64,000 bases of DNA from Euprymna scolopes (Eukaryota), in the NCBI GenBank assembly GCA_053919585.1, contig CM132808.1; one strand, 5' to 3'. Within the stretch, counting starts at the first letter, position 1. Each line of letters opens with the position of its first letter. The notes beneath the pieces were generated by a model that made no database searches, was not told where the DNA came from, and was given only the letters and a program-made list of their open reading frames with translations. Positions 1-64,000 of the stretch are shown in pieces. The position numbers and the translations under genes are program-made.

Positions 1-2435
1 AACAAATTTTTGAACGCTCTTTTTGAAAAAAAGCTCTCTTAACTTCACCTCTAATACAAATTATGTGTGGCAAGTCTCCTCCTAAAACACTCTTTAACCC
101 TAACAATAACACTAAGTTCGAGTGGCAAGCCCCCCCCCAACAAAATACCTCTGTAAGCCACATACAAGCATCTAAAACAAACAAACAAAAAATAGATCCT
201 TCCTTAAAGAAAAATACACAGAAAAATAAATTGGTTAACTGTCCTAAAATGCTAGAACGGCCAGGAAATGATGAATTATTTTACATTAAATTTTTGTGAA
301 ACTAACCGCTCCCCCCTCTAATATTGTTTTTGTTAGCTTTGTCTCTGTCAAGTTTTCAGTATGTTCACACATAATTTTCCTTAGCCCTACAATTAATTCA
401 AAGTCCGAATGGCAACCCTCCCCATATTCTCATTGCATAGAAACCCTCTTAAAACTACACATAATCATCTTAAAAAAAAACAGTTAACTGCCCTAAAATG
501 CTAGAATGACCTATATTAGGAAATTATTTTACATTCAATTCTAAAATAATTTGTTTATCTTTCATTAAAGTTTTTCATGGCATTTTATACATAATTTCCT
601 AAAAAGGTAGAATCACATTTTGGAGGGGTGGTCAGAAGGAGTTGAGTGGGGTTAAACAGAAGGTGTTAATCTACAATAATACCAAAGAAATATTGCAATA
701 TATTCATTTTTAAATGGTCTTATGTTTAGATTTAAGTTTTTTGTACATAAAGCACATTACAATTCAACTTTGAGTTCTCCAACTTCTTTTCTGTTTATGG
801 ATACATGGCATTTTTAAGGAATTGCTGCATATTTATGCACATTTACTGCAGATTATTTGGAAACCATAAACTTTGGGAGATTTTCAGTTGCATATTCTGA
901 TTCCTTGTACAAAAATACACTTATATGGTAAATTTCATTTCTTAGTCTTGTGTTTTAACAAAGATATGACATTTTTACTGAAAAAGTAGTGTAAAAAATG
1001 TGACGAAACGCATATGGTCTTAAAGAGGGAAAAATATCCAAACGTGTGAGGCACAAAAATAGCCATAACTTCCTTAATTTTAATCAGATTTTAAAAATTT
1101 AAAAAGATTCTTTCTTAGCTCATCAAGCTCTTTCTATGCATACCAATATTGAAATATTTCAAGCTATTTCAATTTTTTTATGTGTAATCATTCAATTTTT
1201 GTATTGTCTTCCTATCAGTTTAAAAAAAAATTTTAATTTTTTTTTTTTTTTTATATTTTGATATTTTATATTGTTTCAGATGTCTCTTAATCATGAACTT
1301 CTCTCAGGTTGGATATTCCAGCTAATGTTATATAACCCTGCTTTTTCCATTTTTAATTTTTTTTTTAAATTTTAATCCTTTATTTGTTTAAAATGAAAAA
1401 TAACTTTTTATTTAGTATATAAAAAAGTTGTACGATTAAGTCAGAAATTACACATTTTATTTTATCAAAGGCTGTGTTCAAACTTACTAGCCATAAAAAA
1501 GGAAATATGGCATTGTTATTTTATAACTTGAATGATTCAGTGTTATAGTAAAAATAAAAATACTGTAATATTGATCCATGAGGTCAGCAGTGTATGGAGG
1601 AGATGAGTAAATTTATTTTTTCTTCATTTTTATTAGTTGTTGTTGTTGTTTTTATTAGAAGTTGTTGTTGTTTTTATTAGTTGTTGTTGTTGTTTCAAAA
1701 ATAATTCTGAAATTAAATCCACCAGTATGTCAGTCTGGTAAGACTTTTTCTTTTTATATCAAACTAATTGCTAAAAAGTGATAGAGGAGCTGTTTAAACT
1801 GGAGATTCATAGAAAGTCTTAAATGAAAGATGTTACAGACACTTGTTTAAACTTTTTGTTATCAATGTCCCAAACTCTATTGAGTATCCCTTTTAGATAT
1901 AACTGAAATGTAAAATGAAAAAATTACAATTGATCTGGAAGAAAATATATTTGAGTATGTTTGTATGCAGTAATTTCTAAAATTTGGGGATAGTTCAATA
2001 TAAAATCATGACCAATATTCCCCCCCCCTCCCCGCTCCAAATGCCTTTTTTTTTTTATATACATTCTAGTAAACCGTATATTAATCCAGTTGGAAATAAT
2101 TAATGTCCTTTCATTATTTTTTTTTTTTTTTTAATAACAATTGTAACAAAACAAATGGTTATATTTTTTTAGATTTGCATAAAAAAAAAAAGTAAATGAG
2201 AATTGAGCAAAAAGATCAAAACAAATATTGTCTGTCAGTGATCTTCAAACTAAGCAAGCATTTTCAAATATTTAACTTTCAGAATTTTTTTATTTAAAAG
2301 TTCTATTCAAATCGATAAATTTATCATTTGTCTTAAAATAATTGAAAGCAACATTGTTTCAAATTCATGTTTTGTTATTTTTCAGCAACATAAATTCACG
2401 ATTTTATCTTTGAAATGTTTTTAATATTTTTTCAG

Positions 2436-2547
2436 TGAGTATAGGAAAGTTGATCTTGAAGCCAAATTTGAGCCGACCTTGCTTAACTCCACCGTTTATA
2501 TTATTTCCATGACTCTTCAAGTGTCAACATTTTTTGTAAATTATACT
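2436..2547 (+). CDS. ATP13A1: ATP13A1 (P5A-type ATPase), antepenultimate coding exon; upstream exons lie outside the window
   Basis: Pyrimidine tract+CAG acceptor and GTAAGT donor. Translates [37 protein letters not shown], matching the ATP13A1/Spf1 FEPxLxNSTVYI...NY motif. Confidence 0.93.
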
Positions 2548-5082
2548 GTAAGTATCGTCAATTTTGTGGAATATCTTGTTCTCATGATAAAATTTGCCTA
2601 AGAAAAATAAATTGCTTATTTTTTATATTGTAATGAAGCCGCTGACACATATGTAGCAACGGCGTCTCACATATGCAAATGATCAAGCCGTTGCATGGGA
2701 TGATATCACTGTGGAGGAAGAGGAAAGAGAAAAAAGAAAGGGACGGAAAAAAAAGCATGTAGATGTGGGAGGAGAAAAAGTACATGTCAGCACAAGAGTT
2801 TTTTAACCATGTGCCAGTGCAAGAGAGACTTTTAAGCACATGTCAGTGCAACAATAACTTTTAAACACGATGCGAGACACTAATCTCCAGACTTCTGAGC
2901 GGCTGTGAACCATTAAATGAATTACATACATAACCGTTGGTTATAGCTGCAGACTAAAAAAAATTCATGTTCATTGATCCAGAGAGGGGGAAAAAGCAAG
3001 AATGCTACCGTATTGTTGTTGACTTGGAAAATACATCTCAGGCAGCTTGGTGTGAAAGCATCCAATGATAAATGCTTTTTTTTCCAAATAAAAAAACTTG
3101 CGTCAAATTTCTTTCCTTTGTTTCTTTGCAAGACTTTCATGCACAACATCGGGTTAACGTGTTAAATTGTAACAACTACGTTACATGAAGATTATTTGAA
3201 ATTGTTAGAAAGACTGTACATTACATAAGATTATTTGGTACCATTAAAACCAGGTCTTTTGCACAAAAAAGGGGTTCAAAATTTAAAATAAAGATTACCA
3301 TGGGAAAGAATGCAGTTGCAAAAAAAAAAAAAAGCGATGACCAAGCAGAGAAGTATAACTTAAAGAAACAAAAGAATAATTGCATTAGTCTGTGAGTAAA
3401 TTTTTTTTTTTTTTTCTTTGCTGCTTCACTTTCAAATTTTTTTTTATCTTGTCAATCATATCTCGCTATCCCAAGATGGAAAATCATAGGAAAAGGGTGG
3501 GGATGGTGGATGAGTTAGGTAATGAACTGATCCGGGAATGGTTCCTTATGGAAATACTAAAGGCTTTTGCTGGTGAATTCACAAAGGCAGTTAGCTCGCA
3601 CTTGAATAACGTGCATGCCATGGGTGATAGATGGACACACACATATGAAGGATAAGCAAGTGACCTGGAAAGGTATTTTTCTAATCACAGCATCTGAACA
3701 AGAAAAGTGCCAACCTGCCCTGTTGACTAAAAGGGATTCCGTAGAAACCTTAGTTCACTATTAATATTATCTTTAATATTAAAGATAAAAGTTCTAGTAT
3801 TATGAATCGGTTATACAATATTATAGAGGAAATATATATATCATATGCATTTAACATATCAAATAGCTGATTCGGTTTTAAATAGGAATTTAGAATTAAA
3901 TATTTGACTTGAGTATATTTATAGTTTTGTAAATTTGTATTTGGGCTATTCAAATGATATCCAGCTCCCAGCTGAGAATACAAAATATCTCCAGATTTTT
4001 TTTTTATCTTATGAATTACTATAGTTTTAAAATGTATAAAAAAAAATTTTTTAAACTCCAATCATTAACACAAGATATGCTAAATGACTTTTTATTTATT
4101 TATAAGTTTCTAAACTGTGTCTGGTGCTTTTAGTTTTGGGTATTTAATTCTTATAAATTTAATACCAAACACAGAAATCTTAATGCTTAAAAATATCTTT
4201 AATTTTAAAACTAATGGCAAGTAAAATTTCTTGGCAGGCAAGTAAGATATTTGTCATTAACTGAACATTATTCTTTAATCCTAAAACTGATGCTCTTTAT
4301 GAGCATAATATGCAGGGGTTGCATTGTCACTGTGGTAGGAAGAGGTGTTCACTAAGCATTTAAGGTACTTACAATCCTTGGATGGAAAATGTGGATATCG
4401 AATTTGTTCGTAGACAGTCCAAACATTGCCAAGATAATTCAGGCAATGAATCGGATTTCTCAGTGATGAAACATCACTTAGCCATGACAGATGAAAGGGC
4501 CAGGGAAGTTAGTTCAGCTAAGAGACAAATGTGTTGTAGGACTAAGAAGTTATGCTAACTAGTTTGGTCAAGAATTTTGGAGAGGAAGTTTTAACCAAAA
4601 GAAAACTAATTAGGCAGTCTGCGTGAAATATCAAACGAGCTCAAGGAGATAAATATTAATGTTATGACTGATATAATAGGAAAAGAAAAATAGAAGGTTG
4701 TGGAGGAAAATTAGAAAATGTATAAGAAAAAAACTTGCACAACTGAAAAAAAAAATGTAACAAACAAATCTTAGAATACGATTAACAGGTAACATTTGTT
4801 ATGAAGACTGTCGAGATAAGCAAACTTTATTTCTAATGGTACAAAAAACTACATTCTCTCTATTTAAACAGTTAAGTTTCCCCCCCCCCTTTTTCAACTT
4901 ATTAAAACATTGTCTTTAAATGTTAAGAAAATATGTTGCAATTTTTTTTTGTAATAAAAAAAAAAAAAAAAAAATAGGAAATACTGATGTAAAAAAAAAA
5001 ATAAAATGGATGAACAAACTACACACTAAAACAATTTATTTGGATTTATTTATTCATCTTTTGTGTTTGTACTTTTTTTTTT

Positions 5083-6630
5083 GGATCAAGTAAAGATTAG
5101 ATACCCTGTAGCAGACGGCAAAGATAGGTGAGCAATTCAAGGAACACCGGTTGTTCAACCTTGACATTGCCGTAAACAGGTCAGATAGCAGACATATTCA
5201 AATGTTCGTGATAAAGATTTTTTTAAAAATATATTTACAAAACTTCTAAAGATTTAAAAGAAAATATATATTTACAAAACGTTTTCTTTAATATTAAATA
5301 TTTACAAAACTTAAGGATTAAAAAAAAAAAAACTTTTTTCTATTTATACAAAACTTTTTGTGTAAGTAACAAAACAAACGTAAATTTAACAAAATTTATT
5401 AAAATAAATGAGTGTCTTTCTGAGTGCGTTTTTTAAATATATTTACAGAACTTTAATAATAAAAAAAAAAAAAGAATGAACTATATTAATTGCAAATCAT
5501 TAGAAACTGAAAATTTCGGATGCTAAACTTACTTGCACTTAATTTGTCTTTATGGAGAAGTAAGCAAATAGCAAGTTTTTCTTTGTTGTTTTTTTTTATT
5601 TTTTTAAATAAAAATTATAAAAAGATTTATATCTTGTGATACTTCACTTCATTTTTATAAAAATAAAAGATATGTGAATAAAATATTTTTTAAAACCTTG
5701 ATTATTTATACTTGTAATTTTATTATGCATAAAAATTGCCTTGGTCTAGAAGGATTTCTCCTCCACTGACCACCTACATACATCGCACTTTAAATACTGA
5801 TACTAAATACTGAATTGTATTAAAAACACAAAGAAAGATAAACACACACACACACTGTACATAAAAATTAATCTTAGTTACAAAAATCCGAACAAGTCAG
5901 TTATTTTATTTGTTTCTGCCATTAAAAAGTTTGGTTATAATAATTTTATTTAAATTTTTTTTTTAATTATGTATTTTTTAATTGACATCATCCGAAATTC
6001 TCAATTATAATCTCGGTTTATTTATTTATTTGGTATTATTTTACGACCTGCCCCAGCGTAGTATAAACACCCAACTACCCCATGTTAAGAATGGCTTTCG
6101 GAATAAACACCTCCCAACATTAAGAACGGCTTTTGAGGTTGGGGGTGTTATTCTGAAAGCCGTTAACATAGGGAGGTTGGAGTGTTTATAATATGCTGGG
6201 GCACGTCATAAAAATTTACCATTTATTTATTTATTTATTATTATTATTAATTAAAAGTTCTGTAAATATATAAAAAGAACGTACTCAGAAAGACACCCAT
6301 TTATTTAAATATATTTTGTTTAAATACGCTTGTTTTATTACTTACATTAAAAAGTTTTGCGTAAATAGAAAAAAGGTTTTTTTTTTTTTTTTTAATCCTT
6401 AAAAGTTTTGTTAATATTAAAGAAAATGTTTTGTAAAAATATATTTGTTCTTTTAAATCTTCAAAAGTTTTGTAAATATATTTTTAAAAATCTTGCTCGA
6501 ACATTTGAATATGTCTGCTATTTGACGTGTTTATAACCAACGGCAATGTCAAGGTCGAACAACCGGTGTCCCTTGAATTGTTCGCCTATCTTTGTCGTCT
6601 GCTACGAGGTATCTAATCTTTACTTGATCC
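5083..6630. mobile_element. Foldback non-autonomous DNA transposon (family J) with arms of about 400 bp
   Basis: GGATCAAGTAAAGATTAGATACC... at 5083 is the reverse complement of ...GGTATCTAATCTTTACTTGATCC ending at 6630. Flanks are TTTTTTTT / GTTTTTTT. Confidence 0.85.
6032..6220. mobile_element. MITE (family K) nested in J
   Basis: Palindromic GGTA...TACC element with 8-bp TSD ATTTATTT on both sides (low complexity). Confidence 0.75.
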
Positions 6631-7994
6631 GTTTTTTTATTTTGTCGCAGGTTTGAAAAAGTTTTTGTAAAGAATTTGTTTTGGCATGGAAAGGTATGTA
6701 ACGAAGCCAATGACACATATCTAACAGCAGTGGCATCTCACATATACAAATTACCAAGCCATGGCGCAAGATAGTCATAAAGGAAGGGGAAGGAGAAAAA
6801 AAGAAATAGGGAGGAAAAAAAGGATTCATTGATATGGGAGGAGAAAAAGCATGGGTTTTTTACCTGGCACCATGACAGGACTTATAAGCATGTGTCTGCG
6901 TGACAAGAACTTTTAAAACAAGATGTAATAAAAACTTTTAACAAAATTGTCGAAGGACCATGTCCCATGGGGTGAGCTGAGGACTGGGAAATTGTTAATT
7001 GACCACAAGAGAAAAAGCAATGATGCGATCATATTGTCGTTGGAAAATGTGTCCGTATTTTGGTGATGAAATGACCGTTAATAAATGCCTTTTTATTCAA
7101 TTGAAAAAAAAAAAAAAAAACTTGGATTTTTTTTTTTTATGTAAGACTTCCAGATACAACGTTGAGTCTGTGTTAAAATCTAACGACCACCTTACAATAT
7201 GAAATCTTTCAAATGAGATTGTATTCAATAAGCAAATGTCATTATCATATAATCTATTACTATACTAAAGCTATATGAATCAGCGTTTGGTTCCCTAAGG
7301 CGTTTGAATATTTTTTATCACACAAAATACATGGTAAAGTATTCATAAATTTAAGGATTGAGTTATGTTAAAAAACAAAAACTTCCATTTTTTTTTTTTT
7401 TTTTTTTTAACTAACTGTAATTTGTAAATAACTTATCAAATAAGTCTTCTCTTATTTTGTGTGACTCTTACTCTACAACTTATTAATCTGTTTTTTCATT
7501 TTTTTTTTTATTGAAGTTGAAGTTAATAATGGAAAGAAAGAAAAAGATTGAAATAGTCCATTATGAATTAAGGCATATTGATAATACTATTTAAGAGGTA
7601 GTTGAGAAGAAAAGGACTATTTTTTGTCTTTATTTTTTATATTCAACTGACTTTACAAATACTTTAAATCCAAACAATTTAATCCAAGCTTAATGGATGA
7701 CTCTACAAGTGAGTTTTTGTTTTATTGTAATATTTATTAAACTATGGTGAAATATTTATCTGGCATATGAGTGAATTTCGTAATAAAACTACGCTTGTTT
7801 CACCACAGAAGTATTGTTTAGTTTTCAATATAATTTTTTTTCAAGCACATTTATTCATTCTCAGCAAAAAATATAGCTTTTGTATTGTTTTATATAAGAA
7901 ACTCAACTAAAAAAAAAAATTATTTTAAACTTCATATGAGTTGCTTCCCCTGTTCTGTGTAATCATTTTGTGCTTGTCATTTTTCTTTTTCCAG

Positions 7995-8138
7995 GGAGAA
8001 CCATTTATGGAAGGTTTAAAGGATAATAAACCTTTGTTGTACAGTTTATTAGTGTCTGGCAGCACAGTCCTCTTGTTGGCTTCTGGAGTATTTCCTCAAA
8101 TGTTGGAAATGTTTCAACTTGTAGAACTTCCGTCTGAT
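7995..8138 (+). CDS. ATP13A1: ATP13A1 penultimate coding exon
   Basis: ttttctttttccag acceptor, GTAAGT donor, 144 nt, phase 0. Translates GEPFMEGLKDNKPLLYSLLVSGSTVLLLASGVFPQMLEMFQLVELPSD, continuing the NYxGxPFMExLxxNKPL motif in frame. Confidence 0.95.
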
Positions 8139-8169
8139 GTAAGTAAAGCTTATTTGATTCCTCTGCCTT

Positions 8170-11100
8170 TCTTTTTATCTGGTGCTACCAAATCAACTGG
8201 CCATGGTTTGCAACACTCCACTTTGGCCCTTACTTCGACTAGACGGGCGGCCATAAAAACCCAACTCTATCAATCGGCTAGTCATGACAAGCCCTAATAA
8301 CAGTAAAACCACATACTAATATTAGAAAGCGATGGCTAGGGCCAATCAGATAGTGAAACCATATACTACCAACAACAAACCCCTTTATTATACCTTGCTG
8401 GGGCCAAGGAAATAAGGAAATCATTACAAGCAACACATTCGCTGCTTGAGTATATCATTATTGTATCCCTCAGATGTTTGAGAGAATGGGTTTCTTCCTC
8501 CAACCGTCTCCCAATATAGGTCTCCGAGAAGGATGGGGAGCAAAAATGATAAAAGAAAATACTTCATATGGCTTCTAAAAAAATCGAAAGACTCCATCCA
8601 GCTTCAAATACAGAAAGTGATGAAAATGAAAATACAATCTTGGTACTGAGTACATAATCTTAGAATCGCAAGACAATACACAATAACAAAAATGACCCTA
8701 TTCCTAATCAAGAAAATTATAAACAAAAATCTCAACACAAAGCAAATAAAAAAAATTAAAAAATTGAACCTTACTTGTGCAAGTATCTTTTAAAAATAAT
8801 GCAGAAAAATTTTTTAACATGGACAAAGTTCCATGATATAACCATTAAAACCTACCCTCACAAAACCCTCAACACCTCAAAAGGAGTCATCAAATGTCCA
8901 AAATTAAACAAACCTAAAAAGAAAGTTATAGACACCAAAATAATTACAATAAAAAGAAATGAATAAACACAAACGCATATAATTAACCTTCAATACTCCC
9001 ACCCTACCAACTCAAATCCGGATTGGATATATTAACATTAAAGTAGAAACATATATCCCCAGACCACTTCACTGCCTAAACTACCAAAAATTCAGCCACT
9101 ACAAAGAATACTGCACAAAGAAAACAGTATGCCCAAAATGTAGCAGTAATGAACACCAGGAAACATCAAATGACCAAACTGTGGTGAGACTCATTCAGCA
9201 TACTCACCTCTCTACCAAAACTGGATCAAAGAAAAAGGAATAACTGAATTAAAATATACAAAAAAACATAAGCTTTACCAAAGCCAGGAAGATCATTGAA
9301 TCAGCCTCCACAACAGAACCAGCATGAGATGGGAAATACACTAAACAAGCTAATATACACATCATTCATAACAATATCAAAATCACTAACAAAGGAGAAA
9401 TAGCTAAAATCTTAGCTGAAAACTTTGCCAAAAATTCCTCACTAAATAATAACAAAGAATTTCAAATCATCAAAAACCAAGTAGAACAACAAATCCACTT
9501 CCACTCAGACAACACTGAATACTACAATCAAATCTTCACTATGTATGAATTAGAAAAATCTCTTAAAAATACCCATAGTTCAACAGCTGATGAAATCCCC
9601 TATGTCTTCCTAAAAGAATTGCCAAGGAAATCAAAAGAATACCTCCTCAAAATATTCAGCAATATTTGGATCAATGAAAAATTCCCTGACACATGGAGAC
9701 ATGCCGTTATAATATGCATACCTAAACCTTCAAAAGATCCCTCAGATGTAACAAACTATTGTCCCATTGCACTTACAAGCTGCGTCTGCAAAACCCTTAA
9801 GCGAATGATTAATAGAAGGCGAACCTGGTATCCAGAAAGGAAAAACCTAATTTCTGAACACCAAGCAGATTTCCAAAAGGGCAAAAGCTCTACTGACTAC
9901 ATCATAAATTTGGAAGCCTATATTAGAAAAGCCTTCATCCATAAAGAACATGTAGTAACAGTCTTTGACCTAGAAAAAGCTTGTGATACCACTTTGAAGT
10001 ACGGAATATTAAAAGACCTGAATGAACTAGGTCTAAACGGCAGAATGTTAACATTTATCAAAAACTACCTCAGTGAAAGAACCTTCCAAGTAAGACTAGG
10101 AAACATCCTATCAAAGCCTAAAAAACAGGAAATGGGCATCTCCCAAGGTGGAATCTTCTTAGTCACACTTTTCAATGTAAAAATAAACAATAAAGCTAAT
10201 AACATAAACACTGGAACAAACTATGCCATCTGTATTGATGACCTCATGATCAGTTTAAAGGCCAAAAACATGAACACTATTGAATGACACCTACAACTAT
10301 ACATAAACAAAATAAACAGCTGAGCCACTAAAACAAAAAACTCACCTTCATACCCCACATAAAAAAAACTTGAGAAAAAAATCTAACTGCAATTAATAAG
10401 ATCCAAGTTGGACTATGGCTGTTTTATCTAAAGTGCAACAAGAAAATTCTACATCTCAACACAACTTCCCACTAACTCAACACAACTCACCACTAAGGAC
10501 TTCGACTAGCACTAGGAGTTTTTACCACCACACCAGTCGAGAGTCTATGCTGAAACAAATAAACCTGCACTAGAAATGAGATAAATAAAATTAACCCTAC
10601 AATACTATACAAAACTCGCATCTTACACCTCAAACTCTCTATATACTAGTGTGTTTCACCCCAGACACCAAACTCTATTCCAAAAAAAAAAAAAGCAATC
10701 AAGTCTTATGGCCTTTGCATGAAAGAAATAAGACTAAGCCAAAATTAACATCTTCCAAATCCACAAGTCTTCTAGATTGAAACATCCACCCTGGCTATCC
10801 AACACTTCTGCAAACCCACCTGAGCAAACAAAACATACTAGTATATTATTAAACCTCTCTAAACATCCCAAAGTCAACACAAGTAGATGCATCTTTATGG
10901 AAAAATTACATGACATTCTTCAAGACTATCCAGATTACGAACATATGTATACCAACGGAGCTAAAGCCATTGAAAAAGTCAGAAATTCTGCTATTTATCA
11001 ACAAAGAAAAATCCCAAAATGCCTACCTGATAGATTTTCCATCATAAAAATCCCTATACCAACTTAAAACCAACCATAAACTCAAACATCAAAACAAAAT

Positions 11101-11668
11101 GGCAACAACAATGGAACACTTTAAAAAAAAACAAGCTACAAGAAATCAAACTCTCACTAATAGAATGGAATCCCAAATCCAAACTAAATCGGAAAGAAGA
11201 GGTGATCATAACAAGAATAAGAACAGGGCACACAAATATCACTCATCCTTTCCTATTGAAAGGAGAAACCCCACTAGAATGCTTACTCTAAGAAAATTAC
11301 ACGGTTAAACATTTCCTAATAAGCATCAACTTAGCCTGCTTACGCCAAAAACATGACGGCATTAACATTAAAGATCTCTTCAAAGATATAGATGAAAAAA
11401 AAAAATTCTAAATTACTTGAAAGAAGTAAATCTTTTCTCCAAAATATAAATCTACTTTTCAGGGGGGGGAAAAAAAAAAAAAATCCTTTACAAAACACTC
11501 TCCAAACTCACCTTGACATACTGGAAAGCAAAGAATACTTATTCTATTAAGACTGAGTCTCCTCCCCCCCCCCCCCCCCCACTAAAAAAAAAAAAAAAAA
11601 AAACCCCGCTTCTTTGGTCTTAAATGACCAGCTGTCGATAGACTAATAAACCAAACAATCAATTAATC
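8170..11668 (+). mobile_element. I-group (Nimb-like) LINE, decayed, with the endonuclease region deleted
   Basis: ORF1 remnant (PHKTLNTSKGVI, zinc-knuckle remains), RT ORF 9541-10287, RNase H remnant (MYTNGAK, from YTDGSK), C-terminal RIRTGHT motif, and a tail ending aaaccaaacaatcaattaatc. The 5' boundary is approximate. Confidence 0.85.
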
Positions 11669-12557
11669 GTTTACGGTCAGTTGAGCAACATGTGGGCAAG
11701 CATTGTCATTTCATCAATTTGTCAGCAGTATTTCTCTACCGTAATCGTTTCACCCAGATTCAAGAAGCTGTGATGGATGAGACCGGCCACTGACCACCAA
11801 ACAGTCACTATAACCTTCTTTTTGGTGCAGTCTCGGCTTCGGAAAGTATTGTAAAGCTTCTCCAGCATCCAACCTCCAACCACTGTGTCGAAGATCGCCG
11901 GTTGTTATAGAGGATCCACTTTTCATCATACCTCACAATCCACTTGAGAAATGAGTCGTTTTGTTGTGCAGAAGAAGACACCTCGAAATGACGTTTTTTT
12001 TTTTTTTTTGTTGTTTTTTTTTTATCATTCGATTCATGCGAAACCCATTTATCCAACTTTTTTGACTTCCTTATTTGCTTTAAATGAAGAACAACTGTTG
12101 AGTGGTCGACCTTGAGTTCAACAGCAAATGATTTTGTGAGGATTGGTTTCAATTAAGGCTTTCAAATGTTCGTTATCAACCGCAGTCAGCCAGTCGCAAC
12201 CATCTTCATCTTCAAGGCTCTCGTCACCATTGCGAAATTTCTTGAACTACTGTTGTGCCATACGTTCGTTAGCGATTCCTAGGCCAAATGCATCATTGGT
12301 ATCATGAGCTGTGTCAGCAACTTTTCAGTCTAGTTTGAACTGGAACAAGAAAATCATACGGATTTGAATTTTTGTCCACGCTGTCAAGAAGCTTGCAAAA
12401 GAATGAAGAAATTGAGAAATGTAACAAATAACACATCCGATAGAGCAAAATACTTTTCAAAATGATATGTAACATGGCTATATATCAATGAATTAATTCA
12501 GAAATCATATATAAAAGTAACATATGTGAGAAAACTATTGTTTTTGCACCAACCTAA
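11669..12557 (-). mobile_element. Mariner (Hsmar1/cecropia-like) transposon, 5' half, decayed
   Basis: TIR TTAGGTTGGTGCAAAA at 12557. Frameshifted transposase: FKKFRNGDESLEDE, KLDKWVSHE (WVPHEL), IVRYDEKWILYNN. Confidence 0.88.
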
Positions 12558-13143
12558 AATATTTGTACATGCACCCACCTTACCTATAAATAAACCTATA
12601 GAAACCTATAGTTTCTTTGTGAGCATTTTGAAGATTACACATCGTAAGAGGATGTTTCCTCTTCACTACCATTAGTCACACGTGTTTTGTTAAAGTTTTA
12701 GGGAATTTATTTCCTTCCCTTTTGTATGAAATGCTGATATCTTACCTGCAACGGGAGATGAGATGTGGCTTCATAACTTCCCTAGTTTATTTTTTTCTAT
12801 ATGAGCATAATCAAAACCAAACTTGATTTGACAATGCTTAATGATGGTGAAATCTATTATACTAAACCTGAGTTAATCATGTGCTTACTCTTTTTTTTCA
12901 ATATATTTTAATCACACAAAATACATGTTATCTCAATAGCAAGGGAAATTTCATGTTTAAAAAGAAATTGTTCTAATTAGCCATAATTTGAAATTTACTC
13001 ACCAAGTTACCTATCTTGTATGAAGTGTCCTATCATTCTTGTGCTCTCACTGTATCTGATCTAATCTCCCCTGCTACTTATTTTATACAGGATCCATAAC
13101 TCTTGCTGCTGTAACTCTTAGTTTTTTAAGATAAAGTAATAAA

Positions 13144-13311
13144 TAGGACAATGACAACAGCATATTCTTTTCATTGTTTTGACTCTCAAGTGTGTATCTG
13201 TTATCTTATATGCTTTTATATAGAGTGATTGCTTATTAGTTGATTAACTGTGTCTGATTATATACTCAAGAGTCAAAACAATAAAAAGAATATGCTGTTG
13301 TCATAGCCCTA
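13144..13311. mobile_element. hAT-type MITE
   Basis: TAGG...CCTA TIRs of about 50 bp with a perfect 8-bp TSD GTAATAAA (13136-13143, 13312-13319). Confidence 0.85.
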
Positions 13312-13609
13312 GTAATAAAACTATAAAACAGAAGCTGGGAATAGTTCATTATAAACAATAGGAATATCACCATGAGTATTAATATTATTTAAACCCATAA
13401 TTGGAGAAATCAAAGAGAGGAAGATATATTAAAGCGAGACTGATTTTTTTTTAGTTAAATTTGTTTTGAATCGGTAAAAAATGGGTTTGCGGTCTGGAAT
13501 AAGATCAAGTGCTTCCCTGCTCGTCAACAATTGCCCCCCCCCTCCCCCCATGTTGTGTGTCATGAATTTCTTTTCTTTCATTTTCTCTTCTGATTCTGAG
13601 AATATCGTC

Positions 13610-15260
13610 ATCTCCCACGCATTGGTGTACTGTGAAAATCACCCCTTCTCAGGTGCATGGTATCATAAAAAACCTAGACACCTCAAAAGCATGTGGACCA
13701 GATCTCATCCCGGCTGTGCTAATAAAAAAATGCTCTGCTGAGGTTGTTCCAGTTCTCTCCAAACTTTACAATAAATGCCTTAATGAATCTTGCTTTCCCG
13801 ACTGCTGGAAAACCACTTTTGTGGTACCAGTCTTCAAGAATTCTGGTGAAAGAACTGACTCACTAAATTATCGCCCCATTAGCCTCCTCCCACTTTTCGC
13901 CAAAATATTTGAGTCCTTAATTAATCAAACCCTAGTCCAACACCTAACAGCTGCTAAACTCCTGACCGACAAACTATGGATTCAGGCAAGCCCATTCAAC
14001 AGCAGATATCTTAACTGTAGTCTCTGAACGTATATACCGTTCACTGAACAAAACAGGGGAGGGTAGAGCGGTAGCCCTTGATATATCTAAGGCTTTTGAC
14101 AGGGTATGGCATGGTCGTCTAAGGAAAATTAGATCATATGGTATCACTGAAAGAATACATAATGCAATTAAATCCTTAAGAGAAAAATCCAAGTTGTCCT
14201 CGACGATCGTACATCCAAACAATATGATATAAATGCGGGAGTACCCCAGGGGTCTATCCTTAGACCTTTATTATTCCTGATATTCATAAATGATCTCCCT
14301 GATAAAATTGTTTTGGAGATGGGTATATTTGCCCATGACACCACCCTCTATAACAGGCATGAGGGGAAAACAAATGAACACCTATCTAAGGAAACGCTAG
14401 AGGATGACCTCCAATCTGTAGTGGGATGGGGACAAAAATGGATGGTCACATTCAATGCTGCTAAAACTAAGCTTGTTTCCTTCAATAACTACAAGAAACC
14501 TTTTCTACCACCAATAGCAATGGCCAAGAACACACTGCCTGAAAGTACTTCCTTTAAACTCCTCGACCTAACGTTTACAGGGAACATGAACTGGAATATA
14601 TACATTGAGAGCATTGCCAAGGCTGCTGCAAAGGTGTGCTCTCTCTACCTTGCCAGAAAATTACTTACACCTGAAAGTATCCTGTACCATTCACCCATAT
14701 ATAGAGTACTGTTGTTCAATTTGGGCTGGTGCATCTGCTGCTTGTATCTCACTCCTGGACAGAGTTCAAAAGAGAGTCGCCAACCTGATAGGTCCTGAAC
14801 TGTCATCTAGGCTTCAGCCTCGCCTTTGTCCCATCGACGAAATGTTGCATCCCTCTCCCTGTTCTGCAAAGACTTTAATGTTGAATTCTCTGACGAACTG
14901 CAAGCACTTGTACCTCCTCGATGTGACTAACCCCCGACAAACCCGACAAGCAACTAAGTTCCACCCCTTTACAGTAGAGATCCCTAGGTGTAAGAAAGCC
15001 TTTTACTCCAATAGTTTCTTCCCCAGAACTGCAAGTCTTTGGAACTCCCTTCTGAGATACTGTTTTCCCAACTGTACTGATATGCAAAAGTTCAAGTGTA
15101 ATGTGAACAAACATCTTTCTACTCATCTCCCTTCATAATGCCCCCACAAATTATGTCCCCGATAGTAGCCCCCTACTTCAAAGTGGCACTTCCCTTGTTT
15201 GAGGTAAAAATTGAATTAAACAAAAATATTAAAAAATTATAAAAAATAAAATAAAATAAA
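13610..15260 (+). mobile_element. CR1/L2-group LINE, 5'-truncated, decayed RT
   Basis: KACGPDLIPA, NYRPISLLP, ALDISKAFDRVWH, GVPQGSIL, IFAHDTT and RTASLWNSL motifs, with frameshifts and an A-rich tail. Confidence 0.9.
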
Positions 15261-15820
15261 CTCACATTCTACAAATATTAGTTATACTCTGGGTGTGTGA
15301 TACCAGTGACCCCCTGAACGCTATTGTCTACATTTATATCTATAGTCGAGGCTAGTTCATCAGTTAGATCAATTCATTTTTTCATCTCGAGCAAGCTGCA
15401 ACCTGCGTTACACTGTCCAATTTTAAACTCTCATGTCAACTATTGCAAACCCAAGATTGTCCACAAACTCTACCTAACCATCATAAACTGTCACAAAACT
15501 AATCGCCACTCCTAAAAATAAAACTAAATCTAAAATCTATTAACTGATCCCTTGATACCGTTACTGCCACACCTTGACTAACAATACCATCTTAACTTTT
15601 TGTGTTCCTTTGCAAACATCTTCTCCATTTTTCTATTTCTAAACCTATTCCCTCTCTTATTTTTCCGTACTCTGTCTTCCTGAGAGTGAGAGGGGGAATG
15701 TCTATAGTAGCTCAAGTCTAACTTGAGCTCAATGGCTGACCCCCCCACCCCACCCCCTTTTTTCTACTAATAAACTGAAATGATATTAAAATTTTGATTT
15801 AACTTTGTTTACTTTTTCAG

Positions 15821-15928
15821 TTTTGTCAAACTCTGGTTACCATCATTCTGATTGATATCATTGGATCATGGCTTCTTGACAAAGGCTGCCATTACTTGTT
15901 TGGAAAAGGCAAATTACGAAAGGTGTAA
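15821..15928 (+). CDS. ATP13A1: ATP13A1 terminal coding exon, followed by 3' UTR
   Basis: actttttcag acceptor. Translates FCQTLVTIILIDIIGSWLLDKGCHYLFGKGKLRKV*, which fits the last TM helix and basic tail of ATP13A1 and is in phase with the previous exon. Confidence 0.92.
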   Translation, partial: FCQTLVTIILIDIIGSWLLDKGCHYLFGKGKLRKV

Positions 15929-17189
15929 CACTCATTGTCGTCTTCATTGTTGTGCTGCTGCAACCGTCAACATCTCATGATGGGGTTAAAAAGCTGGAAG
16001 ATTGTGATCAGTGTTTAGCCTTAGCACAGTTCAATACAAAGTACCAAATTCCAGTTTAGAATTTCGGCTGGATTATATTTTTTCATGTGTGATCTCATGA
16101 CCATTCAACCATTGTCTCCATAAAGTGTCATTCCTCTTCTACAGATAAAACATTTGTTTTTATTGAGGACCCATCACACACACACATACACACGCGCACA
16201 CACACACATGTATGCATGCATGCAGACAGACAGACATGTTACAACAGATAATGAAACGTTTTATTAAATTTTAAAAAAAATAACAAACGAAAACATTGTT
16301 GCATTTCTGGCAAATTTCTATATAATCAAATTAATGATATTAAAAAAAATTTGAAATTTTCTTGGAATTTTGTGTTCAGATGTTTTTTTTTTTTCTACTG
16401 GAAATCACCAGACAATGCATGAAGCCACTTGATATAACACGCTAAGAGAAAAACAACATACTATTTAATGGTCAAAACTAGCCACTGATAAATGTTAGAT
16501 GGATAGATTCTGACTCAGAAAACAGTAATTCTTCCCACTTTGTCAGCAACAGCGCTTATGGAATGTAAAAACCTGTTTTGTTTCAGATTTTTTTTAGATA
16601 AGGATTGATAGTTATAAATTATTCAGATTAATATCCTCATTTTGTCCATTCTCATATTTTGAACGATGTGACCACTGACATTCTCTGGGTGTGTCTTGCC
16701 GAACATTTGGAAATTTTAAACTGAACCTTTCTATATTAGTATTGCCTGTATTGAACTCTTGACCTTCAAAAGAGTAATTTAAAACTGATTATTAACATTT
16801 TATCAATTGCGCTACATGTCTAAGTGATGCAATTGATAAAATAGAAACAAGTCTAAATAATACAGGTTTATTTTTATATGTATATTTCATAGGGATGTAT
16901 GAGTTACCAACTTGAAATCATTTTTTGACATTGTAACCAGTTGAATGGAACATGTAATCTTGTTATAGGATGCTATACCTATCAGTCATAGTAGTAGCAG
17001 CCATCTGCATCTCGTAAATGTATTACCTGTCATTGGTAATTGTAGTGTGAATCTTGTCGACCTTTTTTTTTAAATATTTTGGTAGCAGTTTAACTAGTGA
17101 GTGGATGACTGATACGTCTCCATTAGTTGTAGAAGGAGCAGTTATTAATACATGCCAATTGTATATAGTATTCTACGTACAGGATGGAA

Positions 17190-18600
17190 CGATAAAAGTG
17201 TGAAAACTGTTGCTACCAGATAATGAACTACATGAAACATCCTCAAAATTTATTGTATTCGAATCCACCGAAGAAACCAAAATAACTGACTTATCACCGT
17301 TTATTATACATAAAATTATATCGGCATATATTACCCCAAAAAATGTAAAAACTTTAAAAAATAAAACCCTACTGGTGGAAGTGGAAAGAGAAAAACATGC
17401 CACTTTTCTCCTAGGAATGAAAATTTTCCACAACATAAATATCAAAACTTATCCACTCAAGACTCTGAATACATCCAAAGGTGTAGTAAAATCGAAAGAC
17501 CTCTCAATGTGCACTACTGAAGAGATAACAAAAGAACTTAAAAACCAAGGAGTAACAAACATAAAAAGAGAATCAGACTATACATACGAACTTGCATTAT
17601 GCAGTTCGATAGACCCACTATCCCAAAAGAAATCAAAATTGGGTTCAACGTTGAAAAAGTTGAACTCTTTATACCAAACCCACTTCGGTGCTTTAAATGC
17701 CAGAAGTTTGGGCACCATGAGGATGCATGTAGGGGACAAGTAGTGTGTGGAAGATGTGGCCAGAGAGATCCAGACCACACCTTGCAATGACTGCAATCTT
17801 GATTGCAAATGTGCAAATTGTGGAGAAAGCCATCCTGCTTATGCTAGAGCATGCAGAATCTGGAAGAAAGAAAAGGAAGTAGTATCAATAAAACATAACA
17901 AAAACATCTTCCTCGAAGCCAGGAAAATAGTAGGTGGATACGTGAAGGAAAAGATGTACTCTCAAGTTGTATATCATCCAACATCACTAACCAAGACTCC
18001 AAATACAAAATACTAATAAACAAATTGTTACAATTGGGACTAAACGACTGGCCCAAATTTATAAATGAAATCAAACCATCATCAAAAATTAATCATCCCA
18101 TTAAATCAACTAATGTTACTAATAAAACAACCAAAATCAAAACATCCAAGAAAACAAAGTCGATCAAAAGAAAGACCACAAAAATCACCAGTATGTCGTG
18201 CAGATGCTGAAAAAGTTGAAACTAAGGAAAAACAAAATCAGTTAAAAGAAAGACCACACAGGTCTCCAATACGTCTTCCTCGTGGTAAAAAAAACACACT
18301 TGAAAAACAAGATACATCTACCAAAAAAAACAAAATAATATAAAGAGAAGCCACTACTACAAATAGATTTACAGAATTAGAAGACATGGAAACTGAAGTT
18401 ACTCCTCAAACCAAAAAAAAAAAATCATGAATTACAAGATAATCCAATGGAATTGCCGTGGATTGAAGGCAAATTACAATGAACTTTTATTGTTGCAAAC
18501 CAAATTTAATCCTTTGGTTATTTGTCTTCCTTAAGAATGAGGACAATTTGAATATAAAACACTATCAACAATATAACTAAATTCATGATACAGGACTTAA
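17190..18600 (+). mobile_element. I-group LINE 5' fragment (ORF1 plus start of the APE endonuclease), same family as 8170-11668
   Basis: PNPLRCFKCQKFGH and CANCGESH zinc knuckles, then KIIQWNCRGLKANYNELLLL. Confidence 0.88.
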
Positions 18601-18879
18601 TAATACTGTAACCCTTTTCCCCCTCCCATTGCAAGACCCAATCATATTCTGCAAGGCAGAGAACAAAAATGACAAAATCCACTACAAAACAACCAAACCA
18701 AAAGCTACGAACTAACGATAGAAAATACAAGGAGCTTGAAGAATAAAAATCTCATATAAAATAACTGGATACAACATCGAATACTATTCCCAAAATAACT
18801 GGTTTCGGCATTAAATAACTCACAAAGGGTTGATATGCTGTTAAACAAAAAAAAAAAAAAAATTGTGAAAAAACATTAT

Positions 18880-19641
18880 TCCATTTCTGTTTGATGAAAA
18901 CCGGTTTTCTTTTTTGTTGGCCAGTTGTGTATAAAGCTCCAGAGCAATAGGAACCTTCTGTCATGTCTGAAAGTGACACAATGTTCAGCAAACCAGATGG
19001 GAGATGCACCAGTGTACGACTCATGCTCTCTAGCAATCCAAGTTATGACAACAGGGCCATTGCCAACACCCTCAAAATGCAAATTGGATCGTTCGCCGCT
19101 TCAGGGAACAGCTCAATGAAGTTTCTAGCCACGGTTATGGTCTTTGGTATGGTTTCAAGTGAGGGCCATATTATGCCACCTCACATTTTTGAAATTGTCT
19201 AGAAAGTCAACACCAAAATGTACCTGGATGTGCTAAAGAGTGTGGTGATCCCTGGTGCAATCAAGTGGCTGCTGGCAGACTCTGGATGTGGTAGCAGGAC
19301 TCGGCGCCAGCCCACAAGTTCAGAGAGGCCCAGGCTTCGCTTCAGAAGGAGTGCTACGGCTTTTTACCTGCTGGACTACTTTGTTTGGTCATATGTCAAG
19401 AACATCACCAACATGATCTCCTACAACACCAAAGGCAGCATCTGCTGAGTATTCACCGAGCTTCCACTGGTGCTTGTAGAAAAGGCATGCTCCCAGTTCC
19501 GGACCTGTATCGAGGCGGCTACATTGAATAGATGTCACCTCTACTACATAATTAAGTTACCTGAACTGAATTTCTTAAAAGTTTTCAAATAAATCCATAC
19601 TGTTGCCTTCTTTGTGGCAACAAATTTATCGTTCCACCGTG
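18880..19641 (+). mobile_element. Tc1/mariner (maT/DD37D-like) transposon relic
   Basis: VMVFGMVSSEG, YLDVLKSVVIP, QQDSAPAHK and LDYFVWS motifs across frameshifts; TIR-like end ...AAATTTATCGTTCCACCGTG. Confidence 0.75.
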
Positions 19642-21494
19642 TTATTAAGAACAGAAAATCAAAACTTATTTTAGATTCATGCATTTGTTACTACTTTTTA
19701 TATCTCTCTGCAATTTTATGCTTACATGTCTTACTCCTCACTTCTATCCCTAATGTCTGGGAGTGGGGGGGGGATACACAAGTTTTTGAATGTGCATCTT
19801 GCATTTAGTGTTCTTCAATTATTAAATGAAACTTATTTTCAAAATAAAAATACAAAAAAAATCTATAAAAAAAAGCTTTGATTGATGTACCTACCACAGA
19901 ATGAAGACGTATTCAAAAAATGATGTAAATTGATCAAGTAGGTTTTTCTTTTTTTCCTTTTTGCTAAATAAAATAAATTTTTTCTGACAGAGGTTGGGTT
20001 GATCTGTTTTATAAAATCAAGATCAAAATCAGTCTTGTAACATCAATTTCCTATTAAATTCACTAAAAATCTGAGTATTTTTTATATAAAAAAAATACTT
20101 GGAATATTACATTTTCATTCGGTAACAGGTATGTACATCAAAGTTTTTCTGAAATTTAGTTTGAAATACATTTAATTCTAAATAAACACTCTAAATGTAT
20201 AAATAATAATGAACATTTAAACATTTGTATTATTTCATAATTAAGAGCATCCATGTGTCAATGTACCTACATAAGGGCAAGGATTTTCTTTTAAATTGGG
20301 GGTAAATGGTGTCTATATACTGCCAATTCAAAAAGAAAAGAAATGGACCAGTTTTGTTTTTTGTTGTTTTCTTGAAGCAAATACTATTAAGCAATTAAAA
20401 TGCATACAAAGCAGTTTTATATGCAACTTCTGTTTATAGCTTTACTGGGTCAAAAAAAAAAAAAAGTAGGGGAGGAAGGCTCTAAATAGATTGTCTAATG
20501 AATAAGAGAGCTCCCTTCTACCCAAATATATTATTTAATGATTTGATTATAAATGTACTTAAATTGAAGATTCCTCTAAAATTTCAAAGACAAAGAAAAA
20601 TACATCATTTATTATTGGAGGAAAGTCATCTCTGCTTGTATACGTAATGTGCACAAACAACATTGTTGTAAAAACTGAGTACCTACGTGAAATCGATTGC
20701 TAAGGTTGCTGGAAAGGTGGTTGGCTCCAGAAAGTACTCTACTCTTGGTGCAGTCTTCTATCTGTAAGAGTTAGACATGTTCAAAGATGGCATGCTACAT
20801 CGCATCTGGAGAGGTGCCCTTCAGAGCACTCTTTCTGAACTTACCTAGTAGATTTCTCCCAAAAGAGATGTGACTTTTGTCGACCTCTTCCCTGTCGTGT
20901 ATAGTATTCATGGTAAGAAGTATCTACCACCATTGCAAAGAACTTTTTTTTACTGTGTAATAAGAAAAGAAAGTTTTTTGTAATGGTGGTAATGGTAGAT
21001 AAACCAAACAAAATTATCTTGCAGTTTCTTTTCAAGAGTATCTCATTTGTGGAACACAAGATCTGCTTCCGTGCTAACATGATTGTCTACAATCTCAACA
21101 AATATTTGCTGAGCACTTTTTCTAATCAAATTCTGTCCATTTCCTCAATTCACTTTAATGACTTCTTTTTTTATTTAAATTCAAGACTTATCTAGATAAA
21201 CTATTTAAATTTTAACGAAGTTTAGTATTAAACAAATTTGAAAATATTTTCAATTCCAAGTAAATATTCAGAAGTTTCCCTCTGTAGTCACAGTACAAGC
21301 TGTAAAGATTAAAAACAGCTGTAGAACTATTACAATGTTTCTTTGTGTTAAGATCTGCTTTTGAAAATTTGAACTTTAGGTTATGCAATATGGATATGGG
21401 AAAGGTTAGGACAAATAAGAGTTTCTTGGAAAGAATGAGATATCAGTCGTACTGTAATTATTAAAGGAAAGAAAAACTTTTTTAGTTACTAATT

Positions 21495-22660
21495 ATTTTG
21501 TTTTTTGTTCTATTAGATTTTCACCCCAAACAAGGCACAGTGCCACTTTGATGTAGGGGGTTACTATCAGGGACATGAGTTGCAGGGATACTATGTAGGG
21601 AGTTGAGCAGCAAGATGTCTGTTCACATTACATTTTAACTTCTGCATGTCAGTACAGTTGAGGGAGGCAGGAAACCAGAAAGCAATTCTAAAGCCTAGCA
21701 GTTCTGAGGAAGAAACTATTAGAGTAGAAGGCTTTCTGACAACTGGGGATCTTTGTGTAGGGGTAGGACTTTGCTGTTTGTCGGGAGTATTTATGTTAAG
21801 GGGGGATACAAGGGCTAGTAGTTCGTCGGAGCATCCACCATTAAAATACTTTTAAAACAGGCAGAGGGATGCAATATTCCGTCGATGGGACAGAAGTTGA
21901 AGCTTGGATGACAGTTAAGGACCTATCAGGTTAGCGACATTTTTGAACCCTTTCCAGGAGTGAGACTAGTAACAGATGCACCAGCCCAAATGTGACAATA
22001 CTCCATACATGGCCGAATGGTAGTCTTGTAGAGGTACAGGATACTTTCAGGCGTAAGTAGCTTTCTAGCACGATAGAGAGAGCCCACCTTCTTCGCAGCA
22101 GCCTTGGCAATGCTCTCGATGTATCTGTTTCAACTCATGTTCCCTGTGAACGTTAAGCTGAGGGGTTTGAAATAAGTACTTTCAGTTAATGTATCTTTAG
22201 CCATAGTTATTAGTGGTTGAGAAGGTTTCTTGTAATTATTGAAGGAAACAAGCTTAGTCTTGGCAGTATTGAATGTGACCATCCATTTTTGTCCCCATTC
22301 CACTACAGATTGGAGGTCTTCCTCTGGGGTTTCTGCCATTGCCTTAGATATTTCTTAATTCGTTTTCCCCTTGTGTCTGTTATACAGCATAGTGTCATCT
22401 GCAAATATACCCATCTGAGACAATTTTATCAGGGAGGTCATTTATGAATATCAGGAATAATAATGTACAACCTTCGAGGACAACCTGAATTCTTCTCTTA
22501 TTTAAGAACGATTTAATTATGTTAAGTATTTGTCCAGTGATACCGTATGATGTGATTTTCCTGAGAAGACCATCGTGCCATACTCTGTCAAAAGCCTTAG
22601 ATATATCTAGGGCTACTGCCCTACCCTCCTCTGCTTTGGCTAGTATATACGTTCAGAGTA
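21495..22660 (-). mobile_element. CR1/L2-group LINE, second copy of the 13610-15260 family in inverted orientation
   Basis: Reverse complement aligns by eye to about 14030-15230 (DLQSVVEWGQKWMVTFNTAKTKLVSFNNYKKP and the shared 3' UTR). Confidence 0.9.
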
Positions 22661-23238
22661 CTTTTGAAAGTACCGTTTTCAAGGATGTGTGATCTTAATT
22701 ATAATTTAGTATTTTCGCGCTAACATTCTGACGATGTAACACTTGATTTTTTTCAGCATAAAAATTTCATGCAATATTATGTACTAAAGAAAATGCGAAT
22801 GCATGCAATAAAAATAAATTTGTCTAGAGTTGAACGCAACATTTTATCGTTAAAAGTAAATAAATTTTAAACAACTTGGTTTCTCCAACCCTTCGAGACC
22901 TCCAAAGGGCGATTGCAATTGGGAGTCCCTATTTGTCTTCCCATAAGGGCGAAATTAGGGAAAAGCTAAGTACTGCATTGGGACAAATATTAATTGTCCT
23001 AGGCAAGGATTTCTCCTTCCCTAAACAAGGATAGAACAGATAAAGTTGCAGTATCAGAATGGATACAAGTTGAATTATTTATATGAAAAAGTTACATTTT
23101 AACAAATTAAGCACAAAGCCACCAAGACTGTCGGGAGGAAGATTCTAACATTTGTCTAGTCTTCTCTTGGCTAGAATTATCACAATCACCATAATACAGT
23201 TTTTCTTAAAATGTGTTGAGCAATTTTTACGAGTATAT

Positions 23239-26200
23239 TGTCGTCGGCCGATTTCTCGTATCTGAGAATTTCAATTTCCGCTTCCCTCAGTGTTTGGTCT
23301 GAGAAACCATCTGTGATTCAATCTGAACATGGAACACGTGGGCAGAGAAGGCAAGCAATGCTTGGCAGGGGGCGGGGTTGTTCAGCACGATTTTTTTCTT
23401 GCCTGCCTCTTGATCTCTCCCAGTCTTCTTCTTTCTGCTTCGTATCCTTTGATACCATGTATAATAGATTGGCACAACAGGCGCCAATCCTGAGCTGCTG
23501 TTTCCCAGATGTGAAGATCAAATCTAGTATTTTTTGGGGTGGATTTGAGTTGGTCCTTGTATCACTGTAGAGGGTGGCCGATAGATCTTTTTCCTGTGGC
23601 TACTTCCGAGTACAGGGTTTGTCGAGGGAGCCTGTTTTCATCCATTCTGAGGATGTGCCCCAACCAACAGTCTGTGCCTCATGGTGGTGGCCTCAATACT
23701 GCAGCTGTTTGCTCTCAAGAACGCTTGTGTTGGTTACATAGTCATACCATTTGATGTTCAGTATAGCTCGAAGTTTTTGTTGGTGGAATTTTTCAAGTTT
23801 AATGAGATCACTTTGGTATATAGTCCAGGTCTCACACCCGTACAAAAGCGTAGGGATAACAATCGCATGGTATACCATGAGTTTAGTTTTAGAAAGATGT
23901 TTTTTTTTAAGACGTGCTTTGTCAGTTTACCGAAAGCTCCATAGGCGAGGCCAATTCGGCTTTCTATTTCATTCTCAATTGAGCACTTTTTCAATATGGA
24001 GATATGGAAAGTGATCTATTTGCTCAAGAGGAGTGTCATTTATGTGAATACTTATGTCCTTTAAGATGGTGTTGGGTACTGGTTGTACTAACACTTTTGT
24101 CTTCTGATATTAACAGAGAGCCCGAAGTGGTGGTAGGCTGCTGTAAAGTTGTTTATGGATCTCTGGATGTCTTCTTTGGAATAGCAAAGGACTATGTTGT
24201 CATATGCATATTGAAGCTTTGTGATGTGTTGGAATTTCACAAGGTTTTGAGATTTTAGTCTAGCAGGCTTGAAAAGTCCCCCATCATAGCGATGCCTATT
24301 GTCTCCCCCCCCCCGCCCGGGTTATTTGGAGGAAGTTTTTGCAACATTGCAGCAAGATATAAGGAAAAAAGATTAGGCACAAGGACACAGCCTTGTTTTA
24401 GTCCATAGGTAACTGGAAACATTTTTGTTTCCTTTCCCTGGTGCGATACATGTCCTGACATGCTGTCATGCAGTGCCTGGATGCGTTTTACAAAGTGGAT
24501 TGGACAACCAAATTGTTTGACAACTTTCCACATTGCCTCCCTTGGAACGCTACCGAATGCTTTTTTGTAGGTCATACAATACAAGAAAGAGGGGTTTCTG
24601 TTGTTCGCTGCTTTTCTCCTGCAACTGTGTAGCACAAAAAATCATATCTATTGTCCCTGGAGAGGCATGGAAGTCACACTGAGATTCTGGGAGGATTGAT
24701 TCCGTAGTATGCAGGCAAAGATTTTTCCCATTATGGACAAAAGGGCAATCCCACAGAAATTACCACGATTTTCGGTCACCTTTTTTGAAGATGGTTACTA
24801 TTACTGCGTCTTTCAGATCCTTTGGTACTTGACATTCTTCCCACATCTTAAGAATGAGTGAATAGTCTTGTTTTCAGATGTTGTCCACCATGGTGGATAA
24901 GTTCGAAAGGGATATTATCAGGCTTTATTTACTTTCATTTGCTCTATCGTAATCTGAAATTCTGGAAAGGAAGGAGGTGCATTCATCCATAATTGCATTG
25001 GTTACTGTGGGACCATTTTGAGAAAGTCCTCATCTGCAGCAAATTCTTTATTGAGTAGAGTGGCAAAATGCTTCTTCCAACAATCCAGAATTGATTGTGG
25101 ATTGTTGAGGATGGTGGCATTGTCTGCTGCAAGGAGTGTTCCGATTGAGGATCTCATAGGGCCAAAAATTTGTTTTACACCGGCATGGAAATTTCTAAGG
25201 TCACAAGCTTCTGCAAAACCCTCCAATTCTAAAGCTTTCAATTGCCGCCTTCTAGTTTCCATAATCTTGATTGATACTGGTTTTGCAGTTTCTGTAGATG
25301 TTGGTCTTATGCTAGCTTTGAGGGTCTTGTTAATGAGCATGGCGAGCGTTTATCTTTTCTTGAATTAGATTAATTTCAGCAGTTTTCATCAAAAGTCTTG
25401 ATTTTTCTTTTTCTTTAAACTGACTGACTTTGGCTGATTCATTAATGATCTTACTGATTGACAACCATTCTTCTTCCAGGTCGCAAGAATTGGTTAGGTT
25501 TATACAAAGGTGTTTTTCGATGGTGTGTTGGTATTTTGTTTTTACCTCTGTTATGTGAAGTTTTGAGAGGTTATATTTTTTTTTTTTTTTTTGTCTGAGG
25601 TTATTGTTTTAATTCAAATTTGGGCTTCTTTCTGGGGTGTATATTTAACACGTGTGATGACCAGACGGTGGTCAGTCCAACAGCCATCTATACTTAGTGC
25701 TGATTTAGTAATGTGGATAATCCTTTTTATCTTTCTGACAGATGATGAGTCTAAAAGGTGCCAATGCTGAGATCGAGGATGTTTGCACGTGGTCTTAAAT
25801 CTATTTGGAAGCTGGAACTGAGTGTTAGTAATGAATAGCTCAAATTCTGAGCAAAGTCCTAACAACAGGCGGCCGTTTCAGTTGCATTTACCAAATCCAT
25901 GCTTCCTAATAGAGTTCCAGAGTCTATGATCTTTCCCCTCTCTTGCATTAAAGTCACGCAACAGCATTAATTTGTCGCGTGGTGGGGCTCTGGTAATAAG
26001 CTTGCCAAGCTGCTGGTAAAATTCTCGTTTCACTTCACTGTCGGCGTCTAGGGTTGGTGCATATGCCGAGATGACAGTTATGAAGTTATCAGAAGGCAGT
26101 GGGACTCTATGAGACATAAGTCTCTCATTTACAACTGTTGGTGTGAGCTGATAATTATGCACGATATGTGACTTTATAGCGGAGCAAACTCTGTGTATTT

Positions 26201-27388
26201 TTTTTTTCATCTTTCTCCCTTCCCTTCTAAAAGAAGGTGTATCCTGAGCCCTTTTCTTTCAGCTTACCCTCCACTAAGAGTTTGGTCTCTCAGTGCAGCA
26301 ATATCCATGTTCAGAGTCGTGAGTTCCTTTGAGACCAGTGCAGTTCGTCATGCTGGTCTGTCTGCGTCATTGAGGTCTAACAGGGTTCCATGCACCAAAG
26401 GTGAGATATGTGGATTTGTTTTCTGAATTTTTCTGGTTTTGACTGCAAAATAGAGTATTCCACTGGATGCGGCTTTCTAGTTAGGCACAGTTGTGACCTC
26501 CAATTTTTAGCCTACATTTTTCTAGGGCCTTCCCTATTCAGGACAGCGGTTGCCCTCAATAGGCCTGCCCAGTCATAGACGCAGGACCAAACCTCTGGAT
26601 AGTCACAGTTCCAAAAGAGGGCGACCATCACGCGTCCACCACCAGCATGCAGGTCCAAACTAGGAGCTTCGAGTTTCACCAAAACCTTCTTCCTTCGCCC
26701 CGTCACCACTGGTCTTGTTGTAGAAGAGAGAAGAAAAAAGGAAGTTAAGCAGTAAAAGAGAAAATATAACCAGAGGAAAGAAGGAAAAGCCATTGGCATA
26801 TGAATTTGTTTAGGGTGGGCATCAACATGCCAGGGAGAAACCCACACACTGTGGCTCCCAAACCTTCCTTCACGGCACTTGTGGGGGTGACGTGCGATAT
26901 CAGGGAAAGGGGGTTGCAACGGACAGCCGGAAAAGAAAATAGTTTGTTTGTTTGTTAACCGCCTCATAGCCAGTCCATCTGGCTATAGGGATTTTTTAAA
27001 ATCAGTTTTCCTTCTAGCCTTATCCCAGCTAAGGGACCCCCGCTAGGCAGCAGAGCAGTGGTTGGTGGGGTGTCAGGACGTGTCCACACGTTGGTTGGCC
27101 ATGGCATAGCACCTCTGAGGCCCCCCTACTGCTCCGAGACCCCCTGACATTTAGCCTGGTGCTGCAAGACACCAGTATCCGTGTGTAACCATGAGGAGGC
27201 GTGTAGAGGTCTTAACACTGGAGAGGCTAATTATACTGGCAAAGAAGGCTTACGCATTCTGCTTCTTATTCATTGAAAGGCTAGCCAGTAGCAGGAGCTG
27301 GAAGTGAAAAGTATGCAAGCAAGAACTTGCACTAACGCTGCTGCAGTGCTGCACTAGACGCATCACAATGCCCTGTGTTTTCACACAC
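23239..27388 (-). mobile_element. Full-length RTE-clade LINE with a decayed ORF
   Basis: APE (ISAYAPTL, LLRDFNAR, HPRSQHWHLLD, TDHRLV) and RT (GLKQGCVLVP, LLYGCETW) remnants; (CGA)-like 3' tail; TSD GAGTATAT at 23231-23238 and 27389-27396. Confidence 0.92.
27137..27388 (-). ncRNA. HDV-like self-cleaving ribozyme at the RTE 5' end, partly decayed
   Basis: Minus-strand order: P1 GTGTGTG, 169-nt J1/2, P2 AGACCTCTACAC, P3 GCC, L3 TCCTCAT, P3' GGT, P1' TACACAC, GG, P4 CTGGTG/CACCAG, J4/2 GCTAA, P2' ATGTCAGGGGGTCT. Confidence 0.82.
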
Positions 27389-27420
27389 GAGTATATATGG
27401 ATGTACAAATAAGCATATTT

Positions 27421-27503
27421 ACCCCGGTTCTCATTGGATCACTAAAGTTAAGCAACCTTAAGCATGGTCAGTACCAGATAGGTTACTATTTGGACACTAT
27501 ATA
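27421..27503 (+). pseudogene. Decayed 5S rRNA-derived sequence (5S pseudogene or SINE3 head)
   Basis: CCGGTTCTCATTGGATCACTAAAGTTAAGCAACCTTAAGCATGGTCAGTACCAGATAGGTTAC resembles the metazoan 5S core (GATCACCGAAGTTAAGC...GGTTAGTACTTGGATGGGTGAC) with many substitutions. Confidence 0.7.
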
Positions 27504-29699
27504 GGTAAAATTTTCCTTTAAGGCCGTTTCATCCTAGAAGATAGAAATATATTTTTCTTGTAGATTTCGTTGTGCTAAAAACGAATCTGTGTTTCCATCA
27601 CAGAGAAAAAGTCATGATATGAAGAAATTACTTTTTGAAAGAGTGGGTGATCACTTTTCTATATAAACTTTACTTAAAATGAGCACCCACTTTCTGGCCA
27701 CTTAGTGAATGGGCGGCATTTTTTTTGTTTGTTTTTTGGCTAAAAAGGTTTTGTTTTTTTCTTTCAATAAAGACGAGGACATTGAAGAACAAAAAAAAAA
27801 TCAAAAATCTGTATGCAAGTATGTGTAATTTCTTATGTTATCAGTGGTGATCATTTCTGTATGCGTAAGCGCGTGCATATTTTTGCATGTCTTATGTAAA
27901 ATTTCAAATGTTTAGACCCAAAATTGGCTGAATAGTTTGTTAGAGACCGCAAAGGTCAAATCTTTTGAACTTTGACCACTTAGCACCCAAATTTTCAGCC
28001 AAAAACCGATTAAAAAGCTTGCCTTATGTCAGAATGAACTTTATGCAAAATTTCAAATGTTTAAACCAAAAATTGGCTAAGTAATTTGGTAGAGACTGCA
28101 GGTTAAATTTTTTAACTTTGACTCCTTAACATTTATTTTGGACTCAAATCAAAAAGTTTGATCCCTGTCCAAGAAACCTACATCTAAAATTTTAAGTGTT
28201 TAGACCCAAAATTTCACACTTTTACAAACTTTTTTACGTTGGCTTTAACTCTTTTCATGAATGAAAAAAAAAAAAAAAAAAAAGTAACTAAACCATTTAT
28301 TGATAATTTGTCACTTTTACAAACATTTACATTGGCTTAACTCTATGAATATTAAAAAGAAAAACGTTATTAAACATTTAATTTCTCACTTACATTTTTA
28401 ATTTACATGAGCAGAACTTTTTGGTAAATATTTACATTTAGGTCCATCGCCACAACTCTTTTTAAACAACGACTTTTCTTGATAAATAAAATCTACTTCT
28501 CGGCAACGGACATTGAACTCCCCTTTAAAAAAAAAAAAAAAAAAAAAATTTGCAGATGGGTATGCTGACAAATATCAGTTAAATTTTGCAAATATTTTTT
28601 TCACCCCCGCCCCCTCCAAATGGTGTTTATTCTGAAATCCGTTCTTAACATGGGGAGGTTGAGGGTGTTTATTTTGAAAGCCGTTCTTAACATTTGTGAA
28701 GGTGGACCTAATGTAAAAAAAAAAAAAATAATAATAATAATTAAACCATTTACTGGTAATTTCTCACTTTTACAAATATTTTTTAATTTACATGCGCGGA
28801 TGAAGAACATCGTTGAGTGGTGCGAAAACAAAGCATTTTTGTAATAAACTTTGGGTTTGTTTTACTATACACATAAACAAAAATATAACAAACGTCATCA
28901 AAGTCAAGAGAAGTTAATTTTCTACCTAATTGGACAAGTTTTTTGTGTTTTTCTTTAATGTAAAATGTTTATTCAGTTCGAAAATCCAGTAATGTTGAAT
29001 GCTGCCGGGGAACAAAAGATGGCTGCGATGTGTTTGAAGACTCAATAATCAATTCAAAATAAAAACTAAACAAAATGGTGATAGAAAGCCACCCAATAAA
29101 TGTCCGGATTATATTTCTTTACTACTTTTACAAACTATTTACTCACGTTGATTTATTTAATCAATTTTTTTTTTTTGCACCATTCAAAATTTTTAAATTA
29201 TAAAATTAAAATAAATTAAAAAGAAAACTAAACAATTATTTTTTTTTTTTTATTACCATATTTATTAAACTTTTTTTCTTTTTTTTTTTTCCGGAGTTTA
29301 TGTACTTATTAACAGGAAAATTGGTGAATGTTATTTTCAAGTTTAAAGTTTTACGATACCTGCGGTATTTTTCTTTTTAACTTTACTTTTATTTTGCCAT
29401 AACAAAATGAAAGCAAGCTAAAACAAAACAAATTTGGTGTTTATGCACTTACGTTACCGTTATTTAGTTAGTTATTTTTTAATGGTTTAAGTGCTTACCT
29501 CAATGTTTGAATTTTTTTTTTTTTTTTTTTTTTAAAGGAAAATTGTTGAAAGTCAAAATTAGCACTTGTGGCGATAAACAAAAAGCTTTAGCGAGTACTA
29601 CCTCTCATGGAATGTCGTAGATCGAAACAAATGTTATTTCGTGCTAGTTTTTAATTAATATTTTCAAGTTTGATTAAAGTTTAACTTTTTATTAAATTG

Positions 29700-31153
29700 T
29701 GTAAGAAATTTCTTTCTCACACACTCAATTTCCTGCAGAAGCAACTGTATTCCACAAACAAAAGCCATACCTTTAGACTCAATTTATTCACAATGTAACA
29801 GCAATTAAAGTTCTTTGGTTCTGGTATAGTCCTTTGCAAAACGATGGCCCGATTTGCCCCCATACACATGGAGCCTTTAGTATGAATTCCTATTGTTGGA
29901 ATGTTAGTTCATTGTTCCTTTGGAAGGATCCATGATGATCATGGCGAACACGGCAGGAATGATGGCACCTATAATCAGGCATAATGTGAGCCCTTGGGAC
30001 TCAAGAAGAAATAAGATAAGATCCAATATTTGGAAAATAACATGCCGAGCAGTAGTAGAATGCCATCCTTGATTTGAACAGGTTCAGGAAAATAAGTTGT
30101 CTCTGCTTGTTGAGATGTGTCCTTCGTTCATCGACTGTTTAGTATCCAGGAAGGAATTGGATTGGTTCCCTAGTGAGGGAACCGCTGGTTTGAGTATACC
30201 GTTCCATGTTCTTTCGTAGACTGAAAAATAAATGCATGAATACAAAAAGGCACCAAGTCAAATCATCTGACACATTCAAATTTAAACCACAGACAAGCTA
30301 CTAGAATTGTATGGCCGGCCTAAAAGAAAGATGGTGGTTGTATGTGGAATTTCTCACACACTGCCAAGGAGGAGAGGAAAAAGTAATGGATGATCATTAC
30401 CCCCCCCCCCAATACAAGTTAATTACAACTTTAATTCAATTAAATTTTTTTTAATATTAATATGTGTGCCACTGTCTGTTGTCAATTTTCAGTTTAAAAT
30501 TCAAATTCTCATTCATCCAGACATTAGCTAATTTCCACTATATGGACTGACCCGAGGAGCTTCATCCTTACAACTAGAACAAAGCCACTCCCCTAAGGTA
30601 TCTTGCCGATTAATTCCTACGCAGCTGAAATAGTACCAGCTGTCACAGGAATCGCAGAATACCGTTGGCGATGTACCATCATTAGGAAGAGAACAGGTTG
30701 GACAGAAAAAGGGACCTTCTATAAACTCAGTTGATACAATATCATCATTACCCTTAATTTCCAAGGGCCCAAGATTTAAGGAATGGACCTGTTCGCACCC
30801 ATTCTTAAGAACAACCGTGGAACGAACATTGTCGCTTCCAGTAATTAATTTGATTATTTTACCAAGATTTCAAAATTGTCTGGTTTTGTCTTAGTACTAT
30901 CTCTCTAACAGATAATTTGGGGGCACAATTGCTCCCGATTTTGGCACTGATTTCTCTTAATGACAAGAGGTAATCATTATGCCAGATACGATCGAATTTT
31001 TCAATAAATTCATTCCTCATTTCGAGGGAATGTAATAAGGCAGTCCTATTTGGAGTGTCAGGACATATTTCAGCATCATAATTATTAATAAACAAACGAG
31101 GTTGATACCCTGTTTGAAGAAAATGATTCGGAATTAAAATACTTAAGTCTTGT
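29700..31153 (-). mobile_element. BEL/Pao LTR retrotransposon 3' fragment: integrase C-terminal (DUF5641-like) region, PHD finger, PPT and 3' LTR
   Basis: LIPNHFL, FDRIWHNDYLLSLRE and LGKIIKLITGSDNVRS...PLE are typical BEL/Pao tail motifs. Stop at 30528, G-run PPT at 30400-30410, putative LTR 30396-29700 (TG...TTACA, with AATAAA). Confidence 0.82.
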
Positions 31154-31803
31154 CTGGAACATAGAATTTTCAAAAAGTAACGCACCGACATTTACCAATT
31201 AGAACACCATTTAACATTTTCCGAAGATTTTACTGTGTATATTGGGGGCGCGAGCGGATGTGATGTTGGGGCGCTCGCGCCCCCAATGTACACAGTAAAA
31301 TCTTCGGATAAATGTTAAATGGTGTTCTAATTGGTAAATGTCGGTGCGTTACTTTTTGAAAATTCTATGTTCCAGGTAAAAAAAAAAAAATAAAAATAAA
31401 AATAAAATAAATAAATTACCACCCCCCCTACTCCAACTTGGAGTGCTTTCTTTTTCTTGGTTTATTTCTTTTTCAGCTAATTTTAAATTTTCCACCCAAA
31501 AAGTGCTATAATATATTTTTGAAAATGAGAAAATTCTATGTCCTGGAAAAAGAAATCCCCCCCCCCCCCACAACATAGTTTGTTTGGTGAAGCCGTCGTT
31601 TATGCTACAGCGTGCATGCGCGTAGCATAAACGGAAGCTGCGAAATGGTGAAAAGTAGTTCGTGGGTTCAGGGGTAAATACCATGCAAACGGTAAATTTG
31701 CCCCAAGTTTGACTATCAGATTCGTTGTCAGCGATCTCAATTACCTATAAAAAAACAAATTAGAGTGGTCGGTGTTCTGTAGTAGCGTATCTGGATATTT
31801 ACC
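31154..31803. mobile_element. Family G foldback element: central palindrome (31154-31375) plus right arm; left arm missing
   Basis: Near-perfect inverted arms of about 100 bp around 31260. Right end ...GGTCGGTGTTCTGTAGTAGCGTATCTGGATATTTACC is shared with 44477-45083. Confidence 0.75.
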
Positions 31804-32458
31804 ATTATTTGTAGAAAGAATCAATAATTTCGAAAAATTCGAAAATTCTTTGATATTCTTCCGCGTATATATTGGGGTGGGTGGGGGTGTGGGGTTTAAT
31901 TTGCGCCGGAAGTTATATTTTTTTATAGCACCCACCCAGCCACCGGTTACACGCGCCAAGGAACATTTGCCAACAACGGATATAATGTAAGTATTATTTT
32001 GACGTTTTTTATCATTCTGATTCCGACTTATCCCCCCCCCCCCCCAAAAAAAAAGTAATTTGTCCGCCACTGAAGAAAAAGAATTGTTTTGAAAAAAAAA
32101 AAGTCTTTCCGAGATTATTAATGCTATTCCAACTTAACCGAAATTTTCCGCCAAACATTACTATTGCTCTGTGAAAAAGCCGTCAGGTACGCGAGTGCGC
32201 GCGCGATTCCGCCATTGAAAAAAAGCTCGCTTATGTTTCCGCGTACTTCCAACATTCCGCGGTTCATACCATGCAAATGGTAAATTTCCGACGGAAACGG
32301 TTTTCATATTCTTTTTCAGCACACTGAAATCTACAAAAAAAATTTTTTTTTTCTTTAAGAACGTGAGAGGGGCCTTAAAGTAAAATTTTACCTAAAAAAG
32401 TTATTGGTCGGTGTTCTGTGGTAGTTAAAGTAAACATCTTTTTTTTTTTCAACAGCGG

Positions 32459-32491
<33 letters not shown>

Positions 32492-34632
32492 ATGATACCG
32501 AGCAAATGGTTTTATTTTTAGGAACACAAGCTATTATTAAAGATGGGGAAGGAGTGTCGCGCTTTAGAGTTATTTCCGTTGCGCGTTCAAAAAAATTTCC
32601 AAGATATCTATTTTCAACGAGCTATCATAAAAACGTTTTCCTCCCGCTTGTAAAAAGTACTCGATCAAATTAAGTGATTTTTTTTTCAGAGTTCTTCAGT
32701 CCAAAACAGATACGTACAATATAAACTGAGATTATTTTGTGTTGTGTTCATTAAACTGGACAAGTGCCTTTTCTTTCATCGGATTTCATCATGCGGATGA
32801 AAACACTACGACTAACTTAGTCGTAAAAGTCAATTTTGATATTTAATTCTCTCTCACCGCACTTACGCCATTGACCTGCAAGAAGTGCTTGGGCAGCTCC
32901 GTTAGCATTAAACCTGAAATACCTGAAACTAATCCCTTCTCAAAGAGAAGGCAAGCCGTAGGGTAAATGTTTACTTTAACTACAACAGAACACCGACCAA
33001 TAAAATTTGTTTTTGGGGTCGCTAACCAGGGTTGCCAGACTTTTAAAAATATTTAAAGCCAAATTTTGCAGGAAAAAAAAAAAGCCAAATTCTAAAGCAA
33101 AACCACAATTTTTAAGTTAAAGAAAAAAAAGCCAAATTGAAAATTAAAGAAAAATTGACTATATTGAAGTTTTTAGCTCCTATATTGGATGTATTTTTTT
33201 TACTATATTAGTTTTGTAGTATTTTTATTGACAAAGATGTTACCTATGAAATTGAAACTGAAAAATATACCCCCTCCGAACACATTTTTAAGTAAAAAAA
33301 GGCCAAAAAAATGCCAAATTGGAGATTAAAGAAAAATTGACTATATTGAAGTTTTTAACTAAATTCTGCAGTTTTTCCTGTATTAGTTTTGTAGTGTTTT
33401 TATTGACAAAGATGTTACCTACGAAATTGAAACTGAAAAATATGCTCCCCCTCCTCCAAGCATATTTTCAGTTTTAATTTAACAGGGAATGGTTTTTAAT
33501 AATCTCATTACAATAAATTATACAGTTTAGATATGTTAAATATTATACAAGAAATCATTGAAGAATATTTAGTATTATTTTAATATTAAATAATTTAAGG
33601 AAAAGTTGGTAAATTTGTAAATGAGAACTTTAGAGGCCCCCCCCCAACGAATAGATCTACTTTTTTAAACAATTACGTTTGTATATCTTAGAAAAACCTG
33701 TGTATTTTTGAATTTAGAGTGAGAGATCAGTCTCAGATATAAACAGAGTGATCACCCATTTTAACATAGCATTTTAAGGGCATATAACCAGAATTTAATC
33801 TGCGAAAGGAGATATACAAGATTATTAACTTAAATTATTTAAATATAACATTTTCACATGTTATTTTTCTTTAACATCCTCCAGTACGATTTAAAAATAT
33901 ATAGACTTATGTTTCACAGTGTGAATTTATTTATCTAAATATTTTTTAATTCCCTTAAAAATATATCAAAGAGGCTACGGTTTCAATTTCATAAAGAAGG
34001 ACTTTGCATTAAGAAAATAAAACAGAGGAAAAACAAACATTTGAGAGTCAACATCTTCAATATAGCTGAAAAATGTGTTCAAAATACTTTTCATTAATTA
34101 CTATCACAGATTGGATATAACGACAAACACAAAAATCATGAGAGAATGAAGAAGTGAGTTGGGCTTTTACATAAATGAGGTTGAACTCATTCAGTTTATT
34201 TTTAGAAATAAAACGAATATTGAATTAAAACACAGCTATGAACATAAATGTTTGTGATAGTTCATGTGAATAGAATGTCAGAGCAGAGGTAAATGTGGTA
34301 GAAAGGTAACAGAAATATAACTTGTCCAAAAAGTTCAGTTTTTCTGATTTGTTTATATATACATGAAAGATGCAGAATCGCAAGTCTGTAGAATTGAATG
34401 TAACATTTTCAAATGGAGTAAAATGACATTGTATAAAAGGCACATATGAACATATATATTATTTATAACAATGCAAAAGAACTTATTTAAATTTGGTCAA
34501 TGGTAGAAAATAGAAACACAATTCTTCCTGAAAATAAAAAGTAATAAGTTGAAAATTCATGGCAAATAGTGGAGAACTTCTAAATACTTAATTTCATCAT
34601 TATTTATGGTTTCTTCTTGACTATAAAGGTTA

Positions 34633-36512
34633 TCACTTGTGTAGCTGTATCATTTTAGTTGTGCATATAAAGTCTTTGCAACAAATTCCATTATATAAAA
34701 GGTAAGAACGAACTCTTACAATAGCATCCAGTACTTTACTTTGCATTCTGTTACGAGGTTTTGTTCTGATAGCAGTAACTAAAGAAAACATTCTTTCAAC
34801 AGTTGCATTACTTGCGGGGGTTATTAGGCATGTTAAAGCATGTGCTGCAAGTTCCTTAAAATGATCATGTTTAGCCACACCTTGCCAGAATTTAAGAGAA
34901 TCTGGGGGGATGCCATTCTCTGCAAAATACGGTTCTTCACACCATTCTACCAAACAAACCTTTCTGTATTGTGCCTCGATAATAGAATTATTTTCCATAA
35001 TATGTTGAAATGGCAAATCTTCAAACTTTGCTCTTAATCTTTGTCCGGGTTTAAAAATGAGAGCCCTTTAAATAGGTTGACAGCGTCAGGAAGTCTTTTT
35101 TCTACTTGATGTAAGGCTTCTTGTAACATAGCTTGACATCTCAATTTCACTTTTATTTGAGTTTTTGTCCACTTATGTGCCAGCAGTTAATGTAAAGTTA
35201 TTAATTTCTTGAATGAACTTGGCACCAAAGTCAACATTTTCTAATGTTTTATATGTTCCATCTTTGTTCAAAAGCCTTTCGTATAAACTCTGGTGATGCA
35301 TCATCAATTCTTTCGACAGTTCATGTGGATCACTGTTTTCTTGTTGAAATGTTGAATTTATCATTTCAAATTCCTGGACAACAGGAGTTGCAAACAAAAA
35401 AATAAAAATTTATCCTATCTGCCAGCATTTCTTTTAAGAGACGACATTTGTATTTTGCACTAATACTTAACTTTGCTTCACAAGTGCTAAAATAACCTAA
35501 TAATTCCTCCCAGTTCATCAAAATGTTATATAAAACTTTGCCTCTTACTAGCCATCTTGTTTTAGATAAAGTTTGAAATGGAAGAGAAACATTTCCTTCG
35601 TTTACAAGATTCATTATTTTAAATAAACTCTTGAATTCTTCTCGTCTAATGGCACTATTACTGAACCATAATGACACTTCAGTTAAAAGAAAACCAACAT
35701 TAGCAGGCAACTTTGAGAATGCATGTTCGATGCAAAGACTCAAAGAATAACAGATGCATTTCATCTGAATACAATCTGGTGATTCAATCTTAATTCGTGA
35801 CCACACTGAATTTTTACTGCCAACCATAGAAGCTGCGCCATCACTAGCAAATCCTATACAGTTTTTAAGAATTTGGCCAAAATCAGTTATTTCTTCAACT
35901 ATTTTGTCAAACAAAACATGTGCAGTAGTTTCAATTACTGGTACAATAGACAGAAAAGCTGTTTGAATTTTTGTTCTTATTACAATAAAATTTAACAAGA
36001 ATACGTAAATGTTTTTGCGTCGCTACATCAGTCGATTCATCCATAAGTAAAACATTTCGTCTTTCAAATCATTTTTTAGTTCATCTTTTAGTGCAGCCGA
36101 AATCACATTTTTAATTATCGCAGTGCACTTAGTTCTATGCACGTTTATATTCTCTAGAACACTTTTTTCACCATATTTTTTCACAATCGTCAATATGGTA
36201 AATTGAACTAATTGAAGAATGGCAAGCTGTAATTAAACTAAGTTTTATTTCTGCTTCCTTTTCTTGATCATTTGATTTGGTACGTATAAAATTATCAAGA
36301 GAACGTTGAGAAATATTCCTGTTTGGTGTTTTATCTTGATGTTTTGTTTTTTCGTGTGCTAAAATACTGCATTGCTTTGGTAAAACTGTCACTTTGCACA
36401 ACACACAGTATGCTCGCCGACCATCATCGGCACTTTTGAGCCATGGATATGATTTTTCCCAGGCTTTATTGTATTTACGTCCAGTATCATAACTATTTTT
36501 CCACTTGGGCAT
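34633..36512 (-). pseudogene. hAT transposase pseudogene (frameshifted)
   Basis: N-terminal Zn finger (YPWL...AYCVLCK...HEKTKH), LMDESTD, ASDGAASMVG, CICYSL (CxxH decayed), KTRWL, and the dimerisation domain PASNATVERMFS...RNRM, split over several frames. Confidence 0.9.
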
Positions 36513-37064
36513 TTTGAAGAGATAACGAAGACAAGAAATTAATATTGGTCCTCTGTCCAATTTAAAGGCTGTGCGTGTATGTGTGTGTGTGTGTCACTAA
36601 CCTTTGTTGCTGATAGTAGTAGTAACTTGTTTCTTATTGAGTTGATGTTAGCAACTGTTGACTTTAAGTAGTGGCAACTCCAGTGAGTAAAAACTCAACT
36701 GTCATATTCGGTCAGCTAGCTGTTGTTTATATTGGAATCAGCTGAATTCAAAAGAATAACAGACAAGTCATTTTCATTGGTTAAGTATTCATGATTTCAC
36801 ACCTAAATGTTAAATCCTGAAGTGGATACACCATGCTGTGATCTGGTCGAAAACTGTATCTGTGTGCCCCTAATATGGTCTACTTGAAAAGGAAAAGGGA
36901 AGAGTAAGCTTAAGAATGAGAAAGGAAGAGGGTAGTAATAGCTATAAAACCATTTTATCAGGTCACATTTGACTAAATTTCTTTTGCAAGTATGGACTTC
37001 AAAATTTATAGAATTAAAATAATTATTTAAGTTTTCAGTTTTCCATTTCAATAAATATTTGATT

Positions 37065-37108
<44 letters not shown>

Positions 37109-37130
37109 CTTGAGGCATTTGGTGGTCTAG

Positions 37131-37173
37131 CCGCACTGATGAGCTGTAAATAGCGAAACAGTACCATATGTGA
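37131..37173 (+). ncRNA. Degenerate minimal type I hammerhead ribozyme in a short insert flanked by (TA)n
   Basis: CCGCA-CTGATGA-GCTGTAAATAGC-GAAAC-AGTACC-ATA-TGTGA. Both core boxes and stem II are intact; stems I and III are mismatched. Confidence 0.55.
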
Positions 37174-37205
37174 ATGAGATGACATATATATATATATATA
37201 TATGA

Positions 37206-38662
37206 GGGTGCTCAGTAAAAATGGCACTTGTAAAAATGGCAAAAGTGAATAAATAGATAAAAATGGCACTTTAACAATGGAAAAGTAGGACCGTTCAAGA
37301 AGTGCTGGCTAATCTCTCATTTCTCTAAAACTTGGTCAAGTTAGGTTCAATTTCTGTAGAAGTACCGACAAAATTATAACGTTTTACTTCATTATTTATT
37401 TGTAATAATCTGAAAAAGTCAAAATAAAATTTTACCGCTGCCATATTTACCTGAATTTAATTATTTTTTTTTTTTTTTTTTTTAAATCTTGAAAATAGAA
37501 ACTTAATTCAACGATTTAATCGCTGGCAGCCACTGCTTTTAATTTTTCTGTACTAAAATAATTTTTATTTGTTAAAAACATGTTATTATACAGAAAATTG
37601 TCAAAATTGATCTATAAACGTTCATTTACAAATAAGTAAATGAAACGTTTAATAATAGGAATGTTGGGTAAAGATCATTTAGAACACCTATTAACATTTT
37701 GAAATATAAAAACAATTAAGAGTTGCAGCATGTTAAAATTATACCGTCGATAGATAATTAAGTCCTACTGCATTTGGTATAAGTAATTTATTTTGTTTGT
37801 TTTTTGTTTAAAGATTAGGATAATTATTGAGTGGAATTTAATTATTTTATCATAGTTTTATGATTTGAAAATACGTAAAATTGGGGAGATAAGATTTTTG
37901 CCTAATGCATAATTATATCAAAGAGTTTTCTTGTTAATTTATTTGGAACTGATATTTTCACCTGTGTATTTTTAGGGACAAGCTCCAGGATAACATTAAG
38001 TTTGTCAAATTAAAATGAAATTATATCTATATTTTAAAGTAGATGAGGACCCTCAGCTATCCCTCCTAAAAATGTAATTCTACTTTTTTAAAAGATTACG
38101 TGTGAACATCTAGAAAAGGAATATTTTATAATTTAAATTAGTTTCGCATATAAATTATACATAAAATGATCTTTCATTTTCGGGCCATCATAACTTTTTA
38201 GGGTAGTTAACTTTTTTCTATCTCTAAGTCTGACTGGCAAAATTGTAAAACCAAATGAAATTGCCTTAAAAAGTAAAAGGCACAGAATTTATCTCCCATA
38301 GTCAAAATTATATACCCCAATTTAGAAGAATTCTTTCCTCGACTAAGGACAGACTAGATAAAGTTAGGTCATCAGAGCAGGTACTAAACTACACTTTAAT
38401 ATAAGCATTGATTGACAACGGGGACAGATTACATAAAAAAGATGTTTATTAATGTTTTTTTACGATTATGACATTAGTAACCATTTGGAGTTAGCATCTA
38501 TTTAGTATTACACATGAAATATGAAGAAAACACTTAAAATGAGTAAACATGTGAGTATAATCGACATATTTCTAAGATGACAGCATAATTGAAAAGTAGT
38601 TGGTTATTATCTTAGACTCCACATCTACTTACCATTTTTACTAGTGCCATTTTTTCCATACC
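37206..38662. mobile_element. Mutator/Phantom-like TIR relic with AAAAATGGCAC subterminal repeats
   Basis: Tandem AAAAATGGCAC at the left and GTGCCATTTTT at the right. The internal segment recurs at about 33620-33790 and 53420-53830. No clear TSD. Confidence 0.5.
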
Positions 38663-39197
38663 ATATTTATTGGTACAATTTGTACATAAGTTTCTATTTG
38701 TCAATCATATTCTTAAAAGAATTATGTCAGTCATCAGAAGACCAAATTTAATCAGGGGATTGGAGGTATCAACTTAAAATATCTAAAATATTGATAAATT
38801 TAATTTTAGTCATAACTCAAAAACTAGACTGTTTCCAAGAACAATCTATGCGTCATTATTAAGGCAAATATGTCTATTAATCCAAGATAGTTAGAAAATC
38901 TATAATTATTGACTTTTAATGAAACTTTTGGGACTACTCAGGAAAAAGTATATGAATACTTAAATATTCAGTTTAAATACAACTTTAAATAGCTATAGTT
39001 AAAAGTTTTCAAATTTCTATAAATTCAAAATAAACTGATTCAATTAATTTCAAAACACTACTTTTAAAGAATTTCAAACAAAAAAAAAAATACAAGAATT
39101 AATTTCAGAGGTAATATACTCAGTGACCTAATTGGCAGAGACAAGGCGCCAGCACTAAAAAATGTCCCCAAAATGGTTTCATACTATAAAGAATTTA

Positions 39198-41334
39198 GGA
39201 AAACTCGTCCCGGGAAAACTCGTCTCGGGAAAACTCGTCTCCGGAAAACTCGTCCCCTTTCGCTAGGTAGGAAAACTGGTCCCTTATTGAATAAATATCG
39301 ATTGAAAACACATTTTATGATCGTTCTTGAAGGAGATATTGCTTTTTAAAATAGACTATAGCCCCCCCCCCCCCATAATATTTTTTTTTAAATATTTTTA
39401 TTTGTTTAATGATTTTTTTTTTTTTTTTTAAATAAAATCGATTGCCCGTTTTCTACCTAACTGGCTAAGTTCTTAGTGGTTTCACTTATTTTAAAGCGTT
39501 TAATATGTTCATACAAAGTTAATTACAATTTTTTTGTTTCTTATTTTAACGATGTTTTTTGGAGTCATAAAAACAATAATAAAAAACAAAACCAAAAAAT
39601 TAAAAACTGGGAGCGTTACTTTTTTTGTTTTGGTTTTTTAATTATGATAGTTTTTTGTTGTTATGTTTTTGTTTTCTCTCATACCAAATGCACTCATGCG
39701 TCATTTAAAATTATAATTTTATCCATTATCAACATTTATTGTCGTCCTGTCAAATTTTGCAAAAATTAACTAATAAATTAAAAGCGAAATATTTTTTTGG
39801 CGCGATAGATGCCATGTGCTTACAATCTCTCGTTAACTAATTTTTAATTTTTTAAATTTTTACTTCAAAATTCTAAAATCAATCATTCAGAGAAAAAGTA
39901 ATCACTAGATAAATTTATTAATCAATTTTATTGAAAACTCCGCTATCGTTTATCAAGAATCTTTTTAATTTCATTTTTTGTTGGTTGTTTTTCGGAGGGA
40001 GATATAGTTTTAACCCCCCCTCTCTAAATTATATTTTAAAAAATATTAAAATTTGGGTTTGTATTACTGTACACAGATTCGAAAAAGTAGTTAAAAAACA
40101 CCTTTTCCCGAACTTACCGTGTTAAATAGAGAGAGTCGGCCGCCATTTTGAATTTTCCAATACATCGGTAAACACTGTATGCTTTTTGAGCTGAATAAAC
40201 ATGTTAAATAAAATAAAAACACGAAAATTATATCCAGTTTGGTAGAAAAGTAATTTATCTTGCCTTTGATAACATTTATTTGTTATATATTTGTTTTTTT
40301 GACAACTTTTTCGAATCTATGTGTACAGTAATACAAACCCGAACGAGAAATAATGTCCGGTAAATCACATCTTAGGGGTCTTGATAATCGCTAAAAAATA
40401 TAAAATTAAAGAAATTACTGAGGGAGATTTAGTTTTAAATAGAAAATAATAAATTTTAATATTTTTTAAAATATAATTTAGAGAGAGGGGGAGAGAGTGG
40501 GGGGGGGAAAACTATATCTCCCTCCGAAAAACAACCAACAAAAAATGAAATTAAAAAGATTCTTGATAAACGATAGCGGAGTTTTCAATAAAATTGATTA
40601 ATAAATTTATCTAGTGATTACTTTTTCTCTGAATGATTGATTTTAGAATTTTGAAGTAAAAATTTAAAAAATTAAAAATAAGTTAACGAGAGATTGTTAA
40701 CACATGGCATCTATCGCGCCAAAAAAATATTTCGCTTTTAATTTATTAGTTAATTTTTGCAAAATTTGACAGGACGACAATAAATGTTGATAATGGATAA
40801 AAAGATAATTTTAAATAACGCATGAGTGCATTTGGTATGAGAGAAAACAAAAACATAACAACAAAAAACTATCATAATTAAAAACCAAAACAAAAAAGTA
40901 ACGAAAAATCGAATCGCTCCCTGTTTTTTAATTTTTTGGTTTTGTTTTTAATTATTGTTTTTATGTCTCGAAAAAAACATCGTTAAAATAAGAACAAAAA
41001 AAATTTGTAATCAACTTTGTATGAACATAATAAACGCTTTAATAGAAGTGAAACCACTAAGAACTTAGCCAGTTAGGTAGAAAACGGACACTTAGAAAAT
41101 CGATTTTATTAAAAAAAAAAAAAAAAAAAAAAAACATTAAACAAGTAAAAATATTTTTAAAAAATATTAGGGGGGGGCTATAGTCTATTTTAAAAAATAA
41201 TATCTCCTTCAAGAATGATCATAAAATGTGTTTTCAATCGGTATTTATTCAATAAGGGACCAGTTTTCCTACCTAGCTAAAGGGGACCAGTTTTCCGGAG
41301 ACGAGTTTTCCGGAGACGAGTTTTCCGGGCACCC
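39198..41334. mobile_element. Long foldback element (family A) with near-identical inverted arms of about 850 bp
   Basis: 39198-40054 is the reverse complement of about 40451-41334; 14-15-bp GGAAAACTCGTC repeats at the tips. Confidence 0.9.
40055..40340. mobile_element. Family B MITE, internally deleted, in the spacer of family A
   Basis: GGGTTTGTATTACTGTACAC...GTGTACAGTAATACAAACCC termini. Confidence 0.85.
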
Positions 41335-42309
41335 AACTGAACTCTTTGAATAGACATTTAGTAAATAACTGAAAGCGGATTAAACATTTAGGTGTGATAT
41401 TCCCTTCGTGCGAGAGGGTGGGGTGTGGTGGTGGAGGCTCTTGAAAATCCATGAATGGGAGTGGGAGGTCAAAAGTTTTTTTTTTTTAATCTACAAGTTT
41501 TGACATCCAACCAACTGTTTAAATTACTTTATAACTTTTTCTTTAATAATCCATATTTAATAAATATTTATATAAAATTATCAGGAAAAAAGCCAAATTT
41601 GAAGCCAAACTGCTTTAAAAAAGCCAAATTCGTGAAATTTGGCTTTAAACAAAAAGCTGGCAACCCTGTCGCTAACAACGAATTCTAATATTCAAAGCCG
41701 TCGCAAGTTTATCGTTTGCATGGTATTAACCCTTGCACTATTTTGCGCCATATCACCGTATTCGTTAACGCGACGCATGTACGTGCCCGTAGTCACAAGG
41801 CGCATATTTTAAATAACAGTTTTCATCTAATTGAAATACTTTAAATTTAATAGTATTGACCTCATTTATAGTAAAAATAATATCAAGTTCTCACGAGCGG
41901 TATACAAAAACATTTTTTTTTAGTTTAATTCTGCAGTTTAATTTATCGTTTTTTCCGTAAGTAACGCGCCGACATACAATAAAGCAGGAGAACTGTTTAA
42001 TTTTTCACAAAAATTGTTTACATTGGGGCGCGACAAGTCACTTTACTACGCGCGAACGCATCATGTAAAAATAAAAATAGCATTAACGAAGGCGGTGAGA
42101 TGGCACGAAAGAGTGAGGGTTCATACAATGCAAACGGTAAATTTGCGACGGGTTTAATATCAGATTTTTTTTTTTTTTTAGATAAGGTCCACACTACACC
42201 GCCACAATTTTCTTTTAAATGACAACTATTATAGGTTTTCGACTGAATACGTAAATTGCATTGAAATTTTGCAGGAAAAAGTAGTTATCGAGATATAAAA
42301 ACTTGTATT

Positions 42310-42406
42310 ATGCATTGTATTCTTTGGCGGCCATTTTTTTTTTTTTTTTTTTTTTAACGCGCCTAAAAAAAAAAAAAAAAAATGGCCGCCAAAGAATACA
42401 ATGCAT
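42310..42406. repeat. Hairpin with YY1-like motifs (centre of a truncated foldback element)
   Basis: ATGCATTGTATTCTTTGGCGGCCAT(T)n ... (A)nTGGCCGCCAAAGAATACAATGCAT. Confidence 0.75.
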
Positions 42407-42435
42407 TTGGAGTGGGGGGCGTAATTAACTTCACA

Positions 42436-43690
42436 GGGTTTGTATTACTGTTCATATCGAAAAAGTTGTCAAAAAACAAATATATAACAAATAAATATTA
42501 TCAAAGACAAGATAAGTTACTTTTCTACCAAACTGGATACATGTGTTTTTATTCAATGTAACAATAACATGTTTATTCAGCTCGAAAAACATGCAGTGTT
42601 TACCGATGTATTGGAAAATTCAAAATGGCGCCCGACACTCTAACATGGTAAGTTCAGGAAAAGGTTTATTATTTATAACACTAGACAAAATACTGTTAGA
42701 AACCACCGAATATATGTCAAGTTGTCACGGTAACATATTGAGCGAATTTCTAACAGTATTTTGTCTAGTTTATTATTTATTACACCTTTTTCCAAACTTA
42801 CCGTGTTAAAGAGAGAATCGCTCGCCATTTCGAATTTTCCAATACATCGGTAAACACTGTTTTTCGAGCTGAATAAACATGTTACATTGAATAAAAACAC
42901 AATATATCCAGTTTGGTAGAAAAGTAACTTATCTTGCCTTTGATAGCATTTATTTGTTATATATTTGTTGTTTGACAATTTTTAGAATCTATGTGAAAAC
43001 TGCTAGTCAAGGATTCTAAAAAGTTGTCAAAAAACAAATATATAACAAATAAATGTTATCAAAGGCAAGATAAATTTTCTGCCAAACTGGATATATTTTG
43101 TGTTTTTATTCAATGTAACATGTTTATTCAGCTCGAAAAACAGTGTTTACCGATGTATTCGAAAATTCAAGATGGCGTCTCACACCCTCTTTAACACCGT
43201 AAGTTTGGAAAAAGGTTTTATAAATAATAAACTAAACAATATACTAAAAACCCGCCGAATATATGTCAACCTATGTCACGGTAACATATATTGATAGAGT
43301 TTTTTTAACAGTATTTTATCCGGTTTTTTATTTATAACATCTTTTCCCAAACTTACCGTGTTAAAGAGAGAATAAGACGCCATCTTAAATGTTCCAATAC
43401 ATCGGTAAACACTGTATGGTTTTAGAGCTGAATAAACAGGTTATGGTTAACTTTCGCCACCCGTTGTTTACAAAGCCATTTGCCGGAAGTGACGTTTTAT
43501 CTACGGATGATCAAAACCGTATAGAATGAACCTTTTTTTATAAGTTTTATTCAAACAGGCTTTATTTGAACTTAATGGACTTTTTTTTGTATTTAGTAAC
43601 TGTTTTATTCTTTTTATCAAACAAAAATAGAATTTTTATATTGACATATTATGGACTGTTTTTCGAACATCGAAATTTTAAAATTAGTTT

Positions 43691-43735
<45 letters not shown>

Positions 43736-44303
43736 GTTTTTTTTTTTCAATTAAATTCTAAACTTTATTTGAATTTTTCAACAAACTTTTACAGACATAA
43801 CGGACTGTTTTTCAAACATCGAAATTTTAAAATTAAAGTTTTGACCCTTCTAGAGTTATCGAACTTACTTTCGAATTTGCAAGACTGCCAAATTGATTTC
43901 CAAATTATGAACATTTTAGCAAATACAGTAATGCCAGCGACAGAACAAGCAACAACAAATATAGTATTCAGTGATGTGAAAGAATAAAACAGTTAATAAA
44001 TACAAAAAAAAAAAAGTCCATTAAGTTCAAATAAAGCCTGTTTGAATAAAACTTATAAAAAAAAAAAGGTTCATTCTATACGGTTTTGATCATCCGTAGA
44101 TAAAACGTCACTTCCGGCAAATGGCTTTGTAAACAACGGGTGGCGAAAGTTAACCATAACCAATAAACATGTTACATTGAATAAAAACACAAAAAATATA
44201 TCCAGTTAGGTTGAAAAGTAACTTATCTTGCCTTTTACAACATTTGTTATATATTTGTTTTTTGACAACTTTTTCGAATCTATGTGTACAGTAATACAAA
44301 CCC
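42436..44303. mobile_element. Tandem pair of family B palindromic MITEs (42436-42995 and about 43012-44303)
   Basis: Two full B palindromes head to tail with intact outer GGGTTTGTATTACTGT ends; the second is interrupted by C. Confidence 0.85.
43439..44161. mobile_element. Family C MITE (TIRs of about 160 bp) inserted in B
   Basis: GGTTATGGTTAAC...GTTAACCATAACC with perfect 8-bp TSD AATAAACA (43431-43438, 44162-44169). Confidence 0.93.
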
Positions 44304-44476
44304 ATATTTTCTTTAATTTAAACCCAAGTTTCGTTATCTTATAAATGGGCTGAGGAATGACTGGTGATCGTGGTCAAGATTTTAGCGAAATTTGTTCCCC
44401 CCCCCCCCGTTTTTTTGTTTTTTAATTAAACTACACTGTCGGATACTTGAAGGCGTTTAAAATCATCTGAATAATA

Positions 44477-44778
44477 GGTGAGATTCAGATACGCTACAAC
44501 AAAACACCGACCACTTTTTTATATATAGGTAATTGAGGTCGCTGACAACGAATCTGTCAAAGTTGGGGCAAATTTACCGTTTGCATGGTATTAACCCACC
44601 ATTTTGCAGCTTGTGTGTGCGCGCGCTGTGGCATAAACGACGGCTTCAACAAGCAAACTGCCTTCTCACATGGCGTACAAATCTTCCGCGGAAAATTTGA
44701 AATTAGATGAAAAAGAAATAAAGCAAGAAAAAGCCAAGTTGGGGATGGGGTGGGGTAATTTCATTGAATCCCCCTCTC

Positions 44779-44813
<35 letters not shown>

Positions 44814-45083
44814 AGTCCGTAATTTTTTGATTGATACGCCATGTGAGAAGACAGTTTGCTTGGTGAAGCAAGCCGTCGTTTATGTGGCAGCGCGCGTAGC
44901 GTAAACGGAAGCTGCAAAATGGTGGAAAGTAGTTCGTGGGTTCATGGGGTTAATACCAGGCAAACGGTAAATTTGCCAAGTTTGACTATCAGATTCGTTG
45001 TCAGCGATCAATTAGCTATAAAAAGAAAAAAGGCACACACAAGAGTGGTCAGTGTTCTGTTGCAGCGTAACGTGATATTTACC
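44477..45083. mobile_element. Family G foldback element about 500 bp downstream of the H1 stem-loop
   Basis: Inverted arms (CGCTACAACAAAACACCGACCA / TGGTCAGTGTTCTGTTGCAGCG; GCAAATTTACCGTTTGCATGG); ends GGTGAG...TTTACC. Confidence 0.8.
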
Positions 45084-45575
45084 GTCGCAAGCCATAGAAA
45101 AGTACAAGTACGAGTAATTTGAAGAAATAAAACACAAGTTTTGAAACTTCGATTACAATCGAAAACATTTAGAGGGAGGGGGGGGATTACCTTCGCAAAT
45201 TAACCGAAGTTGTACAGAAGGGCGTTAATGTCACTGAAATACATTTATAAAAACAAAATAAAAATAAGAGAGGGGAAAAAATAAAAACGGTACTCGATGA
45301 CTTGGAAAAATATTTTAAACCTTGTTCGCCAGGAGTGATGTGCAAACAAAAAACTACCGATGGTTAAAATCTGAGTATATGATTTTATGAAAATTTCAAA
45401 ATTTGAAGTTGTAGTAAATGTTAATGAAGCGAGGTTAAAAATATTTGCATTAAACCTTTAAATGGCTGAGTTTTTGTTTCAGACAGACTGGGTGGGGACA
45501 TGAAATGAAGTCGCAAAATGAAGAGCGGGGTAACATCGCAAATAGTAAAAAGAAAAACTTTGGGTATAGTGTCAT

Positions 45576-45591
45576 GGCCCTGAAAAGGGCC
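45576..45591 (-). terminator. Histone 3' UTR stem-loop
   Basis: Minus strand AAAAC-GGCCCTTTTCAGGGCC-A, 35 nt after the H1 stop codon. Confidence 0.95.
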
Positions 45592-45626
45592 GTTTTGTTT
45601 AGTTGGCTAGAAAAAGTAAAAATAAT

Positions 45627-46136
45627 TTACTTCTTGGCGGTCTTCTTAGCGGCTTTTTTGGCCTTGGGTTTAACTGCCTTTTTAGCGGCTTTCTTGGCGG
45701 CGGGCTTCTTGGGTTTAGGCTTGGCTGCCTTTTTGGGGGATTTCTTCGCGGGTTTGGGCTTTTTGACGGCTGATTTCTTTGCTTTCGGTTTCTTGGCAGC
45801 TTTAGGAGCCTTTGGTTTAACCTTCTTGGCTGCAGCCTTCTTGGGAGCCTTGGGCTTGCCAGCGGCCTTAGAAAGCTTAAAGGATCCAGAGGCACCAGCG
45901 CCTTTCACTTGGAGAAGGGCACCGCTGACAACTCCTTTCTTCAGAGCCTGTTTCAGTTGAACGTTGACGAGATTACTATTATCGCTAACCTTGTACTTGC
46001 TGGTGATGTACTTGAGGATGGCAATTCTGGAGGAACCTCCTCTTTCTTTCAGTGAAGTGATAGCGGCAGCAATCATTTCGTTGTATTTGGGGTGGGTTGC
46101 CTTCTTAGCTGGAGCCTTCTTCTTAGCATCAGACAT
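45627..46136 (-). CDS. H1: Linker histone H1, H1.0/H5 (H1-delta)-like, 169 aa, intronless
   Basis: Winged-helix globular domain HPKYNEMIAAAI...GGSSRIAILKYI...KGAGASGSFKL, Lys/Ala/Pro-rich tail with SPKK, intact ORF. Confidence 0.97.
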   Translation of the reverse strand: MSDAKKKAPAKKATHPKYNEMIAAAITSLKERGGSSRIAILKYITSKYKVSDNSNLVNVQLKQALKKGVVSGALLQVKGAGASGSFKLSKAAGKPKAPKKAAAKKVKPKAPKAAKKPKAKKSAVKKPKPAKKSPKKAAKPKPKKPAAKKAAKKAVKPKAKKAAKKTAKK

Positions 46137-46186
46137 GGTTGGTTCGGGTTCGAGTTAAAACTGTAAAGAAGTGAATATGAGTATGT

Positions 46187-46250
46187 CTTCCGGGCAAGTG
46201 GTACAACAAGTTTCTGCGCATGCGATTTTATAGTGAACGTGCGGACGTAG
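46187..46250 (-). promoter_or_regulatory. H1 proximal promoter
   Basis: On the minus strand: TATAAAA (46232-46226) about 90 nt before the ATG, H4-box-like GTCCGC (46246-46241), NRF1-like TGCGCATGCG (46215-46224), ETS CCGGAAG (46193-46187). Confidence 0.7.
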
Positions 46251-48926
46251 TTGTAGACACAAAGCCACTGCGCTAAATGAATAAGCGTAATGCGAGTAGA
46301 TTTCACTAAATTGTGCTAGTCACCTTAATAAACCATCGAATTGTATAAAAATTAAAATGAATGCATGTATTTTTCTTTATATATATGCAAAGAGAATATA
46401 TCAATCTAATAGGTCATTAAATCTTGCGACTTTTTGTGGTGTCTAAATTATTTAAAATGTTTACTTCTTTTTGATATTATATTTAGAATCACTATGTTTC
46501 TGAATAAAGATACGATTAAAGTATTTCAAATAATAAAATTGTAATATTTTATCTTCTTAGCATAAAATTTTAATATTCAACTATGTTTATGTGAAATTTC
46601 GATAAAATGTCTGCAAAACTTGTTAGAGTAAACATAAATAATATTTGCTGTCCCTAACACATCGCCGATCTCAGAGGCGCGACTTCATAAACAACTCTCA
46701 TTGAGTTTAGTCATTTGCGTAATATATTATATTATATTATTTATTTATTTCCTAAAAAAACTTATTGTTATTAATTTACTTAACAGTTTTATGAGATAAT
46801 ATTGTTTCAGTTTTTATGAATAGAATATTTATTAAAAACTAGATGCGCTTTTTGCTTACTTTCTAATTAGACGATGAATTAATTCAATTCAAACCAAAAG
46901 TAAACTTTAGTTTTTAAACTTTTACGCTGGGCGAATGGAAAAATGAAAGAATTAAAAAAATAGACAAACTATTTTTTGAAAAGTATTTTTTAAATGAATG
47001 TATATTATATTTACACGGCATCAGTTCATCAATTAAAACTTTACGTTTGGTGATCGTTTCATAAATTTTTTTTTTCATTGACAGACGACACAACTTAACT
47101 TGTTTTTAATATGAAAATATGCAGCATTGCAGCACCCCCAAAAGGACTCTAAATTAGATAAACAAATTGAAAAATTGTCTCAGTCGAGAAAGATTTCTCC
47201 TTCATTGACAGAAGATAAACTAATACTATACTTTGATTCATCGATTTGCTAAAAGTGAAATAATATATCAGACACAAGGCTCACAAAATTAAAGCAGATG
47301 CTTTTATATATAGCAATTTATTTCGAGGGAGTTTTTTATCCTCATAGTATAAAAGAAAAGTACAGGTGCAGTTAGCACTCCCATATATATGTTATATTAA
47401 CAAAGTCTCCCACCCAATGTTAAGATTGGCTTTCTAAATTTGTTAGAGGATGTTCTGTTTCCTAGAACAATTACAACTGGATATATTTTGAACTAATGTA
47501 TATTCACATTCTGATTTTTAGTTAGTGACTAAAAATCAGAATATGAAAAAACTGAAAAAACGTTTTAATGTAACAAACTGGTTTGATAGGAATTTTCAGT
47601 CATTCATGAATCAGTTAAGAGATTTTATTTCTAAATTCCTCGCATTGCTCGAAATTGATTTGAAACTATTTTCATTTCACGAGGGAAAAACCAGATGAAA
47701 GGTCGTTTTTAATGTAGGGGAAATTCAACATTCCAAAAAGGGACGATCTGGATTGAGACAAAAATCTTAATTGCGTCAGTCTAGAAGATTTTTTTACTGT
47801 TATCCGAAGACAGGAAAGTTAGTGTAATATTAGAAGTTCTAATTTAGAACAGATGTTACACTTTAATTCCAACCAAAAGTCCGAATAATACAAATAGAGT
47901 AATTTTACTTTTTCTAATTAAAAATCTATGAATTTAGAAATAACAATTTAAAAAATAAAAAATAAACCGTAATCTTTTGTTTTTCTCATTTATTATTCAA
48001 TAGAATTCGTTTCAAGTTTTCTTAAGAAACTGTTAATTCGCTTGTTTTAATGATGAATCATCACTTATCAAGGGCAAAAGCCACTCGAGGATTAAAGTTA
48101 ATGAGATGGAATGATTGTCAGTTAAACGACGAAGAATGTTATGTAATAATTCAGAAAGATTTGGATAATCCGTCAATTTAATTATTTTTTTTATTAGAAA
48201 TAATTGTTAAAACATTTTTGCATTCAAAGCCGTTTAATATATATTTTTTTTCAATTTTTTTAAATGTAAACTTTTATTTCTTTTCTATTTTTTACAAATG
48301 TTGTTTCTTTATTTGCGATTTATTTGCGATTTATTTGCGTCGTACTACATGAAATAAATTTTAAGAACTAGAACAATTTTTTTAGACTTTATGCGTTAAT
48401 CTATTTTTTATCATTAAAGAATACATAATAGTTACACGTAACTCAATTAAGTTTGAAATGGCTGCCAAAAATAATCAAATTAGTCTGGTCTAATTGATAA
48501 TTTTAGAACCAAATAATATCGTCATAATTTTGTTATATTAAGTGAACCAAATTGTTTAAAGATAAATAGAACTAACTCACTTCAGTGCCAATCATCCTAA
48601 AGCTGAAAAGTTCAAGATAACTCGATTTCAATGCGCTTTTTTATGAAGTCATCGTAAAACTTCGTCTGAACGTTTTTAAGTTGATGATAGACCTTCTTAG
48701 CATTTCTGGTTGGGTGAAATAAAATTAAAGATGATGAACGCAAATAAATTAGTTTATCATCCCAAACAAATTTAAATGGATGCATTTTTTTAACATAATT
48801 ATAGTCGTGTTTCATGTTTTTTTGTTTTTGTTTTTGTTTTTTTAGATGACAATTAATAACTAGGATTATTCTGATTCATAGCGTTTCGGCCGATCTAACC
48901 ACTCTTCTTCAGGTTAATCTTTTCGA

Positions 48927-48987
48927 GGTGCCCGGAAAACTCGTCCCGGGAAAACTCGTACCCGGAAAACTCGTACCCAAAAACTCC

Positions 48988-49034
<47 letters not shown>

Positions 49035-50892
49035 GGGTAGGAAAACTGGTCCCTTATTGAATAAATATCGATTGAAAACACATTTTATTACCGTTCTTGA
49101 AGGAGATATTGTTTTATTGCACCCCCAATAATATTTTTAAAAATTATTTTTAACTCTTGCTTAAAAAAAATAAACTTGATCACGGAGTCAAGATACGAAA
49201 AATGAAACCAAATATTTATTTTAAAAAATACTCTAGTTTTAACATTTTTTGTGTCATTAAGAAACAAAAAGAAAGAAAGAAAACAAGTATTATCAAAGAA
49301 AGCAATTATTTTATTTAGAAGAATTAATTCAGTTTAAATAATTATTGTGTTATTACAAAACAACAAAAAAGAAAACACGGTCTTATGTAATTTTGGTACT
49401 GCGCTGAAATAATACCATTATTTCGAAAGCCATTCTTAACATCGGGAGGGGAGGGTATCGTTTAAAAGTAATTTCGGGGACACTTTTGTGCACTGTGCAG
49501 TAAGTACTTAAAAATATACAAATTTATTTTCTTTTGGAGGTGGGGGAGGCTCGTTTTAAAACTATATCTACCTCAGTATTTTCTTTAATTTTCAGACATT
49601 TTTTTGTTTAAAATTATTTACTAAGTAATGTCGAGTGCGACATTACTTGTTATTTCTTTTTAACTAAATAAAATCTTTAAAATAAGTTTAAACACCAAAA
49701 AATTATTAAGAAAACGAAAACTTATTTAATTTTTTTAAAACAATAAACATGTAAAAATATTTTTTTAAATATTATGGGATGTGCATTATTACCTAAAAAT
49801 ATACAAATTTATTTTCTTTTGGAGGGGGGGGGCTCGTTTTAAAACTATATCTACCTTAACATTTTCGGGTTTGCATTACTGTACACATAGATTCGAGAAA
49901 GTTGTCAGAAAACAAATATATAACAAATAAATATTATCAAAGGCAAGATAAGTTACTTTTCTACCATACTGGATACATTTTTTCTGTTTTTATTCAATGT
50001 AACATGTTTATTCATCTCGAAAAACATGCAGTGTTTACCGATGTATTGGAAAATTCAAAATGGCGCCCGACACTCTCTTTAACATGGTAAGTTTGGGAAA
50101 AGGTGTTATAAATAATAAACTAGACAAAATACTATTAAAAAAAACACCAAATATATGTCAACTTATGTCACGGTAACATATATTGAGCGAATTTCTAACA
50201 GTATTTTGTCTAGTTTATTATTTATAACATCTTTTCCTGGACTTACCGTGTTAAAGAGAGAGTCGGGCGCCATCTTGAATTTTCCAATACATCGGTAAAC
50301 ACTGTATGCTTTTTGAGATGAATAAACATGTTACATTGAATAAAAACACGAAAAATATATCCCGTTAGGTAGAAAAGTAACTTATCTTGCCTTTGATAAC
50401 ATTTATTTGTTATATATTTGTTTTTTGACAACTTTTTCGAATCTATGTGTACAGTAACAACCCCATATTTTCTTTAATTTACTATTTTTGAGCAATTATC
50501 CTCCTAAGACGTGATCCTCTTATGTTGGACATTTTTTGTTCATAAGTAACACTCGACATTACTTTTCTTTTTTTTTTTTAAACTAAATTCTTTAAAATAA
50601 GTTGAAAGATCAAAAACTTTCAAAGCTAGGTAGAAAACTAAAACTTAGAAAAATTAATTTAATTTTTTTAAAACAACAGTAAACAAGTAAAAATATTAAA
50701 AAAAAAAAAAAAATATTATGGGATGTGTATTCTCTTTTAAAAACAATATCTTCTTCAAGAACGGTCATAAAATGTTTTCAATCGATATTTATACAATAAG
50801 GGACCAGTTTTCCCACCTAGCAAAAATGGACGAGTTTTCTGGGGTCGAGTTTTCCGGGTACGAGTTTACCGAAGACGAGTTTTCCGGGCACC
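48927..50892. mobile_element. Second family A foldback element
   Basis: GGTGCCCGGAAAACTCG... / ...CGAGTTTTCCGGGCACC ends with tandem subterminal repeats; arms homologous to 39198-41334. Confidence 0.85.
49867..50464. mobile_element. Full family B palindromic MITE (about 600 bp) in A
   Basis: Inverted arms of about 280 bp; TSD ACATTTTC/ATATTTTC; empty paralogous site GTATTTTC at 49576-49583. Confidence 0.9.
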
Positions 50893-52055
50893 ACTAAATA
50901 AACTTTCTTTTTATGTTTTTAACACAAATAGGTTAGAAATGAGCAGGTGAATCAAAACAAATTGATTGGAGCGATTGCTAAACTTTATTTACTTTAAAAT
51001 AATTTATGTTGGTAATAGTAATGTTTACATTATTTTTATTTGTTTTTATTCGATTAATACTAAAAAAAATAATAATTCAATGTGTATTTATTAAAGTTAT
51101 GTAAATACGCAATTTTATTCGATACAAAAATTACTAAAATGTTGGGGGGGGGGAATCAAGAGTAATAAAGAAAATATAAAATAAATTTTATTCGATATGT
51201 CATTATTTAGATGAAAATATATGCGAAACTTTTTTCCATATTTTTGTTTCATTTTCATTGTTTGAAATTTAACAACTGTTGCCGGGCAGCGGGCACTTGG
51301 TCGATTTGTGTCGAGTTAAGGGGGGGGGGGAAGCAACGTTGAATTTCCCGCTAAAATAAAAAAAATTTTATTATGATCGAACTCTACGAAACGAAACCGG
51401 CTTAAGTTTAAGCCTAAAAACAGTTTTTAACACTACTATACAAGCATTTTTTAAGCGAAAATAAAACTTGATACCTTAATCTATGGAAAATTCAAATTAT
51501 TCTTTAACTGCTCTGCTCATTAACGTTAAAAAGACGAAAAGAACTGTGTCAAGTGATTCTTTTTTTTTCTTCTTTTTTTTTGTCAAGTGATTCTTTCCTT
51601 TTCTTCATTTCTTGATTTGTAGAATTTTCGTTGAACTTTGATGATTCACACGAAAAACTATGGCACGATACAAAATTCACTTTTTTGAAAGATAACGTAG
51701 AAAATGGAGATGGTGTGGGTTGTTTTATTTTTTATTATTATTTTCTTTTAATGCATTTGACAGCATTTTTAAACTCGTGAGAAAATTTTTATTGAATTTA
51801 TTCTTGTTTAATTATAATCCACTACTATCCATTAATTTTCCATTTACTTGCCAAGTCTCTCATTTCTAAGTTAGCATTCCTCACCAAAGCAAAATGTGAC
51901 ACGGGGTCGTGTTTTTAATGTGGGCGAAAAACAACTCCCCCACGGCAAGGTCCAAATAATTAGCAATTGTCTGATATGAACCTAATTGACTTCAAAAGTA
52001 ATTCTGTGTTATTCCTATCCCCTAACATTTAAATGTTTGAACCTTTTTCAGCGGA

Positions 52056-55000
52056 CAGTGTTGCCAATTTTAAAAACCCGCTAGATCAGGGATATAAAAT
52101 TTCTAGAAAATCGCTTTTGTCGTCTGAAATTTTCCAAAATCATTGATTTGAAGAAAAAAAAAAAAAAAAATCTCCATAAACACCGTATTTCAACTTCCTA
52201 CCCTGCATAAAAATATTATGAATATTATATTCATTCTACAAAAGGTTTCGTGTCTTCTCACTATATATTTCTGGAATTATATTGAAGCGGTTGCCGGTTA
52301 GCTCATTAGAAGGCTTTAACATTTTATCAGCTAGTTTTACCTGTGTTACTTGTTTTGAAGGAAACCAATCATAAAATCACAGTGTTAAAAATATACATTA
52401 AAATTAAATATATTACAAATTAAACATTACAATAATGGCGTACCTAAATATTGCATATTGCTGAATAAATTCTCTGTAAATATCGGATTAATTAATATTT
52501 GCAAAATAAATTTTTTTTAAAAATCCGTAAAACATAGGCACTAAATTTATACTTGAATTTATTGATAGATTTGTAGTGGACTGGTGGATATATTATATAT
52601 ATCCCCCAGTCGTACAAAATATGAAAAATGAATTGTCTTGAGAAAGAAAAATGAATTGCTTTGAGGAAGGAACGAACAACGTGTTTACTTGAATTAAACA
52701 AACAGGAATTTATTTTGTGAAGAAACAAGTGAAAGAAAAGGGTACTACACGTGTTTAGTTTGGCGTGAGTCTCTTGCTGTTTACTGGTGAGAAGGAAAGT
52801 CTATTGTCGTAGAGAGAAAAAGAGAGAAAGCCAATCCAGTTTGGTGTGCGTCTCTCACTGTGAGCTGGTGAGGAGGAAAGTCTATTGTAGTATAGAGAGA
52901 GAAAAAGTCAATCCAGGTCATGGAGATAGAAAACGTATAAAGTGTACATACTGTCTGTTAGCTCGTGCCCCATACATAGTAGCAGGGGATGTGACGCGCG
53001 CGAGCGAGCGCGCGCGCACGCCTCCCAAAAGGGAGGCGGCTGGTTCGCCACACCTCTCAGCTTGAGAGCTGGTCCAAAAAGGGAGATGCTGCTTATTGCT
53101 CTTGCTTTTATAATTGTTTCCGGTGGTCTTTTGTGCATGTGTGGATATCTTTTGAAAGGGGAAGTGACGTTTCCCATGTGTGCGTATGTGTGCATGTATA
53201 TGTGAAGTACATGTGTGTACGTTAGCGTGTGTGTGTGTGTGTATACACATGAATGTGAGTGTATATACGCGAACGTGAATATATCTATTTGTGTGTACAT
53301 GTGCGCGTATGTTTGTGTGCACGTATGTATATGACAAGAAATATGGCTGGCGATGTGAACGCGTGTTTTTGTGTGAGACTACGAAAGGCTCCCACAGATT
53401 CTTTAACTATTTTGAATGGGAGATTGTGGAAGGTAGGTAAAAATGGCACAAATGTATAAATGGGGGAAAAAAGCACTAGATGAAAATCTTTGAGAATATA
53501 TATAAAGGTATACCATTAAGTTTGTCAATTTAAAAAAATAAGTTATATCTATATTTAAAAGCAGATGAGAACCCTTAGCTATCCCCCTCCAAAAAATGAG
53601 ATTGTACTTTTTTAGGCGATTACGTGTGAATATTTTGAAAAAAATATTTTAGAATTTAATGTGGGGGATCGTTTTTCACATAAATTTATTAAAATGATCC
53701 CTCGTTTATAGTACATTCTAACTTTTTGGGAACGGTAACTAATCTTTAATATATGTCTAACCCCAAGCCTGACTCGCAATGTCGTAAAACCACCCAAAAA
53801 TCCCCTTAAAAAGTAAAACATGCAGAATTCATCTACCATAACAAAAAAGAAAAGCATGCTTAACAGTCTTGAGTCCCAAACCGTTAAAAAGCCGTAGAAA
53901 TAAGGGTGCTACATGACATTAAATTGGACAGCATTTTTCATGCCCATCGCCATTTACAATCGAGTATATTTTTTGTCTCTTCTGAATATTTTAAAAATGA
54001 AACAAAAATTGGATTTAAATATTTGCCAGGTTTACAATATCTTTTTATTTTGGGTTTATTTATATTATTTTTACTTTTCCAAACAAAATTAGCGTTAAAA
54101 TAATATCTGTTCTGATACTATACTTTATTTTTTCTGTCCTTGGTCATTGAAATCCTTTAAGATTGAGAATTTAAAAAAAGATGTTGCCTCAATCCACAGT
54201 TCCTCGTTTTGGGGGGTAGTGGGTTTTCACTATTGACCTTTGCTATCGTAGGAAGGCGAGTAAATTTTTTTTTTGCAGTGGAAAACTTTGGTTGTTTATG
54301 CTTGCTCAAAAATAAACGCAATAAAGTTTGCTGAGGTGTTTACATATGCTGCATCTTAGAAAAGGTGGTTCACTCTGAAAATTAAATGGAATAATAAATG
54401 TTGAAAAAATAAGTAAAATCATGAATGTTGACTCTTTGGGGAGGCAAGTAAGTAGGAACAACACAATCATTTGTTAAAGTGTAGAATAATAAACAGTCGA
54501 GAAATTGTAAACAATAACAAAAATCAACAAATACCTTATACCAAATGCAGTAAAATCCAAGTATCATTTATACATGCTGACACGGTGCTTAGATTTTTTT
54601 TTTTTTTTCATTTCTTTTAAGTGTTTTTACAGGAAATAACTGGTTGCTTGTCGCTTAATCATTGGAAACATCATTCTTGAAAAATTGTATAAAAAATTTA
54701 TGACGACCACTAACTCTAAATTTGGGAGTGCAACTCTAACTTGGGGTTAGTGGGAGAATAAGTTATTTGTTTACAATTTTTGAGGAATTAAGCCTCCCTA
54801 CCCGTTAACCGATAAGTGACCATTTGTTTATTTTTTTATTCAGTGTGTTTGAACAACATTCTGAAATTAGAAAAAAAAAAACGTAATTTTAGCACATTAA
54901 AAGTATACAGGTTGGTATATAATTAAATTCTACTGCGTTTGGTATAAGTTTTTTTTTGCTGTTCTTGCTTGATTTTTACAATTTTTGACTGTTAGCTTTT

Positions 55001-56359
55001 CTACACTTTAACCAAGTTGTAGCAACCGCTACATATGACCAGAACAAGTCTTTGACAGGAACATTTTCGTAGCAATCACCGTTTTCAATACCCACACGTA
55101 TCAGAACGCATAAGTACACAGCATTGCGATTTGACCACCTGCACACCTGAAACAAAGGGATTATGTTACGTTTCGACATATAGTGATACAGCAAACAGGC
55201 TGGAACGTTCAAGAACATTGTTATGTAATGATTTGCCACAAAAATCAAATCATTTTATTCCAGTTTTTCTCTTGTCTTCCCCAAGACTGGATATCAATGA
55301 AACTCTGCCACTGATAGGCGTTTAAATCCCCCGTCTTGAATTTGCGTGCCACAGACATGAACCTTAATTCTCATCATGGACAATTACCACATCGAACGAG
55401 AAATTAATTCTTCCTTTAAACAATGTTATTTTGAACTACTGTTTTCTTATGTGATGAACACGCACACACACACACACACACACACAAAAAAAAAAAAAAA
55501 TTTCACTTACATGCTTTAAATGAATGTTTTTGTCTCAAAAAATAATTGCATTGATTTCAAGCCACGTGTGACACTCTGTTCATAAAAATCAGACATTTTA
55601 GGCTTCATGCTATTCTTACGAAACCCTCATTTAGCTAGTCCTGCATAATAAACACTCATTACAAGAAAACACTTATATCAAGTGTTATTTTCCGGAGATA
55701 TTTCTATATTTTTATTTTATGTATGTGAGGATGTGATCTGGTGACACCTTTCTATTAATCGCCGATCTCGTTAAATTTACCTATAAAGGTTGTGCAAATA
55801 CTCTCCTACTTTCGACTTCAAAAGATTCCTGCACTTGCAACCTTGGTCCTAAAAATTAATAGGTCCCGACTCATACCCTTACAAATTAGTGACTCCCGGC
55901 CAGAGTACCTAAAAGTGATAACCCCTCTACGGCATGAGTTACTATAAAGTGAATAAATACTTTGAAATTAAGGAGAGTGCTTCTTAGATTATTTTTTAAA
56001 CAACAGAGGTTGGAACGTCCCCTCCTCCTCCTAAAATGTACTTGGAAAAATCGAATTTATAGCGAGTTTTAAGAATTGCTTAGCTGAGAAAAATGGTGAA
56101 AAACATAACAGTCAATAAATAATTGTTACTAAAAACAATAAATGTTACTTTTCTACCTACATGAATGAGTTTAATTTATGTTTTAAAGTATTTTCAAGCG
56201 CTTTTCTTTATTTATTAATCTAAAACTGCGGGTGTGTGAGTGTCAAATATCTCTAGATTTTCTAGAAAAAACCGCTAGCCGCTAAATTAAAAATTTCCCC
56301 GCTAGATTGCAAACGAAATTTCCAGATCTAGCGATAAAATCGCTAAATTGTCAGCATAA
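52056..56359. mobile_element. Old TIR element relic (CAGTGTTGCC end, hAT/P-like)
   Basis: CAGTGTTGCCAATTT at the left, degenerate AAATTGTCAGCATAA at the right, CGCTAG(A) repeats clustered at both ends. No TSD or recognisable ORF. Confidence 0.4.
52572..53396 (-). mobile_element. Solo LTR (Gypsy-like, 825 bp)
   Basis: TGT...ACA termini, 4-bp TSD GATT on both sides, minus-strand TATAAAA (53112-53106) followed by AATAAA (52714-52709), internal duplication of about 80 bp. Confidence 0.8.
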
Positions 56360-56609
56360 CAGACTTCACTTTGATATAAGGAACTTTTTTTTGTTTAAGT
56401 TTAATATCTCTCTCGCGCGCGCGCCCTCCCTCCCTCCCTCCCTCCGTCTACGACAACAGAAACAGACTACTTTTATTTTCTTTATTTTTCAATTTATCTT
56501 GCTTTGCAAACTCAATTTTCCTGCTTCAAAACAATCGGTAAATTTTTAGTTTACCGACCCCTCGCCATTCATCTCTAATTTGTTGACTTTTATAGGTTTT
56601 CGGAGACGC

Positions 56610-57746
56610 TATCCATTGAAAGCGTACGGTGGTTATATGAGAAAATAAAGCTGTGTACGCATTATAAATGTTTCTTTTCTGTGGCTTATGTTATACATTA
56701 GTACATTAGGGATCATTTCGAGTTAAAAGTTTATTTACTGCACCCATCTGAACTAGAGAAAATCATGATTTAAATGTGTATGTATCGTGTAAATAACTAA
56801 CGATAAATATCTAATATGGTCAACAACCACTCAACCAGACGGGTGATCAAAAAGTCAGATCGAGCGTACCGGAAAACGAAATGAGACCAAATTGACAACT
56901 GGCCTTTTTTTTTTTTTTTTTTTTTTTGGCTTGAACTTTGCGCTTTTCGGATTATTTGGTTATGTTTTACTTTCTTGGTGGATTTTTTTTTTTTTTGCCG
57001 TTTTTTGGGGCGTAAATTTAAATAATGATTTTTTTCTAGTTCATATGGATGCAGTAAACAAACTTTGGTTATCCTGACGCTCCGCACTCCTTTGTTTACC
57101 TCGGAAGTGACGTCACACCAATCTTATAATAGGATCGGATGGCTATAATTGTAAAAATAATTTGTTTTATTTTTCTTTCATTTTGAGCTCCTTTTTTCTC
57201 CCGTTTGTTTTTGTTTTCTACAATTAATAAACCAGTTTACAAGTAAAAAATAATTTGTTTTACTTTTTGGGAGAAAAAAAAGTTAAATTCTCCGCTGTGT
57301 TAGTAATTAAAAACTAAAACAAATTCTCAAAATGAAAAGAAATGTTAGATTCTCCGCTCAAATACCAATATAACAAATGGGAGAGAAGAAAAAAAAAATT
57401 AAATTCGCTACTGTGTTGGTAATTAAAAAGTAAAACAAATAATTTGTTTACTTGTAAACTGGTTTATTAATTGTAGAAAACAAAAACAAACGAGAGAAAA
57501 AAAGGAGCTCAAAATGAAAGAAAAATAAAACATTATTTTTACAATTGTAGCCATCCGTATTATAAGATTGGTGTGACGTCACTTCCGAGGTAAACAAAGG
57601 AGTGCGGAGCGTCAGGATAACCCAAACTTTTAACTCGAAATGACCCCTAATGTACTAATGTATAACATAAGACACAGAAAAACATTTATAATGCGTACAC
57701 AGCTTTATTTTCTCATAACCACCGTACGTTTTCAATGGATATTACC
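56610..57746. mobile_element. Family E foldback MITE, left tip lost
   Basis: TATCCATTGAAAGCGTACGGTGGTTAT... is inverted at ...ATAACCACCGTACGTTTTCAATGGATATTACC. Confidence 0.85.
57067..57622. mobile_element. Family D palindromic MITE inserted in E
   Basis: GGTTATCCTGACG...CGTCAGGATAACC with perfect 8-bp TSD CAAACTTT (57059-57066, 57623-57630). Confidence 0.93.
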
Positions 57747-58063
57747 TACGCGGAGAACTAATATCGCATTTATTTTTTTTTGCGCAAACACGCAGTTATC
57801 CATATTTGAAAACATTAAGTATCCAACGTAATCCTTATCATTTTTAATGGCGGCCATCTTGTTTTTCAATAGCGAAAAATCGCCAAAAGAAGCTAAATAT
57901 GCCACGTGTAACTGGAATCCCCCCCTCCTCACAAAAGAAAGTAAGGTTTATTGGAGGGGGATGTGGTAAATTCCAAGAAATCTTGAGCGAAAGGAAAGAA
58001 CGTAAAGAAAAGATCACAAATAAAAACAGTATTTAGAATAGTATTTATTAAAACAAATTAAAA

Positions 58064-58640
58064 GGTAAATATTATCTTTCGCTACAACAGAACACCGACC
58101 ACTAATTTGTTTTTTTGTTTTTTTTTAGGGGTATTCGATGTTGCAGGCCACAAATCTGATAATCAAATCCGTCGCAAGTTTACGGTTTGCATGGTATTAA
58201 CCCCTTTTAATTGATCTAAAAAACAAAAAATAAATAAGTTTTCACGAGCTGTTTACAAAAGCATATTTTGTTTTTAGTTCATTTTTGGGGGGGGGGGTAT
58301 TCAAATATAGAACTTGTGTACTTTAACAGGTGCTCCTGCAGTTTAATTAACCGTTTTTCCATGGAGGGACAGAGGCGGGAAATGGAAAAACGGTTAATTA
58401 AACTGCAGAAGCACCTGTTAAAGTACACAAGTTCTATATTTGAATACCCCCTCCTCCCTAAAATAACGAAAAACATAAAACATGCTTTTGTAAACCGCTC
58501 GTGAAAACTTACTGACAGCAATATTTTTACTCTTAAATGAGGTGAAAACTTTATTTTATCAAAAATATTTCTTGTCATTTAAAATGTCCGCCATGTATTC
58601 ATGCACCTTGTGAAACGGCAAGTGACTACGCGCGTGCGCG
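58064..58640. mobile_element. Family G fragment with a long central hairpin (58235-58511)
   Basis: GGTAAATATTATCTTTCGCTACAACAGAACACCGACC start; near-perfect inverted repeat centred near 58372. Right boundary approximate. Confidence 0.7.
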
Positions 58641-59286
58641 CATTTTAGTAAAAAAGTGAAAAAGATGAATATAATTAAGAAAGTGAAAAAATTAATGTTC
58701 ATTTTTATATCGGGAAGCGGAAAAATGTTTTGGGGATCATGTTTTGGCTCCGTTTGTCTGTTTTTGGCGTTTTTTTCCTAAATGGGAAACAAGATGGCCG
58801 CCAGCAAAAACAATAGTGATTACGTTGGATACTGAATGTCTTCAAATATGGATAACTGCGCATTTGCGCAAAAAATAAATGCTATATTCGTTCTTAGTGT
58901 ACCCGAAAACCATTTAAGTCGACAAATTAGAGGAGAATGCCGAGGAGTCGGTAAACTAAAAAAAAAATACCAAACAATCTAATCCGAGTTCAATGGATGA
59001 CCGAACGATTTACTTTTTTCTCTCTCTCTATTTTTTGTATTAAACAATACGGACCTACATTTTACCAAATTTTTATTTTGAATTTAGGAATTGAATGAAT
59101 TTAAGAAAACTAGTCAGCGGAAAATGGGCAATTTTAGCAAGGTAGAAAAATTAGGAAAGTATGGAATAAATATCGATTGGAAATAGATTTTAAGATTGTT
59201 CTAGTTAAAAGTCTCTCTTCTAGCGAGAGGACTAGATTTTTCACCATCAGACCTCAACTTGACATTGCTAGACGGTTAAATATGCA

Positions 59287-59628
59287 TCTATTATTTATAG
59301 TACAGTTGTCTCTGTGTGTATGCAGGTATGTCCAGCTAAGACTAAAAGAAAACTACAAAACTAACACCCACAAAGTTAGTATATTCTTGATCAGCATTGC
59401 CTTTGATGAATACTATCTAAAAATTTAGAAAAGAATTAGTAGTAGTAAAGTTTTGTTAGGGGGCTGGGAGTAGGTCGTTCAGTTGTATTATGTGATAATT
59501 CATAAAGATGATGATGCTGACGCAATTCTCGAGGAGTCTTATCAAATGGAGAGTTGTTTGTGTGTATGTTCAGCTAGAGAGGAATGTACAGAGCAGAGTA
59601 GAAAGAGAAGGGTAAAACAGGGTGGGGA

Positions 59629-59660
<32 letters not shown>

Positions 59661-59718
59661 AAAGATAGAAGTTTAAATAAAAATACTTTCCCTGGGCGAT
59701 GCTGAGTAGCTGTGCTAG
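59287..59718 (+). mobile_element. Non-autonomous Helitron-like element
   Basis: Starts TCTATT after an A; ends with a decayed hairpin CCTGGGCGATGCTGAG...CTAG before a T. Confidence 0.55.
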
Positions 59719-59721
59719 TAC

Positions 59722-59752
<31 letters not shown>

Positions 59753-60699
59753 CTAAAATAATTTTCGTAAAATAAGAAATTTAGTTAATTCCAAAAGTCT
59801 ACGTAGCAGTAGCATGTTCTTAATGAGGACACAAAACTATTGCTTTCGAATTTTAACAGCGGTAAACGACAATGTGGCCGTCGTAAAAATAAATAAACTC
59901 AACGATGGTGGTAGTAACCACCTTGTAAAAATTCACACCCTTCCCCTTCACGGGTGTTCCTAAAGAAAAGGACCATTGTGTAGGCTTTTAGGAAGAATTT
60001 GATAGTTTATGTCGGTCACAGCCTGTATAATTATTAAATTTTAAATAAAATGTGAAAAGCACGAGTTCTTTAGACGAAAAAAACAAAACAAAACATCGGT
60101 GGGGAAGCGAATATAATGGAAGAAGAAGAAGAGGGCGACATTGGAGCGAGCAGTTTAATAATACGTTTAACAATAAATGTCTGAAATGGGAAGGGTTAAA
60201 GACTAAGGAGGTAATGTGTTCACGCATTGATAAAACATATTTCTCCGGTTATCATCAGTGAATAAAAAAGAAAAGAAAGAGCGGGGGCATAGAAAATAAG
60301 CTCGGTGGTTATTCTTTTCTGTTACGAACGAGTGACGCGTACATACTGTGCGTTATAATGGACAGGTTGCTTCGCCACTTTTTGCGTATTAAATCAACAC
60401 CTTTGATAGTGAAAACTGCCTTTTCAAGTAATACGAAAAGTAAGACTGCAATCGTTAAAAGATAGTTGAGCATTTAGCTTTAAAAAACCGTATGGGAAAC
60501 AGGGGCCTCCAGTTGTCACTGTAAACTCGGTGACGTTATAATTTTTTGAGTTATTCAATATCGACGGACGATTAAAAATATTTAACGTGAATAATGGAAG
60601 TTGCGACTTTTGCTATTTTGTTTTGTTAGATTTTGATATTTACACATAAATATTTAAAAATTATAACTTTATATCTTTTAATAGATATAATATTTGTGT

Positions 60700-61960
60700 A
60701 AATCAAGAAAGTGAAGGAAGCTGGGTCCCATTCCCCTCTTGCCCCAAAGAAAGATGACAATCACTCCCGCTTAGGTCCCCCAACACCTCTACCCTTGAAC
60801 AGAACACGCCTTCCCTTTTTACTCCCCTCATGCAAAACAAAAGAAGATGATGGTTTCCTTACTACAAGCCAAACTTCTCCGTCTCACATTAAGACAGAGA
60901 AAACTCGTAAGCTCCCCTTCCTTCCGGGGGGAGGGGGGATATAATCTATGATGTAAACCCCCAGCATGCTGTAGCAGATATCACTGCCCAACAAAGGGGC
61001 ATTATCAAACCACTGCAGCTCTTTACTCAAGCCCAGGGATTAGATGTTACCAATCCCAAGAACTTTCCAGACGCTCCACCTAGTAAGAACATTCGTGGTG
61101 CACAAAGAAAAAGAGGGCCCATGAAAGCTGTTTAGAAGATGATTGAGGCCGCCAGACGGGCTATCCCAGGTCTGAAAATAGATGGAAGAGGGGCATATAT
61201 CCCTGACCCAGTTAGAACCACATTGTTAGGGAAGGGTCCCTATATTCATCCACCCTTCGTCTTCTAGGGTCCTCAAACTAACTTTTCCTTTGGATGTTGG
61301 AAGACAGACGAAATTTGTCTGACCTGCTTATTAGCAGTCTCGGCCAATCTTGTAGCATCCTGACTCCTGGGGATTTCAGGTTTGATTAGGTAAAATGGCC
61401 ACATACTTAAACTTGGTTAGTTTAAATACAGCGGGCATGAGGTGCAAAAGCAAGGCTGTTCATGTGCTGAAGGACCTTATGTCCTTAGACATAGATGTGG
61501 CTGTGTTACAGGAAACCTACTATGATTCGATTGATGATCATCAACTGCTGTCGGGCCATTTCAATATCTTTTCTGCATTTGGTAATCGGCAAGCTAGGGA
61601 GGTTTCTCTGTTAATAAATCACACTCTGCCTGTAACGGTGAATGTTGTGGACACTGATTCCGATGGCAGATTGATCGTGGCTGATGTTGTAAACAATAGG
61701 AAGTTTTGAATCATCATGGTTTATGCACCCAATTTAGCTCAGGAGAGGGTGCTCTTTTTTCAGCAGTTGGAGGCATTTCTCGGTAGATTTTAATTTTAGT
61801 TGGGGACTGGCATGCCGTCCTTGATCCCCAAATAGGGGTGGTGGTGCTAGTAGATTGGGAGGGTGTGAAAGCAATCTGTCTGACCTGATGGCCAATTGTA
61901 TTCTGATCGATAGATTTTGCATTGATCACCCCAGGTGTAGATGTGGACATGAACTTCTAC
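60700..61960 (+). mobile_element. Tx1/L1-clade LINE fragment (ORF1 end plus APE endonuclease)
   Basis: SLNTAGMR, DVAVLQET, DSDGRLIV, VYAPN and LVGDWHAVLD motifs with stops and frameshifts. 5' boundary approximate. Confidence 0.75.
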
Positions 61961-63072
61961 AGCCTTCAGTAGATAGTTATGGGAATGAGTCATGTCCGCC
62001 ATTTATTTTAGGTGTTAAAATACCCCCAGAATGCCCTTTCCAACATAATTATTTTTTTCTTCAGCCCACCCTGATGGTACTTATTATGGAGGTCATTCTC
62101 CCCCGATTCTCTCTGCCTTCCTAAATAACTTTGATTTTTATTTGATTCACTATATGGAATAAATATTGTTTTCTTATAATGGAATGCATTTGTTTTCTCT
62201 TTGTTGAGTCAGGGTTTAACTGACTGTCTAGGCAAGATGCTAATTAGCATTTTGATCAGAGCTGCACAGATGTAACCACGTCCAAGATGGATATATTTGC
62301 ACACTCTTCTGTATTCCTGAGTTTGATACAAATATTCCTGAGTTTGACAAGATGCACCTAAAGAAGGTTGAAGGTTACATTGGTTGAAACATTGTGAGAA
62401 TAGTATCCAAAACGAGAATAATTGTGGTGATATTATGGCTCCCAGGAAAAATCAACTGACTTTGCTGGTGGATTTTCACAAATTTTCCCAGTTGGCTTGA
62501 ACAGACTAGCTAGTAAAAAAAAAGAGAGTCCCAAAAATCAATTCGGGTGTTACTGACAAATCGCTGACAGATATTCTTACAGTGAATTCTGGAAAGTTAT
62601 TTAGGTAAAGAAAAGAGAGAGAAAAAATGATGGCATATGATTATTACATAAAAGTAAATGAAAAATAAAACAGAGAAAAGTTGTAGAGGGCAGACAAATA
62701 ATGGTTCAATATAAACAAAGGCTTTGAGATGATCAGAGAGAGTCTCCTTATCACTGCCAACAGGAATCCACGTCGCCAGAAATCGCCAACTTTCTCCAGA
62801 TGAACTTAGAAAAAGTGTCAACTTGAAACAGAGACTCTAGCCATCCAAAACGTATTTCTTAACTTAGAAAGAGGTATAAGCTATACATTCTTTCTTTTTA
62901 GTTAGGGATTGCATTTAACTTGTAATCGACCGTCATTGCGAACAATAGTCTGTGAGTTACATAATTGCAAAAAATACTTTGAGAGTTATCCAACGTTGTC
63001 ATATCATCACGATAATGTTGTATAAGAAAGAGAATTGTTTCTATTAGAGACATAATTGCTTTTCATACTAAA

Positions 63073-63649
63073 CTAGCAGGGGTACCTGGCATTGCCCGGG
63101 TGTTTGGAGGTGTAAAAAAATAAAAAGTGTTTCAAACTCGGAAAAGAAAGTGAAAGAAAACCTGAGATCAACATGATGCTACGAGGCCATAGGAAGTGAA
63201 AAGTGTTGAAATTTAGCAATGTCAATCAAAAAGTTAACTTGTAGGAACGAATGTTGGCTGAAGGCCAGTTCAGCCTTCTGCCGAAACCAAGCTCCCCCAA
63301 AAAAGAGGGGACTCTCAAATGAATAGCAATTGTCTGATATGAAGGGTTTTCCTCACATTAATCAAAGCTAATTGCTTTCAAGATGTCCCAGCACAAAAGG
63401 CCGAGAAACTACCTTCGCTTTCAATTCAGTTTCACTTTTATATAAAAAAAAACACCAACAAACACATGAGGGGATGAATTTTATAAAAGTCGATCAAAAT
63501 AAATCTAGAGACAACGTCCCTTCGCAAATCGTAGATATTATGATTGGGAGTATATAAAAAGTTCTAAAGAATAGTACCCCCCACCCCACCCCACCTCAAG
63601 AACGACATACAAAAACATGCGCAGCCGTTTTGTCTTTTATATATATAAA
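63073..63649 (-). mobile_element. Non-autonomous Helitron-like element
   Basis: Minus strand starts TTTATATATATAAAA and ends CCCGGGCAATGCCAGGTACCCCTGCTAG|T (terminal hairpin plus CTAG). Confidence 0.6.
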
Positions 63650-64000
63650 TCCCGTGTTGGTCACGTGTGTCGCATAATCGTTTTACATCTCTTACGTGTG
63701 CGACTTTGAAATATTTATTTAAAATTAAAATCTTCAATGTATGTGCATTTATTCATTTGTTCTCTCTTTTCCCTGACCGTTTGTTGCAGAAACAGATTTC
63801 AGAAAACCATAAAATTTTCAGATATTATTTTCTTAGAAGCAAATAACAATTTGAAAACAACATTGATGTTGTATTTATCCCGAGAAAAATGTGTAGCAGC
63901 TGTTGTTGGTAACGTCGTTCTTGTCATCATTGTTGCTGAGTATAGTTTATTCATTTCGTATAAATCAGATGATTATTATTGACATTTATTTCTCCAATAT

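What the first reader, a model, noticed from the sequence alone, without database searches (positions are those of the whole stretch)
27137..27396. HDV-like ribozyme whose cleavage site is exactly the RTE 5' end, with a 169-nt J1/2 insert
Seen: every nested double-pseudoknot element in order on the minus strand, including the P1.1 CC/GG pair and the catalytic C of GCTAA (27154). The P1 5' strand GTGTGTG starts at 27388, immediately beside the TSD GAGTATAT, so the inserted RNA began at the predicted self-cleavage site (2 bp of microhomology blurs this slightly). L3 reads TCCTCAT where TCCTCGT is expected, a CpG-type change at the metal-binding G, and P2 has a bulge. A local TGTG-AAAA-CACA hairpin could compete with P1. 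Established: HDV-like ribozymes process the 5' ends of R2, RTE and other non-LTR elements. Inference: this family uses a long-J1/2 variant that descriptor searches may miss.
Basis: partly seen in the sequence, partly recalled or inferred. Interest (0 to 1): 0.75.

Follow-up and report, generated by a model that had tools for sequence, protein, structure and literature searches.

The report
Self-cutting RNA heading a jumping gene
The first ~250 bases of this decayed 4.15-kb RTE-type retrotransposon copy are a worn relic of an HDV-type self-cleaving RNA that would cut at the element's first base. The device is already known from mosquito RTE and insect R2 elements, so this is a solid but ordinary new example.

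Summary
On the minus strand, 27388-27141 carries every HDV-like element in order, and the P1 5' strand GTGTGTG starts directly after the target-site duplication GAGTATAT.

The window copy is an old, dead copy. Its L3 has G->A, P2 has lost a base, and a J1/2 helix is broken.

The family consensus (more than 700 candidate copies) is a textbook core:
- P2: 10 bp
- P3: GCC/GGC
- L3: UCCUCGU
- P1 3' strand: CACACAC, followed by GG
- P4: 7 bp
- J4/2: GGCUAA

Copies whose ends are fixed by target-site duplications start at the G of GTGTGTG.

The long-range P1 is supported by a second, young family in the same genome. Its core has ACATCAC in place of CACACAC, and the exact complement GTGATGT lies 206 nt upstream in 199 matches (0 in the control). 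That makes four compensatory pairs out of seven.

The ~173-nt J1/2 is predicted to be closed by a helix, GGCACUG/CAGUGUU, like the P1.2 domain of the mosquito RTE ribozyme drz-Agam-2.

Long J1/2 inserts and RTE 5' ribozymes are published, and this scan has already reported the same device elsewhere in this genome. It is a new member of a known kind. Cleavage itself is untested.

The parts
23239..27388 (-). Decayed full-length non-LTR (RTE-type) retrotransposon copy, 4150 bp
   Evidence: The family homology ends at both boundaries. Pfam RVT_1 matches 24255-24635 and there is a weak endonuclease hit at 25878-26210. The ORF is broken into pieces.
27389..27396 (.). Target-site duplication GAGTATAT, 5' side
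23231..23238 (.). Target-site duplication GAGTATAT, 3' side, just after the element tail ...GGCCGACGACA
   Evidence: Other copies end in (ACG)n.
27382..27388 (-). P1 5' strand GTGTGTG; predicted cleavage is 5' of G27388
   Evidence: In the family the first 7 nt are GTGTGTG in most copies.
27210..27381 (-). J1/2 insert, 172 nt
   Evidence: Its predicted closing helix (27366-27372 with 27214-27220) is GGCATTG/CAGTGTT here. It is broken by a C->T change, with pair probability 0.04 against a family mean of 0.76.
27201..27209 (-). P2 5' strand CCTCTACAC (consensus CCCCTGACAT; one G deleted here)
27188..27200 (-). P3 GCC / L3 TCCTCAT / P3 3' strand GGT (consensus GCC / TCCTCGT / GGC)
27179..27187 (-). 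P1 3' strand TACACAC (consensus CACACAC) followed by GG of P1.1
27156..27175 (-). P4 stem-loop CTGGTGT-CTTGCA-GCACCAG
27141..27155 (-). J4/2 GCTAA with the presumed catalytic C at 27154, then the P2 3' strand ATGTCAGGGG

Best explanation
The element family carries an HDV-like (nested double-pseudoknot) self-cleaving ribozyme as the first ~250 nt of its 5' UTR.

These elements have no promoter of their own, so they are transcribed as part of a longer host or read-through transcript. The RNA folds so that its first seven bases (GUGUGUG) pair with CACACAC about 210 nt downstream to form P1. P2, P3, P1.1 and P4 build the catalytic core around the C of GGCUAA. The chain is then cut just 5' of G1. 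That releases an RNA whose 5' end is the element's first base, and this RNA is what gets reverse-transcribed into new copies.

The ~173-nt J1/2 between P1 and P2 is a folded peripheral domain. Its closing helix (GGCACUG/CAGUGUU) brings P1 and P2 together, as P1.2 does in drz-Agam-2.

The window copy is an old insertion of this family whose ribozyme has decayed and is probably inactive.

Shown: the motif, the family conservation, the 5' ends, and P1 covariation between two families.
Inferred: catalysis, the role of J1/2, and co-transcription.
For: 1. All elements are present in order in the window. They are cleaner in the consensus of 27-29 copies: 10-bp P2, GCC/GGC, UCCUCGU, CACACAC, GG, 7-bp P4, GGCUAA. 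Across copies 92.4% of cells are paired, against 23-46% when the partners are slid.

2. 5' ends. Homology of the other 39 top-scoring copies (of 738 candidates) starts within about 10 nt of the G; most alignments start right at it (query positions 32-33), and most later starts (position 41) are BLAST trimming at the leader indel. Copies with clear target-site duplications (L038, L048, L039, L032, L035 and the window) start at the G of the leader.

3. Covariation of the distant P1. A second family has the P1 3' strand ACATCAC (254 core matches, 0 in the reversed control). It has GTGATGT exactly 206 nt upstream in 199 matches, 0 in the control. Its following leader is homologous to this family's. 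Against GTGTGTG/CACACAC, four of seven pairs are changed on both sides and still pair.

4. That family's P2 3' strand differs (GTGTATGTGGG). A wobble-tolerant complement of its outer 7 nt sits at the expected place in 255 copies, 0 in the control.

5. The J1/2 closing helix has a mean pair probability of 0.76, and 0.85 or more in 20 of 27 copies.

6. Published precedent. HDV-like ribozymes cut at the 5' junction of RTE, R4 and L1 clade elements (PMC3774820, Discussion). They occur in RTE and baggins elements that lack promoters (PMC6765202). Long structured J1/2 domains activate the mosquito ribozyme (PMC4908430).
Against: - No cleavage assay and no RNA 5'-end data. The laid RNA-seq contigs cover the core and J1/2, but the 5' end was skipped as a repeat.
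- There is no covariation within the family, as expected for neutrally decaying copies.
- The 5' leader is a GT run whose length varies in steps of 2 (10-18 nt). So P1 complementarity in this family alone is low-complexity evidence.
- Some copies have one P1 mismatch (GCGTGTG, GTGTGCG).
- For the sister family, the inner three P2 pairs and the outer P3 pair could not be confirmed.
- The J1/2 folding energy is not better than that of shuffles (z -1.4 to +1.1).
- RNAalifold prefers a competing helix between leader nt 7-16 and the P2/P3 5' strands.
- All 20 long copies examined have broken ORFs, so this family is extinct.
Confidence: 0.85

Rival explanations
1. It is a compact HDV-like ribozyme that uses a local P1 (GUGU at 27218-27215, just upstream of P2) and cuts about 170 nt inside the element. 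On this reading the 5'-terminal GTGTGTG is unrelated.
For: The only Rfam hit (HDV-F-prausnitzii, 27143-27219, 21.9 bits, E 0.23) aligns this way.
Against: - The local helix has only 4 contiguous pairs, against 7 for the distal one.
- Such a cut would discard the first 170 nt, yet the top-scoring full-length copies retain them.
- The distal P1 covaries in the sister family.
- The local GUGUU is better explained as the 3' strand of the J1/2 closing helix.
Confidence: 0.04
2. The fold is real and conserved, but in this lineage it serves mainly as a protein-binding or translation-initiation (IRES-like) structure of the 5' UTR. Self-cleavage would be weak or lost, and 5' ends would be set by other means.
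For: HDV-like ribozymes of R2 and L1Tc are reported to promote translation and to bind the element's protein (PMC6765202). The very long J1/2 is expected to slow folding unless it is well structured (PMC4908430). The J1/2 energy is not better than shuffles.
Against: The catalytic-core nucleotides that matter only for chemistry (the C of GGCUAA, L3 UCCUCGU, the GG of P1.1) are conserved in both families. Element 5' ends coincide with G1.
Confidence: 0.08
3. It is a chance resemblance. A GT-rich 5' end and a CA-rich internal stretch mimic P1, and the rest is a fortuitous match to a loose descriptor.
For: P1 in this family is low-complexity. There is no Rfam hit at gathering score.
Against: Every core element is in place, including the invariant L3 and J4/2 letters, and is conserved across hundreds of copies. 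Reversed-pattern controls gave 0 against 254, 199 and 255. The sister family has a non-repetitive P1 with four compensatory pairs.
Confidence: 0.03

Closest known systems
drz-Agam-2 HDV-like ribozymes of Anopheles gambiae RTE elements (Webb et al. 2009; Ruminski et al. 2011; PMC4908430)
   Same: An HDV-like double pseudoknot at the 5' end of an RTE-type element. Cleavage is at the RNA's first base. There is a long J1/2 insert with a helix that brings P1 and P2 together, and an extended P2 (10 bp here, 12 bp there).
   Different: There is no detectable sequence relationship: no Rfam drz-Agam hit even at E 10. The host is described in the scan's notes as a mollusc. J1/2 is ~173 nt (206-nt P1-to-L3 gap in the sister family). 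I could not read the original papers to compare insert lengths. P1 is a GU repeat.
R2 element ribozyme (Eickbush & Eickbush 2010; PMC3774820)
   Same: An HDV-like ribozyme in the first ~184 nt of a non-LTR element. It releases the element RNA from a co-transcript, and cleavage is at or near the 5' junction.
   Different: R2 is site-specific in 28S rDNA and uses a restriction-like endonuclease. This element is dispersed, is AP-endonuclease type, and prefers AT-rich or (AT)n sites.
L1Tc / ingi Pr77 HDV-like ribozyme (PMC4035085)
   Same: A 5'-terminal HDV-like ribozyme of a LINE that frees it from longer transcripts.
   Different: Compact (77 nt), with a short J1/2, in a trypanosomatid L1-clade element.
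HDV and CPEB3 ribozymes; Rfam HDV-F-prausnitzii (RF02682)
   Same: The same core letters: L3 UCCUCG, the GG of P1.1, and C in J4/2 followed by (U/G)AA.
   Different: Those have J1/2 of a few nt. The Rfam models therefore cannot place the distant P1 and score this RNA below threshold (21.9 against 44 bits).

Membership tests
HDV-like self-cleaving ribozyme | Five helices in nested double-pseudoknot order: P1, P2, P3, P1.1, P4 | tested here: met
   Window reading. In the family alignment, 92.4% of 778 cells are paired against 23-46% in slid controls.
HDV-like self-cleaving ribozyme | Catalytic C in J4/2 directly after P4 (C75 equivalent) | tested here: met
   GGCTAA is nearly invariant in the family, with C at 27154 in the window. 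The sister family has the same GGCTAA.
HDV-like self-cleaving ribozyme | L3 with the conserved U...CG (metal-binding G.U) and CC pairing to the GG of J1/4 | tested here: met
   Met in the consensus of both families, TCCTCGT. Not met in the window copy itself, where G->A at 27192.
HDV-like self-cleaving ribozyme | Base-pair covariation supporting the helices | tested here: met
   P1: four of seven pairs are changed on both sides between the two families. P4: one U-A to G-C exchange, by eye. P2: outer 7 pairs supported, inner 3 not. None within the family.
HDV-like self-cleaving ribozyme | Site-specific self-scission 5' of G1 | not testable with these tools
   Only indirect evidence: element 5' ends defined by target-site duplications coincide with G1. 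The RNA-seq lay was uninformative at the 5' end.
RTE clade of non-LTR retrotransposons | [quoted passage not shown] | tested here: met
   RVT_1 at E 1.5e-34 in a better copy and 4e-9 in the window. Weak Exo_endo_phos_2 at E 0.015. The 3' end is ...GGCCGACG(ACG)n directly before the target-site duplication.
RTE clade of non-LTR retrotransposons | Phylogenetic placement of the RT within the RTE clade | not tested
   No reference set was at hand. The atlas look-up gave only generic RT clusters. I ran no further search on this.

The most novel reading that the evidence does not exclude
Because P1 of this family is a (GU)n run, the seven-base CACACAC strand could pair in several registers. The ribozyme would then set the element's 5' end in 2-nt steps; leaders of 10, 14, 16 and 18 nt are seen. 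Each new copy would seed a (GT)n tract that can expand at the 5' junction. Several copies carry (AT)n(GT)n arrays exactly there. A ribozyme strand would then be a source of 5'-junction microsatellites, alongside the known 3'-end microsatellites of RTEs. Separately, the 170-200-nt J1/2, partly conserved between the two families, might be a functional domain (protein binding or translation) rather than a mere spacer.
Probability: 0.15. Interest if true: 0.5.

Novelty: new member of a known kind. Interest (0 to 1): 0.3.

Why it matters
[quoted passage not shown] The host is a lineage (called a mollusc in the scan's notes) for which the held literature reports no such RTE ribozyme.

It shows that Rfam-type models miss these RNAs because P1 lies about 200 nt from the core.

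It explains how a promoter-less, high-copy LINE family obtains a defined 5' end.

For annotation, the ribozyme start is a precise marker of full-length RTE copies in this 5.9-Gb genome. The two families also give a natural pair for testing long-range P1 pairing and J1/2 'pinch' domains.

It does not change what is known about the mechanism.

Tried and rejected
- **Rfam at gathering score.** Nothing in the window. At E<=10 there was only a sub-threshold hit with a wrong local P1. Four consensus-like loci gave only microsatellite-driven miRNA hits.
- **Within-family covariation.** None, and shuffles do as well. Copies decay neutrally, so this says nothing either way.
- **J1/2 stability against shuffles.** Not significant in six copies. 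An earlier script timed out.
- **Fetching divergent core hits from the model search** (a block of identical 85.2-bit hits and weaker ones down to 39 bits). Those families were not examined.
- **Sister-family P2:**
  - the same as this family's within 3 mismatches: 0 hits;
  - exact Watson-Crick complement: 0;
  - 11-nt wobble complement in a wrong register: 0;
  - 10 bp plus the outer P3 pair: 0;
  - Only the outer 7 pairs are supported.
- **P1 gap of 160-190 nt in the sister family.** 0 hits. The gap is 206 nt.
- **RNA evidence.** PolyA RNA-seq contigs from two runs and a probable RNA run cover the family's core and J1/2. Positions 1763-1860 of the locus (the 5' end) were skipped as repeat, and contigs cannot show ends. 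A single-cell oligo-dT raw-read run gave 11 reads. There is no verdict on cleavage or expression.
- **No copy of the sister family** lies in the window or in the fetched loci.
- **Original papers.** Ruminski 2011 and Webb 2009 are not held. Their content is cited only through papers that are held.
- **5S rRNA-like hit beside the junction** (24.8 bits against a gathering score of 38). The neighbouring repeat family does not include it. I treat it as a weak hit or lone fragment.

Full report
**What is in the window.**
On the minus strand a 4150-bp non-LTR retrotransposon copy runs from 27388 down to 23239. The 8-bp duplication GAGTATAT flanks it at 27389-27396 and 23231-23238. It encodes reverse transcriptase (Pfam RVT_1) and a weakly recognisable AP-type endonuclease. 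The ORF is broken into many pieces. The element ends in ...GGCCGACGACA, and other copies end in (ACG)n. One ORF with endonuclease and RT, a 5' UTR, and a minimal 3' UTR of simple repeats is the published description of RTE elements (PMC2887409). I did not place the RT in a tree.

**The motif.**
From the first base the minus strand reads as follows:
- P1 GTGTGTG (27388-27382)
- a 172-nt J1/2
- P2 CCTCTACAC
- P3 GCC
- L3 TCCTCAT
- GGT
- P1 3' strand TACACAC
- GG
- ATA
- P4 CTGGTGT-CTTGCA-GCACCAG
- GGCTAA, with C at 27154
- P2 3' strand ATGTCAGGGG (to 27141)

**The family.**
A search of the 5.9-Gb genome with the 5' 320 nt found 738 candidates. Most of the 39 other scored copies (84-90% identical) begin to match right at the G (query positions 32-33). 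Most later starts (position 41) reflect alignment trimming at the leader indel, and a few copies are 5' truncated. Alignments of 27-29 copies give a cleaner consensus than the window:
- P2 CCCCTGACAT/ATGTCAGGGG (10 bp)
- P3 GCC/GGC
- L3 TCCTCGT
- P1 3' strand CACACAC
- GG
- P4 CTGGTGC/GCACCAG
- GGCTAA

So the window's L3 A (27192), its P2 bulge (a deleted G), and its G.U pairs in P3 and P1 are decay of this one copy. Across copies 92.4% of the pair cells form standard pairs, against 23-46% when the partners are slid by 1-3 columns. There is no covariation within the family, which is expected when copies decay neutrally after insertion. A covariance model of the core finds one hit in the window (103.7 bits) and 150 scored hits in the genome.

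**The 5' end.**
I fetched twenty long copies. In those with recognisable target-site duplications (L038, L048, L039, L032, L035 and the window), the element starts at the G of a leader GTGTGTG(C/T)GTGTATAGAAACACAGGG. L034 carries three extra A's between the duplication and that G. The GT part varies in length. There are 10, 14, 16 or 18 nt before AAACAC, always in steps of two and always starting with G. The window copy has the short form, and a small deletion merges the P1 strand with the next hairpin. In most copies the first seven bases are GTGTGTG; some have one mismatch.

**Is the distant P1 real?**
In this family P1 is a GT repeat, which on its own is weak evidence. I therefore looked for related cores whose P1 3' strand differs. 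The pattern returned 254 matches and 0 for the reversed control. All listed matches are one identical sequence, from a second, young family. It has L3 TCCTCGT, GGT, ACATCAC, GG, a remodelled P4 and GGCTAA.

The model predicts that this family starts with GTGATGT. That heptamer lies exactly 206 nt upstream of the core in 199 matches, 0 in the control. None was found at 160-190 nt. It is followed by GGTGTGTTGCACACAGGGC, which is homologous to this family's leader. Compared with GTGTGTG/CACACAC, positions 4-7 are changed on both strands and all still pair. Given homology, the chance of this is about 0.4%. Where extra upstream letters were printed, they differ between copies, as expected if G1 is that family's first base. 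This is probably the 276-nt ribozyme that an earlier follow-up of this scan reported (s1-241403).

For P2 of that family, the 3' strand reads GTGTATGTGGG. A wobble-tolerant complement of its outer seven bases lies 4 nt before the L3 block in 255 copies, 0 in the control. Stricter versions failed. So P2 is different in sequence and at least partly compensated, but its inner part is unresolved.

**J1/2.**
Long J1/2 inserts are known. The mosquito RTE ribozyme drz-Agam-2 has a structured J1/2 (P1.2) that, with short linkers and an extended P2, speeds cleavage by nearly three orders of magnitude by pinching P1 and P2 together (PMC4908430).

Here the J1/2 folded alone has no unusual energy. However, one helix recurs. 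GGCACUG, 17 nt after P1, pairs with CAGUGUU, 4 nt before P2, and closes the whole insert. Its mean predicted pair probability is 0.76, and it is 0.85 or more in 20 of 27 copies. In the window copy a C->T change drops it to 0.04. The 3' strand of this helix is the 'local P1' that the Rfam F. prausnitzii model used for its sub-threshold hit. That reading gives only four contiguous pairs and would cut off 170 nt that the full-length copies retain, so I reject it. RNAalifold, which cannot model pseudoknots, prefers a helix between leader nt 7-16 and the P2/P3 5' strands. This could be a competing, inactive fold.

**What is not shown.**
Cleavage was not tested. PolyA RNA-seq contigs contain family sequence across the core and J1/2. 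The tool skipped the repeat-like 5' end, and contigs cannot show RNA ends. All twenty long copies have broken ORFs, so this family is extinct. The window ribozyme carries a change at the metal-binding G of L3 and is probably dead. That G.U role is from my knowledge of HDV ribozyme structures and was not tested.

**Comparison and novelty.**
HDV-like ribozymes that cut at the 5' junction are published for RTE, R4, L1Tc and R2 elements (PMC3774820; PMC6765202). So are long structured J1/2 domains (PMC4908430). I found no paper in the held library on such ribozymes in mollusc RTEs. The scan has already noted and followed up the same device at other places of this genome. This is a new member of a known kind, well supported by sequence and cross-family covariation.

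The only mildly new angle is that a (GU)n P1 could slip in register. That could explain 2-nt steps in the 5' ends and (GT)n arrays at 5' junctions. This is speculative.

Noticed in passing
L012, L013, L018, L019, L022, L027, L051 (5' flanks); L041, L042, L046, L047, L050 (3' flanks): About a third of the family copies sit inside (AT)n arrays. These copies often carry an expanded (GT)n run exactly at the 5' junction, giving compound (AT)n(GT)n microsatellites. The window's own target (CCATATATACTC) is also TA-rich. This suggests a TA-repeat target preference and growth of a microsatellite from the ribozyme's P1 strand. RTE-linked microsatellites are published for the 3' end only (PMC2887409).
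   Followed up: partly
window 27397-27513 (+): There is a sub-threshold 5S rRNA match (24.8 bits, gathering score 38, E 0.021) starting right after the 5' target-site duplication. By eye it shares the GATC..AAG.TAAGCA and TGGT.AGTAC blocks of 5S. It is not part of the neighbouring repeat family, so it is at most a lone decayed 5S fragment.
   Followed up: partly
window ~27500-27720 (+): A ~215-bp interspersed repeat with 2340 candidate copies in the genome (79-86% identical). Its kind was not determined.
   Followed up: partly
L008/L037 and L016/L044, upstream of the element start: Two copies share an upstream segment (GGGGTTGCAA.GGACAGCCGGAAAAG...). It matches positions ~434-632 of the element itself, once inverted and once direct. 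These are rearranged or nested copies, not a longer 5' end.
   Followed up: partly
genome places, e.g. G000:C1:106072158-106072256 and eleven others: Twelve core-model hits share an identical score (85.2 bits, 99 nt), and there are weaker hits down to 39 bits. These are probably further RTE families with related ribozyme cores.
   Followed up: no
alignment A2, columns 14-23 with 199-207 (window about 27382-27375 with 27206-27198): RNAalifold's best nested fold pairs the leader just after P1 with the 5' strands of P2/P3. This excludes the ribozyme fold and may be a competing inactive conformer.
   Followed up: no
window, whole: The octamer GAGTATAT occurs 9 times against 1.4 expected. This probably reflects TA-rich simple sequence and was not examined.
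   Followed up: no
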